The notes beneath the pieces are model-generated. The model was given only the letters and a program-made list of their open reading frames with translations, had not been told where the DNA came from and did not search any database. A program made the position numbers and the translations under genes. Of a stretch of 64,000 nucleotides of DNA, positions 1 to 64,000 are shown piece after piece (within the stretch, counting starts at the first letter, position 1; each line of letters starts with the position of its first letter). Source of the DNA: a virus (taxonomy: Duplodnaviria > Caudoviricetes). Location: the IMG/VR virus record IMGVR_UViG_3300048881_000698, positions 121,279 through 185,278 of that record; one strand, given 5' to 3'.

Positions 1-1
1 T

Positions 2-3000
2 GCTTACGTCGAGGACATCTATTGCTGTGGCTTTTTCGCCATCTGCCCTAGAAGTCACAGGTGTGTTTCCAAATGGAGTTGTTGCTCCGCGCCACTCACG
101 GACACTAGATGCTACAGTCCCGCTACTGTTAAGCTGAAAATGGTAGCGCCATGGCAAAGCATTGTAAGCGCTATATTCTTCTGCTGCAGGGTCTAGATAT
201 CCCCTAGTCATTGTGGTAAAATCTCCAGGTGAAGAAAACCGGTTAACAATCAAAAATTCATCTTTTGGCCGTACTGGAAGAGAAAAATCAATATTGATTC
301 CATCAGTTTGTGTTCCTTCCAACCGCAAAGATGGGTTCTCAGAAGCTGACTGTGCTGTAGTGTAATTTTCTCGAAGCCATTTATTATTATAAGTTCTGCC
401 TGACGTTTGAAGGAAATCATAGTTGTGCTGATAGTTTCCTATTTGATTACCAGTAGTTGTTGCCCCTTCTATAGAACCGGTTGAAAGCCTAACATATTTG
501 GTACTTACTGGCCTTTTTGTGTCCTCGCTTATAAACACTCTAGGCAAGGCCATATCTATAGTTCCGTTTAAATTTGAATCTGGTGGATATATTTTCACAT
601 CTTTGTGGACCACGCCGCCTGCAAAATTTACTACGGTCATGCCAGGTCCTGCTTCGGAGCCGCCCAGAGTAATATCCGTATTACCGGCTGGGCCGGCAGT
701 TTTCTGCGTTATGGTTACAGTGGCGGAGCTGTCGTTGGTCGCAGTGAGGTCATCGTGGAGATTGAGAACGGTGGCTATGTGTCCGGCTTGAGTGATGTTA
801 TTAGCTGATCCGCCACTCGCAGTATCGCCAGCAGAGAAAGTTCCGAGCAATGATTCACCAGTGGTATCAGACATGGCGTTGGTGTCTGCGTGAGCGGTGA
901 TTGTCACTGTATCTCCAGCAGTTGTGACAACCGATATGGTATCCTCGGCGCCGGGGTCAGCGAGTACTTGACCAGCGTCTGTAATCGTTATTGTTGCAGT
1001 GGCGGATACAAACGGCCTTAAGTCACTGGCTTGTGTGTCAGCCTCAAACCTAAACTTTTCAGGTCTATCTCTAATGGTATCGAATTCGCCTGTAGATTTT
1101 GGTTGTATGTTCAAATCAACTTTTCTATGGATGGAACCGCCTGACCACTTTTGCGTTGTGTGGCCCTGTAAAGATGTGTTAAGGACTGTAGGTCCAAAAT
1201 CTTTATGTAAATTACCAAAGTTGATGTCTGAGTCTCCTGTACCATGCTGATATATACTAACGATAGTGGGGAGGGTACCCTTCGCGCTTCCATAATCAGA
1301 TGATTTATCGGCGTTGTTTTCTATTTCAAACAAAAGTCTAGTCTTGTGTCCCGATCTGAGAATATTGTAGGATGGATCAAACTGGGGGCGGGCACGATCA
1401 TATGGCCTGTCCTCTTCGGCAAGATGAGAAGTGCCGGCTTTAATAGTTATGTATTTTTGTATACTAGGGGGATTTATTGTACCATCTGGTCTAAGGCTTT
1501 GGGGAAATTCTCTTATCGTATGTTCTGCCGAATTATCCCCTGATCTTAATGAGGTCGCAACTCTTGCTCTAAATCTATATTGACTTTGTCCTCTTGGAGT
1601 GGGAAACTGAGAGTTTAAACGTCTTATTCCTGTATTTGTGTGAACCGGTTTTGTTGAATTAAATATTCTTCGTCTAGACTCATCAACTGCAGCGTCTCCA
1701 GAAGACTGTTCTTCTATCTCGTCTGCACCCAACGTTCTCCACCACGCGCGACTATTCGCTTGTGTTTTGGAGCTTCCCTGCATTGCTGGCGCAAATTTAT
1801 TCTTTTCATCTTCTTCACGGGGCGCTGAATTTCCTCGTTCACCTTTCGCGGCAGCTTCGGCCCAAGCCGAATTGCCCTCAATGCGGCCTTCAGGTTGGGC
1901 AGACGCCAAAAGACCCATATTCCTATCTTCAATCGTGGGATATTTATTAGCATATTTATTTCTTTCTAAAATATGACTCTCGACGACTGTCCTTAACTTA
2001 TTTGAAAAAGCTGCTGATGCAGGAAAAAGCTGTTCAAGTATATCATTAACAGCCTCGTCAATCCATTTATAATATTCAATATATTTGTCTAAATCTGGAG
2101 TATTCCTAACTTTTTGGAAAAACATATGTCTTATTTTCGCCATCCTCTTGTAAGAAAGACGATATCGATTTTGCGGCTCTCCGATCAAGTTATTGAAATC
2201 TTTAATTGTTGCAAAGAAATTCAACATTTCTTCAGAAACGGTGCGATACATACTTTTTTCTGCAGCAAAGTAAAAACTTTCTGGCCTTGTATCACTTTCA
2301 AAATGAATATCATCGCTACTAAGCACTTTAATCATGTCAGAGCTGTTAAGGTGCTCGGGTAAAAGTTGTCTTGCAGTACTTATGTATTCTATGTCCGCAA
2401 CATCTGTGTTTGATATTGGAAAGTCATAGCCCAAGCCAGTGTGGCGATACCCAGTAATAGCTCCAATCGGACCAAAATCGTTTTGTTTTCTTACAGCACT
2501 TCCATCGGAAGTAGTAAAATGTATAGACCCGGAAGAGAAGTCGGAGACCTTAAATTCACCACTTGAATCTGAGCCCGTCACTTGATTAAAGTCCCAATGA
2601 AGAGCAAGAGTGTCCATTTGTGGTATGAATCCAAGTGAACTTGTAAGAACTAAACCGCCTGCTGAATCGGCCGGGAAATCCTCAGCTACATACGCAGCTT
2701 CAAAAAGATGAGCACTTTCATATGGGTGCTCTGTTCCAAAATTTAACACGTCTCTCGCATGTGCATCGATAACATTGTTTGGAAGATAATCCATCCACAC
2801 TCTTGCTGAGCCTACTTTGATGTCAGAAGTTTGCAACACTGTTCCGGAAAAGTCAGTCCTATGAGCCCCAACAAAAATTCTTTTTGATTTGTTAAGAAAG
2901 GCATCGCCAGCAACTTTTGTCAAAGAAGCTGTTAACAAAAAACTATTTTGTTTTATATCGGCTGCCGTATTGACGCCATAAAACTCAACATTGTAAGACG

Positions 3001-6000
3001 GCTGAACCGCGGGAGCTGTTGGAGAAGTTTCTAAGTAACTTCCGCTGATTCCTGGCGACCATGGATAATTTTCAGGCCTAATCTTTATCGCAAAATCCCA
3101 TTTTTCGTTGTCATAGACATTATAAAACAAAGAACTAGATAATTCTGGCATAAAGCCGCCGGCAGAACCGGTTAAAATAAACTTAACGTTGGTAGAGTCT
3201 TCTTTATCTCTAGCTGCGAAAATCTGAAAATTTGCTAGATTGTCTTTTGACCACCCAAGATTTTGCGCGGGATAAGTACCGCCAAAGCTTGTCGCTGTAA
3301 TTCCTCCGTTGATTGTTAATGCGTCGGCATCGCCGGCCTCAACGGCGGGGATTGTTGTATTTGCCGCGGGAGAGCCAGCAGCGACGCTCATTTGTGAGAC
3401 TGTTATCGTATCGTTTGTGTTGGTGACAGTGCTGATTGTTGTAGTTAGTTTACCTGCGTGCCCATTAGCAGACTCAATAGCCTCTTTGAATTGTGCTGTA
3501 TATGCGCTAATTGTACTGTAACCTGCCAATTGAATGTGAGTATAGCCATAACCAGTGCCACCTGTGCTTTGTGGCCCAGCTCTATAAATTGCATACTCGA
3601 CAGACGTGCCATCAGCTGATACAAGCGTAAATCGCATTGAACCATCGTTCCCATAATCAGTTATTGTGTCCGACAGCAGTTTCATTGATGCAGTTGAATC
3701 TTGTATCGCTCTTTTTGCCGAATGCACGCCTCCAATTGAAGATGATAAGCCTGGATAAGGATAGGCAAATTTAGAAAATGTACTTTTTGTTTTTGGGAAC
3801 AAAGTCCCATATTCAAAAGTTATTCCTACTCCTCGCTCTTTAAATGGTGTGACCACATCAACTGCGGTATCATCAGTGCCGCCAGACTCTTCATATGAAC
3901 CAGCTGACCCAGATATATAAGATATTGAATTTGTTATATCTTCATCCTGAAACTGAAATACGCATGCACTATTTCTAGACGGATGATTAAAATCTATGTA
4001 TTTCTTCTTTGTATCTGTATATCTTACCTTTTCTTCAAATTTATAACTAACGTTGTTGCCATAAATATTCAAGTTGATTAGTTCGTCATCTACACCAAAA
4101 CACCTAACAAGATTTCGAAAAGATTTTTCAGTACCCTTTGTTTTGGCAATATATGATAAATTATTATAAATGTTTTGATAAATTAGATTCTTGACTTTGT
4201 GTAAAGAATTTTCAAATAGGACTTTTTCACCTCGATCCAAAAATTCCTCAAACACACTTGAGTTGACAAATAGATCAGGAGTTACAATACCAACATTTTC
4301 TAACAATCGGTTGCTAAAGGGTATCGGTTCATGGCTGCCACTAGTATAAATTGGTTCTTTAATGTTTGGCAACTCTTTTATCTGTACTGCTAATGTGTCA
4401 AAATAGCTTGCCATAATTTGAGTTAATTTAACAAGCTCTGAGCCATTTTTATCATCTTCAGAAGTTATCCATTCCGGGAGACTTCTATAAATCGCACCAT
4501 TATTTGTATAATCATGTTCTCGTCCGACGCCAGTTTTTTCTTCTAAGAGTGCTTTAACTTTGGGATGAGATGGATATATAATTGGATCTTTAAATTCCGT
4601 TACAGAAGCACTTGATTCTACGATAGCAGAGCCAGTATTTCTGGAATTTGAAGTATACCCTTTCCAATAACCATTCGAGAGCCTTCCGGAATAATCTAAA
4701 ACTCTTTCATCGGCAGAGGTTTTTCCAGTAATGCCTTCATTAAATTTAAAATAAACTCCTAAATCAGTATTTGCATCATCAACATTTGCGCCGCCGCCGA
4801 CTTGACTACGATAAAATCTACCAATTTCTTCTGCATTTCTTCTCGCTTTCCAATATCTGAACTCGTCAATTGAACCTGAAAGTTTTCCATAACCAGCAGG
4901 TTCGGCGCCGGTGATCGTTCTGAACGCACCGAGCATACCCAGCATAGATCCAGAATTTGAACATTGCGCAGGAATAACCTCATTTATGATCCCAGTGCCG
5001 CCAGTAAATCTTGTCTCCCCAACGTCCTCATTTATTGTTAACGCATCTTCATCGGCTCCTGTAATGGCAGGGATTGCTGTGTTTCCGTCCCGGCCTTTTG
5101 TAACTTGTGTAATCGTAATCGTATCGTTTGTGTTGGTGACAGTACTGATTGTTGCAGTTAGTTTGCCTGCGTGCCCATTAGCAGACTCAATAGCCTCTTT
5201 GAATTGTGCTGTATATGCGCTAATTGTACTGTAACCTGCCAATTGAATGTGAGTATAGCCATAACCAGTGCCGCCGGTGCTTTGTGGTCCAGCTCTATAA
5301 ATTGCATACTCGACAGACGTACCATCAGCTGATACAAGTGTGAACCGCATAGAGCCGTCGGTTCCGTAAGCGACGCTTTCATCGTTCTTAAGCGTCATTG
5401 TTGCTGTAGCTGCATCGTTAATTGATTGTTTCTCTCTGAATGACCCATCAAAATATAGCTCTGTTTCCATCGCGGTTCCACTGTTCTTCAATGTTAAAGC
5501 ATAATGATGCCACTTATTATCAATCATCTCTGAATTTGTAAGAGATGTGTAGAGGGCGGAGCCTGTCACAGAACCTGATTGGTAAAATAAGAAAAGCGGG
5601 GTTGCTGTGTCAGAGGTATCTGCCGTCAAAAGGTCCACGACTAATCTACCGTAATGTTTATCGGCGGATGGGCTGCCGTTCCACAGGTCGAATATGCACT
5701 CTTCTGCGGTTTCATTTTCGTCATCTGCTAAAGCTTCTTTTTTCATCCAAAATTCAACTGTTAAGCCATGACTAGCACTATATTGTAAATTAGATTGTCT
5801 ATGTTTAGTCTTATCATAAACATTTGCTCCATAAGAGCCGGAATATCTGTGCTTGATATCAGGAAATATTTTTTTAATATCTTTGTTATTAGGATCCTTA
5901 TGTGGGCCGCCTTCGAAAGAAATATATTCAATGTCGGCTGCAATGGGCAGACCAATATATCCTGCGCCCGCATCTATGCCAGCCCCATCTTTGGTTCCCC

Positions 6001-6367
6001 AACCTCCGGGTGAAAAAACAGCATATCCATTTGTTCGTGGATACTCCTTCTCAAAAAGATATAAATCTAAGTAAGAGGAGCTATTTTCCCATGCTACTTT
6101 TTCATAAAGTGAGCCATCATAAGGATAAGTTTTCCAAATTCTTGTAATGGATTGCTCATAATATTCTTCAGCAGAACCAAATCTTGCAAAATTTTCCGGC
6201 TTAGTAAAGTCTATTTTTGGAAAAACTCTATCTTTCTTTTTTATACGTTCTTCAAGGTAGCGCTTAGATTCTGCCTGTTTACCAACTTCATCCGTACTTG
6301 AAATAGGCAAAACTTTTTTGGCTTTTGTGTCTTGAAAAAGTTCTTTAATTTTGTGATTTTTGCCCAT
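2..6367 (-). CDS. Very large virion structural (baseplate/tail) protein with LamG/ConA-like domain(s); >2120 aa, 3' end runs off the window; not in the ORF track
   Basis: ATG at 6367, just downstream of the stop of 6370..8373. Manual translation begins MGKNHKIKELFQD and the frame is still open at position 2. Contains LamG-type motifs (TVEFWMK, WHHYALT, LYFDG, GSIDEFRYW) and a wedge-like motif (IAKTKGTEKSFRNLVRCFG). Confidence 0.85.
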   Translation of the reverse strand, partial: MGKNHKIKELFQDTKAKKVLPISSTDEVGKQAESKRYLEERIKKKDRVFPKIDFTKPENFARFGSAEEYYEQSITRIWKTYPYDGSLYEKVAWENSSSYLDLYLFEKEYPRTNGYAVFSPGGWGTKDGAGIDAGAGYIGLPIAADIEYISFEGGPHKDPNNKDIKKIFPDIKHRYSGSYGANVYDKTKHRQSNLQYSASHGLTVEFWMKKEALADDENETAEECIFDLWNGSPSADKHYGRLVVDLLTADTSDTATPLFLFYQSGSVTGSALYTSLTNSEMIDNKWHHYALTLKNSGTAMETELYFDGSFREKQSINDAATATMTLKNDESVAYGTDGSMRFTLVSADGTSVEYAIYRAGPQSTGGTGYGYTHIQLAGYSTISAYTAQFKEAIESANGHAGKLTATISTVTNTNDTITITQVTKGRDGNTAIPAITGADEDALTINEDVGETRFTGGTGIINEVIPAQCSNSGSMLGMLGAFRTITGAEPAGYGKLSGSIDEFRYWKARRNAEEIGRFYRSQVGGGANVDDANTDLGVYFKFNEGITGKTSADERVLDYSGRLSNGYWKGYTSNSRNTGSAIVESSASVTEFKDPIIYPSHPKVKALLEEKTGVGREHDYTNNGAIYRSLPEWITSEDDKNGSELVKLTQIMASYFDTLAVQIKELPNIKEPIYTSGSHEPIPFSNRLLENVGIVTPDLFVNSSVFEEFLDRGEKVLFENSLHKVKNLIYQNIYNNLSYIAKTKGTEKSFRNLVRCFGVDDELINLNIYGNNVSYKFEEKVRYTDTKKKYIDFNHPSRNSACVFQFQDEDITNSISYISGSAGSYEESGGTDDTAVDVVTPFKERGVGITFEYGTLFPKTKSTFSKFAYPYPGLSSSIGGVHSAKRAIQDSTASMKLLSDTITDYGNDGSMRFTLVSADGTSVEYAIYRAGPQSTGGTGYGYTHIQLAGYSTISAYTAQFKEAIESANGHAGKLTTTISTVTNTNDTITVSQMSVAAGSPAANTTIPAVEAGDADALTINGGITATSFGGTYPAQNLGWSKDNLANFQIFAARDKEDSTNVKFILTGSAGGFMPELSSSLFYNVYDNEKWDFAIKIRPENYPWSPGISGSYLETSPTAPAVQPSYNVEFYGVNTAADIKQNSFLLTASLTKVAGDAFLNKSKRIFVGAHRTDFSGTVLQTSDIKVGSARVWMDYLPNNVIDAHARDVLNFGTEHPYESAHLFEAAYVAEDFPADSAGGLVLTSSLGFIPQMDTLALHWDFNQVTGSDSSGEFKVSDFSSGSIHFTTSDGSAVRKQNDFGPIGAITGYRHTGLGYDFPISNTDVADIEYISTARQLLPEHLNSSDMIKVLSSDDIHFESDTRPESFYFAAEKSMYRTVSEEMLNFFATIKDFNNLIGEPQNRYRLSYKRMAKIRHMFFQKVRNTPDLDKYIEYYKWIDEAVNDILEQLFPASAAFSNKLRTVVESHILERNKYANKYPTIEDRNMGLLASAQPEGRIEGNSAWAEAAAKGERGNSAPREEDEKNKFAPAMQGSSKTQANSRAWWRTLGADEIEEQSSGDAAVDESRRRIFNSTKPVHTNTGIRRLNSQFPTPRGQSQYRFRARVATSLRSGDNSAEHTIREFPQSLRPDGTINPPSIQKYITIKAGTSHLAEEDRPYDRARPQFDPSYNILRSGHKTRLLFEIENNADKSSDYGSAKGTLPTIVSIYQHGTGDSDINFGNLHKDFGPTVLNTSLQGHTTQKWSGGSIHRKVDLNIQPKSTGEFDTIRDRPEKFRFEADTQASDLRPFVSATATITITDAGQVLADPGAEDTISVVTTAGDTVTITAHADTNAMSDTTGESLLGTFSAGDTASGGSANNITQAGHIATVLNLHDDLTATNDSSATVTITQKTAGPAGNTDITLGGSEAGPGMTVVNFAGGVVHKDVKIYPPDSNLNGTIDMALPRVFISEDTKRPVSTKYVRLSTGSIEGATTTGNQIGNYQHNYDFLQTSGRTYNNKWLRENYTTAQSASENPSLRLEGTQTDGINIDFSLPVRPKDEFLIVNRFSSPGDFTTMTRGYLDPAAEEYSAYNALPWRYHFQLNSSGTVASSVREWRGATTPFGNTPVTSRADGEKATAIDVLDVS
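614..1003 (-). repeat. Diverged in-frame inserted module (ATATIT...TVTITQ...GNT...FAGG), copy D
   Basis: Translation ATATITITDAGQ...IATVLNLHDDLTATNDSSATVTITQKTAGPAGNTDI...NFAGG has the same start, end and TxTITQ/GNT motifs as the three close copies, but little DNA identity. Confidence 0.6.
3278..3697 (-). repeat. Inserted ~140 aa module, copy A
   Basis: 3453-3559 is identical (107 bp) to 5166-5272; 3302-3362 is identical (61 bp) to 7558-7618. Confidence 0.95.
4997..5413 (-). repeat. Inserted ~139 aa module, copy B (inside the LamG domain)
   Basis: AATATMTLK...MRFTLVSADGTSVEYAIYRAGPQSTGGTGYGYTHIQLAGYSTISAYTAQFKEAIESANGHAGKL...RFTGG, lying between the LamG motifs LYFDG and GSIDEFRYW. Confidence 0.95.
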
Positions 6368-6369
6368 TT

Positions 6370-8373
6370 TTACTCAACTCGAAATTTAAATTCTTCAATT
6401 TGTTCTGACCAATCGTTGTTAACGTAATACGCTAATTTAATTTTATATGCATATCCCTCCTCTAACAGCCCCATATCAAGATCAAAATAACTTCCGGAAA
6501 CATCATAAGAAAATTGAGTATATAACTCATTAGTAGAACTTCCGGTCCCATATGCTACTACATCAAGGTTGTCTATAGCTCTGATCACTTTAAAAGACCC
6601 ACTTTCGATAGTTACGTTTTGCGTGGCACTAGATGCTTTGGTGTAAATGTTTGGATTCCAATTTTTCTCCCGCACAAACAATCTAAAAAGTGGTGTTTCA
6701 GTTCTAGAATACGTTGACTTTAAATTTCTTATAGTTGTTGCATACTCAGGACTAGGATTGGTATTCGAAGTAACTACATCCTTTAAATATATTGAACCAG
6801 TATGGTATTGAACATATCCAGTTTGAGTACGTTCTGCAGTGTTGCTCCACACATCATATGCCTCAGTTAGTGAAGATCTAGACCCAGTTAAAGCAAAAGA
6901 GGCAGAATAAATTCCAGTAGAAACATGGCCGCCTGTAACATATGTTGGGTACCCGACCTGGGAATCGATAGAAGCCGTAACTCCCCCTCCTTGAGGCAGT
7001 CTTATTGAAGAAGTGGAAGGTGAATTATTTCCCACATTGCCAGAATATATCATGACATAAATTGCGCCCGTGCCGACATCAGGGATATTTTGAAGTTTTC
7101 CTCTAACATAATTATAAAAATAAATTGTATTCAGATTATCTACCTGAGGCGCTAGCGAACTACTGTAATAAAAATTATTTCTGTCATCTTTTTTCGCAGA
7201 ATTCCAACGAGCCTCAATCATCGGCCGCTTATAAAAAAATTCTGATGTTCTAGAAAAGAACTTTTTTGTATAGTTGGATGATTTAGAGCCAGTGGTATTT
7301 TGATATGTAAATGAGTCATCGTCCGATCTTTCTACCCATGCTTCTAGAGAACTTGTTAAAGCAATAGCAAATCCATTATTTGCATACGTCCCAGCTAACC
7401 AATCTTCTACTTGTCTAGTCACATCAACTTCTAAATCTTCAGGCCCTGCATTAAAAGTTACAACCTCCGATAAGCCATATAGATCTTGCTGATTTCTTGC
7501 AACTGCTCCGGGAACGGCCCACAAGCCATCGCCGCCTGTAAAACTTGTCGCTGTAACTCCTCCGTTGATTGTTAATGCGTCGGCATCGCCGGCCTCAACG
7601 GCGGGGATTGTTGTATTTCCACCTGTGCCTTTCGAAACTTGCGTGATTGTTATCGTATCGTTTGTGTTGGTGACAGTGCTGATTGTTGTGGTTAGTTTGC
7701 CTGCATGCCCATTAGCAGATTCGATGGCTTCTTTGAATTGTGCCGAATATGCACTAATTGTACTGTAGCCTGCCAATTGAATGTGAGTGTAACCATAACC
7801 GGTACCACCTGTACTTTGTGGCCCAGCTCTGTAAATTGCGTATTCAACAGATGTGCCATCAGTTGATACAAGCGTAAATCGCATTGAACCATCGTTCCCA
7901 TAATCAGTTATTGTATCTGTTTTAAGTGTCATTGTTGCCGTAGCTGTATCAAAGTTGCTTGTAGCGTTAACCCAATTTGCACCGGCTATATTATCTTTTG
8001 TTTCGTCTCGATAATTTTCCATATCAAGGCCAATCCCCTCCTCCCAATCTGCATCCAAGGGGGTCGCAACCAATTTATAATCACGTGGAACAGTGAAAGC
8101 ATGTTTACAATTGAACAGGCGCAGATAAAAACTGACACTTCCACTGGCGGGGATCGTTTCAGCTGTCCGATCAACGGCTATATCCGCTGTTGGGAACTTG
8201 ACTAAAATTCTTGATAATTCTGCTGAAGATGATGCAGCTTGACCGTATATAGAAAATACTTCTAATACATCAGAAGCGCCCATATTTGAGCCCGTACCTC
8301 TTGTGGTCAAATTTGACTTATATGCATTAGTAATGGTTGTGTCAGCATTGGCTATATATCTTTTAATCCCCAC
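6370..8373 (-). CDS. Virion structural protein (DNRLRE-like N-terminal domain) carrying module copy C
   Basis: 667 aa, GTG start. N-terminus ADTTITNAY...NMGASDVLEV...SRILVKF and WEEGIG resemble DNRLRE-type domains; located within the baseplate block. Confidence 0.7.
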   Translation of the reverse strand: MGIKRYIANADTTITNAYKSNLTTRGTGSNMGASDVLEVFSIYGQAASSSAELSRILVKFPTADIAVDRTAETIPASGSVSFYLRLFNCKHAFTVPRDYKLVATPLDADWEEGIGLDMENYRDETKDNIAGANWVNATSNFDTATATMTLKTDTITDYGNDGSMRFTLVSTDGTSVEYAIYRAGPQSTGGTGYGYTHIQLAGYSTISAYSAQFKEAIESANGHAGKLTTTISTVTNTNDTITITQVSKGTGGNTTIPAVEAGDADALTINGGVTATSFTGGDGLWAVPGAVARNQQDLYGLSEVVTFNAGPEDLEVDVTRQVEDWLAGTYANNGFAIALTSSLEAWVERSDDDSFTYQNTTGSKSSNYTKKFFSRTSEFFYKRPMIEARWNSAKKDDRNNFYYSSSLAPQVDNLNTIYFYNYVRGKLQNIPDVGTGAIYVMIYSGNVGNNSPSTSSIRLPQGGGVTASIDSQVGYPTYVTGGHVSTGIYSASFALTGSRSSLTEAYDVWSNTAERTQTGYVQYHTGSIYLKDVVTSNTNPSPEYATTIRNLKSTYSRTETPLFRLFVREKNWNPNIYTKASSATQNVTIESGSFKVIRAIDNLDVVAYGTGSSTNELYTQFSYDVSGSYFDLDMGLLEEGYAYKIKLAYYVNNDWSEQIEEFKFRVE
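7531..7947 (-). repeat. Inserted ~139 aa module, copy C
   Basis: TATATMTLKTDTITDYGNDGSMRFTLVSTDGT...ATSFTGG is a near-identical protein to copies A and B, with mostly synonymous DNA differences in the core. Confidence 0.95.
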
Positions 8374-10161
8374 TTATTTTATAACTCCTTTGATATCAAC
8401 AGAAGGATATTTAAATTCTACTATATGATCTTTTGGTATGAGAAGCTGTGTTCCATCTGAAGATATATAAGAATTTATATCCAAATATGCGTCTGAATAT
8501 TCAGATCCGACTTTATTAACAATTCTAACATCAGTGGCATCAATAACTCCTCTAATGGAATTCAAAATCTTATAAATATCTGTAATAGTGATAGGTTCTC
8601 CTATTTCTCTTGGCATGCTAAACGAGTCTCTTAAAAAACGGTTGCATGAAGAAAGAACATCATACCTGCTAATAGTGTTTTCTGCTTTTATGGCATATTC
8701 TATACCCAAGTTCAATATTTTAGCGTCTAAGATATCAATAGTATCATTTATCATTTTATAGCCGGAAAGCCATATTCTAATATTTTCTTTCAAAGAAGAA
8801 CTGGAGTTTGTCAGTCTGCCGCCCTGATCTTCAGAAATAACATGTAAATTTAAATTTCTTCTAAACGAATCTTTATCTTGAGTTATCGCACATCTTTTCA
8901 CAGCTCCAAACTTAGCTGGCATTGCGTATATCAAAGATAGATAATCTTGCCTTGTAACTGCTCTATTTTGTGAAAAATAATGATTCTTTATTCTTTGTTT
9001 AAGTTCATATGTGCCTGGTAATGTAGTATCTCCAGTGATTGGCTCTTCATTTGTACATTCTAAACTAGCTTCTACGTCGGATATTTTATCTTCATTTAGT
9101 TTAGCTGGATTTGCGAATTCAAAATTTGTTGCAACGGTGATTGATACAGCATCGGTTGAAGCATTAACATTGTCGCTGTCATTTACTCTGTAGACTATGT
9201 GTAAGGAAGTGTTCGTAGGAGAAACTCCAAATTTGTCAGTAGACATCAGCTTTGCAGGATCAAAAGAGCGGTCTGTAACGTGCGTCCTACCATGTACATC
9301 TAGAATAATGTCGGAAGGATCCGCTATTGACTGATTTGTTATTTCAGATTCCGATCCATAACCAAATTGAATATAAGTAAATGTTCTGTCGTGTTCAACA
9401 ACAAATCTTCTAGGAACAATAAAGGGCTTAATCAAGCTGGGTACTTTTATTTTGTCTTCGCCTTTGTTTCTTATTGGCAAATAAATAACATTTTGTGAAA
9501 GATGTTCAACTTCATAATACTCATGACCTTCTGAATCAGTGAGTGAAACAATCTCCGATATTTTGTTATCACCTAATTTAATTTTTTTAAATTTTTCGAA
9601 AGCTCCCACAGTTTTTATATTAGCCCTAATGGTTCCTGATATTACTCTGCCGGCAGATCTAATGGCGTAAGAAGATGGGCTTCCATATTCATTAGTGTTT
9701 GCGACAACGATATCAAGATCTTCATCAGCAAAATCTACATCTTCTATCAAAACAAACGTTGCGCCGTCGCCAGAAGCAAATTGAGATCCTTTTTTAAGAA
9801 TTGGCATATATTTTGTATCAGGTGACCCAGAATTATCTGCCGGTACTGTGATAAAAAAGGATAAAACACCTTGAGAAATATTTGTTGATTTAAATTTATA
9901 TCCAAATTGCTTAGCTAGTTTTATAATATTATCATATTCCGTAGCAGTGTCCAAAAAACACTCATTCGCTTGATAATCTAAATAAAAAGATAAGATATCT
10001 CCTACATAAGCCACCATGTCAACCATCATGGCACCAAATGAAGCTTCGCTAAAGTCTTTAAACGTTTCTGGGTAATATCTTTTAGCATACTCCAACAAGT
10101 CATTTTTGATGGAATCAAAATCTCTACTTGTATATTTTATTGCTGGTATGTTTTTTGGCAT
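8374..10161 (-). CDS. Baseplate wedge subunit (T4 gp6 / baseplate J-like)
   Basis: YTSRDFDSIKNDL, DFSEASFG..VDMVAYVGDILSFYLDYQANE.FLDTA, IQFGYG and SQNRAVTRQDY are hallmark motifs; adjacent to a gp25-like gene. Confidence 0.9.
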   Translation of the reverse strand: MPKNIPAIKYTSRDFDSIKNDLLEYAKRYYPETFKDFSEASFGAMMVDMVAYVGDILSFYLDYQANECFLDTATEYDNIIKLAKQFGYKFKSTNISQGVLSFFITVPADNSGSPDTKYMPILKKGSQFASGDGATFVLIEDVDFADEDLDIVVANTNEYGSPSSYAIRSAGRVISGTIRANIKTVGAFEKFKKIKLGDNKISEIVSLTDSEGHEYYEVEHLSQNVIYLPIRNKGEDKIKVPSLIKPFIVPRRFVVEHDRTFTYIQFGYGSESEITNQSIADPSDIILDVHGRTHVTDRSFDPAKLMSTDKFGVSPTNTSLHIVYRVNDSDNVNASTDAVSITVATNFEFANPAKLNEDKISDVEASLECTNEEPITGDTTLPGTYELKQRIKNHYFSQNRAVTRQDYLSLIYAMPAKFGAVKRCAITQDKDSFRRNLNLHVISEDQGGRLTNSSSSLKENIRIWLSGYKMINDTIDILDAKILNLGIEYAIKAENTISRYDVLSSCNRFLRDSFSMPREIGEPITITDIYKILNSIRGVIDATDVRIVNKVGSEYSDAYLDINSYISSDGTQLLIPKDHIVEFKYPSVDIKGVIK

Positions 10162-10176
10162 TATTAGCCTCCAAGT

Positions 10177-10186
10177 TTAATTAGTT
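10177..10186 (-). promoter_or_regulatory. Candidate phage late-promoter motif (AACTAATTAA) before GGAGG RBS
   Basis: Variant of the CTATTTA(T) motif seen in several other short intergenic gaps. Confidence 0.35.
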
Positions 10187-10573
10187 TTATTCTATGTTTA
10201 TATCTAATAAATCTGATTGGTTAAGAGGTAAAATTCTATACTGAATAGTTAATCTTAGTGAATTTGGAGAAATATCTGGACCAAATTCTGGGCCAATAAA
10301 AAAAAGATCTTCTATAACTACATGAGGTATGTAAATTTTCACTTGTTGATAAATTTTAGATATTATGTTTTCTCTAGCTTGAGGCACGTCTTGTTCAAAA
10401 AGAAGAGACGCAGCGCCAATACCAAAAGCGGGATCCATAATTTTTTCGCCAGGATTTGTAAGAATTAGATTTTTAAAGTTTTGTTTTGTAACTTCTAAAA
10501 AAGTTTTATTTAATGCATAATGGCCGTCTTCATCACTTGTGTGTAGTGGTAATTTCACTGATATTCCTGACAT
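10187..10573 (-). CDS. gp25-like baseplate/sheath-initiator protein
   Basis: KQNFKNLILTNPGEKIMDPAFGIG..LLFEQ is the GPW/gp25 signature; 128 aa. Confidence 0.9.
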   Translation of the reverse strand: MSGISVKLPLHTSDEDGHYALNKTFLEVTKQNFKNLILTNPGEKIMDPAFGIGAASLLFEQDVPQARENIISKIYQQVKIYIPHVVIEDLFFIGPEFGPDISPNSLRLTIQYRILPLNQSDLLDINIE

Positions 10574-10601
10574 TCATTTTTATCCTTCTGTGTGTTCTTC
10601 A

Positions 10602-13600
10602 TTAATATTTTTCATCTAAAGCGCTATTTTCATCTCCAGAAAGATTGTTTAGAGCATTTTCTGCTATAGCCAATGACGTATTTGAAGAAGCTTGAAACAT
10701 TTTTTCAAATTTTTCTGGATCTGAAAATATTGATTTAAAAATCAGCATATTATAAATAGTCCCAATGGCCAACATTCTTTTTGTTGGAAATATGTATTCA
10801 AACAATAGTTTAAATTCTGGCTTTTGTCTCAATTTCATATATAGATCCTTATAGGTTGCATGCCCAAATATTGGGTCATTAGTATCGTTTTCAGCTGGAT
10901 AAGCATGGCGCAAATCTAAAAACGATACTAGTAGGGGATGAAGATTCGATATTTGGTGCATGCTCATCTCCTCCTCTATAAGAGGAAGAACAAAAATTTC
11001 CTTCTGGACTCTCAAAGTCGTATAGCGCTGAAAAAGTCCCTGGTGTCCCGGAACATCGTAATCATATCTGTGGCTAAAGATATAGTCATCAACTGTCATT
11101 AGTCCCTCGGCGTCCTTAGGATCTTTCGCATTAATAGCTTCCGCTAGCGAAATTGCTTCTTGCTCTCCATTGAACAGGCCAGCGCCACCTTTAGTTTTAT
11201 CACCGTGATACAGTTTATTTTGTGGCAAGCTCCATACTGGATCTAGAATAAGATTCTCATTTGTATCGCCCGGGATCACATTGGTTCCTTCAAATTCTGT
11301 TAAGTGGAGAGCGCACATAGCGGCTTTAGCGTTAGAGAGATGTTTCTGATTGGCGTTGCGAACCGCTTTGTTTGCGTGGGCGCCGTACTCCTTCCACTGC
11401 CCGGAAGATAATTGTTCTTCGCCGAATGTTGTCGGTGAAAACATATTTCTTAAAATATGACGATAAGAGTGCCATTTATCCTCATTAATCGGTAGCACAT
11501 ATGATACTCTTAATCCAAATTTAATATCCTTGACGAAATGTTTAAAGGTGAGAGCGGTTAGTACTCGTCTTACCTCTGCTACGGTGATCTGGGAATCGCT
11601 GGTTTGAGTCGGCATTGCTCTAAGAAGATATTTTTGCAGCCTTGCAAAGGCATCGAAAGAAAGAATATTATACTCGCTAGCCGGTAAAACCAAGCCCGGG
11701 GCGAGTTCGGTGATGCGGAGACCCTTAGAATATGGCTTTTTTCCTAGTGGTACATTGAATTTTTTTAACGAAAATCGATCAGCATATACCTTATACTTAG
11801 CCCACTCCGATGCGAGAGATGTTGTGGTTGGCTGTAGGGGTACTCCTTCGCCAACCTTGAATTCAAAATCTGGGGTGTCGCTAGCTAGTGATATTGAGAT
11901 CCAGTCTATCCATTGGTCGAAAGTGTTTGCAAAGCCCTGGATTTCGTCACCATAAAGAGCACGTGTAATATTCTCTATCCCCAGCTTCAAGCTCGGGTTA
12001 GCAGCGTTTTGAGAAATGTAAAGAAGCTCGGCGCGTGTTTTAAATTTAATTTTGACATATTTTTCTAGTACAAACCCTCCGGAGCCGCGGAGTTTTTTAT
12101 TTTGATCATCCCTTGAAAATCGCGGTTGGCATAACACTGTTTCTCTAACGCTAGTGTTCTTTACCTTTGGGTTTGATCCGTTGATGGTGTCTCTTCTTAT
12201 CCCAACTACATCTGCCACGTCAAGGATATCCCATCGCTCCTCATCGGCTCCATAAACTCCCAAAGGAAACGCTTGCGCCGGTGGGCCAATTATTTCTCCA
12301 ATGCGAGGACCCGGAACAAATGGAACTTCCATTGCCCATGCTTTTGGATGGTTATTCTGTTCGAGTTTATTCTTGACTGTGCCGACGGCATTGAATACGT
12401 TTCTCCATTGAGGCGACAAATTTTCGGGATTGGTCTGAAGAGCAAAGTGTTTTGGGTTGTCAATCTGTTCCACAGGATCGCCGACCGGTGGCTCTTTCCC
12501 ATCGATTCTGTCCTTCGCGCCGTCGTTGTGTTGGCCGTCGATCCATGGATCATTATTCCAATGGTCAAGGGAGCCGACATGTGACAGGTGACCTCGAAAG
12601 AAAGGTGTGAAAGTGTGAAAATATAATGGACCAAAGGACGCGCCTTGACCAGGATTTTGCACAGCCAAAACATACAAATCATCAACAACAATTTTTCCAT
12701 TCATTTCATCGACATGTCCGTGGCCAAAGCGACACTTTCGGCTATTTTTCCCGGGGTACGTTTCCGGGTGCCAGGAGGGATTTTCGGTATGGCCCATCTG
12801 TATAGGTGAGCTATTGGAGGTTTCTTCGCGGGTGGCGAGGGCGCCCCACGCGCCATAACTTTGAATCGGCATTGTGACTTGAAGCTTGTCGACATAAGGG
12901 CCGTCAGCAATAGCATCTGGGTGGGTTTCGGGGTGGGCCACACCAGGATATCTATCGTATATGTGTAAATATCCATGAGCTTTATGGTAATCCGCATCTG
13001 GTGAGGCGGAATAGCTTAAGTTTTCGTGACTGCCTTCATGAGGGGGGCCTAAATGAAATTCATATGTTTCATGAAAATTTAAACCATACAAAAACACTCT
13101 AGCGTTATGGTGTAATTTTTCACCGTTTATCACAAACGTGAAATACGTAGCCGTGTGGACATCTACCTCGCTGTGTCCGCGGGTCGGAACCCTTAATCTG
13201 ATAATAGGGTGTGATGCGCCTTTATTACCCAGTGGGTGGCTACTCCATGTTCCACTGTCCGGGTAAGGAGCGCTCGCGTCTGAGGCTTCGCGACCGCCTG
13301 GGGGGATCCAATCGGTGAAGCCGGCGAAGGCGCCCTCGTAGCCATATGTGCTGGAGGTACCGGAGAGCCCCTCGTAGACCCAATTTGTTCCAGGGGGAAG
13401 CGTAACTTCAGACGGCACCTCAATCAACATTCCATCGATGCCATATCGATTATCTTTAATGACCGGTTCATAGAAACCTTTATTGGTGACGATCACTGAT
13501 TCAGTCCCTTGATTGAGATGCTCCATTCTCGACTGCTGTTTTACAATAAAGTGTTGTTGCATAAGTGTAGAATTATTCCTTCCCCATGGATTCCATTTGG

Positions 13601-16600
13601 AAGAAGCATTTTGCCAAGTGGAATCACTGCCCGGGGCGACATATGTATTGTCTTTCCATCGAAGATCTGCGTTTTTCGTAGTAATAGAATTAACAACCGC
13701 TGTTTCTACAGCCTTTAATTCCAATTCATGATTGTGAAAATCATCTGTATCAACTCCGTTCTCTAATACTATCCATTTTTCTATCGGATGTTTGTGGCCA
13801 TCACCGCCCTCTTCAGGTTCCGCTATCCCATTTCCTTGTGTGTCGATCACATATTTGTGAGAATGGCTGTCGTTTGTGGTGGTGTTTCCTGCAGACTTAA
13901 TCATACTCACATCTTGCGCGGAAGTTCCGGCGGCGGCGGCACGAAGAGCCATATCGATTTGTTCATCAATATCGCTTTGTCTAAGGCCAGTCGCAGCCAA
14001 AGAAACGCCAATTGGTTCCTGAAGGGCGGCCGCGGCTGCAAAAGCAAGCTTGGTAAAATATTCTTCGGGGGTTGAAGCTTGTATCGTTGAAATGCCGGCC
14101 TTACTTGTATAAAGTTGTTCTTTTACTGCGTCGTCAATTTCTGAATCTGTAAGTACTTTCAATGGAGGAGAAGAAGACGGACCTTGACTTTTTAATTTGT
14201 TTCTTAACCTTTCCTCTTCTTCTCGAGCTTTTTCAATATACAACTCATAAAAAGTGCCGCTTTTACCAACAATTTGAAGATTTTTTATCCCACTCACAAG
14301 AACGTCTTTCATAATGGGTCCGCCAAATATATCATCAATTTTAAATTTAGTAAACGCAGGGAGGCCTTTAAGAAATTGTTTTATTAATTCGACCTTCATA
14401 ATACATCTAGTAGCCCCTTCAAAGATTGCTTTGCCTACATAAGTCGGTTCGGAGCCACTAGTAAAATCAGCAAGCCCCATTAAACTCGAAATTCTCTCTT
14501 TTATATCTTTTTTAAGCCCGCCAAGATCTCCTAGGCCATGTTTATTGAAATCTAAATTTTTAAATTGTCTTAAATCCGCCAGATTAAGGAACGGCGATGT
14601 TTCTATGACGCGAAGAATTCTAATTAAAATAGATTCAAAGGCAAGATTATAAATTTGTTGGTACAAAACAGTGTCATAATTTTCCGCAATATTCATTTTT
14701 AGATTGTCAATACCATGCCAGCCGCCGACTGCAGTGGCCGGATCTGTTTTTATTATACTTTTATATACTTTCTCAATTTTCTTTTCTAAGTATATTCCCC
14801 ACGCATTAACTTGTTTTGGTCTCGGAGAAGTGTCTGGGAGAGATAATTCTGATAATAGTTTTTTTATTTTTTCATCTATATCATAACCAACATGATATAG
14901 ATCAACCAGCTTTAAGATCCCTGTATCTCCTTTATAATTCTTCACGCTAAAGTTGAGCCGATCATCTTTATCTTCGGCGCCGGATGTACGAGAATCAAGT
15001 AGCCTATATATCATCTCTATCGTTGAACTTTCTTCAACAGCGATCACACCGGGATCGTAAATCCATCCGGGCTGAGGTGGTACGGCAAGGTGGGCGGCGC
15101 CGGGTGTCCACGCAAGTTTGTGCACTGGAAGCACGAGCTGGTGGGGCCATTTGCTGGATGGACCTTGAAATCCTGGCACCCCTTTAGAGTTCCATATCAT
15201 ATCATTAACAAGCTTGGTTACTAGTTTAGAGAAAGGTTTTATTGGGTTCCCTGCTTCATCCGTAAAAGAATAATTTCCGCCCGGGCCAGTTTGCAGAAAA
15301 GCAACCGTCCTAATAAATTCTGGAATAAAATTAGACACTTCGCGGGATAACATTGTTTGAACGGAGTCAATTGACGTATCCACGGCTAAGTTATTAGATT
15401 TTCTAAGAGCTTTTGATTCAGATATTATAGAATTCATAGCCAGCTCAGATTCTACTTCAGAATCCAGAGGGCTGGGGAGCATTGCGTTCACAGAAGTACT
15501 AATCATATCCTTTTTTATTTGTCTATCAAGTTCTAATTGTGCTTCCACCTCTGCTTCTGTCAACCCTTTAGCCAACAAGGATCTTCTTAAAGCTTCTTGT
15601 CTAGGAGTTATTCCATCTTTACATAAGTCATCTAACTTTAAATCTGATATGAGCGGAGACACCTCACAAGCACTCAAATCTAACATATTTTTTAAATTTC
15701 CAAAAAAAGCTAAAACTTTATAATCAGTATAAAATATTTTATGAAATTCAGAATAATTTATTTTCATAAACTTGCGAACATGAAGTAGTAACATCGGAGC
15801 AGCGGTGCCGTTTATAAGTTCGCACAGCTCTCTAAGAGTCAACGTAGATAACAAGTGTGTTAAAAAGTCCCTTGGGTCTGTAACTAACGCAGGTTGATAT
15901 CTGTTAAACAAATCTTTTAGTTCTTGTTCTTTTCCAGGTAAAGTTGGCGGGGGAGGGGCTCCAAACTCTGGTTCTTCTTCTGCATTACAATCAGCCAACA
16001 TCTCCAAAAGTTTTTTAACTGGCCAACGAATCATCAAATCGAGAAGAGAATAAAGTCTTAATTCTAATTGTTTTACAAGAGGTTGTAAAATATTCCCAAA
16101 AATACTGAGCCAAGGGATATCGAACGTCGGCGGTACTTTACACTGTGGGATTGCCGGAACGGATTTTGAGTGACTGACCTCTCCGGAATCCAAATTAGCA
16201 AGAAAATCTCCCAATGCGAATAGGGCGCCCAATATTAACTCACAAATCAATCTTTTGCCGTCGGCATTGTTGATGTTCGCTTGTATAACCGCTCTATAAA
16301 AAGGATCGTTTGCTCCTTGTGCAATATATTCGGAAAGAAACTTTTGGATGTCGGCCCCCATCCTAGCGGTGTCTACAAATTCAATTCCTTCACGTTCAAA
16401 ATTAAATGTCCCGTTACGCAGTTTTTTAAAAAATTCTTCAATCTTCTCTGGCGAGCCCTCTGGAGTCATCTTCTTCAAAAACCCATCACACAACGCATCA
16501 ATAACATCATTTAAGGTCAAAGAAAAACCCAAACATTTCATTATCTCTTCTGCAAGTTGTGGCAGAGACAGTCTCGCGAGGACATATTTCATTACATCAT

Positions 16601-18929
16601 CTTTACTATTGATTCTATCTACGCTTCGAGGAAGTGAAGCGAATACCGCATCGCCGGCCATATCTGAATATTTTTGATTTGGTCTAGAAACAGCTGTTTT
16701 CATCGCTTTACTTCTGGTCACATCGTTCCACCCGCTAGTTTCATCCCAGGTCAGGTTGGACTCGCCGCCCATGGGGGATTGACCAACGGAATGAAAACGA
16801 TAAAAATTTAGTGCATCAGTTTCATTATCAATTGACATTCTCCTTAACGAAGGGGGATCATAAATATATTTTTTAACAAATAGAGATATTGGTTTTGAGT
16901 CCTTGGGGGCCTTCTTGTTGGGGCTACAAAATCTACTCAAAGCGCCTTTTACACCTGGTTCATTAACAACAATGTCCAAATTAGTTAGAAAATGTAATGT
17001 TCTTTTAGCCATGGCCGGATTTGATTTTACTAAATCTATAAAACCGTTCCACAAAAAAGGAGATTCTTTCTCTGATACCTTTTTTAGATGCTCAAGCGCT
17101 TCGGCGGAGCGCGTCTGAAGTTCAGCTTTGGTGGGGGCCGTCAAGAAATCTTCATCTTCCGTGCTTTTGTATTCTGGTGCGTTTTTCCAATTAGAAAGAG
17201 CAGTTTTATATTGTTTTAAAGCAGTCTGGTATTCTTTGTTTACTCGTTTAAAATATGCAACTCTTCCAAGGCCAGATTCTTTATCCCACTGGGCCGTGGT
17301 ATGATATTCTTCCCATGGGTCGGCGAAATCTCCGTTGGGGTTCATGGTGAGCACGGGCCCGGGTGGGGAGGGCGTCGAAGGTGCAAGTTCTTCAAGAACG
17401 CTAGGTTTAACGGCTGCGTACCAAGAACTGTCGGGGCGGCCAAGTGCTAACCACCCTTTATCGCTAACTATTTTGGAAATCCACGAAGGCGGGATGCGCA
17501 AAATATCATTTACTTGAAGTTCAGGGTTTTTAGCTTTTGCAATGTCTTGATTCAATGCCTTATATTCTGCGTCTTCTTCAATCTCGGTTATGGTTTTACC
17601 TTGTTTTTCCAGACGCTGTTTTATTTCGCGAAGTAAACTTTCTAGACTAGTGATAGTAGAAGAACCCAACCACCCTCTCTCTTCTCTCCATTTCTTTGGA
17701 TCTAAAAATGAATTGTACTCAACTAATTCTTGATATCTGATTTGAGCACCAGTATAAAATAAGGCGATTGACATCACAGTCTCGTGACCGTAGAGCACCA
17801 GATACTTGGAAGTGAAAGCAGCCGGAGCGGCGGCGCCGTCAATATGAGATGTTACTTCTTCGATTGTTGAAAGGAGTGCATCATATGTCTCTGAATATAT
17901 GCCACCTGCAGTCTCTGCTTTTTTTGCTGTTAACGCGTCTTCATCTTCGTCCTCTGACTTTGCAGGGTTCAATTCGGGCTTGACGGGATAAAATCCAATA
18001 ATAATTTTTTCTTTTTCGAGGTTAATATTGTTTAACAGTAAAAATTCTTTTATCTTTATACTAAGATCGTTTAAGCGCTCTGATTCATCTTTTAAGTTTA
18101 ATGTTCCATATTCATCAGCCCTGGCCAGGGCTGGATTTGGCCAATTAGGGCGAAAAATATTCGGTCCATGAAATATTTGCGGACCATTAACAGAATCTTT
18201 AGTTTTATCTCCACTGTTTTTTGATTTTGCTGTCTTGGTTTGTAATTCAACATGCGAGCCTTCATATTCTTCTAACACTAGTGTAAGCTCGGCTAATTGT
18301 GTTCCTAGATCATCATAACTTGCAAATTCTACTTCTTTATATGTGATTGTCGTGTTGCCAGTACTCTCTAGTTTTGACTCCCGGACTGGGTGGAGTTTGG
18401 GGACAAGCTTCTCAAAAATTTCCTTTCTCATTGAAAACTTATAAAGAACAAAGCGTACGTTAGGGCGCGGAGGAAAGAACGGGCCTTCAACATCATAAGC
18501 TCTCTCTCCGATTTTGAACTGGGCTTCAGTGATAGAGGACCCAGGCGATACGAAATCATTGCCGGCGCCGGCGAGGACTGCTCGGGCATAGCTACCGAAG
18601 GTCTGAACTTCTAATGCGTCTCCAGGAGCTTCCGGAGTTGTTGCCCAAGAATCGGTAGAGGGAAACTTCTGCTGGTGTTCATATTCCGCGGGCTCCGCGT
18701 CGCCTTTCCGGATTTGTACTTGTTTGCCATGTTTTTCTAATATGCGACGATAACCCTGTTTAGCAATACTCATAGTATCTTTATATATAAGTTCAGAGCT
18801 TCTCAAATAATCGCTCAACTCAGCTGGAGTCTTCGATAAGTCATATTCGTGTTCTATCACCACTGAATATCTTCCATTTGAATCAACAAATGGTTCATTA
18901 GGTACTTTATTTGTCCAGCCAGCTGCCAT
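10602..18929 (-). CDS. Giant (2775 aa) baseplate-associated protein with an interrupted LysM-like motif and a His-rich segment
   Basis: Long open frame between the gp5-like and gp25-like genes. YLVLYGHETVMSIA...ELVEYN...ELQVNDILRIP; HSH/HKH/HNH cluster. Confidence 0.75.
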   Translation of the reverse strand: MAAGWTNKVPNEPFVDSNGRYSVVIEHEYDLSKTPAELSDYLRSSELIYKDTMSIAKQGYRRILEKHGKQVQIRKGDAEPAEYEHQQKFPSTDSWATTPEAPGDALEVQTFGSYARAVLAGAGNDFVSPGSSITEAQFKIGERAYDVEGPFFPPRPNVRFVLYKFSMRKEIFEKLVPKLHPVRESKLESTGNTTITYKEVEFASYDDLGTQLAELTLVLEEYEGSHVELQTKTAKSKNSGDKTKDSVNGPQIFHGPNIFRPNWPNPALARADEYGTLNLKDESERLNDLSIKIKEFLLLNNINLEKEKIIIGFYPVKPELNPAKSEDEDEDALTAKKAETAGGIYSETYDALLSTIEEVTSHIDGAAAPAAFTSKYLVLYGHETVMSIALFYTGAQIRYQELVEYNSFLDPKKWREERGWLGSSTITSLESLLREIKQRLEKQGKTITEIEEDAEYKALNQDIAKAKNPELQVNDILRIPPSWISKIVSDKGWLALGRPDSSWYAAVKPSVLEELAPSTPSPPGPVLTMNPNGDFADPWEEYHTTAQWDKESGLGRVAYFKRVNKEYQTALKQYKTALSNWKNAPEYKSTEDEDFLTAPTKAELQTRSAEALEHLKKVSEKESPFLWNGFIDLVKSNPAMAKRTLHFLTNLDIVVNEPGVKGALSRFCSPNKKAPKDSKPISLFVKKYIYDPPSLRRMSIDNETDALNFYRFHSVGQSPMGGESNLTWDETSGWNDVTRSKAMKTAVSRPNQKYSDMAGDAVFASLPRSVDRINSKDDVMKYVLARLSLPQLAEEIMKCLGFSLTLNDVIDALCDGFLKKMTPEGSPEKIEEFFKKLRNGTFNFEREGIEFVDTARMGADIQKFLSEYIAQGANDPFYRAVIQANINNADGKRLICELILGALFALGDFLANLDSGEVSHSKSVPAIPQCKVPPTFDIPWLSIFGNILQPLVKQLELRLYSLLDLMIRWPVKKLLEMLADCNAEEEPEFGAPPPPTLPGKEQELKDLFNRYQPALVTDPRDFLTHLLSTLTLRELCELINGTAAPMLLLHVRKFMKINYSEFHKIFYTDYKVLAFFGNLKNMLDLSACEVSPLISDLKLDDLCKDGITPRQEALRRSLLAKGLTEAEVEAQLELDRQIKKDMISTSVNAMLPSPLDSEVESELAMNSIISESKALRKSNNLAVDTSIDSVQTMLSREVSNFIPEFIRTVAFLQTGPGGNYSFTDEAGNPIKPFSKLVTKLVNDMIWNSKGVPGFQGPSSKWPHQLVLPVHKLAWTPGAAHLAVPPQPGWIYDPGVIAVEESSTIEMIYRLLDSRTSGAEDKDDRLNFSVKNYKGDTGILKLVDLYHVGYDIDEKIKKLLSELSLPDTSPRPKQVNAWGIYLEKKIEKVYKSIIKTDPATAVGGWHGIDNLKMNIAENYDTVLYQQIYNLAFESILIRILRVIETSPFLNLADLRQFKNLDFNKHGLGDLGGLKKDIKERISSLMGLADFTSGSEPTYVGKAIFEGATRCIMKVELIKQFLKGLPAFTKFKIDDIFGGPIMKDVLVSGIKNLQIVGKSGTFYELYIEKAREEEERLRNKLKSQGPSSSPPLKVLTDSEIDDAVKEQLYTSKAGISTIQASTPEEYFTKLAFAAAAALQEPIGVSLAATGLRQSDIDEQIDMALRAAAAGTSAQDVSMIKSAGNTTTNDSHSHKYVIDTQGNGIAEPEEGGDGHKHPIEKWIVLENGVDTDDFHNHELELKAVETAVVNSITTKNADLRWKDNTYVAPGSDSTWQNASSKWNPWGRNNSTLMQQHFIVKQQSRMEHLNQGTESVIVTNKGFYEPVIKDNRYGIDGMLIEVPSEVTLPPGTNWVYEGLSGTSSTYGYEGAFAGFTDWIPPGGREASDASAPYPDSGTWSSHPLGNKGASHPIIRLRVPTRGHSEVDVHTATYFTFVINGEKLHHNARVFLYGLNFHETYEFHLGPPHEGSHENLSYSASPDADYHKAHGYLHIYDRYPGVAHPETHPDAIADGPYVDKLQVTMPIQSYGAWGALATREETSNSSPIQMGHTENPSWHPETYPGKNSRKCRFGHGHVDEMNGKIVVDDLYVLAVQNPGQGASFGPLYFHTFTPFFRGHLSHVGSLDHWNNDPWIDGQHNDGAKDRIDGKEPPVGDPVEQIDNPKHFALQTNPENLSPQWRNVFNAVGTVKNKLEQNNHPKAWAMEVPFVPGPRIGEIIGPPAQAFPLGVYGADEERWDILDVADVVGIRRDTINGSNPKVKNTSVRETVLCQPRFSRDDQNKKLRGSGGFVLEKYVKIKFKTRAELLYISQNAANPSLKLGIENITRALYGDEIQGFANTFDQWIDWISISLASDTPDFEFKVGEGVPLQPTTTSLASEWAKYKVYADRFSLKKFNVPLGKKPYSKGLRITELAPGLVLPASEYNILSFDAFARLQKYLLRAMPTQTSDSQITVAEVRRVLTALTFKHFVKDIKFGLRVSYVLPINEDKWHSYRHILRNMFSPTTFGEEQLSSGQWKEYGAHANKAVRNANQKHLSNAKAAMCALHLTEFEGTNVIPGDTNENLILDPVWSLPQNKLYHGDKTKGGAGLFNGEQEAISLAEAINAKDPKDAEGLMTVDDYIFSHRYDYDVPGHQGLFQRYTTLRVQKEIFVLPLIEEEMSMHQISNLHPLLVSFLDLRHAYPAENDTNDPIFGHATYKDLYMKLRQKPEFKLLFEYIFPTKRMLAIGTIYNMLIFKSIFSDPEKFEKMFQASSNTSLAIAENALNNLSGDENSALDEKY

Positions 18930-18941
18930 TTAATTTATCCT

Positions 18942-19886
18942 TTAGTTTGTAAAATTATTTTCACTATTAATGTAAAACTTGCCTAATGGGTCCAAATAGT
19001 TAAATTTGGATATAGGCTGGTTTACTTCTGAAAAAGCCAAATTTGGTTGAGTTCGTGCTGCTATATTAGTAACTATCGCAACTGAACTTACAGCTAATAC
19101 CGGATCCGGTATTGAATAACCTGGGCTAACAGGCGTCGGGGGTACATCTACATGTTGATGAGCAGCAACGCTCGAAGCCAAAGCTGCTACAGAATTAGCA
19201 AGGCCGCATACTAGTCCGGTTAAATCTGCAATTTTATCATATATATCCCCCATGCATTGTACTAAATTGTCACCTTTGACTAAAGGTTGCATGTCTCTGC
19301 TATCATTGCCCGCTATCAAATCAATCCCTATTCTACTTTTTATTTCGCCGCCCTGAGAATTGATATTATCTATTCCTGTAATCAACTTAATTCCTCCATC
19401 TCTGGCCAGCATACGAAGCCCATCTGCTTTTATGGCTATTGCAGAAGCTGGTTTTTCAAAATAATCAGGACTCCCAATAAAACCGGTCGAACAACCAAAA
19501 TTTGCGTCAACATCAGTTTTTTGACTTATGTAAATTCTAGCTGCGTCGACTTTAAGATCTGGATTAACATAGGCATTTGAATTTGGCTTGGCTCCCATTC
19601 TGCCAACAACAATATCTATCGAAGCAGCTTGAGTGTCGCCTCTGCCACCATAGCCACTCATAGTATTGCCCGGGCGATCTCTTCCTAGTATTATAGAAGC
19701 ATTGTTATCATTGCATATTTCTTTCTCAGATTCTGTTTTGATGAAATGTGGCACCGGTTCGAGAAGTTTGGCGCCAAAAGTGCCTTGATTTGTTGTAAGT
19801 CTATTTTCTTCTGAAGTATTTACAAGCGACTTTCTCTCGTCCGGGCTTAAGCCTGATACGTCTCGCGCCATTTTTTTTTCTGCCAT
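18942..19886 (-). CDS. Baseplate central spike-like protein (gp5 C-terminal / gpV-like)
   Basis: Short beta-strand repeats (SIILGRD, RIYISQ, IAIKADGLRMLAR, IKLITG), then PLVKGDNL, a helical region and an HxH motif (AAHQH); baseplate context. Confidence 0.6.
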   Translation of the reverse strand: MAEKKMARDVSGLSPDERKSLVNTSEENRLTTNQGTFGAKLLEPVPHFIKTESEKEICNDNNASIILGRDRPGNTMSGYGGRGDTQAASIDIVVGRMGAKPNSNAYVNPDLKVDAARIYISQKTDVDANFGCSTGFIGSPDYFEKPASAIAIKADGLRMLARDGGIKLITGIDNINSQGGEIKSRIGIDLIAGNDSRDMQPLVKGDNLVQCMGDIYDKIADLTGLVCGLANSVAALASSVAAHQHVDVPPTPVSPGYSIPDPVLAVSSVAIVTNIAARTQPNLAFSEVNQPISKFNYLDPLGKFYINSENNFTN

Positions 19887-19937
19887 AACAATTTCCTCTA
19901 TAGATATTATAAATATTTATATTCTTAAATTTTATGT

Positions 19938-21629
19938 TTAAGATACGCTATTATATCCCTCTCGAATCTGCCTCACCTGTTCTTTAAAGCTTGGATAACC
20001 ATTATAGCTCTGATGCAGCTGTGAAGTTAAAATAAAAATATTTATTCCATATATTTGTGATCTGTATTCTAATATTTTCTCTTTTATTGTCTTCCAAGTT
20101 TCATGTTCATGTCCTGGTTCCGGCGGGCTTGAATTCCAGTCTCCTCCTGGAATTGTCCACGATACAGGCATAGAATTGGGAACAAGAAAAATTCCGTCCG
20201 GTGCACCATAATGTTTGCCATTAACTCTCTTAACGATTTCATTTGGGCTCGCTATTTCCAACCTAGGTTCTACCACATCAAAATAATCTAACAGCACAAT
20301 TGGGCTAATACATTCTATAAACCCACTAAACCAAATTCTAATACCAGGCACGTGTTTTCTAAGCTCATTAGAAAAGACTTTTGCAGTTAAATCATTCATG
20401 GCGAGGGCGGCGCCGGAACTTCTGGAGCCCGGGCGAGGATTTTTCTCTGAACCTACCCAACCTGGCCAACCTTGAAAAGCATCACGCTCAGCAACCCAAT
20501 GATAGTTGGTGATTCCAAGAAAATTAAGTTTTTTTGCAACGGCAATGGCCTCGGTTCTGGCCATGGCTATAGTTTCATGTTCATCTTGCGGTTTTTGCGT
20601 AAGGTTATAGACTTTTTTCCCAGAACCAAAAGCTTGTGCCCCTGAATATCCCCAACCATGTATTTCAAAATCTGATTTTCTTGCATGAGCTACCGTCAAT
20701 ATGTGTTCTATCTCTTCTCTAACAGTTCTTCCGGATAATCTTTTCGTATAATCATCTGATATCACACTTCCATCTCTTGCGGCAGCTCTTCCATGTAATT
20801 TAAAACTTAAATAATTTATGCCGGCATCGACAACTTTTTTAATCCAGTCGGTTGTCCAAAAAAAAGGCAATGGGCGGCCGGCTTTCATAGCATCTTTTTG
20901 ATATCTACCCTTCCATATCCAATCTGAAGCCATATAACAACCAACAACAGGCGATTTTTCGGGGTCGAGCGGTGGGGCCATTTTTGGTTCAGGCGAGATA
21001 TCAACAATATCATAAGGGTTGGGGAAAAACAATTTTCGATTTGCGGCCATATCCATCTTTTTTTTAAGCAATTCAATTGACCTTCCTATAGGGAGTGCCG
21101 CACTGGGTGCCATTAAACTGGATGGGTTTTCAGGAAGCAAAGTTGAAGAGGCCAATCCCAAATAAATAGGATCTCTTTGGAACGCTCTATTCCCAAAATC
21201 AACATAAACTATATCAGCTGGCTTTGGTATTGGTAGAGTTCCATCCCTTCCTATGAATGTCGTATGCAGGTTTATGGCATCCCAATCCGCTTCTTCATCG
21301 TTTGGGTCGTTGTCCACCGGTAATGATGAGGGCGTTTTTATTATATCTATTTCTGGAATTCTTGCTTTTACGAAAACAGTAGATTTTGGTGAGTCCATAA
21401 ATGAAGATTCTTCTACCCACGCATACAGAACACGTGCATGCAGTCGTTGGCCAAGATTATCAAATACCTTTGCTTTTTTGGATGTGATAATAGCATCTCT
21501 TGTAGCCGTTAAAAATGAATCATTTATCTTGCCACGAAATTCTGAGCTTTCGACTGGGTTCAAGTCTCCCCAATCGTCGGCAGCTGCTTGTCTAGCTAAC
21601 TGTCTCCCTAAATGTTCTTCATTAGGCAT
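19938..21629 (-). CDS. gp5-like OB-fold N-terminus fused to a putative TIM-barrel glycoside hydrolase
   Basis: VKARIPE...PIPKPADIVYVDF...PIYLG matches the gp5/VgrG OB-fold pattern. The C-terminal half alternates beta/alpha elements (GINYLSFKLHG, IHGWGYS, YHWVAE, IWFSG). Confidence 0.5.
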   Translation of the reverse strand: MPNEEHLGRQLARQAAADDWGDLNPVESSEFRGKINDSFLTATRDAIITSKKAKVFDNLGQRLHARVLYAWVEESSFMDSPKSTVFVKARIPEIDIIKTPSSLPVDNDPNDEEADWDAINLHTTFIGRDGTLPIPKPADIVYVDFGNRAFQRDPIYLGLASSTLLPENPSSLMAPSAALPIGRSIELLKKKMDMAANRKLFFPNPYDIVDISPEPKMAPPLDPEKSPVVGCYMASDWIWKGRYQKDAMKAGRPLPFFWTTDWIKKVVDAGINYLSFKLHGRAAARDGSVISDDYTKRLSGRTVREEIEHILTVAHARKSDFEIHGWGYSGAQAFGSGKKVYNLTQKPQDEHETIAMARTEAIAVAKKLNFLGITNYHWVAERDAFQGWPGWVGSEKNPRPGSRSSGAALAMNDLTAKVFSNELRKHVPGIRIWFSGFIECISPIVLLDYFDVVEPRLEIASPNEIVKRVNGKHYGAPDGIFLVPNSMPVSWTIPGGDWNSSPPEPGHEHETWKTIKEKILEYRSQIYGINIFILTSQLHQSYNGYPSFKEQVRQIREGYNSVS

Positions 21630-21918
21630 CTGTTCCGTTACCTTGAATTAAATCAAATAATTCTTGTTTATCTTCACTTGTAAGATTCTCTGATTTAGAT
21701 TCTCTTTTTTGCAAAAGTGCAATAATTTTTACTAATTGTTCGTTAGACCTCTGCAGTGTTTCCACATATTTCGCGGCGACTTGACCAACTTTTTCATGAC
21801 TTTTTTCGTCTGTAGCTAGAAATCGTAAAACATCTTTGAGAAGATCTTTTGTAACCTTTCGATCCTCGTGGATGTTTTCAATAGCTTCTTGTAAATATTT
21901 TTCTAAATCTTTTTTCAT
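21622..21918 (-). CDS. Small helical phage protein, first gene of the baseplate block
   Basis: 98 aa, coiled-coil-like, overlaps the next gene. Confidence 0.7.
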   Translation of the reverse strand: MKKDLEKYLQEAIENIHEDRKVTKDLLKDVLRFLATDEKSHEKVGQVAAKYVETLQRSNEQLVKIIALLQKRESKSENLTSEDKQELFDLIQGNGTDA

Positions 21919-21944
21919 AATAAAAACCCACTCTTAATAACACA

Positions 21945-21952
21945 ATAAATAG
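21945..21952 (-). promoter_or_regulatory. Candidate phage late-promoter motif CTATTTAT
   Basis: In the short gap heading the structural block; the same octamer occurs at 46170-46177 (-) and 46592-46599 (+). Confidence 0.45.
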
Positions 21953-21959
21953 GCTTTTA

Positions 21960-22649
21960 TTATATTTTTCCTTTATTCCAATCATCCTTAAAATTTCTAT
22001 ATCTGGCTCTCATCTTATTAAGACTATTAACAACTTGTTTTGTATTTAATCCAGTTAGCTCTCTAAGATAAAGATATATGGCTTTTTTATTAAAAATTTC
22101 AATTCTATCTGAATTTGTGAGTAAAATTTTAATAGCTTCTAGAACTTTTCTTTCATTTGGTTTTAAATCCTCAGTATCCCATGATTGTATTTCTTTCCAA
22201 AGTTTGTCCCAAAATTCTTCTAATTCTTTTATTTGTTCATAATTGTTCTCTACTGATAAATAAGTTTGTTCTAGTCTCTTGCTTAAATCGTCGAACTGTA
22301 TCTCTCTCTTTTTTCGTTGGGTATCTTTTTTGACCTTGTGAATAAACCAATTTTTTGTAATGACACTAAAATAAGAAAAGGCTTTTGAGCCTTTGTTTGG
22401 GTCATATTTATCTAAAATCGTAGTAAGCCAAATTTTACATTCTTCACGTAAAATATCAATATTTGGAAGTGTGGAAAATTTATATGTATACACAATTTTA
22501 TCCACCATCTCACTAAAAGCCGGCTGAATGTATATAATATACAATTGTTCTTTGTCTTTTCTATTTACACTATTCGCATATTTGACTACGGCGTTTTCGT
22601 GCTCTTTTGTAAAGTAATATTTTCCTGCCTTATTCGACTTCTTCGGCAT
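21960..22649 (-). CDS. Phage RNA polymerase sigma factor (T4 gp55-like, probably late)
   Basis: LDKYDPNKGSKAFSYFSVITKNWFI is sigma region 2-like; C-terminal HTH-like LRELTGLNTKQVVNSLNKMR. Likely start is MPKK at 22649, after a GGAAG RBS. Confidence 0.75.
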   Translation of the reverse strand: MPKKSNKAGKYYFTKEHENAVVKYANSVNRKDKEQLYIIYIQPAFSEMVDKIVYTYKFSTLPNIDILREECKIWLTTILDKYDPNKGSKAFSYFSVITKNWFIHKVKKDTQRKKREIQFDDLSKRLEQTYLSVENNYEQIKELEEFWDKLWKEIQSWDTEDLKPNERKVLEAIKILLTNSDRIEIFNKKAIYLYLRELTGLNTKQVVNSLNKMRARYRNFKDDWNKGKI

Positions 22650-22935
22650 ATTCTTCCCCGCCTTCCGGAGCAGGAATATAAATTTTTTCAAATTCTTCCA
22701 ATTCCGTTACAATTTCTTTAGAATGGCCGATTAAATTTTTAATTATTTCGTCGCCATAATAAGTTTCCATGTTATAGATTCGTTCTAAGTGTCCGGAAAA
22801 ATTACGTGCTGATTGTAATAGATCGTCTATGTTATCAGAGACAAACAGAAGCTTAAACAAAATTTTGCGGATATACCATAAAAGAAGAACGTTCAAAGCC
22901 AAAGACAAGGATAAAAATATTGCAAGATAAATCAT
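22630..22935 (-). CDS. Small membrane-anchored protein
   Basis: N-terminal hydrophobic helix MIYLAIFLSLSLALNVLLLWY. Confidence 0.7.
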   Translation of the reverse strand: MIYLAIFLSLSLALNVLLLWYIRKILFKLLFVSDNIDDLLQSARNFSGHLERIYNMETYYGDEIIKNLIGHSKEIVTELEEFEKIYIPAPEGGEEYAEEVE

Positions 22936-23183
22936 TGTTTATATTCCTGCTTTTTTAACCTTTGCTTCTCTTTTTTAACTTCATTTTTGGTTTCTTCAAT
23001 AAATTTCTTTACTTCCTGACCTTTTTTTGTCTTTTTTACTGTTTTTCTGTTAATCACTGCTGGCACTTTCTTAAGTTCTCCATCACACTCAAAAAAACTA
23101 CATTTTTCTAGTTTTTCATTCATCGAATGTCTTACTTCGAAAACCTTTTCACATTTTTTACAAATGTAAGTATATTTAGGCAT
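22932..23183 (-). CDS. FmdB-family zinc-ribbon protein
   Basis: MPKYTYICKKCEKVFEVRHSM...KCSFFECDG; real start is probably MPKY at 23183. Confidence 0.85.
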   Translation of the reverse strand: MPKYTYICKKCEKVFEVRHSMNEKLEKCSFFECDGELKKVPAVINRKTVKKTKKGQEVKKFIEETKNEVKKEKQRLKKQEYKQ

Positions 23184-23403
23184 CTTCTTGAGTTGCTGAT
23201 TCGAGCGCTTCCATGTCATCGTGTGAAAATTTGACAATTGGCGGATTCAAGACAACTAAATCTCCATCGCTGTCGACAAACTTGAAACTCTTCAACACTG
23301 GAACGATGTCGCTTTGTTCCATTAAACTCTTTTGCAGTGCCATCATTACAGCTCCTAAAGCCTGATCTGAAAGATGCAGTTCGTTTGTTTTTGTATCACT
23401 CAT
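23176..23403 (-). CDS. Hypothetical phage protein
   Basis: 75 aa, AGGAG RBS, packed between neighbours. Confidence 0.7.
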   Translation of the reverse strand: MSDTKTNELHLSDQALGAVMMALQKSLMEQSDIVPVLKSFKFVDSDGDLVVLNPPIVKFSHDDMEALESATQEDA

Positions 23404-23404
23404 A

Positions 23405-24253
23405 CTAATTCTCCTTTATTACTGCTCGTCCTTTAAGTTTTTCCCAATCTTTTTCCGGACGAATTTCTAGATTGGTTTGCCATGCAGCTTTAAGTGTGTT
23501 TAGGCTAATCCCAACACTATCAGCTAAAGCTATAAAAGCATTTAAGTCTTTTGGAAGACAACTTCCTCCAAAGCCCAATTTTCCATCTGGGCCTGGTACA
23601 TGTAAATGAGAATCTGCTACACGACCATCGGCAACAAAGCCACGTAATGCATCATCCCAGTTAACTCCTATTTCTTCGGCAAAAAGTCTCGTCTCATTAG
23701 CGAAAGAAACTTTCAAAGCAAAGAACACGTTCCCTAGATATTTTATAAATTCGGCTGTTCTGGGGTCCGTTTTTACAAAATTGCAATGATTAAACCGGTT
23801 TATATAAAGGCCAACAACTTTCTGCACCGACCTGAAGTCTCCCCCCAAAACGACCCTTGACTGATTCAAAAAATCAAATTTGGCTTTTCTCTCTGTTAAG
23901 AATTCTGGATTGTATACAAAATTAAGAGATGGGAATTTCTCTTTTAAAAAATCAGTTGTTCCCGGGACAACAGTTGACTTCAAAACCACTACATTGTCTT
24001 TTCTTATGTTCGCATCATCAATTTTTGTAATAACATCGTTGATGATATCTAAGTTTATTGAGCCATCCGGATTCATGGGCGTGGGCACAGACACAAAAAG
24101 TATATCGGATCTGTTTACCGTTTCTTTAAACTCATCGACGCATTTCAAAGGATCCAAATCATAAATTCTAATTTTAGCTACGGGACTGAAGCCGTAAGCC
24201 AAAGCCTGCCCAACAAAGCCATTGCCAATAATGCCGACATTATATTTTGTCAT
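23405..24253 (-). CDS. ugd: UDP-glucose/GDP-mannose 6-dehydrogenase family (short form lacking the C-terminal domain)
   Basis: GIIGNGFVG, SVPTP, KSTVVPGTT, YNPEFLTE, GFGGSCLPKD. Confidence 0.88.
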   Translation of the reverse strand: MTKYNVGIIGNGFVGQALAYGFSPVAKIRIYDLDPLKCVDEFKETVNRSDILFVSVPTPMNPDGSINLDIINDVITKIDDANIRKDNVVVLKSTVVPGTTDFLKEKFPSLNFVYNPEFLTERKAKFDFLNQSRVVLGGDFRSVQKVVGLYINRFNHCNFVKTDPRTAEFIKYLGNVFFALKVSFANETRLFAEEIGVNWDDALRGFVADGRVADSHLHVPGPDGKLGFGGSCLPKDLNAFIALADSVGISLNTLKAAWQTNLEIRPEKDWEKLKGRAVIKEN

Positions 24254-25103
24254 TTTCTACTCCTTTGAAACACCGGTTCAGACCTTCACTTAATTTGACC
24301 TTCACTCTCCAACCTAATTCGGCCAATGGTCCTGTATCGGCCTTAGTGTATAAAACATCGCCTGGTCGTGGTGATCTATATTCAAACGATACATCCGGAT
24401 GGTATTCTCTTACTATTCCTTTCAGCTCGTTTAATGATATGTTTGTTCCGGTGCCAACATCGTAATGGGCGCCGTTAAATTCATCGTCGTATTCCATGCA
24501 GAAAATGTTTGCAGCGACTGCGTCGTGAACATACAACATATCTCTTCTCTGTTCTCCGTCTCCGGTAATAAATGGAGTTTCTCCTTCGCGGATGTATTCC
24601 ATCCAATTAGCGACGGCTGTTGCATAAGGGCCGTCAACAGTCTGGTCTTCCGAGTATACATTAAAGTATCTTAAGCCAACAGTATCGACGCCATAAAGAT
24701 CTGCATACAATTTGCACTCCATCTCCGTAACCAACTTCTGTAAACCATACGGACTAGTTGGCCCATCGCCATTACCAACAACTGAGGAAGAGCTTGAATA
24801 TATTACACGTTTTGCTTTCACTTGTCTGGCAAAGTTTAATACAATGCTACCGGCCATAACATTATTTTGCATTGTCGATACTGGATTTTCGACACTATAT
24901 GCAACTCTCGGAATGCATGCTAAGTGAAAAATATACTCCGGAGAGAAAGAGGAAAGATCTTCAAGACAGCCCGGGAGCAAGATATCATCGTCGGGTGAAT
25001 CTTTCATATCGACGCCAACAACATCGTGTCCTTGTTTTTTTAATTCGGCGTAGAGCCGACTACCAATATATCCCTTGTGCCCGGTTACTAAACATCTAGC
25101 CAT
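24240..25103 (-). CDS. NAD-dependent nucleotide-sugar epimerase/dehydratase
   Basis: LVTGHKGYIGS, SSSS, YGLQK (YxxxK), LRYFNVY, GDGEQRRD. Confidence 0.92.
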   Translation of the reverse strand: MARCLVTGHKGYIGSRLYAELKKQGHDVVGVDMKDSPDDDILLPGCLEDLSSFSPEYIFHLACIPRVAYSVENPVSTMQNNVMAGSIVLNFARQVKAKRVIYSSSSSVVGNGDGPTSPYGLQKLVTEMECKLYADLYGVDTVGLRYFNVYSEDQTVDGPYATAVANWMEYIREGETPFITGDGEQRRDMLYVHDAVAANIFCMEYDDEFNGAHYDVGTGTNISLNELKGIVREYHPDVSFEYRSPRPGDVLYTKADTGPLAELGWRVKVKLSEGLNRCFKGVENDKI

Positions 25104-25776
25104 TATCTACCTCCGCCAATCTATTATCGTATCTCTCTACTTCTTTTTTGTTATTGGTTCTATTATTTTCATGCATTCGATATTTGTATAAAGGCATCAA
25201 CAAATTGTACAAATTATATTTTTCTTTATATCTTGTCAAAAGCTCGTGACCTTCGCGCATTTTAAATTCTTCGTTATAAAAACCTATGCTACACAAAGAT
25301 TCATATGTAAACATTGTACCACAAGCAATAGGTTCTTCTGAAGATAGATGTCTGCTTAGAATGTTTCCAGCATTGTCAACTTTAAAATAATCACAAGCAG
25401 TAGCTTGGTAACTTTGACCGTCGCCCATTACCCTAGGGCCAGAGTTCATATCAAGAAAAGTGGAAAGTATATATAAGAAATGTTTCGACACATAATCATC
25501 TGAATCTACCCTGACAAAGTATTTTCCTAAAGAATTCTTAAGGACCATGTTTAACGATCCTGGTAGTCCGATATTCTCCGTATTATTTATTAATTTTATA
25601 TTCAAATATTCTTCTAGTGGTTTGCAAACTTCTTCTAATTGTTCTTCCGGATCATCATTTACAATAATAACTTCAAATTCATCCTTTGAAATTGTTTGCT
25701 TAGACAAACTTCTAAGGCAGCGATAAAGCCATTTTTTTTGTTTGTAACAACATATACCAACTGTTATCTTATACAT
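25096..25776 (-). CDS. Glycosyltransferase family 2
   Basis: EVIIVND, NIGLPGSLN, YFVRVDSDD (DxD motif). Confidence 0.9.
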   Translation of the reverse strand: MYKITVGICCYKQKKWLYRCLRSLSKQTISKDEFEVIIVNDDPEEQLEEVCKPLEEYLNIKLINNTENIGLPGSLNMVLKNSLGKYFVRVDSDDYVSKHFLYILSTFLDMNSGPRVMGDGQSYQATACDYFKVDNAGNILSRHLSSEEPIACGTMFTYESLCSIGFYNEEFKMREGHELLTRYKEKYNLYNLLMPLYKYRMHENNRTNNKKEVERYDNRLAEVDNG

Positions 25777-26669
25777 CTTTTACACAATTTTAATATCGCT
25801 TCTAAAGCTTTGGATTGGCTTTCTACTGTTGCTCCTGCAACGTGTGGAGTAATCGTAACACCATCATAATCTAGATTAAAAAGCTTAGATTGATAAAGCG
25901 ACCTTATATCTTGCTCGCCGGAGAGAACATCAGCCGAGTATTTAATCTCGTCATTAATGATCAAATCATAAATATAATCTTCGTTAACCACTTCGCCTCG
26001 CGAGGTATTCACCACTATTAAACCCGTCTTGAAATTGTCTAAAGTTTCATAAGTTATTAGTTCTCTAGTCTCATCAGTTAAGTAACAGTTAATTGAAAGT
26101 ATATCACAATCCTTTAAGTCATTTAAATTATCAACTTTATTAAATATATTTCCCTCGCTTACATACGGATCGTACCAAAATGCTTCCACTCCAAAGGCTT
26201 TAGCATAATTTAAAAGTTTTTTTCCTATTCTTCCCATACCAATAATGCCTAGTTTTTTACCATATAATTCGTTGGATCTCAAAAGTTTCTCATTTTCTCG
26301 CCAACTATTTTTATTATTAACAGCTAAGTTAAATTTTCGGACGGCATTCATTATGTGAAGCCATGTAAATTCAGCAGAAGCGTGAATATTTTCCAAAGAC
26401 TCTCTGTCATCCAATAAACATTTTACAGAAATATTATTTTGTGCAAGATATTCGATATCAATATGATTAATGCCTGTTGAAGGTGTGCCAACAACTTTCA
26501 AATATTTAAACTGATTCAGATACTCGGGTCCTATAAATTCGCTTGTGCCAGGATTGACAATCACACACTCAGAATCTAGGCCGGCCAACGTGGAATCAAC
26601 TTTTTGTAGCAACAACTCCAGCCCCGTATCGCAAATAAAATCCGTAGGACAATCTAATTTAACTTTCAT
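25764..26669 (-). CDS. D-isomer-specific 2-hydroxyacid dehydrogenase (SerA-like)
   Basis: GIIGMGRIG, VNTSRGEVV, TPHVAGAT. Confidence 0.9.
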   Translation of the reverse strand: MKVKLDCPTDFICDTGLELLLQKVDSTLAGLDSECVIVNPGTSEFIGPEYLNQFKYLKVVGTPSTGINHIDIEYLAQNNISVKCLLDDRESLENIHASAEFTWLHIMNAVRKFNLAVNNKNSWRENEKLLRSNELYGKKLGIIGMGRIGKKLLNYAKAFGVEAFWYDPYVSEGNIFNKVDNLNDLKDCDILSINCYLTDETRELITYETLDNFKTGLIVVNTSRGEVVNEDYIYDLIINDEIKYSADVLSGEQDIRSLYQSKLFNLDYDGVTITPHVAGATVESQSKALEAILKLCKRCIR

Positions 26670-27363
26670 TTTTTTCCCTCAAAAGTAGTTCGGCAAGTTT
26701 AAAATCTAACGCAGTGTCGATATTAACTGACTCTAATTCGCCCATAATATACGGTCTGCAGATTTTTCCATGGCGTGAAAAATCCCTAACAATGCAATCT
26801 CTGGTCATTGCATAAATTGCGCCATTTCGAATATAACATGGCTCAAGGTCTTGCCGTCGGCTCCCCTCTCCTTCAGGGAATTCTTTACAAAAATCTGATA
26901 TTTTATCACCTGATATTCGTTTCATTCTTGTTGGGTGTTTATCTTGCATTTGAGTAACCGATGTTACACTATCACAATTGCCAGTTTTAAGTTTTCTATA
27001 TGCTTCTTTAATATGTTTATCAGTTCTCAAAGGAGCAACACATGGAAGCTCAACAACATAATCATATTTTATGTCATAAACTTCCTCGCACTCCAAAACT
27101 GCATGTTTTAAAGCATCGCGAGACCATACATAATCTTGCGCGAGGGCGTCTGGTCTCATAAACGGCACCTCTGCGCCATATTGGCTAGCTATTCCGGCGA
27201 TTTCTTCCGAATCGGTACTGACTATATAATTTGTAAAAATGTCGGAATCTAATGCTGCCTCAATTGTATATGCAATCAAAGGTTTGTTATTCAACAATTT
27301 AATGTTTTTTTTAGGAACCCCTTTTGACCCGCCTCTAGCTAACGTTACACCTAATACTTTCAA
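26659..27363 (-). CDS. neuA: CMP-nonulosonate synthetase (acylneuraminate cytidylyltransferase)
   Basis: ARGGSKGVPKKNIK, VSTDSEEI, PLR, NGAIY, NIDTALD. Confidence 0.92.
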   Translation of the reverse strand: MKVLGVTLARGGSKGVPKKNIKLLNNKPLIAYTIEAALDSDIFTNYIVSTDSEEIAGIASQYGAEVPFMRPDALAQDYVWSRDALKHAVLECEEVYDIKYDYVVELPCVAPLRTDKHIKEAYRKLKTGNCDSVTSVTQMQDKHPTRMKRISGDKISDFCKEFPEGEGSRRQDLEPCYIRNGAIYAMTRDCIVRDFSRHGKICRPYIMGELESVNIDTALDFKLAELLLREKNES

Positions 27364-28021
27364 ACTGATCTCCGTATTCTCTCAATAATTTAAGTTCTTC
27401 CAAAGTCATAGAGCCAATATGATCATTGCCATTCATGCCTTTGTTAAGAGTGAAATGTTTTTCTATTACTCTTGCTCCGTGTGCAATATTATACAATGCA
27501 TAAGAAATTCCATAAGAGTGATCACTTAACCCAACTATTTTATCACTATACTCAAAATTTTTAAAATCTAAAATACTTGTCGGATACTTGGAAATACAAT
27601 TTAAGTATTTTATATTGTTGCCATCAAACGGCATGCCGCTTCCTTCCCAAAAGCCTAAGGATATATAAACAGGTTTTTTGGTTGCAATAATTTGTTTACA
27701 CAGATCTGATTCTTTTACAACTGTCCTGCTGGCTATTTTATACAGCTCGACGTTTAATTTCTCGCACCATTCTAATTTCTCTTCGTCGAACACCGACGCG
27801 AAAAAGACAATTCCATAATGTTCACAAATTTGTTTTATTTTACGAACTTCTTTAAATGTAAATTCATTTTGTCTTCGTGACTCATCACCAAAGACTCTTT
27901 CAGAATTGTAAAGCTGAAATTTTGCATAATCTGCTCCTCCGATTTTTGATTGACGAATTAATTCTTCTATTTTCCGAAAATCGCCATTATGATTAATACC
28001 TATTTCTGATATGATTTTCAT
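27335..28021 (-). CDS. neuB: N-acetylneuraminate/nonulosonate synthase (no C-terminal SAF domain)
   Basis: IISEIGINHNG, AKFQ, YKIAS, CISKYP, GLSDHS, IEKHFTL, NDH. Confidence 0.92.
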   Translation of the reverse strand: MKIISEIGINHNGDFRKIEELIRQSKIGGADYAKFQLYNSERVFGDESRRQNEFTFKEVRKIKQICEHYGIVFFASVFDEEKLEWCEKLNVELYKIASRTVVKESDLCKQIIATKKPVYISLGFWEGSGMPFDGNNIKYLNCISKYPTSILDFKNFEYSDKIVGLSDHSYGISYALYNIAHGARVIEKHFTLNKGMNGNDHIGSMTLEELKLLREYGDQFESIRCNVS

Positions 28022-28752
28022 ATATTTCTCACAAATAAAATATTTTTCATAGAAAACAGTTTTTTATGTTTATTTTTGGCAAACTCGTTGGCGTGGGTCA
28101 TTTGTATACTGTGGTTGCTTAAGAGGCCGCCTCTCTTTTTGTTCGGATCTAAATCTGTGTTGTACTTTTCAAATTTATCACAAATAGTAGAATATAGGTC
28201 CATGTATCTTGAATTTGAAAGAAACCAATAATCTATAATATGTGTTTTTTTTGTCGACGGAGAATACCTTTCATTATCATTTGAATAAAAATATTTCATG
28301 TCATAATCTTGAATATGAAGCTTTGTATCTTTCAAGACTATATCGTATCTGAGAACCATGACAGCGTCATATGTAAAATTTTCTTGCTCTTCCACTTTTT
28401 GTTTCAAGCCTATTACTTTTTTTGTCGAAGAGTACGAACTTAAAGCGCTAAATTCTAATTTTACATGCCGCGCAGTGAATCCGTCATCAATTTTCCTCTT
28501 CGTCTCAAATGGATATTGTTCTTCTATTGTGCTTTCTTTAGGCTGATATAGGGAAAGTAATTCCTCTTTCTGTCCCGAACTCCAAGAGTGTAAGAAAATG
28601 TCCACTTGATGGCCATCATCTCGGTTTGGTTGTATTATGCTTTCCATATGATATTTAAAGCCAATACTTGGGTCTAGCGCGGCGCCGATACTTGTGCTGC
28701 TTGTGTTATTTTTATAACCCACCAGCCCTTTAAAACATAATGCTATTTTCAT
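28018..28752 (-). CDS. Putative glycosyltransferase-like protein of polysaccharide loci
   Basis: MKIALCFKG, DIFLHSW, YDAVMVLRYD; genomic context. Confidence 0.55.
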   Translation of the reverse strand: MKIALCFKGLVGYKNNTSSTSIGAALDPSIGFKYHMESIIQPNRDDGHQVDIFLHSWSSGQKEELLSLYQPKESTIEEQYPFETKRKIDDGFTARHVKLEFSALSSYSSTKKVIGLKQKVEEQENFTYDAVMVLRYDIVLKDTKLHIQDYDMKYFYSNDNERYSPSTKKTHIIDYWFLSNSRYMDLYSTICDKFEKYNTDLDPNKKRGGLLSNHSIQMTHANEFAKNKHKKLFSMKNILFVRNI

Positions 28753-28764
28753 TCCTAAATTTTA

Positions 28765-29484
28765 TTATAAAACTAATTTGGCATCCAAACCATCTTGCCT
28801 AAATGATTTAGAAGTCTCAACGGAAAATTCATGTAAATTTTTTCCAATTCTATTTATTCGATCCATTGGTGCATCCGGAACTGTTATAATTTGACACCCT
28901 ACGTTTACCGCATCGAAAATATTAAGCACTCTCTGACAACCAGCCCAAAGAACTTCTATATTAGAATTTTCTGAATATAGTTCAACTGCTTGTTTAACAA
29001 TAGGTTCCGGATATACACCAGTATCTGAAATTCTTCCCGAGAAAATAGAAACGATTGTCGGCGTTTTTGTTTGCTTAAGTGACTCCCAAATTTTCTCAAT
29101 TTGCTGTGTGGTGTACACTGTTGTAATATTAATTTTCATTCCTTCATTGTTAAGCTTTTTTACCAATCCAACAGAAGATTCCCCTTCTGAATTAACGACA
29201 GGAATTTTAACATATACATTTTCTGCCCAACTAGAAATTTCCCTAGCTTGAGATTCCATCTCGGAAAGATCTTTTGCAAAAACTTGAAAAGAAATTGGCT
29301 TTCCATTTGCTAATTTAATTTTTTCTAAGGCAAACTGTTTGTAATCAGTAATTCCTGCTTGCTTTAAAAAAGAAATATTGGTTGTATACCCGCGCACATG
29401 CTGATTTTTACTATATTTTTCAATATTGTTGCCGTCGTAAAAAATCTTAATTTTCTCTAATTCGTTAATTTTTGACATCTTCAT
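28765..29484 (-). CDS. tal: Transaldolase (short TalC/FSA-type)
   Basis: GYTTN, ISFQV, NVYVKIP (Schiff-base Lys), SIFSGRISDTG, GCQIITVP. Confidence 0.9.
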   Translation of the reverse strand: MKMSKINELEKIKIFYDGNNIEKYSKNQHVRGYTTNISFLKQAGITDYKQFALEKIKLANGKPISFQVFAKDLSEMESQAREISSWAENVYVKIPVVNSEGESSVGLVKKLNNEGMKINITTVYTTQQIEKIWESLKQTKTPTIVSIFSGRISDTGVYPEPIVKQAVELYSENSNIEVLWAGCQRVLNIFDAVNVGCQIITVPDAPMDRINRIGKNLHEFSVETSKSFRQDGLDAKLVL

Positions 29485-31549
29485 CTCCTATAATGTTGTG
29501 AAGCCACCTTATGGCCATTATCAACGCAAATATTCCATGCTCTCTGCTTATGGCCATTCTGAACGGAACAAATCTTATAAAATACATGCACATATAAAAC
29601 ACACCTTTTTTAAAAACAGATATCCTGTCCTCATTTAGAATATCATACCATAAATCAAACAAATATTTAATGTCTTCCAATTCATAAGAAAAATATTCTT
29701 CTTTAACATTAATATACTTTTTTTTATCATTAATTTCACTTATAATATGTTCATCGTTTGACCACAGCTCATATTTACTAAGAATTGACTGACATAATTT
29801 TCCAAGATCAAGTTCAACTGCATCAAAGTGATCAGACGCGTCCATGTCGATTAATTTGAAATCATTTTTTTCTTCACTAAAGAGTATATTTTCTAAGGTC
29901 ATATCACCATGAACTGGCCTGATATATCTAGGTTTTATTTTTTGGAGATCAACTTCTCTTAATAGTCTAGAGAGCCCAAAATATTTTTTTTCATTTATCG
30001 TTATGAACTCAGAGTTTATTAGCCATTCCATAGTTTTGTCATCCTCAGAATATTTTTTTAATTTAGGATATATTTTAATTTTCATATGATTCGCCACCCA
30101 TGACATGCCTTCAACTTCTTTCTTGAATGAATAAACATTTTTGTTCATTTTGTTCAAAACTATATTTAAAGTTTTTTTCACTGTATTTGTTGGGTATTCA
30201 ACCAATTTTTTGTAATTTTCCAAGTATTCCATATCATAATAAAGCTCGTAATGGTTATCTTCAACATTTATTACTTTAGGTACCGAACCTGGTAAAACAA
30301 AATCCAACCTCTGTAAATCTTGTATCTGTCTCTTCAGTTTGTCATAATGAACTTTACTATTTTGCTCCTTTTTTACAACTTTTCTTACAAATTTTTTATT
30401 TTTATAAGACACTAAATATGTCATTGCAAATGAATTACCTTTCAATACCTCGATTACTTCGATATCATTATTTTTTATTATCTTTTCAATATCTACGCCA
30501 ACAAGGCCCTCGTTTCTTTTGAGTTCAATTGCGTTCGCTTGAGTTGCAAATATTTTGGATGGCTTTCTATCATTAATTAAAAATCTAGGTCCGGAAGGTA
30601 ATCCCATAATTAAACTGTCATATCTTATATTAAGTTTATCTAAAAAAGAAACTAACTTGTCTCTAAATTTTTCATTTCTGGCCGTTGTTAAAATAATTTT
30701 ATGGCCATCGTTCTTCCATTTATTTAGTGTTTCCGCATGGTTTAATTTTTTGGTTGTGGCTACGTCGCAATCAGAATGATCTTTATGCTCGACAAGCGTT
30801 CCATCAATATCACAAAAAATAGAGCATTCTTTCCTTCTTTCCTCAACACACTTTTCAAACATATCCAAATCGCCATAAAAATATGTTTTTTTAGGTCTAG
30901 CAAATCCAAAAGATGACGCGCTGAACAGAAGATCATTTAATGCATCAGAAACATATATTTTTTCTTTAGAATATTCAAATATATTTTCTTTAAAGTATAC
31001 GCATCCAATTATCCCAAAAACACCATAATCAGACTCAACTCTCTGTTTCTCGCAAATCATTTTTGGCTGCATTTTTGCTTCGTCTATAACGACCTTAGAC
31101 CAATTTTTATATTCTGATTTGTCTATGTCCCATATAGGTATAATGCAATCATAATTGCTATTTGACACAATTAAATTAAATATCGGATCTACATCAATTG
31201 AGTGGTCACAATCACAAACAATTATTGAATTATTTTTTTCAACCTTATTTAAGCCCTTAGCTAACGTTTGGTGTGGGCCGCGGGTTTTTTCTTTTATCTT
31301 GACAACGGAAACGTTAGGGTGTTCTATTAAATTGATAATTTCCTTTTCAACGCTAAATTTTTTATCTTGTTCTTCCGTGCAAATAAATATCACTTCATCA
31401 ATTAAGCGAGACCATTTTTTAAAAGGCTCATATGCAAACTCTATAAATGTTAAGTCTCCAATTTTTAAAAAGGGTTTAAACGCTTGATTAAACCTAACTC
31501 CTTCTCCAGCTATTGGAAAAACAAGTTTAATCTTATTGTCAAGTTTCAT
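29465..31549 (-). CDS. Tri-domain fusion: sugar nucleotidyltransferase + HAD phosphatase + APH/choline-kinase-like phosphotransferase
   Basis: PIAGEGVRF..FKP; FCDIDGTL, LTTAR, LINDRKP; VHGDMTLENIL, KLIDMD, DLGKL. Confidence 0.85.
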   Translation of the reverse strand: MKLDNKIKLVFPIAGEGVRFNQAFKPFLKIGDLTFIEFAYEPFKKWSRLIDEVIFICTEEQDKKFSVEKEIINLIEHPNVSVVKIKEKTRGPHQTLAKGLNKVEKNNSIIVCDCDHSIDVDPIFNLIVSNSNYDCIIPIWDIDKSEYKNWSKVVIDEAKMQPKMICEKQRVESDYGVFGIIGCVYFKENIFEYSKEKIYVSDALNDLLFSASSFGFARPKKTYFYGDLDMFEKCVEERRKECSIFCDIDGTLVEHKDHSDCDVATTKKLNHAETLNKWKNDGHKIILTTARNEKFRDKLVSFLDKLNIRYDSLIMGLPSGPRFLINDRKPSKIFATQANAIELKRNEGLVGVDIEKIIKNNDIEVIEVLKGNSFAMTYLVSYKNKKFVRKVVKKEQNSKVHYDKLKRQIQDLQRLDFVLPGSVPKVINVEDNHYELYYDMEYLENYKKLVEYPTNTVKKTLNIVLNKMNKNVYSFKKEVEGMSWVANHMKIKIYPKLKKYSEDDKTMEWLINSEFITINEKKYFGLSRLLREVDLQKIKPRYIRPVHGDMTLENILFSEEKNDFKLIDMDASDHFDAVELDLGKLCQSILSKYELWSNDEHIISEINDKKKYINVKEEYFSYELEDIKYLFDLWYDILNEDRISVFKKGVFYMCMYFIRFVPFRMAISREHGIFALIMAIRWLHNIIGDEDVKN

Positions 31550-31561
31550 AATACACTCTAT

Positions 31562-32665
31562 TTAATTTTCTTTTTCATTTTTAAGCCACTGTTTAAGTGG
31601 TAGAATATTTTCCATTATTGGTCCAGATGGCGGAGTTCTAAGAGGGAACGATTTTAAAAGAAACTTGGGGCTTAAAATTGGTTTTTCCCTTATTGCCAGC
31701 CATTCATGAAGATGTGTTTGTAACCATTGGGGCTGTGATATTAAAAATGACCAATTATCGTCAAAAGGAAAGTCTCTAATTTTAAGCGCGTGCTTGGATT
31801 TTACAAATGCGTATCTATTGATACAATAGAAAATTCCTCTTTCTTTTAAACGAGCTTGCACTAAATCAAAGTAATACTCGACAGCCTCTTCAGTCATTTC
31901 CCCCAGAGATCTTGCATTAATAATCAAATCAAATTTTATATTTTTTAATATGTCACCCATCCAGCCAGGCACCAAAGCCACGTCAAATCTCTCGTTAACT
32001 ATACGTTCTTCTAAGCTTAAGTTCGAATTTTTCGTAATATCAAAAAATTTTAAATCTGGGTTCGCCATCGATAAATATTTATTTTGAACCAAAAGTGTCT
32101 CCGGGAGATCTAACATGATGTATCTGGCTTTCGGATATCTTTTCTTGAGTTTTTGACAAAGATTTCCATATCCTCCCCCTATTTCCAAAATCCATTCGGG
32201 TTCCCTGCTCAACTCATCGCAAGTTCTTGTTATCTGCCACGTAGCATATAAATGATACAGGTCGTCAAAGTTCAGTTTAGCTCCATTAAATTCGTAATAT
32301 CTTGGTTCCCCTATATCAGGGCCAGCGTAATCTCTGACAAAATTTTCTCCTGCCATTTCAACAAGCTCTTTATATCTTCCAATGATTTCCGGTATTTCGT
32401 ATTCATCATAATTTTGGGGATATTTTTTTCGATTAGTTATAAAATCTTTTCGATCAGTACTATAGAGGCCAGTTTCTAACATACATGTCAAACCATTTCT
32501 TCTAAAGTCTTTCCACGAGCCTTCTTCTTCAATCAATTCTATAAAATCTTTATCAAAAACATCCCAGTGATCACCTGTAAGTTTGTGGCACTGTGCTTTT
32601 GAATTATCATAAAACTTCATAATTTTCCAGAAGAATTTTAATATATTTGTATGGACATCACTCAT
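31562..32665 (-). CDS. Putative sugar O-methyltransferase
   Basis: ILEIGGGYGNL, LDLPE, DLIINARSLGEM. Confidence 0.8.
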   Translation of the reverse strand: MSDVHTNILKFFWKIMKFYDNSKAQCHKLTGDHWDVFDKDFIELIEEEGSWKDFRRNGLTCMLETGLYSTDRKDFITNRKKYPQNYDEYEIPEIIGRYKELVEMAGENFVRDYAGPDIGEPRYYEFNGAKLNFDDLYHLYATWQITRTCDELSREPEWILEIGGGYGNLCQKLKKRYPKARYIMLDLPETLLVQNKYLSMANPDLKFFDITKNSNLSLEERIVNERFDVALVPGWMGDILKNIKFDLIINARSLGEMTEEAVEYYFDLVQARLKERGIFYCINRYAFVKSKHALKIRDFPFDDNWSFLISQPQWLQTHLHEWLAIREKPILSPKFLLKSFPLRTPPSGPIMENILPLKQWLKNEKEN

Positions 32666-32733
32666 TTTAAATTCTCGTCGATATAATTTATCTCATACAA
32701 AAGTAACATAAAAATATCTTTTTTTTAAGCAAT

Positions 32734-33432
32734 TCAAACTTGAAAAACTTTCAAATTAACTGATTCTGGAATGTTTGAAGCTTTTGTAATTAAATGAAAA
32801 TTAACAGTTGGAGTTCTTTTGACTATGTCGAGAAAGTGTCCAACCATGTCTGTATTTTTCATTTTCATTTGCTGGCTTTCTAGTGGTGTTTGCCATGGCC
32901 TTCTAAACAGATAATCGCTTTGATAAAAATCTAATCCAATTACCCATATGTTTTTCGCTTTGAGGATGGCCGCGGCATAAATTATAGCTAAAATGCCAGT
33001 GTTCGGGTGTTTGGTTCTGTAATTCGAATCGCCCGGTTTTAAATAATATTTATCGTCAAAAAAATCATTGTATTTTAAAGTCTCTTTGGGTAAAAAGTGA
33101 CATCTTAGTCCGCAATCCTCATAATATGGTTTCACAATTGCTATGGCATCGTCGATTTTAGTTTTTGACAATTGTACATGCTTTATGTTTAACTCTTCAT
33201 AATGTTTTTTCAGCAGTGGTGCGGTTGTTAATCTATTGACAAAGTGGACAATTTCTTTGCCTTTTAAGTGTGGGGCCACAGTTTCCCATTCAGAATGCTT
33301 GTTATCGATATTTCTATCAAAATTGTTGACCATAAAACAATGCTCAAATTTGTCAGCGTAATTACATATATGTTTAACGCTTGAACCTTTTAAAATAACG
33401 CCAAAATTCTCTAAATTTTCAGGAAAGTGCAT
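32734..33432 (-). CDS. Sialyltransferase-like protein (GT29/GT42/Maf-type fold)
   Basis: VILKGSS, VNNF, PNTGILAIIYA...KNIWVIGLDFY resemble the CMP-nonulosonate transferase fold; NeuA/NeuB are nearby. Confidence 0.55.
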   Translation of the reverse strand: MHFPENLENFGVILKGSSVKHICNYADKFEHCFMVNNFDRNIDNKHSEWETVAPHLKGKEIVHFVNRLTTAPLLKKHYEELNIKHVQLSKTKIDDAIAIVKPYYEDCGLRCHFLPKETLKYNDFFDDKYYLKPGDSNYRTKHPNTGILAIIYAAAILKAKNIWVIGLDFYQSDYLFRRPWQTPLESQQMKMKNTDMVGHFLDIVKRTPTVNFHLITKASNIPESVNLKVFQV

Positions 33433-34327
33433 TTTTTATTTTCCATTCTTCGACTTTTTTTGTTATAATCTCCTCAATAGGATCGTTTAGTTCCGGGCGC
33501 CAATCCGTAAATCTATACAATTTGATATCATTGTCTTCTAACATTTTGTAATATTTATCTGCAGAGTACTCTGATATCTTTTCTACATCATTACCGGTGC
33601 CACAAAAAATATTGATGTGTTTTACTAAATCAGATTCAATCAAATCTTCAAACAATTGATATTCTGCACCTTCTATATTGACTCTCAATATATTAAAGCT
33701 ATTTTCAAAATCCGGTATGTTCTCCTTAACCCATTTTGAAAAAATTATTCCTTTTGAATATTCATATTGTAACCTAGGTATTTCTTCATGTTTTACCGAA
33801 TCCATTTTGCCTTCTGAAAACCAAGAAAGAATATTTGTTTCATCTACTTCTACAAATTTGTTATCTCTTGTTGATATCGTCGGTGTTATTCCTAATGTTC
33901 TGGTCCACTTCTTAATCCAAGAATATAGTTTTTTTAGCGAAAGATTATATACGGGTTTTTTAAAATTAGCGTCTTGAAAACAATAATTGAACATCAAGGG
34001 CATGCCAACACCTTCATTATCTGAACCTTTGGATAGCTGATCTAATTTTTTATTCTTTGATTCAAAAATAGAATGCCCAAGTGCGTTTTTCGCATAATAA
34101 AGCCTAATATATTCTTCAGTATTAGATATTGCACCATGAATAATTTTTACGTTAGTGCCCGCGTACGCGACTCTTTCTTTGCAAAAATCATAATATAAAT
34201 CACAAGCCTCAAAACCATATATATTCCAATTAAAATAATTTTTACCTAGAAAGGTGCACATGTCGCAAAGTTCGTTAGCGGTATGAAGGCCCAAATCAAA
34301 GTAATTTATTTTAACTTGCTCGCTCAT
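33419..34327 (-). CDS. FkbM-like methyltransferase
   Basis: YFDLG, IYGFEA, HGAIS, LRVNIEGAEY. Confidence 0.7.
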   Translation of the reverse strand: MSEQVKINYFDLGLHTANELCDMCTFLGKNYFNWNIYGFEACDLYYDFCKERVAYAGTNVKIIHGAISNTEEYIRLYYAKNALGHSIFESKNKKLDQLSKGSDNEGVGMPLMFNYCFQDANFKKPVYNLSLKKLYSWIKKWTRTLGITPTISTRDNKFVEVDETNILSWFSEGKMDSVKHEEIPRLQYEYSKGIIFSKWVKENIPDFENSFNILRVNIEGAEYQLFEDLIESDLVKHINIFCGTGNDVEKISEYSADKYYKMLEDNDIKLYRFTDWRPELNDPIEEIITKKVEEWKIKNALS

Positions 34328-34328
34328 T

Positions 34329-35174
34329 TCAGCTCCTTGTTATCATAAAACTTCTAACTATTTTTTTACTGTTGCCCTCTGGGTTTTCTTTACAGGCAAA
34401 CTCTAAAAGATGTTCTTCGGAAATGTCCTCATAAACACCTCTATGAAAGCCATCGGTTTCAACTGACTTGATTGGCTCATAACCAGCCTCCTTAAACAAT
34501 TTAGGTTGTGGTATGGGCGTTGTAACAACGTATTTGGGCTTAAATCCAATAGCAAAATATTCCTTAAGGATCTTAGCGAAATCATTTTTCTCATTATATA
34601 GCGACGGGTGAACTTCAACCAAAATACTTATGTTGCCCGGGTTATTCTTAAAATAGCCCAAAGCACCCTTAAAGATATCTACCTCATGACCTTCAACATC
34701 CATCTTAATAAAGTTAGGGAATTTTCTGTCTTTTAAAAATGTTTCCAATGTGTATGCTTCTACACTAACTTTATCAGTACTTCTATGTGTTCTTGCAAAA
34801 CTATGTAAATTTGGGGCATCTGCTAACCAAAAATCCAATGTCCCATCCTTAGATGATATAGCTCCTTCTGTGATCTCACAAATGTCTTCAAACTCATTTG
34901 TTTCAATATTCTGTTGTAATAATTCCAAGTTGTGCTTTCCAGGCTCAATCGCATATACAAAGCCATCTTCTCCAACATTATTCAGCATGTAGAGCGTCGT
35001 ATAGCCTATATTAGCGCCTAAATCAAGACAAACCATACCCTCCTTCACGGTCTCTTGTAATATACCCATAAAGGCCTTTTCCCTTTCGCCTACGCTGTAT
35101 AAAACCTGAGATATACCATTATCTGCTAGATCTAGATGCATCAAAAAATTACCTACATATTGTTTCACCAACAT
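34329..35174 (-). CDS. FkbM-family methyltransferase
   Basis: LDLGANIGY, YAIEP, FIKMDVEGHE, VEVH. Confidence 0.9.
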   Translation of the reverse strand: MLVKQYVGNFLMHLDLADNGISQVLYSVGEREKAFMGILQETVKEGMVCLDLGANIGYTTLYMLNNVGEDGFVYAIEPGKHNLELLQQNIETNEFEDICEITEGAISSKDGTLDFWLADAPNLHSFARTHRSTDKVSVEAYTLETFLKDRKFPNFIKMDVEGHEVDIFKGALGYFKNNPGNISILVEVHPSLYNEKNDFAKILKEYFAIGFKPKYVVTTPIPQPKLFKEAGYEPIKSVETDGFHRGVYEDISEEHLLEFACKENPEGNSKKIVRSFMITRS

Positions 35175-36091
35175 TATTCTTCACTCTCCTTTATATCACT
35201 TAAAAAATTTGCATATCTTTCTGCCACGTTATTCATATCAATATCAGAATTATAACTGTTATTTGTAATATTGTCAAATTTTAACTTTGGAGGATGATCA
35301 ACATCAGCAGGTTCAAGATCCCATGATTCCTCCACTACTATTGTGGCGTCCGGGCCGGCAATTTCTTTTGTACCGCCTTCCGAGCAACATATTATGTGAC
35401 AACCTGCTGCTCTTGCGTCTACAACAACATTCGGGCACGCATCATATCTAGCAAGATGTATAAAGTGGCTTGCAGCTTTCATATATGAAAATAAAGAAAA
35501 AGGGCTCACTTGGCCAAGATAAAATACTCTGTCGTGTTCTATCATTTCCCATGGTTTTGGCATACCAGCCACTATAAGACAATCCTTTTTACCTGAAAAT
35601 TCTAAAAAATATCTAATATTGTCAGGCATCCTTTTCCACCCGCGCCAATTCGACGCACAACACCAAACATTTTCATAATCTTCTAGTTCTTTATTATTTG
35701 CGGGCTCAGTTGTTTCTATCATTTCTAAATCAGCACCATTGTGAATCACTTCATAATTTGGATGGTCTCCAAAATATTTAAACACTAAATTCTTACTGTA
35801 CTCTGACTGAAATATCACGCCATTTGCTTTTCTATATGTGTTCAGTATGTTTGTATTTTGCAAAGTATAATCTTTAGTTCTGTCAAAGTAGATTCCATCT
35901 AGCCTTTGTACAATAGGGATGTTTAAATTGTTAGTTTTAGCCTCGATAAACGAAAGTTGTATTTCTGGGGTTGAGACTGGAGTTGTGTAACACTGGTGGC
36001 CCTGTCTCTTGAGATATTTTGACAGTTTAGTGCCGAAATGATTTGGGCCAGTAGGGAGACCTTTAATTACATTGTCTAAATATATAATCAC
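35174..36091 (-). CDS. Glycosyltransferase family 4 (paralog 1)
   Basis: RLDG, VIFQSEYS, IHNG, DACPNVVVDARAAG, GGTKEI. Confidence 0.88.
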   Translation of the reverse strand: MIIYLDNVIKGLPTGPNHFGTKLSKYLKRQGHQCYTTPVSTPEIQLSFIEAKTNNLNIPIVQRLDGIYFDRTKDYTLQNTNILNTYRKANGVIFQSEYSKNLVFKYFGDHPNYEVIHNGADLEMIETTEPANNKELEDYENVWCCASNWRGWKRMPDNIRYFLEFSGKKDCLIVAGMPKPWEMIEHDRVFYLGQVSPFSLFSYMKAASHFIHLARYDACPNVVVDARAAGCHIICCSEGGTKEIAGPDATIVVEESWDLEPADVDHPPKLKFDNITNNSYNSDIDMNNVAERYANFLSDIKESEE

Positions 36092-36115
36092 CTCTTCACC
36101 ACCTTAATAAACGTG

Positions 36116-37138
36116 TTAACTACCACGAGCATTCACCTTTACATATTTAATATGCTCTATATATCTATCAACTACGTTGTTGATGCAGATATCTGATATT
36201 ATATCATTTTTGATTATGTTATCAAAACTCATTCTGGGTGGATTATCTACATCGACTGGACTGTAATCCCACGGCTCTTCCACAACCACTGTGGCATCTT
36301 TTCCAGCAACCTCTTTTGTGCCGCTGTCAGAAGAACATACTATATGACAGCCGGCGGCTCGAGCATCAACTACCACATTTGGGCACGCATCGTATCTAGA
36401 CAGATGGATAAAATAATTTGATGTTTTATAAATAGAGTGCAGGGTTGATGATCCCACTTGGCCTAGATACATTATCCTGTCATGATGCACTTCAGGCTCC
36501 GACTCATAAAGAGACATGAGACGTCGGGAGGCGGCGCCGGCAACCAATAAACAATCTTTTTTGCCGGAAAACTCAAGAAAATATCTGATATTATCTAATA
36601 GTCTCTTAGAGCCTCTCCAATTTGAAGCACAGCACCAAATATTCTCGTATTGGTCGATGTTGTTTGTATAGTAAGGCTCTGCGTTGTTTATCAAGTCATA
36701 ATCTGCGCCGTTGTTAATAATAATATAATTTTCACATTCTCCAAAATTTTTAAAAACTAAATTTTTACTATAATTTGATTGAAAGATTACGCTGTCTGCC
36801 GCCCTATACGTTTCCAAAGTTTTGGAGTTTTCTGACATATAATCTTTTGTTTTATCAAAATATATCCCGTCCAGTCTATGAATCAAAGGTATATAAGGCA
36901 GATTTGAGGGATAATAGTCTGATAATTTAAAGTAGCTTTTTATAAAGCTTAGTTGGGCGTCCGGAAGCCAAGGTATTTCTAAATTTTCCGCATATCGGTT
37001 ATTAATAAGGTAGGCTGGGTCCATCAAATGTGCATAAGACTGATGGCCTTTTTTCTTAAGAAATTTAGCTAATTTTACAGCAAAATAATTCGGCCCGGTG
37101 CTGGCCTCTGGATCTACATTATCTAAAAATATATTCAT
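36116..37138 (-). CDS. Glycosyltransferase family 4 (paralog 2)
   Basis: Same motifs as the neighbour (RLDGIYFD, WCCASNWRG, YDACPNVVVDARAAGCHI). Confidence 0.88.
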   Translation of the reverse strand: MNIFLDNVDPEASTGPNYFAVKLAKFLKKKGHQSYAHLMDPAYLINNRYAENLEIPWLPDAQLSFIKSYFKLSDYYPSNLPYIPLIHRLDGIYFDKTKDYMSENSKTLETYRAADSVIFQSNYSKNLVFKNFGECENYIIINNGADYDLINNAEPYYTNNIDQYENIWCCASNWRGSKRLLDNIRYFLEFSGKKDCLLVAGAASRRLMSLYESEPEVHHDRIMYLGQVGSSTLHSIYKTSNYFIHLSRYDACPNVVVDARAAGCHIVCSSDSGTKEVAGKDATVVVEEPWDYSPVDVDNPPRMSFDNIIKNDIISDICINNVVDRYIEHIKYVKVNARGS

Positions 37139-37908
37139 TATTCTTCTTTAACAAAGTACATCTCTCGCAGAAAACCAGGAGCAGGTGAGCCAGTTCCTAA
37201 AAAAGTCTGCGAATTCATAAAACTAATTTCCTTTGGGGCGCACCTTACGACGTCATCTTCGCTCTCTATTTTGATAGACTCATATCTGCCGAAAGCCTGT
37301 GGAGCAAAGTCTACAAGAAAAATACCTGACGGCATCAGCACCCTTGTTGCCTCCTTAAACATTTTCTCTAAATCAAATCCGTGATCTATCGAATTTGTGT
37401 ACACAAAATTAAAATAATTATCTTCAAATTTTATATCGTGAAAATCGCCTTCAATAACCAAAGGGGGATTCGGGATCAAATCTATCCCAATTGCGTCAAA
37501 TCCTATATCACGAAGTGCACTGACCTCTTCTCCCATGCGCGCCCCAAGACAAAGGGCCCGGGGCGGATTATCGCGACATTGGTTTAAAATATTCATCCAT
37601 GGAAACACTGTGTAGACTACATTCACAATTTTTTTTCCGTTGGAGTTTTCAGTTATATAAATCTCGTCGAGTGATTTGAAACAAGGTGTGGACGCTTCCA
37701 AGTGCTCCATATCGCCGCTGGCCAAAAGGTATGTTCCGGGAGATACCCTATCTGTAAACCTACTGAATTTTTCTTTAAAGGCGCCTATGCGTAGTTTATG
37801 GATATCATCTTTCATCAATCTTTCGCGGCGGGATGGATCTGAAGTCTTCTCTTTTTGATGTTGAACATACTCTTCGTAGTTCGCATATTCTCTTCTATCT
37901 ATTGACAT
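37138..37908 (-). CDS. Class I SAM-dependent methyltransferase
   Basis: ALCLGARMG, IGIDL, EGDFH, FNFVYTNSIDH, RVLMPSG. Confidence 0.85.
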   Translation of the reverse strand: MSIDRREYANYEEYVQHQKEKTSDPSRRERLMKDDIHKLRIGAFKEKFSRFTDRVSPGTYLLASGDMEHLEASTPCFKSLDEIYITENSNGKKIVNVVYTVFPWMNILNQCRDNPPRALCLGARMGEEVSALRDIGFDAIGIDLIPNPPLVIEGDFHDIKFEDNYFNFVYTNSIDHGFDLEKMFKEATRVLMPSGIFLVDFAPQAFGRYESIKIESEDDVVRCAPKEISFMNSQTFLGTGSPAPGFLREMYFVKEE

Positions 37909-38527
37909 CGCTATCTCTCTTTATGGCCACAATTACTTGACACTCTATTTGGATCGGAGTCATATAGTGTTCTTCAATCTCAAAGGTCTGAGAAATATAT
38001 TTAGCAAACTCATCTTTTGTCCATTCTCTCACATGGCATATGTTCGCAGGAGGGCCATTTTTTTTAACGTCCCAATTCATTTGCCTTTGAACTTCTTGAA
38101 TAACATCACGTTCCGGAGTAGAAATTACCAAATGCTTGAAATTTATACTATTGATGAAATCAATCATTAGATCTGGTTCCAATACATGTTCAATAACATC
38201 AGAGCAGATAACCAAATCAAATTCATCTTTAGGAGGGTTATCATAATCTGAAAGCATATAATCAAAGTAAGGGTATGTTTCTCTTAGCCACGAAAGATTG
38301 GGTTCAAGATCCAAACCAATAAAAGACTTGTCTCTAAAATACTTGACCAATTTAAAACTCGAGCCGCAACCGATATCAAGTACTTTTTTATACTTATACT
38401 CATCTAACAACTGTCTGGCTCTCTGATATACTTCATCTTGGAACTGATCACTAGATTCAATTTGTACATTTTGATTATATTCTTTTCTAGATGTATATCC
38501 CTCTTTTATACAATATTCTCCACTCAT
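37895..38527 (-). CDS. Class I SAM-dependent methyltransferase
   Basis: VLDIGCGS, FDLVICSDVIEHV, ISTP, HVREWT. Confidence 0.9.
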   Translation of the reverse strand: MSGEYCIKEGYTSRKEYNQNVQIESSDQFQDEVYQRARQLLDEYKYKKVLDIGCGSSFKLVKYFRDKSFIGLDLEPNLSWLRETYPYFDYMLSDYDNPPKDEFDLVICSDVIEHVLEPDLMIDFINSINFKHLVISTPERDVIQEVQRQMNWDVKKNGPPANICHVREWTKDEFAKYISQTFEIEEHYMTPIQIECQVIVAIKRDSDVNR

Positions 38528-39276
38528 AGTTTCTCTAGCCGCGAATAAGGCTTCTTATTTCTAATGGCTTGTTCAATTCTAAGCTGGTCTATTCTATGTA
38601 CCCTATCAACTGATAATGGGTTATTTCTATTATAAACATACAGAGGTTCTTTTATAAATACACAATGTTCTGGACCAGACATCTCCGCCATTGGAAACAT
38701 CATAACCTGATCGAAGGTATATTTATAAATCTCTCCATCCCTGTCTGTCATGTCCGCTTCATCTATTTTCAAGAACAGTTCTTTACGAAACGTTCTGAGA
38801 TGTGAAAAAGCCCACTCTTCATATCTTATGCTACCGTGCCAGAAGTGTTCATCTACATGTGGGCAGCCAATAAGGCCTGTCGAAGAATCAACATATGAAC
38901 CGGCTGTCATCCAGACATCAGATGATGAATAGACTTCGTCTAATGAATTCAAAACGTTTTTATGTGGTAATCTATCGTCACCATCTAATGTCACAATAAT
39001 ACTATTTGGGCGAGCTAATTTAACAGCAAATATTATATTGTAGAGTGCTTTTTTGTTGCTTTCATTATGAATAACCTTAGAATCAGCACTCGTCTCTTTG
39101 GCCAAGCTCTGAAAGGTTGATTCTACAATTTTTTTAGTTTCATCTGTGGAAGCGTCGTTTATATATATAACGTCAAAATTATCATAATCTTGTATAAGAG
39201 CTGATTTTATGTTTTTCTCTGCCCACTCTTCAACGTTGTAAGCAGGTACCACAATCGTAAAATGGTTTTTCATCAA
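38524..39276 (-). CDS. Glycosyltransferase family 2
   Basis: IVVPAYN, INDASTDET, TLDGDD. Confidence 0.9.
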   Translation of the reverse strand: MMKNHFTIVVPAYNVEEWAEKNIKSALIQDYDNFDVIYINDASTDETKKIVESTFQSLAKETSADSKVIHNESNKKALYNIIFAVKLARPNSIIVTLDGDDRLPHKNVLNSLDEVYSSSDVWMTAGSYVDSSTGLIGCPHVDEHFWHGSIRYEEWAFSHLRTFRKELFLKIDEADMTDRDGEIYKYTFDQVMMFPMAEMSGPEHCVFIKEPLYVYNRNNPLSVDRVHRIDQLRIEQAIRNKKPYSRLEKL

Positions 39277-41352
39277 TTAAAACGCTTTTTGCCAAAAATA
39301 ATCTTTCCTGGATTTTAAATATTTTATCATACTTTCATTATCTAAATTAAACCATTCTTCGCCAGTATGCTGAACTTTTTCATTCAACTCTAATTCACAG
39401 TCAAGTAACTTGGCTTCAATGATAAATCGAGGACAAGTGTCTAGGCCATCTGGTTTAAAACAGACACCTTTTGCTTTTCTTAGTTTTTTCAAAAACTCAT
39501 CGTATCTCAAGCCACCAACTACCTCATATTCAACATTGTTATCTTTACACCATTTTTCGGAAGCAGCTACTCCTTTCACCCAACTACTTGAGCTGAGTAC
39601 AAGCCATTTCTCTTTCTCGTAAGATTTATTTCTTATTTTTTGAATATAATCTAAAATTCGATCTTCAAACAGAGAAGAAAGAATATGAGTGTTTGTATCT
39701 TTCAGTTCTGGGAAATTTTCACAATATATATCTCTTTGTTTTTTTGCCATAAAAAATACTGATTGAGCATTTGTCATAAACTCTTTTATTAGGTTGGCTA
39801 AACCGGTTTTTGCATATTCGCATGCTTCTCCCTCTACAAATTCATATAATGCCGGGTTTCTATGTTTGCACATTTTATAATCATATTCGATAAAAGAATA
39901 TGCAATGTTTTTTTCTTTTAACCAAGTGATAGCTTCCGGATTCATCGATGTCATGTTTGCAAAAATCCACTTGCTCTCTTTCCACGTATCCAGAAGGTGT
40001 TCGTTAACAGCAGTTGCTTTAACGGAAGCTGCCGTCGACGGACAACTGTCAATCAATGTTTGTAGACTTAATTCCGCCCCGCCTTGAAATTCGTTTGCAA
40101 ACATATCACTTACAAAAACATATTCAACATTTTTTAAGTCCTCACCGTCATAGATGTGATCTGCAAAAAGTTTAAATTGGTTTTTTTCTGATAAAATTTC
40201 CTTTAAGCGCGGTGCTATTTTTTTAGCTTTGTTTAAGTATTGACCATAGTCTTTATACACGTTTCTAATCGTTTTTTTATAGCTACCTTTTTTAGGGAAG
40301 CACCACATTGAATCTTTGACCAAAATCGGCTCCCAAACAGCTTCTGGTTGAATTGGTTTAATATCATATTCAACAGTTGCAAAATGTGGTCTATTTTTTA
40401 CTTTCGTGGACTTTTTCTGCTTTTCTGGAGCTTTCATAAAATCAGTGATTCCGCCCCAACACGACGCGATGACCGGCAATGTATGACAAGCTGCCTCAAA
40501 AACAGGGAGACCAAAGCCTTCTCCATGTGAAATATTAATTAATGCTTTTATCTTAGGATGAGTATACAATCCTGTCATCTCGCTCTCTTTCATTGTTCCG
40601 TGAAGGACATAAAGTTTGCACTTGCTGCCTTTATTTTCGTTGGCAAATTTTTGTATTCTTTGCAATGTCATTGCTTTATCTATTGTACAATCACTGGCGC
40701 AATTAATTTTTAGTACTAAACCTACTTCGTCGTCTTTAAATTCTTCCATAAACCAACGAATAGTATTTTTCAAATTCTTTCGAGGGCTCCACTGTGAAAC
40801 AACCAAGAAATTAAAATCATATTTTAAATCAATGTCTATTTCTTCTGGTGTGAATTCTTTTACAGGAAAGTTGACAATTTCTACCGGTGTTTGACACGCT
40901 ACGCTTACTGATTGCTGAATGGCTTCGTTATACGCATCATATACTGTATTGACAAATGCAAATTTAGAATGTTCGGAAGGTACAATAATCTTATCCATGT
41001 AATTCGAGGCCTGCATCCACTCACGAGATATTTTTGTTGTCTCGGTACCAGCTGTATAGCCGATATTGACAAGTGCTAGCTTTTGCCATTCTTGAGGAAT
41101 GGTAACTTGAATAGAGATATCGTAATTATTAGCTTGGTCCCCATATATAATGCTTTTTTTAGCAAGGCTGTCTAGCCACCTTCTTTCTTCATCATCTTCA
41201 ATAATCCAGCCTGTGTTACCCCATCTAATATTCTCTATAAAAATATCAAATCTTTCAGGATACTGCGCAAGAGACCTCAGAGCAAATCTTGCTTGCTCTC
41301 CATATCCGGATCTAGAAAATATTGGACCTTTGACTAAAACTTTTTTCATCAA
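39277..41352 (-). CDS. Two-domain glycosyltransferase (GT4 + second GT-B-like unit)
   Basis: SRSGYG, PRKN, SHGEGFGLPVFEAA; second half GGAELS...DTCPRFIIEAKL. Confidence 0.85.
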   Translation of the reverse strand: MMKKVLVKGPIFSRSGYGEQARFALRSLAQYPERFDIFIENIRWGNTGWIIEDDEERRWLDSLAKKSIIYGDQANNYDISIQVTIPQEWQKLALVNIGYTAGTETTKISREWMQASNYMDKIIVPSEHSKFAFVNTVYDAYNEAIQQSVSVACQTPVEIVNFPVKEFTPEEIDIDLKYDFNFLVVSQWSPRKNLKNTIRWFMEEFKDDEVGLVLKINCASDCTIDKAMTLQRIQKFANENKGSKCKLYVLHGTMKESEMTGLYTHPKIKALINISHGEGFGLPVFEAACHTLPVIASCWGGITDFMKAPEKQKKSTKVKNRPHFATVEYDIKPIQPEAVWEPILVKDSMWCFPKKGSYKKTIRNVYKDYGQYLNKAKKIAPRLKEILSEKNQFKLFADHIYDGEDLKNVEYVFVSDMFANEFQGGAELSLQTLIDSCPSTAASVKATAVNEHLLDTWKESKWIFANMTSMNPEAITWLKEKNIAYSFIEYDYKMCKHRNPALYEFVEGEACEYAKTGLANLIKEFMTNAQSVFFMAKKQRDIYCENFPELKDTNTHILSSLFEDRILDYIQKIRNKSYEKEKWLVLSSSSWVKGVAASEKWCKDNNVEYEVVGGLRYDEFLKKLRKAKGVCFKPDGLDTCPRFIIEAKLLDCELELNEKVQHTGEEWFNLDNESMIKYLKSRKDYFWQKAF

Positions 41353-42617
41353 CTAACCTCTGTAAAATTCCAGTTTTTGTAGGACTTTCTTGTTTTCCAT
41401 GATCCATGTTTTTCGCATACATGATCGAAAATTGCAGTCCACTTGCTGCGATATGTGTCAAAGTTATATTCTTTCAGCACATGCTCTCTGCCTTTGGCAC
41501 CAAGTTCTTTTCTTTCTTTTTCAGACATATTATACATTTTATGTAGAGCCTCAATAAAGTCCTCTTTGCTAATCCTGTCTTCGTATATATATGGAACTTG
41601 TTGAGAACCAATGATTGCTTTAGACGCGGGCTCGATACCTATACCAAACCAGTTTTCCCCATCTGTAACTTGTTGTTGGAGGCCCCCTGTCATATTAACA
41701 ATTATGGGAGTTCCACATGACAAAGATTCCAACGTTGCTAGTCCAAAACCTTCGGCGTCCGACACATTGATTGTGCAATCGGCCACATTATAAATTATAG
41801 CCAATTCATCTAATGGATATTTATCTTGCGAAAATAATATCTGCCCCTCGCCCATATTTAACTCTTTAGCTATAGCAACTAAATCCTGACCATGATCATC
41901 ATACGGATCAGTGTGCATAATCAAACATGCTTTATCATGACCAACTTTGTCTAGAAATTCCTTAAACCACCATAGAATACTTCCGCTCATTTTCCTTCTT
42001 GCGTTTCGATTGTTCCAGAAAAATAAAAATCTGTCACCTGTTTTATTCAGCAATCCAATTGTTTTTTTGTACTGTTTAATATCTGCCTCGGGTACTGGCT
42101 TAAATATCTCTGTGTCTACCGCATGAGGTAAGTATACACACTCTACATCCGGGGAAACTGTTCTAACAATATCATCAGTAACTTTAGAAATAGTTGCCAC
42201 TAAATCATTAGAATCGTAAAATAATTTATTAAACTTAGGATATGGATAATTGTCCCATACGTGATAATAAATCATTGGTATATGCGCACGGATTTCATTA
42301 TCCATTTCCCATAGCCAACCCCAAAATCTCGGATCTGTCATAAACCATAAAACATCCGGTCTTTCACTTCTAAGTACGCTTCGAATAGCATCTTGCGTAC
42401 CATAACTATCAACTGGGTATATTACCCAATCGTCTCCGTATTCTTCGGTTTTTACCGGTTCATAATTTAAATGTTTTATGGCTCCGCCAAAGCTGATGAC
42501 TTTATATCTTCCCGTTTGAAGAAGCGCTTCAACTATATATCTGGTTTGTGTACCGACACCTGACGGGGATAGAGGATGATCACCTATGGTGAAAATCTTG
42601 ATTTTTTCTTTACTCAA
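41349..42617 (-). CDS. Glycosyltransferase family 4
   Basis: SGVG, PHAVD, NRNARRK, AEGFGLATLESLSCGTP. Confidence 0.9.
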   Translation of the reverse strand: MSKEKIKIFTIGDHPLSPSGVGTQTRYIVEALLQTGRYKVISFGGAIKHLNYEPVKTEEYGDDWVIYPVDSYGTQDAIRSVLRSERPDVLWFMTDPRFWGWLWEMDNEIRAHIPMIYYHVWDNYPYPKFNKLFYDSNDLVATISKVTDDIVRTVSPDVECVYLPHAVDTEIFKPVPEADIKQYKKTIGLLNKTGDRFLFFWNNRNARRKMSGSILWWFKEFLDKVGHDKACLIMHTDPYDDHGQDLVAIAKELNMGEGQILFSQDKYPLDELAIIYNVADCTINVSDAEGFGLATLESLSCGTPIIVNMTGGLQQQVTDGENWFGIGIEPASKAIIGSQQVPYIYEDRISKEDFIEALHKMYNMSEKERKELGAKGREHVLKEYNFDTYRSKWTAIFDHVCEKHGSWKTRKSYKNWNFTEVS

Positions 42618-42626
42618 TTTAACCTC

Positions 42627-43475
42627 TTATGGACAGTGTTTTGTTTTGTAAAATTCGCAAGGACCATATGGGCCATGGCACGCCAATTTATTCTTAATGT
42701 AATTTTTCTTATTTATATTATACAGCGCCTTGTTTAAAAAGTTAATAGCATTTCCTGTTCTTTTATCGCCACTAGTCACTTTAAATAACTCAATTTTATT
42801 TTTTTTCGCCGTTCGTTTTAAAAGTCCAAAGTGTACATCTACATTTGAAGGGTCGATTTTATACTTGTCACAATAATAATGCTTATAAAATATCAATTGA
42901 TAAGTGCTCATTACTTCAGATTTTTTTCTTGCATCCCAGCCCCAGGAACATGTTTTCCAATCAATAACGTGATATCTTCCATCTTTTGTTTTCAATACAA
43001 GGTCGATATAACCTTTGAAGTTATATTCTTCTTCAACAAATTCTTTAATATACTGAGATAGTTTTTCTTCAACTGATATAACCTCGTAACTTTTAAAATA
43101 CTCTTTAAGAGCTGGTTTGATGTGTTCTATCAGACCTAGTCCCTGTTCTTCCATCGGCGTAATCAAATCAGATCTTAATTCAACTTCCTTGTCAAGCAAA
43201 TCCTTAATATTCTGTGAAAATACACGTTTAAAATATTCAGAAAAATCTAAATCATCTTCTAAAACTAACTTTTCACAAACGCTGTGTATGGCAGAGCCAA
43301 ATGCTGTATATTCATTACCTTTAAAGAATTTATGTTTATCAATATAAGTTAATTTATGATAAAAGGGGCACTTATGCCAATTTTTTAGCTCTGAAAAAGA
43401 TACATGGGGAATATCACTCTTTTGTTTTTGTTTTTTTTCGTCGCGACTTTTTTGTTTTAGTGTTTGTGTTTTCAT
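42627..43475 (-). CDS. PD-(D/E)XK nuclease (RecB/Cas4-like)
   Basis: SFSEL..CP, GSAIH, GYIDLV, IDWKT, QLIFY and C-terminal cysteines. Confidence 0.88.
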   Translation of the reverse strand: MKTQTLKQKSRDEKKQKQKSDIPHVSFSELKNWHKCPFYHKLTYIDKHKFFKGNEYTAFGSAIHSVCEKLVLEDDLDFSEYFKRVFSQNIKDLLDKEVELRSDLITPMEEQGLGLIEHIKPALKEYFKSYEVISVEEKLSQYIKEFVEEEYNFKGYIDLVLKTKDGRYHVIDWKTCSWGWDARKKSEVMSTYQLIFYKHYYCDKYKIDPSNVDVHFGLLKRTAKKNKIELFKVTSGDKRTGNAINFLNKALYNINKKNYIKNKLACHGPYGPCEFYKTKHCP

Positions 43476-43812
43476 TTTTAATATCCTGTTTTTTTATTTC
43501 GACATTTTTTACATTTTTCACAGTATGCAATTTATATTTCCAATATCCGCTGTTATTGCCTACTGTATTTGAAGCCACAGACTTAATTCCCTCTGTACAT
43601 TCTCCATATTTGTATCCTTTTGCTTTAAGGTATCTTCTAATATGACCTTCTCTCCATTTCCGAAAATTAGGATTGGAAATCCTCTTTCCAGGATCTTTGG
43701 ATTCGAAAGATTCACCATCGATATCAACCTCTAAGAACACTTCTATTGTTTGCTTTTCCTCATCAACCACTATGTTAGCTTTTTCCAGCTTTTCTAAAAT
43801 AATGTTGTCCAT
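43414..43812 (-). CDS. Hypothetical protein with basic tail
   Basis: 132 aa, GGAG RBS. Confidence 0.65.
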   Translation of the reverse strand: MDNIILEKLEKANIVVDEEKQTIEVFLEVDIDGESFESKDPGKRISNPNFRKWREGHIRRYLKAKGYKYGECTEGIKSVASNTVGNNSGYWKYKLHTVKNVKNVEIKKQDIKNENTNTKTKKSRRKKTKTKE

Positions 43813-43813
43813 T

Positions 43814-44509
43814 TTATTCTCCTTCTACAATATTTTGTATTTTATTAAACAGATAAGGGCTTAACTTTCTTAAATATCGCGGGTCCTCGAGAAAATAATT
43901 CTCAAAACCATTTGCAAAATACTCTCTCAGAGAAGTAGCAGCATATGGAGAAACAAACAAACCCATTGTTAATGAGACCAAAGTTGGATATCCAACCTCT
44001 TTGTAAAGAAACTCATCAAAGGCTTTTGAATAGTCTGAATTTGTAAAATCATCTCTTATATTATAACCTTCTTGTTTTAAAATGTCAAGTAATCTTTTTC
44101 GTTTTCCCAGAAATTCCTTTTCCAAGTTTAGATCCCCGTAAAGTTCTTCTTGAGCGTATTCCTCTACCGAATGAGCCAATTCATGAACAATATCATCTAA
44201 CATATCTTTTTCATTGTCTTGATAATTCGAGACATATATAGCCCTGTCCTGATATAAAGCGTTTGTGTTGTGCTCTTCAAACTCTTTAAGGTTGCCTATC
44301 ACAATAATATCTACATTATAAAAAAGGTCTACAGGAATTAATCTTTGCAATTTGTCAAACACTTTTGCCAAATCAATGTCTTCAGAAGTTGGCTCTTTGA
44401 TAAAAACTTGTACCTTGCCGCCAAACAGTTGTAGGTGATTTTGATTTTTAATCGCGTTTACGTGAGATTCTTTAAGATATGCGCTTATATTCTTTCTATT
44501 CGTCATCAA
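43814..44509 (-). CDS. Putative zinc metallopeptidase (HExxH)
   Basis: IVHELAHS plus a downstream YAATSLREYFA third-ligand motif. Confidence 0.7.
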   Translation of the reverse strand: MMTNRKNISAYLKESHVNAIKNQNHLQLFGGKVQVFIKEPTSEDIDLAKVFDKLQRLIPVDLFYNVDIIVIGNLKEFEEHNTNALYQDRAIYVSNYQDNEKDMLDDIVHELAHSVEEYAQEELYGDLNLEKEFLGKRKRLLDILKQEGYNIRDDFTNSDYSKAFDEFLYKEVGYPTLVSLTMGLFVSPYAATSLREYFANGFENYFLEDPRYLRKLSPYLFNKIQNIVEGE

Positions 44510-44813
44510 TTGTATCAGGTATCTTGGCTAAAATTTCATCATCTTTTTTAATGATTTGATTATAACTTTCTACATCATTTAAAGCCTGTTCATATCCGCG
44601 AATATAATTTTCCTCGGCAACAACTATTAAAAACTCAGGGAATTCTTTAGCAACTGTCTCGACAATCATCTCAACAGTCACGTTATCGTCAGCCGGCTCA
44701 TGCTTATTACCAACATATTCAACTAGCCAACTTTTAAATTCTGTTTCGGGGATCACGTTTTCTTTTAATAAGGGATTCGGTCCCTCTTCCTCATTTTCAA
44801 TTTTTATATTCAT
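44496..44813 (-). CDS. Hypothetical phage protein
   Basis: 105 aa, GAGG RBS. Confidence 0.7.
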   Translation of the reverse strand: MNIKIENEEEGPNPLLKENVIPETEFKSWLVEYVGNKHEPADDNVTVEMIVETVAKEFPEFLIVVAEENYIRGYEQALNDVESYNQIIKKDDEILAKIPDTIDDE

Positions 44814-44828
44814 TTTAAACCTCGTTTA

Positions 44829-46142
44829 TTATAATATTTTGGCAGCCAAAGTGGCAACCTTTGATCTTTCACCTTTTTTTAATATAATATGGCCTGCGAC
44901 GTCATGCTCTTTGAATTTTTCAACTATGAAAGTTAATCCATTTGAAGTTTCATCGACATATACATTATCAATTTGCTCAATGTCTCCAGTGAACACGATT
45001 TTTGTTCCTTCGCCCACTCTTGTAAGTATAGTCTTTATTTCATGCTTTGTTAATTGCTGTGCTTCATCTATTACAATAAAAGCGTTGGCTATAGATCTTC
45101 CACGAATATAAGTTAACGCTTCAACTTCAATTATTCCTTCGCCAATATACATATCAAGTGTTTTTTTATCTCCCATTAAAAATTCTAAGTTATCCTGAAT
45201 TGGGGCTAGCCATGGGCTCATCTTCTCTTCTATTGTGCCCGGGAGATATCCAATATCTTTTCCCATCGGTTGTATAGGTCTAGAAACTATAATTCTTTTA
45301 TACTGTGCTTCTGAATCATCTTCAATAGTTTGTTGTAAACCGGCGGCAACAGCACATAAAGTCTTTCCGGAACCAGCCTTACCCACTAAAGACACAATTG
45401 GAACGTTAAAGTCCATTAATAAATCCAGTGCAAAACTTTGTTCTTTATTTCTAGGTTTGACGCCCCAAACATTTTTATATTCTACTATTTTTCTTAGTGG
45501 GTCCGCATAGCTGAGGAATTTAGATAAAGCTGTTTTTTTATCATTTGCGTTTGATACCAACATTACATACTGATTAGGGAATATTTTAATATCATCTTCC
45601 ACAGCATAAACCGGTTCGCCATCGTAAAACTGATTTATTGTTTGATCGTCAACAAGATATTTGATAAACCCAGAATACAATAGTTCACTGTTAGTTACAG
45701 CTTGATCCGCTTGATAATCTTCAGATGGTAAGCCAAGCGCATCACATTTGATTCTCATATTAATATCGCGAGTGACAACTACAACCTTTTTATTTGCATG
45801 TTCTTCTCTTTCGGCAAGAGCGGTACTTATGATTGTGTTATCTGCATCATCGCGATCAAACTCGGAGGGTAATAGTGATAGAACATGAGTTCTGGCAAAA
45901 ACAATACCTTTTCCCTTCCCAAGCCTAACGCCTTTTTTAAGACTGCCTTTTACTCTTAATTCATCTAAAATTCTTATAATTGTTCTTGCGTTCAGTCCAA
46001 CACTGTCTTGTCTTTTTTTATGCTTATCGATCTCTTCCAAAACTTTAAATGGTATTAAAATATCGTTATTACCAAATGAATTAATTGAATTGGCATCTGT
46101 TAAATAAACATTTGTGTCCAGCACATAAGTCTTTTTCGCCAT
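44829..46142 (-). CDS. phoH: PIN-PhoH family protein
   Basis: N-terminal PIN (YVLDTNV, VTRDINMR); PhoH core GKAGSGKT, GYLPG, YIRGRS, DEAQQ, TRVGE, GDIEQID. Confidence 0.93.
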   Translation of the reverse strand: MAKKTYVLDTNVYLTDANSINSFGNNDILIPFKVLEEIDKHKKRQDSVGLNARTIIRILDELRVKGSLKKGVRLGKGKGIVFARTHVLSLLPSEFDRDDADNTIISTALAEREEHANKKVVVVTRDINMRIKCDALGLPSEDYQADQAVTNSELLYSGFIKYLVDDQTINQFYDGEPVYAVEDDIKIFPNQYVMLVSNANDKKTALSKFLSYADPLRKIVEYKNVWGVKPRNKEQSFALDLLMDFNVPIVSLVGKAGSGKTLCAVAAGLQQTIEDDSEAQYKRIIVSRPIQPMGKDIGYLPGTIEEKMSPWLAPIQDNLEFLMGDKKTLDMYIGEGIIEVEALTYIRGRSIANAFIVIDEAQQLTKHEIKTILTRVGEGTKIVFTGDIEQIDNVYVDETSNGLTFIVEKFKEHDVAGHIILKKGERSKVATLAAKIL

Positions 46143-46169
46143 ATTTTAACCTATCTTACAATCTTCATA

Positions 46170-46177
46170 ATAAATAG
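46170..46177 (-). promoter_or_regulatory. Candidate phage promoter motif CTATTTAT
   Basis: Upstream of phoH and the glycan operon. Confidence 0.4.
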
Positions 46178-46192
46178 ATAAGCATCACTAAT

Positions 46193-46510
46193 TTATCGTT
46201 TATCTGATGGTTTTAAGGTCAGCTGTTCTTTCATCTTTCCTTTTTCATCGTACAAAAATACCTGCATCGTATAAATGATATCGGAGTCTTTGAGTTCTTT
46301 ATGTTCTTCAGTAGTTAACTGACCACGTGGAAAATATAACAGGTTATTAGTAGTCGTTGGTGTTTTACCAGTTGTAGATGGTAGCTGCGGTACTTCTTTA
46401 TCCTGAACTGCACTTGTGCAGTTAGTAAGCGTACATAACGAGAGTGTAACAAGGCTAATAAATGTAGCAATTATAATAATAGAATGATCTAAAACATTGT
46501 TTTTATTCAT
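46193..46510 (-). CDS. Small exported or lipoprotein-like protein
   Basis: N-terminal hydrophobic stretch followed by Cys residues; AAGGAG RBS. Confidence 0.6.
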   Translation of the reverse strand: MNKNNVLDHSIIIIATFISLVTLSLCTLTNCTSAVQDKEVPQLPSTTGKTPTTTNNLLYFPRGQLTTEEHKELKDSDIIYTMQVFLYDEKGKMKEQLTLKPSDKR

Positions 46511-46591
46511 AAAATCAAGATTCTCCTTATTGAGTTATAATACGTATATAGGTTTATACGCCTCTTTTGGCCCGTTTTTACAAAAAATCAT

Positions 46592-46599
46592 CTATTTAT
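46592..46599 (+). promoter_or_regulatory. Candidate phage promoter motif CTATTTAT
   Basis: About 20 nt upstream of the only convincing plus-strand gene, in the matching orientation. Confidence 0.45.
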
Positions 46600-46618
46600 C
46601 CTATAGGACTAGTTTATA

Positions 46619-47425
46619 ATGCTCAGTAAACTCATGAAAATATGCTTAGTGCTTGCAGCCATTCTGTTATCTTCCTGCGTCTTGTATTGCTGTAAAGACT
46701 CTCTTCTTTCAAGCAAAAAATATTCATTAAATGAGATTTTACCTCGAGACTCGTTCGTAAAAATAAGAAAAACAATTAAATTAACTGTCTGCGATGCAAA
46801 TGTAACTAAATTAACGCAATGTGGGGAAAGAGTTATGGGATCGACAGCCTCCGGATTCATTGTTGCTTACGACAACGAAGGCTCTTATGTTATAACGGCA
46901 GCTCATGTATGTGATGATGAAGAAATAAAATCATATGTGAGGACTCACCCGGGTGTTGACTATTCAATAAGGCGATTTAAGTTAATTGATATTGATAAGG
47001 ATAAGTACTCCGCCATAGTATTAAATTATGATTCTGAAACTGATATTTGTATGCTTTATTCTTATGGGCTTTTTAGAACGCCAGTTAATATTTCTGATGA
47101 ACCTCCTGTTCCTGGCGACAGAGCATATAATTTAGCGGCGCCTATTGGAATATTTAGCGAAGGAATGGTTCCTATTCTCAATGGTTATTATAATGGCGTG
47201 GCAGAAGAAATTGCAATCTATTCAGTTCCTGCAGTTGGCGGCTCGTCAGGTTCTCCGATTTTTAATGAAAAAGGGGAACTAATAGGCATGATTCACTCAG
47301 TTTATGTCCGATTCCCGTTTCTTAGCTTATCACCAAGATTTAGTGAGCTAGTTTCGTTTATAAAGAACAATACCAACAAAGATATCTTGCTTCAGAAAAA
47401 GTTGTTTGAAAATCTTCTATTTTAG
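46619..47425 (+). CDS. Trypsin-like (S1) serine protease with signal/lipoprotein peptide
   Basis: ASGFIV, ITAAHV (His), DICML (Asp), GGSSGSP (Ser); N-terminal LLSSC. Confidence 0.9.
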   Translation: MLSKLMKICLVLAAILLSSCVLYCCKDSLLSSKKYSLNEILPRDSFVKIRKTIKLTVCDANVTKLTQCGERVMGSTASGFIVAYDNEGSYVITAAHVCDDEEIKSYVRTHPGVDYSIRRFKLIDIDKDKYSAIVLNYDSETDICMLYSYGLFRTPVNISDEPPVPGDRAYNLAAPIGIFSEGMVPILNGYYNGVAEEIAIYSVPAVGGSSGSPIFNEKGELIGMIHSVYVRFPFLSLSPRFSELVSFIKNNTNKDILLQKKLFENLLF

Positions 47426-47650
47426 CTCTTTTTTCTCTTTCTTTTCTTTTACATAACCATCTTTGTGCCAGCCGCTGCCTTTTAATGAAAAAGAGCCCTT
47501 TGATACAAGTTTTCTACACTTACCGCCACATACACGTTCCACTGATCCGCTGACCACTGCATTTTCGCATCTAGGTGCCTTTTCATTGATTTTTTGTATT
47601 ATTTCGAAGGAAAAACCGCAATTTTGGCATTTATATTCATAAATTGGCAT
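47417..47650 (-). CDS. FmdB-family zinc-ribbon protein
   Basis: MPIYEYKCQNCG...C...CGG..RKLVS...FSLKGSGWHKDGY. Confidence 0.9.
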   Translation of the reverse strand: MPIYEYKCQNCGFSFEIIQKINEKAPRCENAVVSGSVERVCGGKCRKLVSKGSFSLKGSGWHKDGYVKEKKEKKELK

Positions 47651-47655
47651 AAATA

Positions 47656-48279
47656 TCAAATAATCTCGTCTACTAACCCATATTCAAGACAAGTTTCGGC
47701 ATCAAACCACAAATCATGCTTTAAGATCTCATTAAGCTTCTTTTTAGGAATTTTCGTGTGTTCATGGTATATATCCTTGATAATCCGCATGAAAAGATCA
47801 CAGTTGTCTATGCTATCTTTTAATTCTTCATATTTTCCCCACATGCCGGAAGAAATCTGGTGAACTAACATAAAAGAATTATTTCTTATCTGCCTGTGGG
47901 TACCTACCACACTGAAAAGAGTGGCTGCAGACGCCGCGCAGCCCTCGACTACAGTATATACCGGCACTTCGCACGATTTTACGTAATCTACAGCTGCCAA
48001 TCCTGAAAAGACGCTACCTCCGAAACTATTAATGTGCAAATATATATTTGCTGACTCTGGTAAGCTTAACAACTGTGCTTGGTTCAGTAAATTATCATTC
48101 AGGTTTCTTAACGACTTATTTAAATCAAGAATCCTTTGTCTCGAGACGTCTGAATAATAATATATTCTATTATTGACTGTTTCAACAATATTGTTTTTAT
48201 CGGAGGAGGCTCCAATCGGTATATCACTAGCTTTCGCTTTTTTGCCGGCACCTTCGCCGGCCCAAAATATATCTTTCAA
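47656..48279 (-). CDS. clpP: ClpP-family serine protease
   Basis: LHINSFGGSV, GCAASAAT (Ser), MLVHQ (His), DLWFDAETCLEYGLVDEII. Confidence 0.9.
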   Translation of the reverse strand: MKDIFWAGEGAGKKAKASDIPIGASSDKNNIVETVNNRIYYYSDVSRQRILDLNKSLRNLNDNLLNQAQLLSLPESANIYLHINSFGGSVFSGLAAVDYVKSCEVPVYTVVEGCAASAATLFSVVGTHRQIRNNSFMLVHQISSGMWGKYEELKDSIDNCDLFMRIIKDIYHEHTKIPKKKLNEILKHDLWFDAETCLEYGLVDEII

Positions 48280-48281
48280 TT

Positions 48282-48530
48282 TTAAACCCTATATAGTATT
48301 TCTAGGACGACCAACATTATGGCTGCCCAACTAAACATAAATAGATAAAATTTGTCTAATTTCCTGCCATAATTTTCAACAGCATAATATTTAAGCACTA
48401 TCATAGAAACGATGGCAAGAAACGCTAATATATTACTTCCGGAAGCAAAGCCCAATAATATTGCAGCTGCAGACAATATTGTCAACAATGCACCGGTCGT
48501 TTCAGATAAAGGCTCTTTCTGTTCTTGCAT
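48282..48530 (-). CDS. Small multi-pass membrane protein
   Basis: 82 aa with about three hydrophobic segments. Confidence 0.6.
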   Translation of the reverse strand: MQEQKEPLSETTGALLTILSAAAILLGFASGSNILAFLAIVSMIVLKYYAVENYGRKLDKFYLFMFSWAAIMLVVLEILYRV

Positions 48531-48542
48531 ATGCTTATAATA

Positions 48543-48806
48543 CTACATTGTTCTTAATTTGTTTAGTTTTTTATCTTCAATATATTTGTCGACATTATAA
48601 TCGTTGTAAGCTGGTGTGGAATAGTGCCGGCAACATAATTTATGGAATTCCCACCAAGTTTCCCTATGAAATTTATATTGAATTATGGCGCCAAGTAAAA
48701 CTTTGTTGGCAGGGTCGACAAAACTTTTAAAAACGTTCGCGACTTTTTCGATTTCCTCTTTTGTCAACTTTGGTTTTGGCGGTATGCTTGGATCGTCGAT
48801 TGGCAT
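48543..48806 (-). CDS. Hypothetical protein
   Basis: 87 aa, AGGA RBS. Confidence 0.55.
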   Translation of the reverse strand: MPIDDPSIPPKPKLTKEEIEKVANVFKSFVDPANKVLLGAIIQYKFHRETWWEFHKLCCRHYSTPAYNDYNVDKYIEDKKLNKLRTM

Positions 48807-49014
48807 CTCTATCCTTTTTCTTAACTTTCTTTTCGGGCAATTTTATATTTCTAGTTTTCACAACAAACCGATCTGAAAGCTTTTTAACCTTAACTTGAAG
48901 ATCTTCTTCGTCTTTTAATAACTCTCTTCTCTGATTAGCTTCTTGATAAGTTTTAAAAAACCCATCATTATGCCACGGTTTTTCGAAAAACGGATTGTCA
49001 ATATTTTCAGTCAT
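48727..49014 (-). CDS. Hypothetical basic protein
   Basis: 95 aa, GAGG RBS. Confidence 0.6.
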   Translation of the reverse strand: MTENIDNPFFEKPWHNDGFFKTYQEANQRRELLKDEEDLQVKVKKLSDRFVVKTRNIKLPEKKVKKKDRDANRRSKHTAKTKVDKRGNRKSRERF

Positions 49015-49025
49015 TTTTTACCTCT

Positions 49026-50066
49026 TTATTCCCAGTCTAATCCACCCATGGTTAATATTGCAATTAAACCTGGGATATTTTCTTTAATATACACTCCAGA
49101 AAATAGTGTTTTTGTTCTTCCACCTACGTAAGAAATAGCAGCGTCGATATGTTTACTAACTTCTGGATTGTTTGCCATTTCTGGAGTGACAACGAACAAT
49201 ATAGCACCAGTATCGGGCTTTCCTTGCGGAACTGGACAAGGAGATTGTTTGATACAATTTTGAAAAATTGTAGCCCCTAAGTTAGATACTGACGGATCTT
49301 GAACCAATGCTGTACCGAGAAGCATCCTCTTTTTCGTTTTAAGACACTTTTCTAAGTCTTTTGAATCAAACGTTTGAATTGGGGAACTTTCTGAAGATAA
49401 TTTAAGAACTTGTCCCAACATCTTAGCAAATGCTGTATTAGCAGCAGGATAAAGGTTTAGCATACCAACTTTACCTCTGAGCATTTGAACCTGTTTTTCG
49501 TTACTTAAGGCAAGGTGTGGAAGGTTTGAAATATCCTTAAGAAGAGAATTGGCATTGTTTCTGATTGTATCATTAAGTGATTCTTGAGCAGTGGGAATTG
49601 TAGCTATATAAATCACCGTACCTGAAGCTTGAATCGATTTAAGATATCTTTCGAAAACGCTCTTAAGAGCAATTGCCGCAGAACCTGTTCCTCCACCTCC
49701 ACCTGTTAACACAAACAGCCAATCAACTTTTCCAAGCTTTGTTCTGAGCGCATCTTCAACAACTGTTCCGTTGTCTTTAAGGACCTTTTTGCCAAATACG
49801 ACGTCCTTTCCTACCCCATCAGAATCTGGAATTATAACTAAATGTTTTGGGTCTACACCCTCTGGTTGGTCTTTTTCAGTCGTATTAACAAGCAAAGTTT
49901 TGCTAAACCCCAAATCAATAAAAGCTTTAGCTAGTTTTCCACCTCCTCCGCCTAGGCCAACGAATCCGCAATTGATTGCAGAGACAGCTGTATTTTCTGA
50001 TAGTAGTTCATCACTAGTTTCTTCGGTTGTGGCTCCATAGTGGCCAACAAAATCAAAATCACTCAT
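49026..50066 (-). CDS. Tubulin/FtsZ-family GTPase (phage PhuZ/TubZ/CetZ-like)
   Basis: VGLGGGGGKLA (T1), VNT..D, GVGKD..G, GGGGGTGS (tubulin signature), FDSKDL (T7-like). Confidence 0.9.
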   Translation of the reverse strand: MSDFDFVGHYGATTEETSDELLSENTAVSAINCGFVGLGGGGGKLAKAFIDLGFSKTLLVNTTEKDQPEGVDPKHLVIIPDSDGVGKDVVFGKKVLKDNGTVVEDALRTKLGKVDWLFVLTGGGGGTGSAAIALKSVFERYLKSIQASGTVIYIATIPTAQESLNDTIRNNANSLLKDISNLPHLALSNEKQVQMLRGKVGMLNLYPAANTAFAKMLGQVLKLSSESSPIQTFDSKDLEKCLKTKKRMLLGTALVQDPSVSNLGATIFQNCIKQSPCPVPQGKPDTGAILFVVTPEMANNPEVSKHIDAAISYVGGRTKTLFSGVYIKENIPGLIAILTMGGLDWE

Positions 50067-50150
50067 TTTTTATTTTCTCCAATTTAATATTATATGCTAG
50101 GAGCCCATCCCTCTCGCTAGCGAATCCACCCTTAGGGTCATTCATTTTTG

Positions 50151-50223
<73 letters not shown>

Positions 50224-50237
50224 AAGATACAAAAATA

Positions 50238-50552
50238 TGGTGGAGGCGGTGGGAATCGAACCCACGTCCAAGAATCATCAAATATTCTATCATTCACAAG
50301 ATTATCTGGTTTTTGAACCAGCAAACTGCTTCGTAGCTAAGTTAAACGCGCGCACCACTTATTTTTAAGAAATAAGAAACTTTTTGCTAGTTTTGGGGAA
50401 TAAGGCCACTAGCAGCCTCAGATTACGCAGCTAAGGCGTAATCAACTTCAACGTTATCGTTGGCAGTTAAAAAGTTGAATGTTTATGCTGTGACACTCAC
50501 ACAGTCTTGCAAGAAATACTATCATTATCCCTGTCGAAACCAGGACGCCCCC
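50238..50552 (-). ncRNA. ssrA: tmRNA, tag (A)ANDNVEVDYALAA
   Basis: 5' GGGGGCG...TTCGAC; 3' GGTTCGATTCCCACCGCCTCCACCA with G3.U70; tag frame 50464-50423 after TAACT, ending YALAA-TAA. Confidence 0.95.
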
Positions 50553-50571
50553 AAAATTTTAAAGAACAAAT

Positions 50572-50685
50572 ACTATGAGACGGCTCTTCTCTCGCTCCAG
50601 AGCCAATACTAGCCTCTCTTCAACTGTTTCCCGGGAAACCCTTCGTTAGAGACAATGAAGGTAATATAAAAAGGTATCTCATAGT
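50572..50685. ncRNA. Unassigned ~114 nt structured element
   Basis: 9 bp closing stem (50572-50580/50677-50685) enclosing three hairpins; lies between the promoter and tmRNA. Confidence 0.45.
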
Positions 50686-50782
50686 TAACTAGCTGGTTTG
50701 ACCAGCCCCTTTATAGCAAAATAAACATAATTACAAAAAAGTCATATAGACTACCTCCAGTACTGAGTATAATATATATACT

Positions 50783-50811
50783 ATCATATCAATATATTAA
50801 ATATAAGTCAA
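50783..50811 (-). promoter_or_regulatory. Sigma70-type promoter TTGACT-N17-TATGAT
   Basis: Near-consensus hexamers with exact 17 nt spacing, upstream of the RNA cluster. Confidence 0.75.
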
Positions 50812-51168
50812 TTAATTTTCTTCAAAATATGAATCAATTTGATATTTTTTAACTAACTCATTAAATCTCTTCTTACTAAAACCTAAAAACCTAGCTGCTT
50901 CCATTTTAGTTCTAGTTGCCGAGTATGCATATTTCAATACAGCATCTTTGACCAAATTTGGTAATGAATACCATATTGGATGACCATATAATAACCCGCC
51001 AGCTGCTTTGGCTGCTAGTTCCAGTTTTAATCCTATTATTTCTTCTAAGGTCAAGTTATTTAGCATTACTTCAAATGAATGTGTGATTTTATTTTCTTTT
51101 CGAAGTTTTTTACTCAGGGAATGATTTTTATTCTTTCCTTGTACTCTCTTAGTCTTTTTCCATGCCAT
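50812..51168 (-). CDS. Fis-like helix-turn-helix protein
   Basis: AVLKYAYSATRTKMEAARFLGFSKKRFNELVKKY resembles a Fis HTH. Likely start is MAWKK at 51168. Confidence 0.7.
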   Translation of the reverse strand: MAWKKTKRVQGKNKNHSLSKKLRKENKITHSFEVMLNNLTLEEIIGLKLELAAKAAGGLLYGHPIWYSLPNLVKDAVLKYAYSATRTKMEAARFLGFSKKRFNELVKKYQIDSYFEEN

Positions 51169-51313
51169 ATAATATAAGATCTCCGGCCTAACCACGGTGG
51201 TAATTTTTTTCTTAATTTAAGATATTTTTTAAAACTTTTTTTTATTTACTTAAGTTATTACTTAAAGAGTTTTTAACTAAGATTACCATATTTTTTTTAA
51301 AATGTTAAATTAT

Positions 51314-52237
51314 TCATTTTTCATTCCAGGCCGGTTCTGATAGTGGGCCACCGGTAACTATAGCTTCCGGGAGGTCATCGTCATCATCCCAATATGGGCC
51401 TTCAAGTTCACCAGTAACTATGGGCTCTGGTACTGCTCTCATCATCCCCGCCGCTTCGAGTCTGGCTCTCTTCTCCGCGTCGGTCTCGCTTTCATTCTCT
51501 CCAGCTTCGGCAGCTGCAGCCCATGCTAGAGGAGCAGTTCTTTTCGGGATAAGTTTATTTGTTAAAGCAAAAGGATTACGGCCGAGGATATCGACTGGTT
51601 GTCTTAATCTTTGTGCAATATCTCGGCCCGGGTACATATATTGTTTTCTCAGGGCTGCCGGCAATCTTTTCCATGGTATTTTTGCTAATAGATTACTAGC
51701 CAGTTTAGATCCAGCTGCCATCTCTGCCCCGGCGCCCAATGCTAACATCTCCGCAGCTCCATATGGCATATCCTCAACCTTTTCAATATTTTGCCAGGTC
51801 ATTTGATCCATTGCATCTCGCGCTACATCCCAGTTCTTAGTATATTCTAAATATTGGCGCAACTCTTCTGGATCCCAGTACCGACCGCGGCCGCCAGACC
51901 TCATTGCTGCTCCTCCGCCGGCTTGCGATTGAAAAGGAAGCCAGTCCCACCCTGACTCGTTTAATGAACCTAAGACATCATGCAGTTCTTCTTTAATAAT
52001 TTCTTTTAAAGGTTGAGGCGGCATCATAGGCCCCACAGCCCTACCATATGTCTGCTGACCTAGTCCAATACTTAAGGGATCCGCACCGGTAACAGCTGAA
52101 GACAAATAATCAATGCTTATATCTAGGTTGTCTAATTTGCTCAATAACTTAGTTAATACTAACACTAATTTAGAGTTCGAATCATCATCCAACTCTTCTT
52201 TTATAATCGCGGTTAAATTTTGTTTTGTAAGTTTCAT
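51314..52237 (-). CDS. Putative internal head protein with MKLTK..L..IIKEE leader
   Basis: MKLTKQNLTAIIKEEL; internal repeat LKEIIKEEL...LNE. Confidence 0.7.
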   Translation of the reverse strand: MKLTKQNLTAIIKEELDDDSNSKLVLVLTKLLSKLDNLDISIDYLSSAVTGADPLSIGLGQQTYGRAVGPMMPPQPLKEIIKEELHDVLGSLNESGWDWLPFQSQAGGGAAMRSGGRGRYWDPEELRQYLEYTKNWDVARDAMDQMTWQNIEKVEDMPYGAAEMLALGAGAEMAAGSKLASNLLAKIPWKRLPAALRKQYMYPGRDIAQRLRQPVDILGRNPFALTNKLIPKRTAPLAWAAAAEAGENESETDAEKRARLEAAGMMRAVPEPIVTGELEGPYWDDDDDLPEAIVTGGPLSEPAWNEK

Positions 52238-52240
52238 TTT

Positions 52241-53071
52241 TTAAAACATATCCTTAAACCGGTTCCCCACCCAATTGGCTGCGCGGTTGATTTTATGACT
52301 TGCACTATCCCGGCCCGGCCGGCCCTTGGCCGCGGCCCAGCTGGGACCTGAAGAGACTCCAATATCTTTTTCAAACATTCTTTTCGCCGACGCGTCGAGT
52401 TCTTGGTTTATAGCTAGCTGGGGCGGTCTCTTTCTTCCTTTTAGCTTCGCATCTTTATACCAATCTTCCAGCCAATCGCCGATTGCGTACGATCCAAACG
52501 CTATTGTAGCTGGGTTCAATAGGGCCGGAGCAGCCGCGGCGGAGCCCCAAGAAGCAGCTGACGGAAGCGCCCCCGGTAATGGTCTAGCCATAGAAATCAA
52601 CTTCTCCGCGCCCGGTTCGATAAGTGCCTCTTCAGCAGCGAGTGCGGACCAGAAGGTCGCCGGCTCGAGATCCCACCTAGGACTGTACGTGTCCTTCGCG
52701 AAAGGTTTGCGAGGCCCAAACGCGTCTCTTCTGTTTTGTTCATATTCCTCTTCTGACAGATCGTAAAGATCTTGTACCGCTTTAGCATCAAGCTTTAAAT
52801 GACTGAGTTGCGAGGGAATCCACACTCTTTCCTGTTCTTTCTTCCACGCGGCGTACGCTTCCTGATATGCCTTCTCCTTCGCTTTCTTCGCCTTCCACTT
52901 TGCTAGATAGGCCGCTCGGTCGATCTTGCTGGGAGGTAATTTCAGGCCGCCGCGTTCCGGGGATTGTTCCTCCCAATATTCGTCTTCTGTCTGCAAAGGC
53001 CCAGCCGTGACAGTCCATTCATCTACTTCTTCTTTTATAAGCTTTACTAATTGTGATTTAGTTAGTTTCAT
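52241..53071 (-). CDS. Putative internal head protein with MKLTK..L..LIKEE leader
   Basis: MKLTKSQLVKLIKEEV; Ala/Gly-rich hydrophobic segment. Confidence 0.7.
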   Translation of the reverse strand: MKLTKSQLVKLIKEEVDEWTVTAGPLQTEDEYWEEQSPERGGLKLPPSKIDRAAYLAKWKAKKAKEKAYQEAYAAWKKEQERVWIPSQLSHLKLDAKAVQDLYDLSEEEYEQNRRDAFGPRKPFAKDTYSPRWDLEPATFWSALAAEEALIEPGAEKLISMARPLPGALPSAASWGSAAAAPALLNPATIAFGSYAIGDWLEDWYKDAKLKGRKRPPQLAINQELDASAKRMFEKDIGVSSGPSWAAAKGRPGRDSASHKINRAANWVGNRFKDMF

Positions 53072-53073
53072 TG

Positions 53074-53823
53074 CTACTCCATAGGAACCGGCGGTGCACC
53101 GGAAACTTCAGATCCAGGAGGAGCCTCAGGTATTTGCGTACGCGGCCGGCCAAAATTATCTTCTTCAAAATTCTCAAAGTAAATCTTAAGATTAATCAGC
53201 ATCCAATCTTTGTATACATCTCTGTCTTCAACAGAACCAATAAGTTTTCTATAAGCATTAGCAATTGGAGTTTTTATTTGACCTTTAAAGAAGTCCTTTG
53301 CATAACTATGACCTGTTGGATCCATACCCTCAACTGCTTCAAGGCCGGCGTCTTCACTAGCAGCTACTTCTTCTTTTTCAGCCTCTTTTTCAGCATGCGC
53401 AACCTTTTCCGGGCGAACCTCGATAAATTTCTCTTCATCTGGTGTATCATCTTCAATATCGATATCGATAGCCTCTTCAATGGTGCCGCCGGCATCAATA
53501 ATACCATCTAACTCTTGGAACAGATTTTCTACGAACTTCAAAATATGCTCTCTGAAAGATAATCTTTGAGCTTCATCTGTTTTCAAGCTTATATATTCTT
53601 TTTCCATATTCTCAACAAAAGACTTCAAAGTAACATCAAGAGCAACGACACCAGTTGAATCTCGTCCAAGACCTTGTTCCTTAATAACGCCCCTAACAAG
53701 CTTTTTAAGCTGCTTTTCTTCTTGTGTGTGTGACCCTTTTCTTTCGTTTACAACGCGAATAGCCTTGCGAATAGCTTTACGTAACAAAAGTTCTTCAATA
53801 AACTGTTTTCTATCAATTTGCAT
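53074..53823 (-). CDS. Acidic putative head-associated protein
   Basis: EELLLRKAIRKAIRVVNE and QLKKLVRGVIKE motifs; Glu-rich. Confidence 0.7.
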   Translation of the reverse strand: MQIDRKQFIEELLLRKAIRKAIRVVNERKGSHTQEEKQLKKLVRGVIKEQGLGRDSTGVVALDVTLKSFVENMEKEYISLKTDEAQRLSFREHILKFVENLFQELDGIIDAGGTIEEAIDIDIEDDTPDEEKFIEVRPEKVAHAEKEAEKEEVAASEDAGLEAVEGMDPTGHSYAKDFFKGQIKTPIANAYRKLIGSVEDRDVYKDWMLINLKIYFENFEEDNFGRPRTQIPEAPPGSEVSGAPPVPME

Positions 53824-56800
53824 CGATAATCTCCATGTGTGCTAGTAAATAGTTCAATACCTCTTCAATTTTCTCTATATTTTTCTCTATATTTTCTGAA
53901 TCATACTCAGGATCTTCTGCAGCAATTTCTCCCTCGCCTTCACCCTCGCCTTCGCCTTCACCGGCATATTCTTCTTCGTATTCATATTCTTCTTCATCTA
54001 CATCGTCATAAAATCCTGAATCTATGGCTTCTTCATGTCCAAGATCTCCCCCCTCGTCAGCGGTACCGCCTAAGCCCAGAATAGGATCCAGTTCTATTTC
54101 GCCCTGTGATACCACGTCGAAACTGGTGTCATGAGCCTCCATAAAAGCTCTTTGCTGTTCTTCCGTGGGATTAAGTACTCCTGATTCTATATATTTTATG
54201 CCCGCTAGCGTTGGCGTCTCATTAATGTATTTGTTCCATGTTTCATCAGATATATCTTCCTGCCACAGGTCTTCATAGCCGGTACCTACTCCAAACCTCT
54301 TTTGCCAAGCAAGAGGAGTCGTCATCTGCGCGCCTGCTTGAGCGTCAGAACCGGTATCCTGCGTTTTTGGTTGGGGTTCTGTTTCGCCAGCATAAGCTTT
54401 TTCGAAAAACTCCCTTGCTTTGTTATATAAATAACGTTCATTTGGTGTCAAATCATTCGGAGCGTTCGAAAATTTCAACACACCCTGCACAGGATCGAAA
54501 CGTATTTCACCAAATTTCCATTGGACGCCTTCAACGGCTTCATCAAATGTAAGCTTTTGATTACCGGTAAAATCTCTCATTTGCTGAAGCAGTTTTTCAG
54601 CTTTAGTTCCAGACACACTTGCCTCATTTAAATCTGTACTTTTTAAAACACGCTCTCCAACAAACACTCCCTTATTACCAGTTTGTTCATCCGTTGCACC
54701 TGCAAACCCATCCATCTTAATGGGCTCGTCAGGTTCTCTCCATGGACCACGATTTAACCCTGGTGCTCCCTCAACTGCTCCGGCGCCCATGGCCGAAATT
54801 TCATCGAGCTGCACATCGATCTCCAACTCCTCTTCTTTACCTTCCATCGCTACAAACGCATTTGATTGACCACCAACTCTTCTTGTTGCATAAGCCGTTC
54901 CGGGATCTTGAGGCCCGCGATCCAAGAGCCATTCATGTTCTTTTTTAAGATTTCTCTTCATTGTTCGTTGAAATTCTCCTTCGTTAGCTTCTTGCAAATT
55001 TGAATCATGATATTCAGGAGGAGGTATATCTTCCGGCCACGTGGGATCCGGTACCGTTACGGTTTTTGGTATTTCTGGTATTGATCGCGGCGGCGGCATG
55101 TCGACTATAAGAGGCAATTCCCACCACTTTAGCTGTGTCGCCGTCGGAGTCTGCGCGCCTTTATAATCTTCGTAATCTATTGGCTCATTTAAATCTATGC
55201 TTGCCAATTGTTCTTGGTAATCGCCTAGTTTTTTGGTAGAATTTTTATATTCCCGTTGTAGTTTTGTCAAATACCTGTTTCCCCAATTATACGCGCCGGC
55301 CACCGAGCGAGTGACCCCGTGCTTATTGGTAGCGTCTATCCAGCCCGGGCGCTTGCTTGCCCATCTTTCAAACATGTCGGCGCTAACTTTGCCCGGATTG
55401 TCTTTAAAAGCTTTGACTGCTACTGCAGGATCGCCCCCATATAGAGGTAAAAGATTCCAGCCTAATACTTGATATCGGCCCCACGCGCTTCCTGCAACAG
55501 CAGCAGCTGGGTTTATCTTGTAGAACTTATCATATGCATCTCGTGCTTTTTTATAATTATTTTTGCGCTTCCCGATGAAACTTTGCTGCTTGCCTTTCCA
55601 TGCTTTTGCGGTATCCCCACTTTTTGGACCCATCCCGATGCCGTCAAGCTCTTTTCTTAATTGCTTAAGCTTTTTAGGATCGTTTTTATATTTTTGATAT
55701 ATGTATTTTCTAGCAGAATGAGCATTGAAAGCAAAAGCCTGGGTCTTGCCTCCACTTGATTCAATTTGTTCAATTGCATAAATTACTGCTGGATTAACTC
55801 CCGTTCTCTTAGCAAGACGAAGGGTACGACCAATCCTTCCAGGACTTCTCAACCCTGTTGTCTGTTGAGTCGTAACAGCTGGTTTTGCGTCTGGAGACCC
55901 GGGACTGTAATCACTTGGCTGAGAGAGTTTCACTGGCGGAGGTCCTAGTTCTCCGCGGTCCAGCCATTGTACATCTTTCACCGATTTAGTTCCTAGTGCC
56001 AAATCTCTAATTGCCTGCATGTCCGGATCAGTTCGGTACCATTCATCATAATCGATATCTTTAGTTTTCGGTAAACCGGATTCGCCTGTTGTGAATCCGT
56101 GACCATGCTGTTCCTGTAACAAGCTCACTAACAATTCTTGAAGCGCTTCATTTGGCTGAGTTTCAATACCCAAGATATTGTATATTGCAACTTCTTGTTC
56201 TGCAGAAAGATCTTCCGTTGGTAAAAACACGTTTGATATTGTTTCTAGATCTCCAGCTTTAATTGCTATTCTAAAGTCAGTTGCGCTTAGTTCACCAAAA
56301 GGAACAACAGGGTAAGACCTAACTTGCACGCCTTCTTTTGCATAACTTTGTAAATTAGCAAATCTCTTATCATCTCCGCCTTTTGTGCTGGCGCCCATGA
56401 AAACGCAATCACCAGGCTGGGCCGGCCCATTTACTCCAATAAATTCGAGAGAAGCTTGCACCGGGGAATCAAAACCGCCGGCTTTTGAAAAATAAAGAGA
56501 TTTTTCATTACTCGAAGGCATGATGCTAATATCAACATTTGTTAGCCCTGCCGCGGCCTTGTAAATTTCCCAAATCTGCCTCGATTGTTCTGGCGTCACA
56601 TCAGCTTGAGTTTCCGGGTTGAAGCGCCATTTTTTGGCTTTTTTTAAGTTTCTTTTGCTAGCATTGATCGATGAAATCTGCACAAAGACCATTCCATCCG
56701 GACCCATGCTATCGGAATAGGCTTTGACCATCGCCATATGTCCTTTGTGAGGTGGCTTAAATGCCCCGGGAACGACCGCAAGCATGCGTTGACAACCTTC

Positions 56801-58123
56801 TGCGTCTATTTGCTCGTTCAGGCGCTTTAAGGACTCATTCTGTTGAAATGCAGAGATTTCTGTATATCCTTTCCACAAGAATTCCCCAGTAATTTTCAAT
56901 GGCTTCGGACCAAATAGTTTAGGATTTCTAAGTACTAGCCCTTCGTGTTCATCTACGCCTTGTCCTTCAATCCCCATGGCATCCGTTTTTAAAACTGCGA
57001 AAATGTCATTTCCCAACTTTCTTGTTGCATGATAAAAAATAGCTCCATCGATGGCCTTTTTAACATCACCGTCGGTAGCGCATGCAGGATCCGCAGAGCA
57101 CAATTCCAACCACCAGTTTTCTCCTTCGGCTAAAAGGTCGGTAATCAGTGTGCCTTCTAAAATCGCACCATATACAAACTTTCCTGGAGTTGGCGATTTT
57201 TTACCATCAACTAACGTTACTTTTTCCTCTTCTCCGGGATGATCTGCTTCTAAAAGCCAATCGCGAAGCGATTGAGTTCTAGAGACCACCTCTCCGGTTT
57301 CGGGATGCCGACCTAAATTAATCGTAAAATCAGTACTCAAAGTCTTTTCGAATTCGGGCGCCGCAACTGCATAAGACGGAACAGTTCCATATGCCTTAAA
57401 ATTATGTTTTTCAGCAATTGGCTGCAGCTTTTCGACTATACTTATCATCGAAGGATCATTTGCGCTAGACCTTATTTCTCTGCCTGCAGACTTCTTATCG
57501 ACATTCCCATATTTATCTACAGGTCTTGGCGCTCCAGGCCTAGACATCCCGCCGCCTCTAAAAGGAGTTTTTTGGTAGAATTGATTTAAACCATGAATTG
57601 CAATAAAATTGCCCTCGTAAGATGTTACATTCGTTTGCCCGGACACATATTCAGTATTAAAAAAAAGAGTCGGATCTTCGAGCATGCCGAGTTCTTTCAA
57701 TTCAGACCAAATTTGACCCGCACTAAGCAACTCGTTCATCATATTCAAAAGATCTGTATATTGCTTAGCTTGACCATGCGGTACCATCTCTCCTGTTTCA
57801 GGATTAACACTAGGCTTAAATCTCTGAGGTATTGCTTCCCCTGTTTCAGGGGATATCACGGGCTCTGCGGGTGTTAAAGATAAATTATCCACTGTAAACC
57901 CTTGTATATCGAGAGAACTCAAAGAACCTCTATCGCCAACAAATTCATATCCGCGAGCGCCCTTTATCAGTTTAAAACCAACGTTAGCCCCATCAAGTTT
58001 TATCGCTGCTGGGTTTTGCTGAACTTCTTGAGCTGCATGCTCAAAAACCTCAATCAAATCCTTACCAGTTTTAACTCGCGCGAGATCAAACGGGTGATCC
58101 ATATGTCCCGCTGGTCCGCCCAT
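53813..58123 (-). CDS. Multidomain polyprotein: ligase-like nucleotidyltransferase + HIGH-family nucleotidyltransferase + N-acetylmuramidase-like domain + acidic tail
   Basis: IKLDG...EGLVL...KITGEF; PGAFKPPHKGH...SATDFR; AIEQIESSGG...SAWGRYQVLGWN; LNE/LQE motifs at the boundaries. Confidence 0.8.
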   Translation of the reverse strand: MGGPAGHMDHPFDLARVKTGKDLIEVFEHAAQEVQQNPAAIKLDGANVGFKLIKGARGYEFVGDRGSLSSLDIQGFTVDNLSLTPAEPVISPETGEAIPQRFKPSVNPETGEMVPHGQAKQYTDLLNMMNELLSAGQIWSELKELGMLEDPTLFFNTEYVSGQTNVTSYEGNFIAIHGLNQFYQKTPFRGGGMSRPGAPRPVDKYGNVDKKSAGREIRSSANDPSMISIVEKLQPIAEKHNFKAYGTVPSYAVAAPEFEKTLSTDFTINLGRHPETGEVVSRTQSLRDWLLEADHPGEEEKVTLVDGKKSPTPGKFVYGAILEGTLITDLLAEGENWWLELCSADPACATDGDVKKAIDGAIFYHATRKLGNDIFAVLKTDAMGIEGQGVDEHEGLVLRNPKLFGPKPLKITGEFLWKGYTEISAFQQNESLKRLNEQIDAEGCQRMLAVVPGAFKPPHKGHMAMVKAYSDSMGPDGMVFVQISSINASKRNLKKAKKWRFNPETQADVTPEQSRQIWEIYKAAAGLTNVDISIMPSSNEKSLYFSKAGGFDSPVQASLEFIGVNGPAQPGDCVFMGASTKGGDDKRFANLQSYAKEGVQVRSYPVVPFGELSATDFRIAIKAGDLETISNVFLPTEDLSAEQEVAIYNILGIETQPNEALQELLVSLLQEQHGHGFTTGESGLPKTKDIDYDEWYRTDPDMQAIRDLALGTKSVKDVQWLDRGELGPPPVKLSQPSDYSPGSPDAKPAVTTQQTTGLRSPGRIGRTLRLAKRTGVNPAVIYAIEQIESSGGKTQAFAFNAHSARKYIYQKYKNDPKKLKQLRKELDGIGMGPKSGDTAKAWKGKQQSFIGKRKNNYKKARDAYDKFYKINPAAAVAGSAWGRYQVLGWNLLPLYGGDPAVAVKAFKDNPGKVSADMFERWASKRPGWIDATNKHGVTRSVAGAYNWGNRYLTKLQREYKNSTKKLGDYQEQLASIDLNEPIDYEDYKGAQTPTATQLKWWELPLIVDMPPPRSIPEIPKTVTVPDPTWPEDIPPPEYHDSNLQEANEGEFQRTMKRNLKKEHEWLLDRGPQDPGTAYATRRVGGQSNAFVAMEGKEEELEIDVQLDEISAMGAGAVEGAPGLNRGPWREPDEPIKMDGFAGATDEQTGNKGVFVGERVLKSTDLNEASVSGTKAEKLLQQMRDFTGNQKLTFDEAVEGVQWKFGEIRFDPVQGVLKFSNAPNDLTPNERYLYNKAREFFEKAYAGETEPQPKTQDTGSDAQAGAQMTTPLAWQKRFGVGTGYEDLWQEDISDETWNKYINETPTLAGIKYIESGVLNPTEEQQRAFMEAHDTSFDVVSQGEIELDPILGLGGTADEGGDLGHEEAIDSGFYDDVDEEEYEYEEEYAGEGEGEGEGEGEIAAEDPEYDSENIEKNIEKIEEVLNYLLAHMEIIDAN
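53930..54010 (-). repeat. Low-complexity coding repeat (EG)n / EEY
   Basis: ccctcgccttcaccctcgccttcgccttcacc encodes GEGEGEGEGE. Confidence 0.7.
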
Positions 58124-58126
58124 GAT

Positions 58127-58402
58127 TTATACTCCTGTATCTTTCTTAGTTCTGACGGGTTTTCTTTTAGTTCTAGCTTTAGGTTTTGGCTTAACTGCAG
58201 CCTCTTCTACGACAGGTTCAGGTTCTACAACCTCTTCTACGATAGGGTCGACCTTTTCTATGATAGGTTCAGACTCTACAACATTTTCGAAAACCTCTTT
58301 TACTGTTTGAATAACTTTTTCTGCAATTACATCTTCTTTGTTTGGTATTCCTTGGGTCTTGGCCACCATCGCTATTTTCCAAAGTTTTTTTCGTTTTGCC
58401 AT
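58127..58402 (-). CDS. Small protein with E/P/V repeats and a basic tail
   Basis: VVESEPIIEKVDPIVEEVVEPEPVVEE then KPKPKARTKRK; AAGGAG RBS. Confidence 0.75.
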   Translation of the reverse strand: MAKRKKLWKIAMVAKTQGIPNKEDVIAEKVIQTVKEVFENVVESEPIIEKVDPIVEEVVEPEPVVEEAAVKPKPKARTKRKPVRTKKDTGV

Positions 58403-58413
58403 TTGTTAACTCC

Positions 58414-60042
58414 TTATTGTTTTGCAAAAGCTTTTTTTAGCTTATTGAATTTTTCTTCAAATATTTGTTCTTGATAAGACTTGGCAGATTCTATTCTTTC
58501 TGCTATTGGCGGCTTTGGTGGTTCCGGCTCAAAATCTTCTATGTCATCCAGATCACCAAGATCCTTTTCCGCAGGTTTCAGCCCGGGGATCGGCGGGGTT
58601 GGTTCAGGTATATCCCGCGGCAGATCTGCGACTTCCGGAACGTCTAGTTCGGCTAATAGAATTTTATTAATCATATCTTTGATCGCGGATTCCTGCTGAG
58701 GTTGCTCCGGAAGCAACTCGTGACACTGTTTAAGCCCATGTTTTTTAAGATATTTCGACTGGCCGAGGCCAGACATGCTCGAGCAATTGCTGTAAGCTTG
58801 TTGTTGTCGCCTCAGCACTTCTTTCGGCGACAATTTAGACCGTTTCTGCTTTAACTTCTTCCGCGCTCCGATTTCATCGGCAGTTTGATCCACCGTCTCC
58901 GCGTTTGATATTACAGCGGACGGGTCTGCATCTGCAGAGCAAGGGACAGGGCCATGGCCATAATCACATTCGGCTTTATTCCCACGTATACCTTTCTTTT
59001 TAAGCGCTTCCACCGGACTTGAATAATCTATCCCAAGAGCCCACAGCGCTAGAGGCTCGAGCAACTTTCGACGGATCGGTCCACCCCTAGGTATATTCGG
59101 AATACACTTCCCCTTATTTGGGCCGTCCTGATATTCCACACACGAATTCCAATCGAAGACAACATAGCCCACGCCGAAAGCCGCCATGGAGGCCTTCACC
59201 GCCGATGAGAAGCGCGCACCCGGATCTTTTATATCCCCCACCGCTTTTGTGATTGCCGCTATTGTTTGCTCGCCGGCTTCTATCTGAACGGCCAATGATT
59301 CACCGCTCTTCACTGCTCCTTGTCGCGCCGCATCGATTGTTGAATCGACCACTTGTTTTTCAGCAGTTCCCGCGACATCAGATTGAAGCTTTGGCTTTGG
59401 CCGGCCCCGCAAATTGGAAAACTCCGGAAAAAGCCTCTGTGCCTCTGCAGAATCCATAATTCTGGTTACCTCTCTCATAGCATGAGCAAGTTCGTTTTCC
59501 TCTACGTACATCCGTAATTCGGATGGAACTTCCACTCCCATGTCATCAACTTCAGTCGAATAATGTTTTATAAATCTCATAAATCTAGGATTGTTCATAT
59601 GATCGGAAAACTCCGCCGCGGCCATAGTTTCGTTCGCAGCAAGCTTCTCCCCAATATCATCCGCTGTTTGTTTTCTCACCACCGGTAGATTTGGAAAACC
59701 TTTGTGAGGGCCCGGTTCCGAAACTGGCAGCTCTTCACCAGTCCATCGTCGCTGATTTGGATCGATCCAGGCCGGATCTGCCTTTTCTGGTGCGTACCCA
59801 GTTCCTCCATGTTGCCCATGTGGACCCGGCGCATCTGGATGCCGCGGAGGAGGCTTCGGGAGATCTACACCAGGGAGATCCCCACCACCGCGTTTCCTAA
59901 TCCACCAATCCCGGAACTCTTTTCCGGCGGTTCCAAGTGTATCCATAAACCAGCCTTCGTCAAGCAACTGTTGGAAACGTTTGTCGCGCGCTAGCTCCTC
60001 AACAATTATAGTTTTCAATTCTTGTTTATTTATTTTCAACAT
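58414..60042 (-). CDS. Putative internal head protein with related leader
   Basis: MLKINKQELKTIIVEEL...LLDE; internal IKDMINKILLAE. Confidence 0.7.
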   Translation of the reverse strand: MLKINKQELKTIIVEELARDKRFQQLLDEGWFMDTLGTAGKEFRDWWIRKRGGGDLPGVDLPKPPPRHPDAPGPHGQHGGTGYAPEKADPAWIDPNQRRWTGEELPVSEPGPHKGFPNLPVVRKQTADDIGEKLAANETMAAAEFSDHMNNPRFMRFIKHYSTEVDDMGVEVPSELRMYVEENELAHAMREVTRIMDSAEAQRLFPEFSNLRGRPKPKLQSDVAGTAEKQVVDSTIDAARQGAVKSGESLAVQIEAGEQTIAAITKAVGDIKDPGARFSSAVKASMAAFGVGYVVFDWNSCVEYQDGPNKGKCIPNIPRGGPIRRKLLEPLALWALGIDYSSPVEALKKKGIRGNKAECDYGHGPVPCSADADPSAVISNAETVDQTADEIGARKKLKQKRSKLSPKEVLRRQQQAYSNCSSMSGLGQSKYLKKHGLKQCHELLPEQPQQESAIKDMINKILLAELDVPEVADLPRDIPEPTPPIPGLKPAEKDLGDLDDIEDFEPEPPKPPIAERIESAKSYQEQIFEEKFNKLKKAFAKQ

Positions 60043-62200
60043 TAACTTGTCCTCGATTTTGTTTTATTTGTTCAAACGCTGCAGCATGATTGTCCGCGGA
60101 ATCTAAAATTTTGATTTCCTGCGGTGTCAATTGATAGGTATCGATCCTTTTTTGACGCGCAACTTCTCGTTCTTGTCTTCTTAATTCCCTCACGCGACTA
60201 GAATCTCCGCCATAAGCTTTGTCCAACGGCAAACGAGGATAATGCTGAGATCCATGTTGTTTTTCTTGGCGCCTACGGTCACGCATCAGCGCTGCCTCTA
60301 GACTCTGAGCCTCTCCCCAATCAGTCGTTGGATCTTTTGCAATTTGCCCGCCGGCGGCAATGGGATCTTTGACTGACTTCCATGGCCATCGAATCGGGGC
60401 ATTCTCTGCTGCCCAGTCAGCGGCCTTGCCTATACCATAACCCGCCATAGCGGCGACGGCGGGAACAGGAGCCGCTAGCGCTGCACCACCCAATGCGAGC
60501 CACTCAGCGGCGGGCAGCCATGCTGTTTTTAAAAGATTTTTTGGGTGCCCTTTATGTCCGAAAATGCCACTACTAATTGGACGTGCCCATGGGCTGTTAT
60601 ATGCGTCAGTGGTAACTTCGATATCTTTAAGATCTTCCAGATATTGCTTTAACATCCGCGAAGTTTCCTCCGGGTTCGATCCCTTAATCCATCGGCCAGG
60701 ATCGCGCCCCCATGGTCCCTTTTCGTGGTCTAATGTACGTTGATCAGTATAAGCTGATGCAGGAAGTTTTTCTGGCCCCCAATAAGTCGGTTCTACATGA
60801 TAATGTTCGTACTCAGAAGCTACACTTGCTTTTTGATCTCTAAGCCATTGAGCTTCTCGGTCGGCCTGGGTTGGGACATATGCATAGGGCATTTTCTTCC
60901 CCGTCGACGGATCTATAACAGGTTCATATGTTTCCGGATCTCTAATATACAGAGGTTCTCCGGGGCGAGAAAATGCTTTAGAAAGAACGTCTTTTGCATA
61001 TAGTTTGCCGGCTTTATGCCTGTAATGTGATCCGTCGGGCGCCAGGCCAAAGTTGCCTTTTAATTTCGCGAACTCTGGATTATCGTCAATCGTATTATCC
61101 ATATTATGAAATCTGATGCCAAGCTCCCTAGCTGTTTCTTTGTATGCTCCATTAATGAGTCCGCGCCCAACCGGGTTTGGAGTCCTCCCGGCCTCTTTCT
61201 TTTTGCTTGGCGGCAATCCAAAGAATTCTATTGGCGCGCCTAGGCTCTGCAGATTTTTCATGAAAGGTATAATTCTCTCTTGTCTAAAATGCTCATATAC
61301 GGGAATGAGTCTTTTGATGCGCGCCGCATCAGTTTCACCTGGTCTTGCTTTCTTTTGCCCCTTCCAGTTACGAATAAAGCCCGCGAACTTCCTTTGGTCG
61401 GGGCTTTCATTTCCACCAAAAGAGACAATAATCTTATCATATTTGTGACGATAAAGCTTTTCGCGATCTCCTTCCGAATCCCAACCCCTTCTCTTAGTCA
61501 TCTTACCGGTATATTTTTTACCACCAAATACGTTGTCGTTCCAATACCAACTCCGGCTTGATGTTTGAGCCGCCCTTACAACTGTCGCGCCTCTTGCGCG
61601 AAGCATCTTCTCTAGGTTTTTACCTATAGGTCCTTTCATATGGGAGTCACCAACAAGTAATATTTTTTGTCCTTCTAAATCTCGAACTTGAGCGTTTCCA
61701 CCAACTTTGGCAGTTACTTCGTTAAGCATTGTTCGAAGGCCTTTTTTAAGTGTTTTTCTTATTTTTCTTTCTTGTAATTGCGTGACTTTTTGTTTGAACA
61801 TATCTTCCCAATCTCTAAAAATCAAATTTCCAAGTTTATATGCTTCTTCTTCCATACCTCTCAAGTGACCGTCTTTTTGAGCATAACCTAAACTAGTATC
61901 CCCAATTGAGTCGAACTCCCCTCTGCAATTTTGAGCGTGGTGAACCAGTTCGTGTGAGAGGGATCTAAGAACATCTTTTGGATGCCGACCATCTGTGAAT
62001 AATGTTACTGACATTCCATCTGGATCGTATTGGGCCGTTTTGCCAAGTATATTTTGTGCATTTTCTGAATCTGATTGAAAAATAATGTCCACTGGTTGAT
62101 CGAAACCCAGTTGTTGTTCGGCGTAAGGAAAGAAGGTACCGGCCATTTTTTTCAGACCAGTTAAGCTGTCGACAGACTGATTTATAATATTGCAAGGCAT
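60026..62200 (-). CDS. HExxH metallopeptidase-like domain + SGNH/GDSL hydrolase + hydrophobic C-terminal region
   Basis: LSHELVHHAQ...EEEAY; linker LQERKIRKTLKKGLRTMLNE; LLVGDSH, SFGGNE, DGSHY. Confidence 0.8.
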   Translation of the reverse strand: MPCNIINQSVDSLTGLKKMAGTFFPYAEQQLGFDQPVDIIFQSDSENAQNILGKTAQYDPDGMSVTLFTDGRHPKDVLRSLSHELVHHAQNCRGEFDSIGDTSLGYAQKDGHLRGMEEEAYKLGNLIFRDWEDMFKQKVTQLQERKIRKTLKKGLRTMLNEVTAKVGGNAQVRDLEGQKILLVGDSHMKGPIGKNLEKMLRARGATVVRAAQTSSRSWYWNDNVFGGKKYTGKMTKRRGWDSEGDREKLYRHKYDKIIVSFGGNESPDQRKFAGFIRNWKGQKKARPGETDAARIKRLIPVYEHFRQERIIPFMKNLQSLGAPIEFFGLPPSKKKEAGRTPNPVGRGLINGAYKETARELGIRFHNMDNTIDDNPEFAKLKGNFGLAPDGSHYRHKAGKLYAKDVLSKAFSRPGEPLYIRDPETYEPVIDPSTGKKMPYAYVPTQADREAQWLRDQKASVASEYEHYHVEPTYWGPEKLPASAYTDQRTLDHEKGPWGRDPGRWIKGSNPEETSRMLKQYLEDLKDIEVTTDAYNSPWARPISSGIFGHKGHPKNLLKTAWLPAAEWLALGGAALAAPVPAVAAMAGYGIGKAADWAAENAPIRWPWKSVKDPIAAGGQIAKDPTTDWGEAQSLEAALMRDRRRQEKQHGSQHYPRLPLDKAYGGDSSRVRELRRQEREVARQKRIDTYQLTPQEIKILDSADNHAAAFEQIKQNRGQVNVENK

Positions 62201-62207
62201 AACTATC

Positions 62208-62217
62208 TTAAATAGTT
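62208..62217 (-). promoter_or_regulatory. Candidate late-promoter motif AACTATTTAA
   Basis: 7 nt upstream of the ATG heading the head-protein cluster; no clear Shine-Dalgarno. Confidence 0.45.
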
Positions 62218-62242
62218 ACCAAAGTAGGATAAGTCTTTTAAA

Positions 62243-62271
62243 ATATTGCCATGTCTTTTTTAAATTATCAA
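62243..62271 (-). promoter_or_regulatory. Possible sigma70 promoter TTGATA-N17-(TGn)CAATAT
   Basis: 17 nt spacing with an extended -10 TG, but in AT-rich DNA. Confidence 0.35.
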
Positions 62272-62273
62272 AA

Positions 62274-64000
62274 TTATTCACAAACAGTGTTGTCTAAAAT
62301 CTGCATCAAGTTGTTAAATATTTCTTCTGGATTACTTGTCAGCTCGAACCACTGGCCATTTCCGACTTGGCAGAGGTTCTCCCAACCTACGTATGTACCA
62401 TCCCAATGAGCAGCATTAGCAGTAGACGTTGGGCTAAAAACGAACACGCTCAAATCTTTTACGCCGCCTTCAAGTTTAAGCAAAATATCATTTGTTATTT
62501 GAGGGTTCATATAACTCTGCGCAGTTTCATCTGTAAAAATAACAACAACTTTGTTAGTCTCTTTTGGAAGACCTCTCCAGCTTAATTTGAATTTGGGTAT
62601 GACTGGATCGGAATAGATTATTGTCCCATACATTGACGTCCAAGATATCTCGTCGTCGCCGTATTCAACTGAACTTGGATTAGCAATATTAGTAAGAGAA
62701 AGATACAACGCATCATATAACATTTCTCGAGATCCGTCGACTTGACTAAAATCAGTCGAAGTCAGCGCTGTTAAAAATGCGCTAAAAGCAGAAAAATTAT
62801 GTTTAATTTTTAAGGCTTCAGCTACATATGAAGTTCCATTTTCAGCAATAAGTTGTTCCCACATGGGACCATAAATCAATCCCCATTTGATTACATCTTC
62901 ATCGCTGTAATATAATGCAAACATATTTAATGCGCTAACGATAGCGTCAATCTCATCGTTCATAGAACCGGAGGTGTCTAATATGAATAATATATCTGTA
63001 TCGTTCATATCATCTTCAAGTTCGCCATCACAATTATCATCCAATCCATTACAAAGTTCTTCTGGTAATGGTAAAACTTCGTTCATACACAGATCGTCGA
63101 TAAAAATTTCTTCAATGAAGTTGCCCCATTTTCCTGCACTACACATTAAATTACCAGCCTTGCATATACCAATATTTAATGTTTCCGGAGGGCCGGTATA
63201 ACATGCTTTAAATAAGTCTTCATCAATTTCCCCGTCACAATCATCATCATGATTATTGCATATTTCTGATATTATAATTCCTTTTTGTTCATCACAAATA
63301 ATATCTGGAGGAGGAGGAAAATAATAACAAGTAGCTTTGCATTGTGTCATCCCAAATTCAGCACACATTTGACCTTCTGGCGGCGCAACTGCGCATTCAC
63401 AAGTTTTATATCCTTGTCCACAAATTAACGGATCTTCCATGCAAGGTACCAATATACCAACATCTGCGGCACTACAAAAACAATCTAAACCTTCATCTAT
63501 GCTTCCATCACAATCATCATCTTCGGAATTGCACCATTCCTCAATTGGTTGTTGTGCTGTGCAGCTTGACCACATCCCGCTAAGGCATATTTCGTAACCT
63601 TTTTCGCAAACTGTCTCGCACTCTTGAAGTAAATCTTCATCCATTAGTCCATTACAATCATTATCAATTCCATCACACACCTCTTCCGGGATCGATCCAC
63701 ATTTATCACATGCGTTTCTTTGGTGTTCGTCAACTTCATTATCGCAATCATCATCCAGATAATTACAGATTTCTTCTTCTGGTTCTTCCGCTGTACAGAT
63801 TATCTCACCTTCAATACAATATGCTGGTGCAGTTTCGCAGACTGTTGTACATTCATACGCCCCTTCATCGATGTTGCCATCGCAATCGTTGTCTTCTAGA
63901 TCACAAATTTCGCTATCATCACATTTTTTACAATCTGTTAGATCGACTTTTCCTTTATCACAAATAACATACTGTTGCCCGGGAAATTCGTCTTCTGTTT
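62274..64000 (-). CDS. Cys/Asp-rich repeat (C-D/N-G-x-D-N/D-D-C-D/N-G-x-x-D-E) protein with C-terminal vWA domain; 5' end lies beyond the window
   Basis: At least 6 repeats such as CDGIDNDCNGLMDE and CNNHDDDCDGEIDE; MIDAS motif DTSGSM and VIFTDE; the frame stays open from 63680 to the window end. Confidence 0.85.
   Translation of the reverse strand, partial: TEDEFPGQQYVICDKGKVDLTDCKKCDDSEICDLEDNDCDGNIDEGAYECTTVCETAPAYCIEGEIICTAEEPEEEICNYLDDDCDNEVDEHQRNACDKCGSIPEEVCDGIDNDCNGLMDEDLLQECETVCEKGYEICLSGMWSSCTAQQPIEEWCNSEDDDCDGSIDEGLDCFCSAADVGILVPCMEDPLICGQGYKTCECAVAPPEGQMCAEFGMTQCKATCYYFPPPPDIICDEQKGIIISEICNNHDDDCDGEIDEDLFKACYTGPPETLNIGICKAGNLMCSAGKWGNFIEEIFIDDLCMNEVLPLPEELCNGLDDNCDGELEDDMNDTDILFILDTSGSMNDEIDAIVSALNMFALYYSDEDVIKWGLIYGPMWEQLIAENGTSYVAEALKIKHNFSAFSAFLTALTSTDFSQVDGSREMLYDALYLSLTNIANPSSVEYGDDEISWTSMYGTIIYSDPVIPKFKLSWRGLPKETNKVVVIFTDETAQSYMNPQITNDILLKLEGGVKDLSVFVFSPTSTANAAHWDGTYVGWENLCQVGNGQWFELTSNPEEIFNNLMQILDNTVCE

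Follow-up and report, generated by a model that had tools for sequence, protein, structure and literature searches.

The closest described counterpart of the peptides considered here is the capsid targeting sequence borne by phage T4 internal proteins, reportedly the subject of work by Mullaney and Black in 1996. For this tag the principle is already established, including the packaging of foreign proteins and its use in protein delivery. In T4, propeptides of 10-19 residues serve to bring the internal proteins, and likewise Alt, to the core, and gp21 removes these propeptides (PMC9026906, PMC5694885), the targeting sequence of IPI, IPII and IPIII and the propeptides of Alt both being cut off by this prohead protease (PMC9026906, PMC3012670). 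In the phiKZ-like giant phages, paralogs among the ejection and inner-body proteins (SPN3US gp53 and gp54, phiKZ gp93) have shared N-terminal propeptides and S80 proteases cut at A/S/G-x-E; paralogous head proteins carry an identical propeptide with more than one Glu-ended site, which is cleaved small, and the remainder diverges (PMC5694885). A third point of comparison is provided by the polyvalent proteins described from both phages and conjugative elements (Iyer, Burroughs, Anand, de Souza and Aravind 2017, PMC5512222).

Here we describe leader-1, an N-terminal peptide of 14-22 residues (consensus MKLTKxQLxxIIKEEL) that stands at the start of nine ORFs in the 185-kb genome of an uncultured marine T4-like phage and heads at least nine unrelated, putatively late proteins. 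The window, meaning the whole stretch of 64,000 nucleotides that was analysed, is part of this genome. As in T4, a short Met-Lys peptide ending in (L/I)-x-Glu precedes unrelated, fast-evolving proteins, the genome encodes a gp21-family protease, the tagged genes vary in number and position, and the length of leader-1 lies inside the 10-19-residue range of the T4 propeptides. It is nonetheless the longer peptide, with 14 residues to the first Glu and 22 to the second, and by eye shares with the T4 sequence only the starting Met-Lys and the closing hydrophobic-x-Glu. Further differences are the presence of two unrelated tag families (of about 9 and about 10 members, compared with 3-4 in T4), the occurrence of tags internally and as inter-domain linkers, and the fact that they are known from sequence alone. 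Since leader-1 closes with the cut site of the T4-type head protease that the phage itself encodes, it most probably represents the known T4 capsid-loading tag in a new sequence version, and we think it probable, if short of firm, that it is a T4-style capsid-targeting propeptide which the head protease removes.

Likenesses to the other two systems are more partial. Leader-1 recalls the phiKZ-like propeptides in having multiple Glu-ended sites in a conserved N-terminal peptide with a divergent remainder, but the protease is of the T4 S77 type, P3 is Ile, Leu, Val or Met rather than Ala, Ser or Gly, and the genome is T4-like. Similarly, the large, putatively late proteins of the cluster may be likened to polyvalent proteins in that they join a metallopeptidase-like HExxH domain, an esterase and a muramidase, and in that the first of these recurs with many different fusion partners (in Flavobacterium phage immuto it lies within a 907-aa multidomain protein); unlike in polyvalent proteins, many domains here are separate tagged genes and not one giant polypeptide. 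The features of the cluster within the window are as follows.

51314..52237, minus strand: 307-aa protein with leader-1, a conserved 'SIDYL' module of ~50 aa, a leader copy in the interior and a variable tail
52172..52237, minus strand: leader-1 (residues 1-22) of the 307-aa protein, 43 bits with the leader profile
51956..52015, minus strand: internal Met-less copy of leader-1 (residues 75-94) ending in L-N-E, 14.4 and 17.2 bits
52241..53071, minus strand: 276-aa protein with leader-1, without known domain
53006..53071, minus strand: leader-1 (residues 1-22) of the 276-aa protein, 61 bits
53074..53823, minus strand: 249-aa protein without a profile-supported leader, heading a three-gene unit after a promoter-like motif
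53846..53852, minus strand: CTATTTA, a promoter-like motif lying 29 nt upstream of the 249-aa gene
53813..58123, minus strand: 1436-aa multidomain protein without leader, with a muramidase domain at residues 778-961 (Pfam PF11860 and PHROG endolysin matches)
58127..58402, minus strand: 91-aa protein of unknown function inside the cluster, no family match
58414..60042, minus strand: 542-aa protein with a divergent leader-1 that has an extra residue after Met, 33-48 bits
59974..60042, minus strand: variant form of leader-1 (residues 1-23) in the 542-aa protein
60026..62200, minus strand: 724-aa protein with a conserved HExxH N-domain, a helical linker, an SGNH esterase domain and a disordered tail
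61718..61777, minus strand: linker containing both of the [L/I]-x-E motifs (LQE144, LNE161) that the 724-aa protein has
62209..62215, minus strand: CTATTTA, a promoter-like motif lying 15 nt upstream of the 724-aa gene
62274..63998, minus strand: C-terminal 574 aa of a 684-aa leader-1 protein, with MopE-type Cys repeats (Pfam PF11617) and a further C-terminal region

A leader profile was built from the nine N-terminal copies and scanned over the genome in all six frames. The nine copies, each located at the first Met downstream of a stop, scored 33-46 bits and the next-best match outside leader-1 copies scored 7.6 bits, so that chance is excluded; one further copy, at residues 75-90 of the 307-aa protein (14.4 bits), is internal. 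N-terminal matches, as a preliminary description of this DNA had expected of such a scan, are all that was found in the genome apart from this copy, and the three leaders which it had noted do head the minus-strand ORFs at 51314-52237, 52241-53071 and 58414-60042. Its remark that the tagged genes are otherwise dissimilar also stands, since no mutual similarity was detected by BLASTP among the leader-free bodies (best E 0.07). In the model of the 307-aa protein, leader-1 forms a helix at residues 5-16 with a break at 17-18, and its hydrophobicity is too low for a signal peptide. A search for ORFs in the genome that share an N-terminus returned three families only, none of them T4-like. The 684-aa protein is split by the ends of the contig, its first 109 aa lying at genome positions 328-1, and these ends join in frame without a stop.

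The same description had listed five internal recurrences of the leader helix, of which the copy in the 307-aa protein is recovered by the profile and the remaining four are unsupported; the helices of the 249-aa, 724-aa and 1436-aa proteins gave no profile match. Homologs of the 307-aa protein carry a full second leader where the internal copy sits. The placement of internal sites at domain boundaries holds for both L-x-E sites of the 724-aa protein, although its helix fails the leader profile: LQE144 and LNE161 lie at the end of helix 111-165 in the AF2 model, directly before a low-confidence hinge at 167-171, and one homolog has a genuine leader-1 copy at the linker position. We considered whether the linkers behind the HExxH domain in most homologs are leader-1 or leader-2, which they resemble by eye, and rejected this, with one protein passing the profile. 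A Glu before internal Met-tag copies was also considered as an upstream cut site; since the Glu/Gly codons there are Shine-Dalgarno sequences of once-separate genes, this argument was dropped.

The domains of the 724-aa protein were assigned from the AF2 model and Foldseek matches to SGNH/PatB-like structures, its Pfam matches being all under the curated cut-offs and its PDB sequence search empty. The HExxH N-domain has at least 371 homologs, in which it is joined to varied cell-wall hydrolase domains. The 1436-aa protein had no sequence match in the PDB or among cultured phages (tblastn, GenBank phages). The 542-aa protein folds poorly (Atlas model pLDDT 0.40); an IMG/VR search returned no relatives, tblastn against GenBank phages nothing useful and the protein Atlas no usable match.

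Beyond this genome, public metagenomes (1.84 billion representatives) hold at least 2,417 protein clusters that begin with leader-1, and at least 120 stretches carried it in a scan of IMG/VR, in which all 150 matches listed are ORF starts. Among the relatives 197 copies are N-terminal and 9 internal, and conservation acts at the protein level, with different codons in 43% of identical-residue codon pairs. The tag-free bodies have a median length of 117 aa and are mildly acidic and poorly foldable; a Pfam match was obtained in 4 of 150. As nearly all are of unknown fold, the 'effector cargo' of leader-1 is only putative, the tagged cargo being mostly small proteins and not recognisable effectors. 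As a separate observation, body charge and pI were uninformative. No cultured phage in GenBank has the exact leader-1 by tblastn, and Flavobacterium phage immuto has only weak variants, borne by its genes immuto35A_175 and immuto35A_190, the capsid protein of our phage being ~50% identical to those of phage immuto and Microcystis phage Mel-JY01. The lineage that hosts the tags is distant from T4 and uncultured. Literature searches returned only unrelated peptides for leader-1 as a string, and no paper tying a capsid targeting sequence to marine T4-like phages.

A prohead protease of the Peptidase_S77 type, the family of T4 gp21, is encoded in the genome (PF03420, 113.7 bits, positions 86735-87343), the enzyme that the preliminary description had proposed to look for, together with the gp23 capsid protein. 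An S77 protease was seen in 15 of 30 tag-bearing contigs, including both that are CheckV-complete, the other contigs being 11-85% complete. I-K-E14 occurs in every leader-1 collected, a residue fixed by the DNA pattern and regular expression used for collecting. A further hydrophobic-x-Glu follows, with its end at residue 22 in 45% of copies and at residue 21 in 15%, compared with a background of 2.3% per position in the bodies (binomial p about 1e-114), and conservation drops off abruptly past the Glu. The proposed L-x-E-type end is present in the form used by the gp21 protease family. Against this, amphipathic helices naturally yield a hydrophobic-x-Glu pattern. The S/A/G-x-E rule of phiKZ, which had also been invoked, is inapplicable because the phage is T4-like: P3 is Ile at residue 12 and Leu, Met, Ile or Val in ~59% of copies at residue 20, and the protease is S77.

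In relatives, the observed/expected ratio of [L/I]-x-E is 0.91 in tagged bodies compared with 1.23-1.27 in other ORFs, while that of [L/I]-x-D is 1.41 compared with 1.07; in T4, Asp at the cut position prevents processing (PMC9026906). No such depletion is seen in this genome, where [L/I]-x-E in the leader-1 bodies has an observed/expected ratio of 1.33.

The genome also has another tag family, leader-2 (MKxLFENWRxYLxE), which is unrelated to leader-1. Its hydrophobic-x-Glu ends at residue 14 in 83% of copies, outside the part fixed by the search pattern. Enzyme domains are carried by leader-2 proteins, and a leader-1 gene is also present at 40 of 119 leader-2 loci. Both tags are probably differing sequences of one kind, the T4-like loading tag.

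In 55 of the 120 loci listed the tagged genes lie within a p183-terminase-portal-p277-p206-p103-protease block, on the same strand and in varying slots. CTATTTA, the most enriched upstream 7-mer of the genome, stands before four leader-1 genes and the genes of the 249-aa and 724-aa proteins as well as before those for sheath, tube, adaptor and scaffold; in relatives the motif was seen ahead of 31 of 146 tagged genes and 107 of 1,194 other ORFs (odds ratio 2.7, p = 3e-5). The motif ACTATTTA would accordingly be a putative late promoter, judged solely by which genes bear it. The enrichment of the leader in late genes that had been predicted agrees with the motif common to tagged, sheath, tube and scaffold genes, but the late timing itself we infer.

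In many relatives the tagged genes are flanked by those for portal, protease and scaffold, a location that would also fit prohead core or scaffold accessories (compare T4 gp67, gp68 and the internal peptides), incorporated into the core through the shared helix, then degraded or expelled by the protease, and representing assembly parts and not delivered cargo. We consider this unlikely, although the short, mildly acidic and poorly folding bodies and the [L/I]-x-E richness of those in this genome agree with it, as do the similar hydrophobic-x-Glu helices near the N-terminus of p277 and p150, two conserved head-module proteins. Unlike essential assembly parts, the bodies are hypervariable and change in number and position among close relatives, in which they also avoid [L/I]-x-E; moreover, the 684-aa tagged protein has Cys-repeat domains and leader-2 proteins have enzyme domains. 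The tag resembles the N-terminus of p150 only weakly (8.6 bits at best, with -2.4 bits for the genome's own copy), and descent of leader-1 from p150, tried as a candidate origin, was set aside as weakly supported.

It appears quite improbable that the tag is recognised or docked by machinery of another sort (for instance a chaperone, a modifying enzyme or the membrane/lysis apparatus), with proximity to head genes reflecting an insertion hotspot for late genes. Spanin-like and membrane-protein genes do recur close to tagged genes, but neighbour clustering returned head-module genes and the protease as recurring partners and no other recurring enzyme, the tag is insufficiently hydrophobic for a signal peptide, and the two tags, though unrelated, have arrived at an end motif specific for Glu at one and the same residue. 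Very improbable is a conserved remnant of fast-evolving paralogs, an oligomerisation helix retained without targeting or cleavage, which the hydrophobic spacing of an amphipathic or coiled-coil helix (residues 8, 11/12, 16, 19/20) and tandem arrays suggestive of duplication would suit, but which is countered by bodies without detectable common origin (including MopE-type Cys-repeat and HExxH-domain proteins), by a nearly invariable position at the extreme N-terminus with Met-Lys kept, and by the abrupt end of conservation past the Glu.

Under the preferred reading of leader-1 as a T4-like loading tag, tagged proteins would be synthesised late and docked on the scaffolding core by their amphipathic N-terminal helix during prohead assembly, after which the gp21-type protease would cut behind Glu14 and/or Glu22, releasing the body within the head. 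Some bodies, along with the neighbouring untagged muramidase and HExxH-SGNH proteins, would probably exit with the DNA at infection; docking, cleavage and ejection are modelled here on T4, and leader-2 would act in the same way. The capsid-targeting and release system originally suggested for this locus thus draws support from the profile, protease, end motif and promoter-like motif, but not in its phiKZ rule or in four of its five internal copies. If correct, two short peptides would flag head-loaded proteins in a large group of abundant, almost wholly uncultured marine T4-like phages, making candidates for internal or ejected virion proteins out of 'hypothetical proteins' in their thousands and offering a sequence-only handle on packaged phage proteins, perhaps including anti-defence and takeover functions. 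It would also point to a greater age and flexibility of the T4 loading mechanism than the ten-residue version from E. coli implies.

Internal copies that are conserved in some proteins are superfluous for plain N-terminal targeting. There is a small but real chance that the tags may be portable, protease-excisable cassettes, at whose boundaries genes could join into polyproteins and separate again with function preserved, and which may sort small structural or internal proteins from enzymes. This possibility is suggested by tags placed as inter-domain linkers, by a conserved 50-aa module flanked by two tags, and by the apparent fusion of adjacent genes in one metagenomic ORF, which joins homologs of the C-terminus of the 276-aa gene and of the next gene. 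For thousands of marine T4-like phages that are uncultured, the packaged proteome could then be legible from sequence alone.

Membrane-insertion segments were considered in the bodies and rejected, a hydrophobic 19-mer being found in just 2 of the 13 proteins of the cluster and in 12 of 150 representatives, below the genome average. Complex prediction from alignments, pairing the protease and residues 1-40 of one tagged protein, gave a score of 0.00, which weighs neither way. The N-terminus of the head protease itself carries invariant L6-x-E8 and L22-x-E24 motifs, which resemble LIE-9 of T4 gp21.

The window comprises the final 64 kb of the 185,278-bp virus record, with nearly all genes on the minus strand, and contains seven closely packed ORFs at 51314-62200, encoding proteins of 307, 276, 249, 1436, 91, 542 and 724 aa. 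Domain searches identified few recognisable domains: a muramidase (1436-aa protein), an HExxH region and GDSL/SGNH esterase (724-aa protein), and MopE-type Cys repeats (open-ended ORF at 62274-63998). Elsewhere, the window encodes a gp25 baseplate protein, giant tail proteins, glycosyltransferases, PhoH, ClpP, a tubulin-like gene, a tRNA and a tmRNA. The 307-, 276- and 542-aa ORFs start with a shared peptide, as quoted in the preliminary description and here termed leader-1 (MKLTKxQLxxIIKEEL), and a scan of all ORFs of the genome revealed nine that begin with it. The features discussed below are located as follows.

Genome 2087-1: four leader-1 ORFs
Genome 25573: one leader-1 ORF
Genome 93904: one leader-1 ORF
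Window: three leader-1 ORFs
Genome 82272-84041: gp23-type capsid protein
Genome 86735-87343: prohead protease, Peptidase_S77 (T4 gp21)
Window 52040-52170: small conserved module LDxSIDYLxAAxTG...GR, residues 23-66 of the 307-aa protein
Window 53846-53852 and 62209-62215: CTATTTA sites
Window 61790-62140: N-terminal HExxH domain of the 724-aa protein (residues 21-136), highly conserved

A profile built from the nine leaders was used in a six-frame scan of the genome, performed twice. All nine leaders scored 33-46 bits, each placed at the Met that first follows a stop, and a single internal copy was recovered in the 307-aa protein (residues 75-90; 14 bits). Everything else scored 7.6 bits or less. 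The predicted N-terminal placement is thus borne out, and of five internal recurrences previously proposed the one in the 307-aa protein stands while the other four fail the profile. Once their leaders are removed, the nine bodies display no mutual similarity (best E 0.07). Synonymous codons vary freely in leader-1, where codon pairs for identical residues differ in 43% of cases; leader-1 is therefore selected as a peptide and not as DNA or RNA.

The ends of the record (window 63998 and genome 1) join in frame with no overlap or interruption, such that the leader-1 ORF at genome 328-1 runs on into the Cys-repeat protein at the window end to form one gene of 684 aa. The 'linear' IMG/VR record is therefore a complete, circularly permuted genome, in which four genes from the opposite end of the record adjoin the window cluster, making a single block that contains seven tagged genes. 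Directly downstream of the tagged cluster lie a tRNA-Ala (GGC) and a tmRNA with the tag ANDNVEVDYALAA (window 50150-50552), near genes for ClpP (47656-48279) and a trypsin-like protease (46619-47425). A tubulin/FtsZ-like gene adjoining the cluster (window 49026-50066), with a Pfam match under the curated cut-off, revealed no connection to the tags.

In T4, the internal proteins and Alt are targeted to the prohead core by N-terminal propeptides of 10-19 residues, which the gp21 protease removes, cleaving after the Glu of (L/I)-x-E; processing of the tag is governed by residues 8 and 10, with Asp at 10 acting as a block (PMC9026906; PMC5694885; PMC3012670). The prohead protease that the preliminary description proposed to seek is encoded here, sharing a module with the gp23-type capsid, terminase, portal and scaffold-position genes. 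Its family has an invariant N-terminal segment with two conserved Cys and the motifs L6-x-E8 and L22-x-E24, which parallel LIE-9 of T4 gp21 (PMC9026906); this segment may represent a self-cleaved targeting propeptide. Two other conserved head-module proteins, p277 and p150, carry conserved N-proximal hydrophobic-x-Glu motifs. The suggestion that the leader ends in an L-x-E-type site agrees with 253 non-redundant tagged proteins: I-K-E14 occurs in 253/253, its position being fixed by the collecting patterns, and a second hydrophobic-x-Glu ends at residue 22 in 45% and residue 21 in 15%, against 2.3% per position in the bodies, with conservation ending after this Glu. Also within the head module, a ribosomal protein S21-like gene (genome 86065-86286) is found between the protease and scaffold genes; Microcystis phage Mel-JY01 has a gene annotated RpsU in the equivalent position.

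A second tag, leader-2 (MKxLFENWRxYLxE), opens about ten genes at genome 22410-33232, with one leader-1 gene standing mid-array. It is widespread in IMG/VR, with at least 119 loci, and is often a neighbour of leader-1 genes: 40 of the 119 loci listed also contain one. The search pattern fixed nine residues; beyond these, a hydrophobic-x-Glu ends at residue 14 in 83% of copies listed, with no conservation further on. Two unrelated peptides thus travel together and converge on a Met-Lys start and a hydrophobic-x-Glu at residue 14. Leader-2 bodies are larger (median 210 aa among copies listed), and one 730-aa protein contains an internal tag copy immediately before a nucleotidyltransferase domain.

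In the tagged bodies of relatives, the ratio of observed to expected [L/I]-x-E is 0.91 (95% interval 0.77-1.05), compared to 1.23 for other ORFs of the same loci and 1.27 for size-matched small ORFs, while [L/I]-x-D is raised (1.41 vs 1.07), a pattern that would be expected if proteins facing a Glu-specific protease avoided cleavable sites via Asp. This genome is mixed: leader-2 bodies follow the pattern, with 0.77 for [L/I]-x-E and 1.49 for the Asp form, while leader-1 bodies, at 1.33, display no avoidance.

The simplest account, which we consider somewhat probable, is that a distant T4-like lineage uses a capsid-targeting propeptide system of the T4 type, with two new tag sequences and a repertoire far above that of T4. 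Some bodies may be ejected effectors and others core parts that undergo degradation. In character, the leader-2 bodies, like the untagged muramidase and esterase proteins, seem closer to delivered enzymes, and the leader-1 bodies to small internal proteins. Less probably, the tagged proteins could be prohead core accessories, the tag could serve some other machinery, or it could be an oligomerisation helix kept on the protein. The principle of N-terminal capsid-targeting propeptides is textbook T4 biology. What is new are both tag sequences, the fact that they co-occur, how broadly they are spread among uncultured marine phages and that they are used at domain boundaries inside proteins; a search of the available literature found no paper describing them.

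Among 1.84 billion cluster representatives, a profile search identified at least 2,417 carrying leader-1 (E up to 0.001), and a degenerate DNA pattern matched at least 120 IMG/VR stretches, with all 150 matches listed being ORF starts. Among matches listed, the bodies run short, with a median of 117 aa, and Pfam domains are nearly absent (4/150 S_100, one holin). CheckV placed all 30 leader-1 contigs examined within large genomes; 15, including both complete contigs, encode a gp21-type protease, and near-complete relatives (~185 kb) have 5-10 tagged genes apiece, often in tandem. Leader-1 is absent from cultured phages in GenBank. By capsid protein, the closest cultured relatives are Mel-JY01, Flavobacterium phage immuto and Rhodothermus phage RM378, with immuto possessing two weak leader-1 variants at the N-termini of hypothetical proteins.

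Clustering the neighbours of tagged genes across 120 IMG/VR loci (at least 120 exist) yielded terminase (53), portal (49), a 183-aa protein (47), p277 (27), protease (21) and p206 (21) as the most frequent. At 55 of the 120 loci listed, tagged genes are inserted within the head module on the same strand in differing slots, such as between p103 and the protease, right after the protease, between portal and p277, or ahead of terminase; the tagged gene at 93904 occupies one such slot. CTATTTA is the top enriched upstream 7-mer of the genome (21 genes vs 1.9 expected), lying 30-50 nt ahead of tail sheath, tail tube, head-tail adaptor-like and scaffold-position genes and also preceding four leader-1 genes and the 249- and 724-aa genes; the window cluster can thus be read as two units behind it (724-542-91-1436 and 249-276-307). 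In relatives, it occurs within 60 nt upstream of 31/146 tagged genes vs 107/1,194 other ORFs (p = 3e-5). Judged solely by the identity of the genes carrying it, this is a candidate late promoter, ACTATTTA, which differs from that of T4, TATAAATA. The coding strand carries 40 of the 47 genomic copies of ACTATTTA.

Relatives of the 307-aa protein are ordered as tag, conserved module of ~50 aa, second tag and variable tail, with a leader copy on either side of the LDxSIDYLxAAxTG...GR module in most homologs. In one metagenomic ORF, a homolog of the C-terminus of the 276-aa protein is joined to one of the 307-aa protein; the two are encoded by adjacent genes here. Many top database matches hold two to four tags, and in an unbiased sample 9/206 copies are internal; since most internal copies retain a Met and ribosome-binding site, they may be recent fusions or internal starts. 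In a low-confidence AF2 model of the 307-aa protein both tags form discrete helices, each followed by a break.

The 724-aa protein contains only two [L/I]-x-E motifs vs 5.6 expected (p = 0.08), both in the linker at 142-161. In its AlphaFold model, a long helix exits the well-folded N-domain and both motifs sit at the end of this helix, immediately ahead of a low-confidence hinge (167-171) and the SGNH domain. By Foldseek, the SGNH domain matches SGNH esterases including the peptidoglycan O-acetyltransferase PatB. The HExxH domain occurs in >371 metagenomic proteins, fused to interchangeable modules for cell-wall hydrolysis or binding (M23, M15, LysM, PG-binding or SGNH). The profile recognises the linker as a leader-1 copy in one homolog; in the others there is only a visual resemblance. 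In immuto the HExxH domain forms part of a 907-aa protein whose annotation is NadR.
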